From positions 1 through 6,005 of IMG/VR virus record IMGVR_UViG_3300020030_000088: a stretch of DNA of 6,005 nucleotides; one strand, written 5' to 3'. Shown here one piece after another: positions 1 through 6,005 of this stretch (positions are counted from its first letter, which is position 1; every line of letters begins with the position of its first letter). The notes below the pieces were generated by a model, which saw nothing but the letters and a program-made list of their open reading frames with translations, searched no databases and was not told the DNA's origin. This DNA is from a virus. The translations under genes were made by a program, and so were the position numbers.

Positions 1-78
1 GCAGCTTTGCGTTTTTTAAAGAGATCTCGTGATCAGAACCCCAATTTAAAGTTCGACTGTCTTGAATCTTTGTTTTAA
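1..78 (+). CDS. 3' end (25 codons plus stop) of the 65-aa small basic protein gene. Duplicate of 5885-5962.
   Basis: Frame 1 reads AALRFLKRSRDQNPNLKFDCLESLF-stop, identical to the C-terminus of ORF 5765..5962. The 5' part lies at the other end of the circle. Confidence 0.75.
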   Translation, partial: AALRFLKRSRDQNPNLKFDCLESLF

Positions 79-121
79 TCATGGCCTGCCAGTCTCCTAT
101 ATGGATTAGAAACCGTCGTTA
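1..121. repeat. Terminal redundancy, copy 1. Identical to 5885-6005, the signature of a circular 5884-nt genome linearised with overlap.
   Basis: Base-by-base comparison shows 1-121 equals 5885-6005 with no mismatch. The identity runs to both window edges at an offset of 5884. Confidence 0.95.
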
Positions 122-1151
122 TTACGACAAGAAGAACCCTTCTCGTCTTGGTTCTGATGTTGCGTGCTCTGCGCTTGCGCTTCGCCCCTGGGATGTTTCT
201 CGCCAGTGGCTTATGGTTCCTTGTGGTAAGTGCGAGGATTGCCTTCGCCGCCTTCGCAACGATTGGTTTGTTCGTATAGAGCGTGAGTTGGCTCGGTGCA
301 AGGCCGAGTCCCGGCAGGCCATTTTTATTACTATCACTATTAATCCCGTCCATTATCAGGACGCACTTCTCGACCCTTCTTCATTTGTACGCAAATGGAA
401 TGAGCGAATTCGACACAAGATTGGTCATTCTTTTAAACATTGCTTCTTCCAGGAGTTTGGAGTTCATCCGGAGATTGGATCTGAACCCCGTTTGCATTTT
501 CATGGGTTCCTTTTTGGAACGGATGTTTTGTATAATGAAATCCGGTCGGCGGTTTCTGACCTTGGATATGTATGGCTTTCGAAAGCTACGCTTAAGCGTG
601 CTCGATATTGCGTTAAATATGTTGTTAAACAGATTGGCTTTGATCTCGATCAGATTAAAGACCGTTATGTTACTGTAGATGGAAAATTACAATCTCTTTC
701 TTCCCTTCTTGAACACAGGCGCTATACCCGTAAGTTTGTCAGCCCTGGTGTGGGTGATTTCCTTGGCTATAAGCCTTGCCCTTCTGTACATGTTGCGTCT
801 TGGTCTTATATGGACGCTTCGAAAGGTGTCGTATATAATTACGCGATCCCTCGATACTACAATCGCTATCTTAAACCAGAAGACGAAAGACGAAAGGCCG
901 TATTGGCTGCTGATGCGTATTCACGTTTCAGCAAGTCTCCTTTGGTGCGTCGTATCGTGTCTCTGTGTGTTGCATCTTTCCTTCCCGCTGCCTCCGTATC
1001 CGGTCGAGATACATACACCTGGGAGCAGAAGCAGGTAATGAAATTTCGTGCCTCAAAGCGCAAGATGCCTGATCTGGATCCTCCGACCTTTCTGGATGAG
1101 GACATCTTGCGTTTTTGGCGTGATGAGTATAATCTTCAACTAATTATTTAA
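81..1151 (+). CDS. VP4: Replication initiation protein (Microviridae VP4, HUH rolling-circle endonuclease), 356 aa
   Basis: RCR motif I-like AIFITITIN. HUH motif LHFHGFLF with H139/H141 at nt 495-503. Paired catalytic tyrosines YCVKYVVKQ with Y176 at nt 606-608 and Y180 at nt 618-620, the same YxxKY arrangement as phiX174 gene A protein. N-terminal Cys cluster CGKCEDC is typical of microviral VP4. The gene sits directly upstream of the capsid gene, with its stop 2 nt before the VP1 ATG. Confidence 0.9.
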   Translation: MACQSPIWIRNRRYYDKKNPSRLGSDVACSALALRPWDVSRQWLMVPCGKCEDCLRRLRNDWFVRIERELARCKAESRQAIFITITINPVHYQDALLDPSSFVRKWNERIRHKIGHSFKHCFFQEFGVHPEIGSEPRLHFHGFLFGTDVLYNEIRSAVSDLGYVWLSKATLKRARYCVKYVVKQIGFDLDQIKDRYVTVDGKLQSLSSLLEHRRYTRKFVSPGVGDFLGYKPCPSVHVASWSYMDASKGVVYNYAIPRYYNRYLKPEDERRKAVLAADAYSRFSKSPLVRRIVSLCVASFLPAASVSGRDTYTWEQKQVMKFRASKRKMPDLDPPTFLDEDILRFWRDEYNLQLII

Positions 1152-1153
1152 TT

Positions 1154-2968
1154 ATGGGAAAACAGCCCTTTGTTTCACATGTTGTGAATGGCTATTCTCG
1201 CTACGATGTTCCCGAGAATAAGGCCTTTACGTGCACGCCGGGTATTTTGTATCCGGTGCGTATTGATTTTATTAACGCCCGTGACCGCGTTTCTATCGAG
1301 CAGGGTATTGATGTTCGCAGTAATCCTCTTGCTGTTCCGACATTCAACCCTTACACTGTTCGTCTTCATCGTTTCTGGGTGCCATTGCAGTTGTATCACT
1401 CGGAGATGCGCGTCAACTCATCGAAGTTTGATATGAATTCTCTTTCGACGAATTGGATACCGGCTTCCATTAATACAGATCCCAATTTGGGTGCCTCGAA
1501 GACTGGCTACCCTAATAGCCTGCTTTCCTGGCTTCGTGTTTCGAATCGCGTTCTCAACAAGGATTCTAGTACAGCTACCTACCAGTCGCAGACTCTTCCC
1601 TCTCCCCTGGATAATCAGCGTTGGGTTAATGCTGACCCGTATCTCGCTTATTGGGATATTGTTCGCAATTATTATAGCTACTCGCAGTGGTCTCTATTCT
1701 CCATGGCTTGGCCGGCTTCTTGGTCTATTTTTAATACCAGTGATGCGCCTGGTACTGTTGATCTTACCACCGTTTTTTCTGCCGAGTCGAGTTATTTTTC
1801 GCAGACTTACGCTAACCTCGAATTCCTTGACGCCTATTTTGAAAGTCAATTCTACCCCTCGGCCGTTGTTTCATCCAACAACACGTTTAATCGTTCGAAT
1901 TTGTTCTATCAGCTGATAAATTCTCAAATCCGCAGCTCTTCGGGTGTTGACTCCTCGGGTTATCCTGTTTGGTCTGATCCTCTTACTATGAGTTCATCGG
2001 ATTTCACCGGCGATCGCCCCGCTTCGCAGGTTTCGACCTCCGGTAGTGCTACTAACGTCGTTACTCCTATTGGGCTGTTCCTTTCAGCTCATCCGATGGC
2101 TGTAGTGCCCTCAAACCCTGATCGATTTAGTCGTCTTATTCCTACGGGTTCAGCGTCTGCCGTTTCGATGGCCGGCGTGTCTACTATCCCGCAGCTGGCC
2201 ATTGCTTCGCGTCTTCAGGAATATAAGGACCTTCTCGGAGCCGGCGGTAGTCGTTATAGCGATTGGTTGGAAACGTTCTTCGCCTCAAAGATTGAGCACG
2301 TTGACCGTCCTAAACTCTTATTTTCGGCTTCGCAGACTGTTAATGTTCAGGTTGTCATGAATCAGGCTGGAAATGGTAATTTCAGTACCGAAGAAGGCTT
2401 TCCTCCTCTTGGTCAGCAAGGTGGTGCTATTGCTTTCAATACTAGGCTCGGTCGCCGCCAGTCGTATTATTTCCGTGAGCCCGGCTATTTGATTGACATG
2501 TTGAGTATTAGACCTGTTTATTACTGGTCGCAAATTCGTCCTGATTATCTGAATTACCAGGGCCCTGATTACTTCAACCCTATTTATAACGATATTGGGT
2601 ATCAGGACGTTCCCGTTTACCTTCTTGGTCCCGCGGGCCATACTGTTTCGACTTCTACTCTTTCGACCGAACCTTGCTTTAATGAGTTCCGCAGCAGCTA
2701 TGATGAGGTTCTAGGTCAGATCTCTCGTTCGAATGGTTTTGGTACTTCAGCCTCTGTTTATTCTTATTGGGTGCAGCAGCGTGGTCTTCCTGATTTTGTT
2801 AATAATACCGACACTGTTTATTATCCGTTCCTTTTTGTGGATATGTCGCAGGTAAATTCCCCTTTCGCTTCTAACGTAGAGGACAATTTCTTTGTTAATA
2901 TGTCTTACGCCGTCCAGAAGAAGAATCTTATAAATAAAACCTTTGCAACTCGTTTGTCTAATCGCTAA
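1154..2968 (+). CDS. VP1: Major capsid protein (Microviridae VP1 / F-protein family), 604 aa
   Basis: Largest ORF, of a size typical for non-phiX microviral capsid proteins. The N-terminal pattern TPGILYPV...RSNPLAVPTFNPYTVRLHRFWVPLQLY resembles the conserved G-x-L-x-P ... R-x-x-P ... F-x-VP block of VP1/F proteins. Strong third-position T/C codon bias. Its shadow ORFs behave as expected for a real gene. Confidence 0.9.
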   Translation: MGKQPFVSHVVNGYSRYDVPENKAFTCTPGILYPVRIDFINARDRVSIEQGIDVRSNPLAVPTFNPYTVRLHRFWVPLQLYHSEMRVNSSKFDMNSLSTNWIPASINTDPNLGASKTGYPNSLLSWLRVSNRVLNKDSSTATYQSQTLPSPLDNQRWVNADPYLAYWDIVRNYYSYSQWSLFSMAWPASWSIFNTSDAPGTVDLTTVFSAESSYFSQTYANLEFLDAYFESQFYPSAVVSSNNTFNRSNLFYQLINSQIRSSSGVDSSGYPVWSDPLTMSSSDFTGDRPASQVSTSGSATNVVTPIGLFLSAHPMAVVPSNPDRFSRLIPTGSASAVSMAGVSTIPQLAIASRLQEYKDLLGAGGSRYSDWLETFFASKIEHVDRPKLLFSASQTVNVQVVMNQAGNGNFSTEEGFPPLGQQGGAIAFNTRLGRRQSYYFREPGYLIDMLSIRPVYYWSQIRPDYLNYQGPDYFNPIYNDIGYQDVPVYLLGPAGHTVSTSTLSTEPCFNEFRSSYDEVLGQISRSNGFGTSASVYSYWVQQRGLPDFVNNTDTVYYPFLFVDMSQVNSPFASNVEDNFFVNMSYAVQKKNLINKTFATRLSNR

Positions 2969-2980
2969 ACTGCTGATATT

Positions 2981-3277
2981 ATGGCACTTGATTGGTTACT
3001 TGAGGACGCGCCTGCGTATGTCTCGCGTGGTCAGCGTATTTTATCCGTCCTTGATGGATCCGGCTCCGTTGATGTTCTTCCCGGCCGCCCCGACGTTGAG
3101 GCTACCTCGTCGGATTTTGATAAGGGTGAAAAATTTGATCCCGACATCGACTTCGACCCTAATTCGTTTTCTCGTATGGATAAGTTCGACGGCCTTGAAG
3201 TCGGTCAGGAACTTATTGATTCCCAGCTTGATGCAGGCAAGCCCTCTTCGAGCTCGTCGTCAACTGAAGAAAAATAG
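2981..3277 (+). CDS. Small, highly acidic protein (98 aa) with a C-terminal Ser run. Possibly an internal scaffolding-like (VP3-like) protein, but function unproven.
   Basis: ATG 12 nt after the VP1 stop, with the same codon bias as the core genes. D/E-rich composition (for example DFDKGEKFDPDIDFDPNSF) ending in KPSSSSSSTEEK. The position next to VP1 matches where gokushovirus-type genomes carry small structural or scaffolding genes. I recognise no specific motif. Confidence 0.6.
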   Translation: MALDWLLEDAPAYVSRGQRILSVLDGSGSVDVLPGRPDVEATSSDFDKGEKFDPDIDFDPNSFSRMDKFDGLEVGQELIDSQLDAGKPSSSSSSTEEK

Positions 3278-3307
3278 TACTATCTTTACTTGACGATATA
3301 TGTTACG

Positions 3308-3386
3308 TGCGCGGACCCCTTCTGTGGAGAGTTCGTGAATCCGCAAAGGTTCCCGGGTACCGACTGCAGGAGGGCCGCGTATTTTT
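3308..3386 (+). terminator. GC-rich branched stem-loop (island A) followed by a T5 tract. Candidate intrinsic terminator or ssDNA/RNA structural element.
   Basis: Outer stem 3308-3314 pairs with 3375-3381 (tgcgcgg/ccgcgta, one G-T pair). After bulged a3315, 3316-3318 pairs with 3372-3374 (ccc/ggg). Inner stem 3322-3327 pairs with 3364-3369 (ctgtgg/ctgcag, two G-T pairs). Apical hairpin 3337-3341 pairs with 3348-3352 (gaatc/ggttc) with loop cgcaaa. The 3' half of the outer stem is followed by a-ttttt (3382-3386). By hand count the 3306-3380 core is about 65% G+C in an otherwise T-rich genome. It lies at the end of the ORF65-VP4-VP1-ORF98 gene block. Confidence 0.45.
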
Positions 3387-3473
3387 CTATCGTTCTTTAA
3401 TGTTTTATGGAGGTCGCCTCTATCTAACTTATTGACCTTAAGTTTATTATTTTTTTTTAAATTTATTGCTGCA

Positions 3474-3659
3474 ATGAAGTTTAAAGATCTTATTCACTCC
3501 AAGAAATTTTGGACTCTGGTTGCCGCTGTTGTCGCTGCTCTTTCGGCGTTCTTCTTGTCCTCGTGTTCTGCACAGGCTAAAGTTTATCGTTATGGTGTTC
3601 ATATTGACACTGTTCGTGTAGACTACATTATTCGTTCGAACAACTATAGCCTTCCCTAG
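3474..3659 (+). CDS. Small predicted lipoprotein (61-aa precursor, about 31-aa mature peptide), function unknown
   Basis: MKFKDLIHSKK (basic n-region), then FWTLVAAVVAALSAFF (hydrophobic h-region), then the lipobox L-S-S-C with Cys31 at nt 3564-3566. This fits the generic bacterial lipoprotein signal pattern. ATG 3474 is preferred over the track's TTG at 3432. The stop (3657-3659) is 1 nt before the VP2 ATG (3661). An in-register antisense shadow ORF and the shared codon bias support coding. Confidence 0.7.
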   Translation: MKFKDLIHSKKFWTLVAAVVAALSAFFLSSCSAQAKVYRYGVHIDTVRVDYIIRSNNYSLP

Positions 3660-3660
3660 T

Positions 3661-4923
3661 ATGCAGCTCATTGACTTTAAAAGTTACGTCGAGCCTGTTT
3701 CTACGGGTGCTATGCTCGGTGCTGCTGCCCTTTCCGCTGGCGGCCAGGTTGCCTCTGGCCTTTTTAAACCATCTCTCAAGCGTCAGTGGAAGTATCAGCA
3801 GAAGCAGATGAAGCTCCAACAGCAGTACGCTTTGGAACAGATGCAGAAACAAGGTGAAATTAATTATGCCAACTGGCAGAAGCAATTCGACTATGAGAAC
3901 GCCTATAACGATCCCTCGAAAGTCTTTGATCGCTACCTTAAAGCTGGTGTCACTCCTGCTGCTGTCCTTGGGTCCTCTGGTGTTGGTGTTAATGCTACTA
4001 TGCCTGGTGGTTCTCCTGGCTCTGTAGGCGCTTCTGGCCCCTCTGGAGGTTCGTTTGATTTCTCCAGTCCTCTGCCTCCCGGCGTTGGTGCTGCTGCTGC
4101 TGGAACTGCTCTTGAGGCTATGAATGTCAATGCATCCATCGAGCGCAACAAAGCCGCTGCCAACCTTGATAACGCTCAAGCCGAGGACATTCGCAATAAG
4201 ATGCCTACCAAGGAGCAGGGTCAGGCCCTTATCGAGCTTGAGAAGCAGTTGAAACAGGCTAACATCAACAATCAATCTGCGCTCGCCTCTTATTACGGCG
4301 AGTTGGCTATCAATCAAGAGGCTTACAATCGGTATGCCGACCTTGCCGCTACCTATGATTTTCAGCGCATTGTTGCCGCTTATACTGAACAGGTTGAACG
4401 CACGAGGCGCATTCGTGCCGAGAATGATGCCGAGATTCCTCTTTTGGACCAGTCTGCTGCTGCTAATCTTGCTTATCTCCGTGCTCTTGCCTCCGCCTCT
4501 AATGCTGCTGCTCGCGAGTCTTGGAGTCGTTCCGGTCTTCTTGACCTTCAGCAGAGCGATATGCAGCACATGTTTGAGGTGACTTGGGATACCCCCGTTA
4601 AGGTTCCTCTTGTTGACGATAAGGGCAAGCCTACTGGTGAGTACGAGGAAATTACCGGTCGCGAGTATTATTCTTATCTTCATGGTCTTGAGCTTGGCGA
4701 GATGCGGCAGAGTCTTTCTGGTAATTGGTTTCAGATTCGTAAGAACAAGAACGCTCTTTTCTATGATGTCACGAAGTCCTTCGCTACTGCTGCAGGTGTG
4801 TATGCAGCATCAAAGTCCGGTGGTTCTTCTGCGTCGGAAACCATGACTGAACGTTATGGCCCTGATGGTGATTTTATCGGAGGCACTCGCGTTACTCGAT
4901 CTCAAATAGGGAAAAAGCGATAA
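3661..4923 (+). CDS. VP2: Minor capsid / DNA pilot protein (Microviridae VP2, H-like), 420 aa
   Basis: An N-terminal hydrophobic Gly/Ala segment is followed by a Q/K-rich helix. The block YENAYNDPSKVFDRYLKAGVTPAAVLG matches the conserved VP2 signature (aromatic-x-N-x-x-N-S/D-P ... R-x-x-x-AG-L/V-N/T-P). A Gly/Ser/Pro/Ala low-complexity linker and a long predicted coiled-coil region follow. It is the second-largest ORF, as expected for VP2. Confidence 0.8.
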   Translation: MQLIDFKSYVEPVSTGAMLGAAALSAGGQVASGLFKPSLKRQWKYQQKQMKLQQQYALEQMQKQGEINYANWQKQFDYENAYNDPSKVFDRYLKAGVTPAAVLGSSGVGVNATMPGGSPGSVGASGPSGGSFDFSSPLPPGVGAAAAGTALEAMNVNASIERNKAAANLDNAQAEDIRNKMPTKEQGQALIELEKQLKQANINNQSALASYYGELAINQEAYNRYADLAATYDFQRIVAAYTEQVERTRRIRAENDAEIPLLDQSAAANLAYLRALASASNAAARESWSRSGLLDLQQSDMQHMFEVTWDTPVKVPLVDDKGKPTGEYEEITGREYYSYLHGLELGEMRQSLSGNWFQIRKNKNALFYDVTKSFATAAGVYAASKSGGSSASETMTERYGPDGDFIGGTRVTRSQIGKKR

Positions 4924-4951
4924 ATTTAACAATTTTGTGGACATTTTGATC

Positions 4952-4982
4952 TTTGTTTTTCGCTGCAGTGCACTTATATTTG
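4952..4982 (+). promoter_or_regulatory. Bacteroides-type promoter (-33 TTTG, 19-nt spacer, -7 TAnnTTTG)
   Basis: TTTG at 4952-4955, a 19-nt spacer, then TATATTTG at 4975-4982, an exact match to TAnnTTTG. It lies in the 83-nt gap after VP2, about 25 nt upstream of the ATG at 5007. The consensus is recalled from published Bacteroides fragilis promoter analyses. Confidence 0.55.
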
Positions 4983-5006
4983 CATAAACCTTTAAACCAA
5001 GACATT

Positions 5007-5252
5007 ATGACACGCAATTCTAAAATTTTCGTTAATCAGTTCATTTCTTTCCTTGTTGCACATCAGGCTTTTGATTGGTACGTAACAAACTTTATCGCCA
5101 GCTTTCCTCGTATGCCGTTGGATCAGTTTGTTGATACGACTGTAATCGATTGTTGGCTTGTCTGCGCCTTCGATTTTGGTAAAACTCCTGAAGGCCATGA
5201 TTTTTGGTTCCGCCTTAACAATGAATGGCGTGCAATTGCGAGACATTTTTAA
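5007..5252 (+). CDS. Hypothetical protein, 81 aa (Trp/Phe-rich, motif FGKTPEGHDFWFRLNNEW)
   Basis: ATG at 5007 lies downstream of the predicted promoter. The track's TTG start at 4953 would sit inside the promoter, so it is rejected. Codon bias matches the core genes, and an in-register antisense shadow ORF (4992..5246) is present. I recognise no family with certainty. Confidence 0.6.
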   Translation: MTRNSKIFVNQFISFLVAHQAFDWYVTNFIASFPRMPLDQFVDTTVIDCWLVCAFDFGKTPEGHDFWFRLNNEWRAIARHF

Positions 5253-5264
5253 TTTTTATAAATT

Positions 5265-5588
5265 ATGACTTCTATCCATTTTTGTTTTCGCCGTATTAAT
5301 CCGGCTCTCTCTATCGATCTCTGTTCTATAGGCACTGTCGTTGAGGACCATTTCGTTCCTCTCGATGACGCCCGTCTTGACGCTCTTAAGCGTTGGATGG
5401 AATCTCTCAATCTCGGCGATTTCATTTGTCGTGATACTATTAGCACCGAATCCTATGTTCACCATGACCGGATTAGCTCTTTCCTTAATGCTTTTCCCGT
5501 CAAATCGGTCGATTTCTTCCAGGATTCGCTTATCGTTGTTGTAGAACTTACACTTGATGGACATGTCACGCCGTCGGAAGAAAAGTAA
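5265..5588 (+). CDS. Hypothetical protein, 107 aa
   Basis: ATG with an AT-rich upstream context like all other starts. About 85% pyrimidine at codon position 3, and the same preferred codons (cgt, ctt, gat, gtt, tct, tcg) as VP1. It also produces both diagnostic shadow ORFs: a hydrophobic +1-frame ORF (5341..5544) and an in-register antisense ORF (5256..5624). No recognisable domain. Confidence 0.6.
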   Translation: MTSIHFCFRRINPALSIDLCSIGTVVEDHFVPLDDARLDALKRWMESLNLGDFICRDTISTESYVHHDRISSFLNAFPVKSVDFFQDSLIVVVELTLDGHVTPSEEK

Positions 5589-5745
5589 GGGTACTCGCGT
5601 CGTAACGCGCCCCCTTGGAGGCAAAGTCCTCTAATTGGTACCTGAAGCAGGCGTAGACGGCCAACGGCCGTGGCCATCCACGGAGTGGATATTGGACTCT
5701 GCGCCTGCTTCTCCATTTGATCGCAGTCGACTTGTCGAATCGATC
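5589..5745 (+). other. GC-rich multi-hairpin island B: two Y-shaped domains plus a third hairpin. Candidate ssDNA replication signal, RNA 3'-end structure or ncRNA.
   Basis: Domain 1: closing helix 5590-5594 with 5638-5642 (ggtac/gtacc); hairpin 5596-5600 with 5605-5609 (cgcgt/acgcg, loop cgta); hairpin 5615-5621 with 5628-5634 (ttggagg/cctctaa, one G-T pair, loop caaagt). Domain 2: 14-bp helix 5644-5657 with 5698-5711 (gaagcaggcgtaga/tctgcgcctgcttc, one G-T pair) enclosing hairpin 5658-5662 with 5666-5670 (cggcc/ggccg, loop aac) and hairpin 5676-5681 with 5685-5690 (atccac/gtggat, loop gga). Third hairpin: 5719-5723 with 5741-5745 (gatcg/cgatc) plus an inner helix, nominally 5727-5731 with 5734-5738 (tcgac/gtcga), where the apical c5731-g5734 pair would leave only a 2-nt loop, so realistically 4 bp (5727-5730 with 5735-5738) closing loop cttg. 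By hand count 5589-5711 is about 61% G+C. Confidence 0.5.
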
Positions 5746-5764
5746 TTCGTAAAATACTAAAATT

Positions 5765-5962
5765 ATGGATTACTGTGATGCTCCGAAATTTTGTCCTGCT
5801 GTTTCTGGTTCTCTTCTCCGGTGGTCTGTTGCCTTTTACCGAGGACGACGCCGGTTCGTTATAGCTTGGTTTGAGTCTGAAGCCGCAGCTTTGCGTTTTT
5901 TAAAGAGATCTCGTGATCAGAACCCCAATTTAAAGTTCGACTGTCTTGAATCTTTGTTTTAA
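5765..5962 (+). CDS. Small basic protein, 65 aa. Possible AP2/integrase-type DNA-binding fold (weak).
   Basis: ATG with an AT-rich leader, and a stop 2 nt before the VP4 ATG at 5965 (equivalent to 81). The segment RWSVAFYRGRRRFVIAWFESEAAALRFLK follows the AP2-like pattern W-x-[AV]-x-[IF]...basic...[VI]-x-hydrophobic-x-F-x-[ST]-x-E-x-A-A-x-x-[YF]. Net positive charge (11 K/R against 7 D/E by hand count). Confidence 0.6.
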   Translation: MDYCDAPKFCPAVSGSLLRWSVAFYRGRRRFVIAWFESEAAALRFLKRSRDQNPNLKFDCLESLF

Positions 5963-6005
5963 TCATGGCCTGCCAGTCTCCTATATGGATTAGAAACCGT
6001 CGTTA
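5885..6005. repeat. Terminal redundancy, copy 2. Identical to 1-121.
   Basis: See copy 1. It contains the end of the 65-aa ORF and the first 13 codons (plus 2 nt) of VP4. Confidence 0.95.
5965..6005 (+). CDS. VP4: 5' end of the VP4 Rep gene, a duplicate of 81-121 truncated by the window edge
   Basis: Sequence identical to 81-121 (MACQSPIWIRNRR...). Confidence 0.85.
   Translation, partial: MACQSPIWIRNRR

Follow-up and report, generated by a model that had tools for sequence, protein, structure and literature searches.

The window, i.e., the whole 6,005-nucleotide stretch of viral DNA analysed here, is the near-complete genome of a lytic microvirus of about 6 kb that is related to prophages of Alistipes. 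Immediately in front of the gene for the VP2 DNA pilot protein it carries a 61-codon open reading frame that, judged from its substitution pattern, is a real gene under strong purifying selection. By every sequence criterion that was applied, the product is the precursor of a lipoprotein with a type-II signal peptide (SPII). Small phage lipoproteins are a known kind of protein, but a large, conserved and modular Microviridae family tied to Alistipes has not been described, except for an automatic database name, and we found no earlier description of a microvirus lipoprotein, or of a lipoprotein-type single-gene lysis protein, in the literature. For the function of the mature lipopeptide, the leading and still tentative candidate is a periplasmic role in superinfection exclusion or entry block.

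Anatomy of the precursor gene and its junction with VP2

The gene lies on the forward strand at 3474..3659, and was delineated from the ORF, its 458 homologues and dN/dS; it comprises 61 codons, starting with the ATG at 3474, and a TAG stop at 3657–3659. The precursor, MKFKDLIHSKKFWTLVAAVVAALSAFFLSSCSAQAKVYRYGVHIDTVRVDYIIRSNNYSLP, is divided before Cys31 into MKFKDLIHSKKFWTLVAAVVAALSAFFLSSC and SAQAKVYRYGVHIDTVRVDYIIRSNNYSLP. The predicted signal peptide (residues 1–30; 3474..3563, forward strand) was assigned from column conservation, a dN/dS of 0.081 and the helix in the AF2 model. It starts with a basic n-region, M1–K11, that contains four lysines and one aspartate, and continues with an h-region of 17 uncharged residues, F12–L28, leading into the lipobox L28-S29-S30-C31 (3555..3566, forward strand), where the TGT codon at 3564–3566 encodes Cys31. 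The preliminary description of this DNA had proposed a gene with a type-II signal peptide at this place, and the n-region, the 17-residue core, the LSSC lipobox and Cys31 are all confirmed in the sequence. Processing by host Lgt and LspA (Bacteroidales) would yield a 31-residue, N-terminally lipidated peptide, which agrees with the product of about 31 residues that had been claimed from predicted cleavage at Cys31. This mature peptide, CSAQAKVYRYGVHIDTVRVDYIIRSNNYSLP (type A1; 3564..3656, forward strand), delimited from conservation and dN/dS, contains a single proline among its 31 residues, and its only cysteine occupies the lipidation position. The protein ends 30 residues past the cysteine, with no hydrophobic segment in that part.

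As a formal lipobox test we used a rule in the style of PROSITE PS51257: Lys or Arg among residues 1–7, an uncharged stretch of six residues ahead of the lipobox, Cys at position 15–35, and a lipobox of the form [LIVMFWSTAG]2-[LIVMFYSTAGCQ]-[AGS]-C. The window ORF conforms to this rule with K2 and K4, the segment A-L-S-A-F-F-L-S-S-C, and Cys at position 31, as does the homologue in every related locus. The background is low, since in 80 related genomes only 25 of about 5,900 further candidate ORFs with ATG starts pass, and these are mostly alternative-frame junk. An AF2 model based on an alignment of 34 sequences consists of one long helix, with confident prediction for residues 10–30 (pLDDT 85–91) and low confidence for the mature part (pLDDT 50–60).

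The lipoprotein gene and the VP2 gene are separated by one base, and the lipoprotein gene is the first cistron of the pair. At the junction TAG-T-ATG (3657..3663, forward strand), the stop codon is followed by the single spacer base T3660 and then by the start of VP2 (3661..4923, forward strand; 420 residues, phrog_8689), the putatively coupled downstream cistron, which confirms the 1-nt distance given earlier. The 1-nt gap is kept in all 72 readable type-A relatives, over a range of VP2 identity of 40–95%, and type-B relatives (see below) have a gap of 2 nt. Such a tight and conserved junction fits translational coupling, as had been suggested from the window. The N-terminal core of VP2 is conserved, and can be aligned across clades.

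Upstream of the pair, the window encodes Rep/VP4 (81–1151; PF23343, phrog_942), the F-type major capsid protein VP1 (1154–2968; PF02305), and an acidic 98-aa ORF (2981–3277); several further small ORFs are present in the window. The intergenic region before the lipoprotein gene contains a long hairpin (GTGCGCGGACCCC...GGGCCGCG) with a T-run, at 3307..3387 on the forward strand. The hairpin itself spans 3307–3380 (fold z-score −2.7), is preceded by the conserved motif CTTTACTTGACGATATATG, and is near-identical across the clade as part of a conserved upstream element of about 100 nt; two of the 22 pairs in the consensus hairpin show compensatory changes. It has no Rfam match and was not flagged by a simple terminator scan. 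Hairpin and T-run could be either a leaky terminator, which we consider likely, or a DNA structural element. In most relatives this element is followed by the lipoprotein ATG within about 30 nt, and in the window about 80 additional nt are inserted; the AT-rich stretch leading to the ATG is unstructured. A search for canonical Bacteroides promoters gave relaxed matches only from the hairpin to the gene, a canonical one being located at 4975, and a sigma-70 scan returned no meaningful promoter upstream of the lipoprotein gene in the window. Rfam and tRNA scans of the window and the prophage loci gave no matches. We infer that the lipoprotein–VP2 pair is transcribed by readthrough of the leaky terminator, and that translation of VP2 is coupled to that of the short ORF.

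Conservation, modular make-up and hosts of the family

A search of 5.8 billion proteins returned 458 relatives of the 61-aa protein, nearly all on contigs of about 6 kb, the best 120 being 70–87% identical to it. The homologues, about 460 in number, are confined to microviruses or microvirus prophages. An HMM search of 1.84 billion cluster representatives gave 67 hits, all apparently from the same microvirus family, and no cellular homologue, which indicates that the lipoprotein is a phage invention. No known family was matched in Pfam, PHROGs, NCBIfam, PADLOC or PDB sequences, even at E ≤ 10. With respect to existing annotation, one nr record bears the automatic name 'MAG TPA: lipoprotein [Microviridae sp.]'.

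The lipid-site cysteine is kept in all of the best 120 homologues, as well as in every subtype and signal-peptide variant, and in the same 120 sequences positions −1 to −3 stay within [LMAVTS][SAVTE][SG]. The signal peptide contains the invariant motifs S-K-x-F-W-T-L and A-A-L-x-A-F-F, and the mature core G-[VI]-H-[IV]-D-T-V-R-V-D-Y-I-I-R-S varies hardly at all. For 82 genes, dN/dS amounts to 0.087 at saturated synonymous sites (pS 0.63), with 0.081 for the signal peptide and 0.059–0.092 for the mature part, where 0.059 is obtained once the last 6 residues are left out. Invariant residues are encoded by up to four synonymous codons, and selection therefore appears to act on the protein in the lipoprotein frame; an overlapping element as the cause of conservation was rejected, since third positions at the invariant residues are free to vary. 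No disrupted copy and no intact-versus-broken polymorphism was found in about 135 viral loci. The expectation that a lipobox ORF would be conserved in relatives has thus held, with 458 homologues and a frame that is never broken in these loci.

The family is built from exchangeable parts, as at least four signal peptides combine with the mature subtypes A1, A2, B1, B2, C, and D. The window-type signal peptide carries A1, A2, B1, B2 and the variants labelled C and D, and types A and B are combined with at least three other signal peptides as well. Some GenBank relatives with VP1 63–69% identical seemingly lack the gene, but the same slot holds a 65-aa ORF with the same signal peptide and a different mature peptide, type B (CTTRHYVVQSASSVKSGDTTRTTITYEQVGNFKRP), located 2 nt before VP2. 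Because intermediates such as GVHHDTVKYEQV bridge types A and B, the two can be assigned to one homologous family with a common G...D-[TS]-strand core. Each mature subtype is tightly conserved, and the core G...D-[TS]-hydrophobic-x-hydrophobic is invariant in all of them. The subtype is mixed relative to VP1, as illustrated by one genome (L095) where B1 resides on a backbone with VP1 91% identical to that of A1 genomes, but it correlates with whole-VP2 clusters, a correlation for which linkage is the best explanation. The N-terminal variants of VP2 occur in shuffled combination with the subtypes, and genomes share the conserved VP2 core whether or not they carry the lipoprotein. An Ltp-like model, with co-evolution of lipoprotein and pilot protein, was rejected on the grounds that subtype and VP2 N-terminal variants do not co-vary.

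Wherever VP1 is at least 47% identical, the relatives examined all carry a family member (subtype A, B or a variant) ahead of VP2. The lipoprotein is absent from two outgroups, both complete genomes with VP1 40–44% identical, and from phiHBP1, a cultured Bacteroides fragilis microvirus with an M15 peptidase. As far as these genomes tell, the lipoprotein is accessory rather than core, and specific to one group of microviruses rather than universal. Long-form relatives of 180–223 aa have a hydrophobic stretch and a basic tail at the C-terminus, where an uncharged run (median 15 aa) is followed by the J-like basic tail ..RRGGRRGKPRPxTKxIPLGGSHL. The same J-like DNA-binding peptide is a separate 23–25-aa ORF in the window (5557–5634), conserved in the clade and previously unannotated, and a separate 28-aa ORF in the prophage locus L001. 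The fusion in the long forms is probably a frame coincidence over an overlapping gene. A reading of the long forms as u-spanins was not relied on, since the tail corresponds to the J-like peptide that is separately encoded in the window and in L001.

Integrated microvirus prophages that encode the lipoprotein are found in Alistipes montrealensis kh20, a cultured lysogen (prophage locus L002, with a long form of 203 aa), and in two Alistipes MAGs, and the gene is also present on Bacteroidales-like metagenomic contigs. These prophages place the host of the lipoprotein phages in Alistipes (Bacteroidales), and not in Bacteroides or E. coli, which had been named earlier as hosts for expression. The integration site is constant, with the order HIT-family gene, HTH_3 gene, prophage, and one prophage type was seen on 20 contigs. 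The prophage ends are 18–24-bp direct repeats containing TATTATGTTAAAT, which we take to resemble the XerD arm of dif. Within the prophage, the lipoprotein gene comes first or second; in L001 it lies 81 nt from attL, and a TAnnTTTG −7-like motif is located 31 nt upstream. All Alistipes prophages found have the mature type A1, and in two of them (L003 and L004) the same mature peptide is attached to different signal peptides.

The temperate phages show three gene orders, all unlike that of the window; in these clades the lipoprotein gene is not beside VP2, but precedes other ORFs or Rep. Relative to the window, their Rep and VP1 are 26–30% identical, whereas the lipoprotein is 74–80% identical. 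Recent horizontal transfer as the source of this cross-clade identity was rejected, since synonymous sites of the lipoprotein are saturated between clades (pS 0.75), and the identity would then reflect long-term constraint or old exchange. The window clade was found only as free circles or concatemers, never integrated.

Exclusion, lysis and other possible roles

A mechanism of superinfection exclusion can be outlined as follows. Ribosomes that end on the lipoprotein ORF would re-initiate on VP2, and the amount of peptide would then be at least that of the pilot protein throughout infection. Surface lipoproteins of Bacteroidota have an acidic export signal; the residues after the cysteine here (S-A-Q-A-K) contain no such signal, and the peptide should accordingly face the periplasm. 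The residues alternate as in a strand on either side of an N-G/R-x-G turn, which suggests a small beta-hairpin with a need for a partner in folding. The lipopeptide may bind a conserved host envelope component from the periplasmic side, and thereby close the cell to further microvirus entry; fewer progeny would then also be lost to debris and to cells already infected. Llp of phage T5, Cor of phi80/N15, and Ltp of TP-J34 follow the logic proposed here.

Because of its accessory distribution, its subtype mosaicism, the prophage-edge position with a promoter-like motif, and the abundant coupled expression, the features of the lipoprotein match the exclusion lipoproteins Llp, Cor and Ltp better than an essential lysis gene. 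Subtype mosaicism among near-identical backbones is typical of exclusion or immunity modules, and coupling to VP2 points to a stoichiometric, presumably abundant expression. It can further be argued that the target is a host factor, given that A1 remains 75% identical, at saturated synonymous sites, across clades with a VP1 identity of about 27%, and that it is the type of all Alistipes prophages found. Carriage of a gokushovirus is reported to confer superinfection immunity by a mechanism that is not known, and gokushovirus EC6098 has been resurrected by genome synthesis (PMC7062461).

Some observations speak against exclusion, or against particular forms of it. The signal peptide is as constrained as the mature part (dN/dS 0.08) and carries very different mature peptides; this would not be expected of a simple exported receptor-blocker, and would fit better with an active membrane segment, as in colicin lysis proteins or phiX174 E. 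The use of one A1 peptide by phages that differ widely in their capsids speaks against capsid-specific receptor masking, and the lack of co-variation between subtype and VP2 N-terminal variants against Ltp-like binding of the pilot protein. A role in lysogenic conversion cannot apply directly to the window clade, because this clade has never been found integrated.

The strongest rival is that of a lysis effector, which we hold to be unlikely. The lipopeptide, the uncleaved precursor or a stable signal peptide would then damage the envelope late in infection, either alone, in the manner of colicin lysis proteins, or as an outer-membrane accessory to an inner-membrane protein overprinted in Rep. 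Lysis would suit a genome with no canonical lysis gene: the M15 peptidase, considered as an alternative lysis gene, is absent from about 150 related loci, and no holin or endolysin was matched in the window with Pfam and PHROGs. The claim that most non-phiX microviruses have no established lysis genes agrees with the literature, which gives none for microviruses outside the phiX-like group. Further points in favour of lysis are the sizes of precursor and mature peptide, which match those of colicin lysis proteins, and the unusual conservation of a signal peptide that is common to divergent mature peptides (dN/dS 0.08), as expected if the membrane segment is functional. In addition, the gene is undisrupted in about 135 loci, and a conserved host target would be in keeping with its conservation over clades that share a host genus but differ in their capsids.

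Exclusion is nevertheless favoured over lysis, because distant relatives are without the gene and because the window contains a better lysis candidate at 679–1038. The outgroups that do not have the lipoprotein are complete genomes that must still lyse their hosts. Strong coupling to an abundant structural gene is ill-suited to a lethal protein for which timing is critical. The protein shows no homology to Lysis_col or Rz1; its mature part contains a single proline and neither a second cysteine nor a C-terminal transmembrane segment, and an i-spanin partner was not found.

The alternative candidate, overprinted in Rep (679–1038), is a 119-aa ORF that encodes a basic tail and two hydrophobic segments. 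Of 79 relatives, 73 keep exactly this length, and an internal stop occurs in 1 of 78, whereas other alternative-frame ORFs are broken in most relatives. Synonymous diversity in the Rep frame falls from 0.45 to 0.20 exactly across this ORF (p = 1e-24), and the lipoprotein-less outgroups have a similar +1-frame ORF with hydrophobic segments in Rep. On these grounds the overprinted ORF appears to be a better lysis candidate than the lipoprotein, and the earlier argument by elimination, i.e., that no other candidate for lysis is at hand, is weakened.

It is doubtful, but would be of consequence, that the lipidated 31-residue hairpin or its membrane segment is a phage protein antibiotic directed against a conserved envelope machine of Alistipes/Bacteroidales. 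Such an agent could be a lipoprotein-type single-gene lysis factor, or it could mimic a beta-strand and so jam TonB or another periplasmic partner. Taken by itself, the notion of a beta-strand mimic that manipulates the envelope in some other way, be it by jamming TonB or another periplasmic machine through beta-augmentation, by vesiculation, or by countering an envelope-based defence, is improbable. It draws on the G...D-[TS]-hydrophobic-x-hydrophobic core that is invariant across all mature subtypes, on the lack of any cellular homologue among the 1.84 billion representatives, and on the link between conservation and host genus. The core, D-[TS]-V-x-V or D-S-V-V-T-T, presumably bears a loose resemblance to TonB-box strands; against this stands that the argument is purely at the level of motifs, and that the AF2 model is uninformative.

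Least probable of all is that the gene is mainly a cis-acting leader cistron with a peptide product of secondary importance, where ribosomes would reach the VP2 start by translating the short ORF, and the signal peptide may bring the mRNA–ribosome complex to the membrane for the N-terminal hydrophobic segment of the pilot protein: a junction of 1 or 2 nt that is invariant even at 40% VP2 identity, the AT-rich unstructured leader before the ATG and the conserved signal peptide would suit this role, but the mature peptide is under equal protein-level selection (dN/dS 0.06–0.09, with up to four codons at invariant residues), is conserved on unrelated signal peptides, and is encoded away from VP2 in the temperate clades. 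Bacteroidales mRNAs are largely without Shine-Dalgarno sites.

Microviruses are among the most abundant gut phages. To our knowledge, their genes beyond those for capsid, pilot and replication proteins are almost entirely uncharacterised, and we know of mechanisms for microvirus lysis or mutual exclusion from phiX174 only. The present family has hundreds of members, occurs only in microviruses, is under strong selection with modular exchange of signal and mature parts, and is linked to Alistipes, including A. montrealensis kh20. Together, the lipoprotein and the overprinted Rep ORF constitute two concrete candidates for the missing envelope functions of Bacteroidales microviruses, and the mature peptide is short enough for synthesis, which makes target-fishing practical. 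If the protein-antibiotic reading is true, the peptide would be without precedent among ssDNA phages and would point to a new drug-like target in a dominant gut phylum. The by-products of the analysis, i.e., the overprinted membrane ORF, the J-like gene, the intergenic hairpin and the dif-like prophage ends, are arguably as useful as the lipoprotein.

Comparison with known lysis and exclusion proteins

The lipoprotein is not a member of the Lysis_col, Rz1/o-spanin, u-spanin, Llp, Cor, Ltp or phiX174 E families. Like the single-gene lysis protein E of phiX174, which inhibits MraY, it is a small membrane-targeted microvirus protein with a conserved N-terminal hydrophobic segment. E, whose gene is overprinted in gene D, acts from the inner membrane and is without a lipobox, whereas the lipoprotein has a lipobox and stands alone in an intergenic slot of its own. 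The difference from E that was claimed in the preliminary description stands, as there is no homology to E or to known lysis or exclusion families. In this genome, the E-like position of an overprinted membrane ORF is taken by 679–1038 in Rep and not by the lipoprotein.

Colicin lysis proteins have precursors of about 45–60 aa and mature parts of 28–35 aa, and the signal peptide is itself active. The colicin lysis proteins or BRP (Lysis_col, PF02402) are similar to the lipoprotein in that the sizes are nearly the same, a lipobox is present, and the signal peptide seems to be important in itself. However, Pfam gave no Lysis_col match for the window protein at E ≤ 0.1, and at E ≤ 10 none of 34 family members matched. 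The gene also differs in being phage-borne and not part of a colicin operon, and in having a Bacteroidales host, where the OmpLA-dependent mechanism is not established.

The o-spanin Rz1 and the u-spanin gp11 of phage T1 are likewise very short phage proteins that bear a lipoprotein signal of the outer-membrane type. An o-spanin has a proline-rich mature part with a cysteine for intermolecular disulfides, and its gene is embedded in, overlaps or adjoins that of an i-spanin, which consists of an N-terminal transmembrane segment and a periplasmic coiled coil; a u-spanin unites the lipoprotein signal and a C-terminal transmembrane domain in one chain. Unlike Rz1, the mature peptide of the window is not proline-rich (1 of 31 residues) and has no second cysteine, and in contrast to T1 gp11 the protein has no C-terminal transmembrane segment; a partial likeness to u-spanins is seen in the long-form relatives (180–223 aa), which end in a hydrophobic stretch and a basic tail. 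The neighbours of the gene are the acidic 98-aa ORF and VP2, and no i-spanin-like ORF is present. VP2 does have a hydrophobic N-terminus and a coiled coil (PMC3091885), but it is the virion pilot protein.

Ltp of the Streptococcus phage TP-J34 is a lipoprotein that binds the tape-measure protein and thereby blocks the injection of DNA. The window protein is comparable as a phage lipoprotein that could block genome delivery, and as the product of a gene that adjoins the functional analogue of an injection protein. The two are not homologous, Ltp is larger (142 aa) with two folded domains, and the lack of co-variation between subtype and the VP2 N-terminus sets the present family further apart.

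The systems closest to the proposed function are T5 Llp and Cor (phi80/N15/HK022), superinfection-exclusion lipoproteins that inactivate FhuA. There is no sequence similarity to these proteins by the searches in Pfam, PHROGs, NCBIfam, PADLOC and PDB sequences, and the mature part is half the size of that of Llp. The window gene originates from a 6-kb ssDNA microvirus of Bacteroidales, and the same peptide is common to phages with very different capsids. As for Llp and Cor, we propose a small phage lipoprotein that is made in lytic growth and would act on the periplasmic side of the outer membrane. In both cases the gene adjoins one for the entry apparatus, and the proposed logic is to close the door behind the infecting phage and protect the progeny.

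Overprinted reading frame within the Rep gene

The Rep gene (81–1151) contains, in an alternative frame on the plus strand, a conserved overprinted 119-aa ORF (679–1038), the product of which combines two hydrophobic, transmembrane-like segments with a basic C-terminus. The exact length of this ORF is kept in 73 of 79 relatives, and an internal stop is found in only 1 of 78. Across the same interval, synonymous diversity in Rep is reduced from 0.45 to 0.20 (p = 1e-24). Distant relatives, including those that lack the lipoprotein gene, also have similar ORFs in the +1 frame. Searches of the product against Pfam and PHROG gave no match. Taken as a candidate lysis gene, the ORF could plausibly encode an E-like or holin-like protein.

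Basic peptide and long-form lipoprotein relatives

Near the end of the window, an unannotated plus-strand ORF (5557–5634, with an alternative start at 5563) encodes a highly basic peptide of 23–25 residues, MDMSRRRKKSKGTRVVTRPLGGKVL, which overlaps the 3′ end of a 107-aa ORF (5265–5588). The peptide is conserved throughout the clade as ..RRKKKGKGTKVVTRPLGG[KR]VL, and it is similar to the J/VP8 peptides of DNA packaging. A similar sequence forms the C-terminal tail in long-form relatives of the lipoprotein. Of the 67 family representatives, about 30 are such long forms (180–223 aa), exemplified by proteins P0121–P0163 and by the genes at 9995–10603 in the Alistipes montrealensis kh20 prophage (L002), and at 1440–2027 and 2432–3025 in the loci L131 and L132, respectively. 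In the long forms, the lipoprotein ORF lacks a stop codon, and the frame stays open through a Ser/Thr/Pro-rich stretch, which overlaps a conserved ORF of 118–135 aa in another frame, before reaching the J-like basic tail and ending just 5′ of Rep. The predicted fusion protein may be made, or the frame may be open for other reasons.

Intergenic element and promoter motif

The region ahead of the lipoprotein gene holds a strongly conserved intergenic element on the plus strand (3284–3387), composed of the motif CTTTACTTGACGATATATG (3284–3306), a long GC-rich hairpin (3307–3380) with compensatory changes at two stem pairs, and a T-run. The element, which has no match in Rfam, may resemble the core of the phiX174 origin. 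Its candidate roles are those of a leaky terminator, a complementary-strand origin and the Rep nick site. In the window, about 80 nt of AT-rich sequence (approximately 3391–3470) are inserted between the hairpin and the start codon of the lipoprotein gene; this insertion is absent from most relatives. At the same spot, other relatives (L022, L023, L089 and L096) carry a different insertion, CACCATTGTGGCGAGGTGACGCATTTCGCGGTTCGGAGAACCGCCCCGAACGAAGTGAGGGTGCGGCACCGTAGC, which is GC-rich, structured and about 85 nt long, and is duplicated in L022; an Rfam search of L022 and L089 gave no match.

Just 3′ of VP2, where the accessory-gene region begins, the plus strand carries a Bacteroides-type −7 motif, TATATTTG (4975–4982), which is possibly the genome's main promoter. 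Judged by the Bacteroides promoter consensus, it is the only canonical −7 motif in the window with TTTG at −23 and −30.

Alistipes prophages of the temperate clade

In the temperate clade, a plus-strand ORF 3′ of VP2 (L148 6956–7051) encodes a hydrophobic peptide of 31 residues, MDAFLNVLANVIPWLILIFLGWILVRATRKK, which is a further small membrane-peptide candidate; TATATTTG occurs upstream of the ORF, and a GC hairpin followed by a T-run downstream. The Alistipes microvirus prophages are 5.5–5.9 kb long, with a HIT-family gene and an HTH_3 gene upstream of the insertion site in every case. One prophage type is carried by 20 metagenomic contigs. The prophages are flanked by direct repeats (1651–1674 and 7587–7610 in L148; 5254–5271 and 10805–10822 in the prophage L001) containing TATTATGTTAAAT, a sequence like the XerD arm of dif.

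Follow-up and report, generated by a model that had tools for sequence, protein, structure and literature searches.

A covarying three-way junction upstream of the Rep operon of a microvirus is shared with distant microviruses

The window analysed here is the whole 6,005-nt stretch of DNA, a microvirus genome. In the gap before its Rep operon the plus strand carries a three-way junction (5644-5711) with a basal stem, P1, and two apical hairpins, P2 and P3. The structure of this junction, its conservation, its covariation, its modularity and its mobility are demonstrated below. We argue, tentatively, that the junction is part of a three-part plus-strand cassette. P1 would be a terminator, P2/P3 would be an initiation signal in single-stranded DNA that the host recognises, and a further hairpin with an AT box would be the start region of the Rep operon. 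We infer all three activities, termination, priming and promotion. The gap element is best filed as a variant of the intergenic terminator or complementary-strand-origin hairpin of ssDNA phages. What sets it apart from the known hairpins is a three-way junction that carries a twin mini-hairpin module, together with movement between distant microviruses.

The genome and the coding edge of the gap

The window covers a complete circular genome, and once its 121-nt terminal repeat is counted a single time the true length is 5884 nt. All of its genes are on the plus strand, every one of them lacks a Shine-Dalgarno sequence, and the 5.9-kb genome has no primase gene. The genes are listed here.

81-1151, plus strand: Rep/VP4, with a second copy of its start at 5967 (ATG 5967 = 81)
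1154-2968, plus strand: VP1
between VP1 and the VP2-like gene in listed order, plus strand: small ORFs
3661-4923, plus strand: VP2-like pilot protein
listed between the VP2-like gene and ORF107, plus strand: ORF99
5265-5588, plus strand: ORF107 (107-aa ORF), stop at 5586-5588
5557-5634, plus strand: unannotated 25-codon ORF (the micro-ORF), MDMSRRRKKSKGTRVVTRPLGGKVL and a stop, overlapping the end of ORF107 in another frame
5765-5962, plus strand: ORF65, a conserved small protein gene directly upstream of Rep and the first gene of the 'Rep operon'

The relatives of this virus are faecal microviruses of pigs, rodents, tortoises and lemurs. The comparison set consisted of 80 IMG/VR genomes with Reps 71-98% identical and several GenBank records. 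ORF65 homologues (MDxFDFRPRFSP...AWF...KFDCL) occur in nearly all of the 82 relatives fetched and usually overlap the Rep ATG. PHROG and Pfam searches with the 25-aa peptide, ORF65 and ORF107 gave nothing informative; ORF65 had no match and no profile matched the micro-ORF peptide. ARAGORN found nothing.

A sequence-only reading of this DNA had described a 176-nt gap before the Rep operon. This must be shortened, since the micro-ORF covers 5589-5634 and the non-coding gap is 5635-5764 (130 nt). The micro-ORF is present in 85 relatives with the consensus MKARRKKKGKGTKVVTRPLGGRVL and a length of 24-26 codons. Its stop codon varies freely (TAA 42, TGA 30, TAG 13), the entropy at the three codon positions is 0.19, 0.19 and 0.92, and codon differences are synonymous in 272 cases and non-synonymous in 79. 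An alignment of the 85 genomes has a highly conserved block 3' of the ORF107 stop where the variable columns fall on every third base. The block is conserved because it is coding. Judged by this codon pattern, 5557-5634 is an unannotated conserved basic peptide gene, and about a quarter of the element described earlier (5589-5634) is protein-coding. By size and charge this small, very basic peptide may be J-like, recalling the DNA-packaging J peptides known from phiX174 and G4. The GenBank 'hypothetical proteins' annotated across the region, for example in MK765655, are probably spurious.

Some structural proposals for this stretch can now be set aside. The earlier reading had a domain closed by ggtac/gtacc, and this does appear in the minimum-free-energy fold. 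The fold of this 'domain 1' (5589-5634) is not conserved, however. Across 19 relatives 60.1% of cells are paired, against 59.3% in shuffles (64/500), and the two main helices are paired in only 40-50% of cells. We reject it as a conserved structure since pairing is at the level of the shuffles. The motif CTTGG in the conserved block was considered as a phiX/pC194-like nick motif and dropped, since coding explains the block. A second copy of the block was sought in the other gap ('island A') and none was found within 6 mismatches.

The junction, its relatives and its movement

The claim that the gap is dense in helices holds up well. 5589-5764 folds to -67.2 kcal/mol with RNA parameters (z -4.25) and to -40.6 kcal/mol with DNA parameters (z -6.02). 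Both values are far better than the dinucleotide-shuffled controls, of which 0/200 were as good in each case. The minus strand folds less strongly (z -3.2). When the whole genome is scanned in segments of 120 nt with DNA parameters, 5641-5760 stands out most, at z -5.7 versus a genome mean of -0.47. The non-coding gap 5635-5764 has stable hairpins on the packaged strand. Its features are as follows.

5644-5656, plus strand: P1 5' arm, GAAGCAGGCGTAG, basal stem of the three-way junction, 13 bp
5657-5671, plus strand: P2 mini-hairpin, ACGGCC-AAC-GGCCGT, 6-bp stem and triloop
5672-5698, plus strand: P3 hairpin, with lower stem GGCC with TGG..C(T), internal loop, upper stem TCCAC/GTGGA and triloop C-GGA-G
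5699-5711, plus strand: P1 3' arm, CTGCGCCTGCTTC, pairing with 5644-5656
5712-5718, plus strand: T-rich tail TCCATTT after P1, in the place of the T-run in the simple hairpins of relatives
5719-5745, plus strand: hairpin 3, GATCG-CAG-TCGA-CTTG-TCGA-AT-CGATC, whose two stems flank a conserved 3x2 internal loop
5750-5755, plus strand: -10-like AT box TAAAAT, 9 nt before the ORF65 ATG

Several parts of this list had been noticed from the sequence alone. The 14-bp inverted repeat of the earlier reading is found at 5644-5657/5698-5711 (93% complementary), the two short GC hairpins it encloses are at 5657-5671 and 5677-5689, and the GATC-flanked hairpin with GTCGAC is at 5719-5745. What does not survive is the treatment of three domains as one element: the first is the tail of a coding sequence, the second a terminator-like stem into which a module has been inserted, and the third a separate conserved hairpin beside a -10-like box.

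The upper P3 hairpin is TCCAC-GGA-GTGGA (5677-5689). Below it is a conserved, asymmetric internal loop with A opposite TAT (TAA in relatives). P2 in most relatives is ACAGCC-GAA-GGCTGT, which contains CCGAAGG. When the junctions are aligned 98.1% of cells are in standard pairs, and slid registers reach 49% at most. Compensatory double changes occur in 12/22 pairs, which is matched by 0/500 shuffles. P1 (helix 1 of the covariation analysis) is 97.5% paired with double changes in 6/9 pairs, and G.U wobbles are common in it. P2 is 100% paired with 4/6 pairs covarying and no G.U. The upper stem of P3 is also 100% paired, with 2 covarying pairs and no G.U. An independent analysis with MAFFT and RNAalifold gives the same picture of covariation in the junction.

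Pattern scans and BLAST found the same architecture elsewhere, and a covariance model of the junction was then built from 15 genomes. It recovers 25 distinct microvirus genomes. Carriers outside the training set include L241 (68.7 bits), OM869680 (56.2), MK765655 (53.7) and MG945151 (32.2), and a search of about 0.8 Mb from unrelated loci gave nothing significant. The P2 stem of Tortoise microvirus 102 is wholly swapped (GAGATC-ATA-GATCTC), yet the geometry is kept and the model matches at 53.7 bits. A metagenome scan by the degenerate pattern of the module alone gave 120 loci, mostly soil or aquatic contigs that resemble chance matches. The suggestion that there is a real structure on the plus strand before the ORF65-Rep operon is upheld, and conservation and compensatory changes indicate that it is selected. 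The junction covaries across its 25 genomes, and hairpin 3 does so across 13 sequences.

The relatives indicate how the junction is put together. All of them have a GC-rich hairpin and then a T-run, starting a few nt after the J-like stop. An example is L004, which has GAGCCCCAGGAGA-ttttg-TCTCTCCTGTGGGTTC and then TTTTTATTT. In the window P1 begins 9 nt after the micro-ORF stop (5634) as a GC-rich stem-loop downstream of the last late gene. Its tail is TCCATTTG, with 4 T of 8, which makes a weak U-tract, and a consensus terminator scan made no call there. The tails of relatives average 5.3 T in 10 nt versus 3.2 for random genomic 10-mers; these statistics come from restricted folding, as global folds are confounded by long-range pairs. 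The motif TCCAT recurs 3' of P1 in several gap types. We argue that P1 and its T-rich tail are the local version of a factor-independent terminator hairpin, and they would terminate transcription here.

On this comparison P2/P3 is an inserted, independently conserved module. In type-C genomes the outer stem, GAACCC..GGGTTC, is identical to that of the simple hairpins, and P2/P3 takes the place of the apical loop. Six further genomes have the same stem platform with an unrelated insert of about 65 nt, and OM869647 has it with an AT-rich insert. The stem apex is therefore an insertion hot spot. About half of the clade (the 'long' type) has a further, different three-way junction downstream. The simple hairpin was the only one in 15 short-gap genomes checked by name, which lack the mini-hairpin module anywhere in the genome, and a rough typing puts 31/95 genomes in the simple-hairpin type. 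Since a sizeable minority of close relatives do without it the module is not essential. The gap types are spread patchily over the Rep tree.

The junction is also found well outside this clade. OM869680 (Peromfec virus RodF5_9) has a different gene order, and its Rep and VP1 are 27% and 26% identical to those of the window. It carries the junction, hairpin 3 and CGCCGTATAATAC, and these are about 78% identical to the W-type relatives L001, L016 and L241. This cassette is the strongest nucleotide match between OM869680 and the window's family. It comes 23 nt after a separate canonical terminator, GCCCAGG-TGGAATT-CCTGGGC-T8. MG945151 has the junction in its other intergenic gap, flanked by the ORF98 homologue and VP2. 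The placement of the module relative to transcription signals therefore varies: it is in the terminator loop in the window, after a terminator in OM869680 and in another gap in MG945151. The cassette is common to viruses with very different Reps, so it points to a host factor and not to a virus-specific protein.

Hairpin 3 and the start region of ORF65

Hairpin 3 is known from 13 sequences in four lineages. Its consensus is NTCG-CAG-TCGRC-loop-GYCGA-AT-CGAN', with the invariant blocks TCGCAGTCG and CGAATCGA. All cells are paired (100%) versus at most 53% in slid controls. Four pairs covary, one of them through all four Watson-Crick types, and there is no G.U. It occurs in the distant genomes L213, L316 and L317, and is absent from most relatives with closely similar Reps (types C, long and simple). 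The type-C genomes have the junction without it.

The distance from hairpin 3 to the next element is nearly fixed. In every carrier there are 4-5 nt, then a -10-like box, with a start codon 5-26 nt further on. The box is conserved across carriers with the variants TAAAAT, TATAAT, TTATAT, TAAATA and TTAAAT; it is TATAAT in MG945790, OM869680, MK765655 and OM869647. A promoter scan of the window returns TCGACT-17-TAAAAT at 5727-5755. Inspection of the hairpin-3 carriers by eye revealed no conserved -35 element. In OM869680 and OM869647 the cassette is followed by a gene unrelated to ORF65 or Rep, and the element is therefore not specific to the Rep operon.

What the cassette may do

The loops are worth considering as a line of reasoning on DNA versus RNA. 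P3 ends in C-GNA-G (N = A, G or T) in every carrier seen. P2 loops differ among carriers (GAA, AAA, AAC, ATA). The window has C-GGA-G in P3, within ACGGAGT, and AAC in P2. Exact GCGAAGC and CCGAAGG occur in most of the other carriers, and the 'long' module has GACGC-GNA-GCGTC (N = A, C, G or T) with CCGTTA(A)GG. Across the fetched relatives 62/106 C-GNA-G hairpins fall in the 200-nt bin that holds the gap, where the complementary type numbers 1. Strand asymmetry as such decides nothing between DNA and RNA because the plus strand is both virion DNA and mRNA sense. Mini-hairpin motifs of this kind have extraordinary stability in DNA but far less in RNA, and they have been reported at the priming sites of G4, St-1 and alpha3 and at RSF1010 ssiA (PMC13037366). 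P2, the upper part of P3 and hairpin 3 covary by Watson-Crick pairs only, whereas P1 tolerates G.U. This is weak evidence for the DNA level because few independent events lie behind the pattern. Frequent G.U in P1 is typical of RNA stems and supports a terminator role for P1. Taken from comparative sequence data, the GNA loops, the Watson-Crick-only covariation, the unfixed placement and the sharing across Reps favour a role for P2/P3 at the DNA level. It must be noted that the same conservation could also arise if a host or viral protein bound the RNA.

Known systems resemble the element in part. In phiX174 the T_F terminator hairpin, between F and G, overlaps ori(-) and the PriA (n') site (bioRxiv 10.64898/2026.07.25.740675). 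Like our proposal this is an intergenic plus-strand hairpin after a late gene that serves as an RNA terminator and as a complementary-strand start in ssDNA. It is a single long imperfect hairpin, however, and the window has a three-way junction with a twin mini-hairpin module whose function is predicted, with no sequence similarity between the two. The origins of G4, St-1 and alpha3 share with the window a cluster of stable intergenic hairpins on the packaged strand of a microvirus. Their hairpins contain G..A-closed mini-hairpin motifs, GCGAAAGC and GCGTTAGC, that are thought to resist SSB (PMC13037366). Relatives of the window carry GCGAAGC, CCGAAGG and CCGTTAGG as motifs of this type. The mini-hairpin series is GCGNAGC, GCGNNAGC and CCGAAGG, and the window has C-GGA-G (ACGGAGT) in P3 and AAC in P2. 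The three origins also differ in having three separate hairpins where the window has a junction and a separate hairpin with loops AAC and GGA. The CTG start triplet is not visible as a conserved feature in the window, and the sequence 3' of the junction shows no conserved trinucleotide at which a primase could start. Nor is there homology: blastn of 5580-5770 against 50,697 phage records (E <= 10) returned only close relatives and chance matches, with nothing from G4, St-1, alpha3 or phiX174.

The heptamer CCGAAGG provides another comparison. In RSF1010 ssiA/ssiB a short ssDNA hairpin with CCGAAGG is the priming signal for the RepB' primase (PMC13037366), and in most genomes with the module P2 is built on this same heptamer. 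RSF1010 is a plasmid with a dedicated primase, however, and the window genome has no primase gene. The earlier reading knew of nothing equivalent in microviruses outside the phiX group. This is out of date, as hairpins upstream of Rep with compensatory substitutions have been predicted in the reekeekee- and roodoodooviruses and tentatively assigned to minus-strand initiation (PMC9865509). These too are predicted hairpins in the pre-Rep gap of non-phiX microviruses. They are simple hairpins in unrelated small clades, whereas the cassette is branched, modular and common to distant lineages and gaps. Rho-independent terminators resemble P1 in having a GC-rich stem right after a stop and a T-rich tract, and the relatives are canonical at this site. 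They differ in that the 'loop' of the window is 42 nt in two conserved hairpins and the U-tract is weak (TCCATTT). The precedents offered earlier were well chosen in that the basal stem fits terminators and the apical hairpins fit C-GNA-G origin motifs, but each fits only parts of the element.

We argue that the cassette could work as follows. The J-like micro-ORF would be the last late gene and the terminator hairpin would follow it. In RNA, P1 and the T-rich tail would end late transcripts ahead of the ORF65-Rep operon or stabilise them. P2 and P3 would most likely act in the single-stranded viral DNA that enters the cell, as compact hairpins that resist SSB and present a GNA-type triloop and a conserved internal loop. 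A host priming enzyme, whether primase, primosome or RNA polymerase, would recognise them and complementary-strand synthesis would start. One branched hairpin would then serve both jobs, much as the phiX174 T_F terminator hairpin does with ori(-). Hairpin 3 and the -10-like box may be the start region of ORF65-Rep, as promoter or operator, or a further part of the signal the host recognises. The absence of the module from some relatives is not fatal to the origin reading, as M13 is viable with deletions of its minus-strand origin.

One can imagine that the junction works in RNA only. The whole of it would be an ornate Rho-independent terminator and a stabiliser of late-mRNA 3' ends, with the apical hairpins adding stability or helping the basal stem to close. 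Its position right after the last late gene suits this, as do its positional homology to the hairpin and T-run terminators of relatives and the T-rich tail after P1 in most carriers. The plus strand is also the mRNA strand, and the intergenic hairpins of phiX174 are terminators. However, the terminator stems of this clade diverge freely, and yet P2/P3 and the P3 internal loop are kept across Reps that are 27% identical. In OM869680 the junction follows a separate perfect terminator, and in MG945151 it is in another gap. Its loops are not GNRA or UNCG tetraloops but GNA triloops, whose stability is far lower in RNA than in DNA (PMC13037366), and P2, upper P3 and hairpin 3 have no G.U. We consider an RNA-only role unlikely, but a credible one. 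A role in cis-regulation is less probable again. Hairpin 3, the junction or both would be an operator or a 5'-leader RNA structure, bound by a viral or host protein, that sets Rep expression with TAAAAT as the -10. The near-fixed 4-5 nt from hairpin 3 to the box, the start codon 5-26 nt on and the promoter-scan match are in its favour, and the invariant asymmetric blocks of hairpin 3 resemble a protein recognition site. Against it, no -35 is conserved among carriers, the element is not Rep-operon specific in OM869680 and OM869647, and type-C genomes have the junction alone. The AT box could equally be an unstructured translation-initiation region because no gene has a Shine-Dalgarno sequence.

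A signal that depends on Rep seems very unlikely. Origins of HUH Reps have a hairpin followed by a conserved AT-rich 8-9-mer, and hairpin 3 with its GTAWAATAC box adjoins the Rep operon in a similar arrangement. It could then be a plus-strand rolling-circle origin, with a Rep hairpin and nick site, or a packaging signal. However, hairpin 3 is missing from most relatives whose Reps are closely similar and near-identical in genomes whose Reps are 27% identical. The AT box varies as a -10 hexamer does, and no similarity to the phiX174 origin was detected. The least probable explanations, which we regard as highly improbable, are a stand-alone ncRNA or ribozyme and a dif-like site for XerCD recombination in lysogeny. 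The dense conserved structure could suggest the former. The latter could be suggested by hairpin 3, an imperfect palindrome whose 27 bp are close to the size of dif, and by the dif motifs present in non-coding regions of some gokushoviruses (PMC7062461). The earlier reading recognised no known ribozyme core and the Rfam search agrees: its covariance models had no match in the window region (E <= 10) or in 16 relatives that include the other insert types (E <= 1 to 5). As for dif, hairpin 3 covaries to keep its pairing, which is not expected of a mimic of host dif. Its pattern has 21 scattered, chance-like matches in unrelated GC-rich taxa among 185,579 species genomes, and on this ground the dif-like idea is rejected. 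No prophage relatives or att site were found, and a VP1 scan of the species genomes gave no prophage or host match.

The preferred reading is therefore still the three-part cassette. To our knowledge the conversion of ssDNA to the replicative form in microviruses has been studied only in phiX174, G4 and their close relatives. The cassette is a short (about 70-105 nt), testable candidate signal for strand conversion in uncultured gut microviruses. It makes clear mutational predictions, which concern the GNA loop, the internal loop of P3 and compensatory changes in the stems. A basic peptide gene of 24-26 aa, universally conserved and unannotated, has also come to light. A bolder proposal, which we think doubtful, is that the junction, hairpin 3 and AT box are a horizontally mobile, self-contained non-coding cassette that passes between unrelated microviruses and between their gaps, and that spreads by plugging any ssDNA genome into an enzyme of the host. 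As a signal for single-strand initiation or a single-strand promoter it would represent a new class, with GNA mini-hairpins in a three-way junction, probably in Shine-Dalgarno-independent gut hosts. The presence of the cassette in very different microviruses suggests a common host factor, and if there is one it could help to assign hosts to these viruses.

Genome form and small reading frames

The termini of the window are an exact direct repeat of 121 nt (1-121 and 5885-6005), and the circular genome that the contig represents is 5884 nt long. The reading frames considered here are all on the plus strand:

81-1151, plus strand: Rep, with a second start at 5967 in the terminal repeat
5557-5634, plus strand: unannotated, highly basic ORF of 25 codons, overlapping the end of ORF107
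5765-5962, plus strand: ORF65, with the motif MDxFDxxPRFSP...AWF...KFDCL

The 25-codon ORF is kept in 85 relatives, and Tortoise microvirus 102 also has a counterpart (MSRKNRRRKQTRGTRVVTRPLLGPVL). It is not annotated in any of the GenBank relatives whose annotation was inspected. Its peptide may be a J-like DNA-packaging peptide, as its size and charge resemble those of the J peptides of phiX174 and G4. ORF65 is kept in nearly all close relatives, where it usually overlaps the Rep ATG (ATGA), and it has no match in Pfam or PHROG. The relative L034 has the three-way junction of the pre-Rep gap directly 5' of the Rep ATG, with no intervening ORF65.

MK765655 carries a 'hypothetical protein' CDS at 4240-4527 (1533-1820 of L316, minus strand) that overlaps part of the junction as well as hairpin 3, which follows the junction, and the -10-like box. 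This CDS is probably a spurious call.

Alternative modules in the pre-Rep gap

About half of the clade (e.g. L013, L045 and L066) has a different conserved module of ~110 nt between the J-like ORF and ORF65. It has two parts:

Part 1, three-way junction: GAGCTCGA / GACGC-GNA-GCGTC / CGGCC-GTTA(A)-GGCCG / TCGAGC
Part 2, 11-bp hairpin: GCGCTCGAAAG...CTTTCGAAGCGC

The two mini-hairpins of this module are like P3 and P2, the mini-hairpins of the window's junction, with their order swapped. Its DNA fold has a z of -4.4, and it has no Rfam match. Another arrangement is found in six IMG/VR microvirus contigs (L226, L227, L230, L237, L247 and L252), where a stem (GAAxCCCCGA.../...TCGGGGxTTC) of the type of P1, the junction's basal stem, holds an unrelated insert of ~65 nt. 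This insert contains a GATGCGT direct repeat and is followed by hairpin 3; it too has no Rfam match.

Structure elsewhere in the genome

The second non-coding gap was examined as well:

3278-3431: 'island A', GC-rich, with a GCGCGG...CCGCG stem and then TATTTTT

Its DNA fold is not significant (z -1.8). MG945151 has the twin-hairpin junction in its equivalent of island A and not in the pre-Rep gap. ORF75 (3432-3659) is small and membrane-protein-like. Within it, 3498-3614 matches OM869680 5233-5349 (70% over 121 nt); no other nucleotide similarity to this distant Peromfec virus was found in the window itself.

With DNA parameters, 1001-1160 ranks second in the genome for structure (z -3.7 to -4.2); this stretch includes the end of rep as well as the start of VP1. 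Across the relatives, C-GNA-G triloop hairpins outside the gap form a cluster of 24 that lies in the VP2-like gene or just after it, with the Rep start 1200-1400 nt downstream. This cluster may be a conserved structure in or beside coding sequence.

Translation starts and the host

No recognisable Shine-Dalgarno sequence is found in the 30 nt upstream of any start codon in the window, and the sequence preceding the start codons is A/T-rich (...aattATG). Together these features suggest a host with Shine-Dalgarno-independent initiation, such as one of the Bacteroidota, or leaderless mRNAs.
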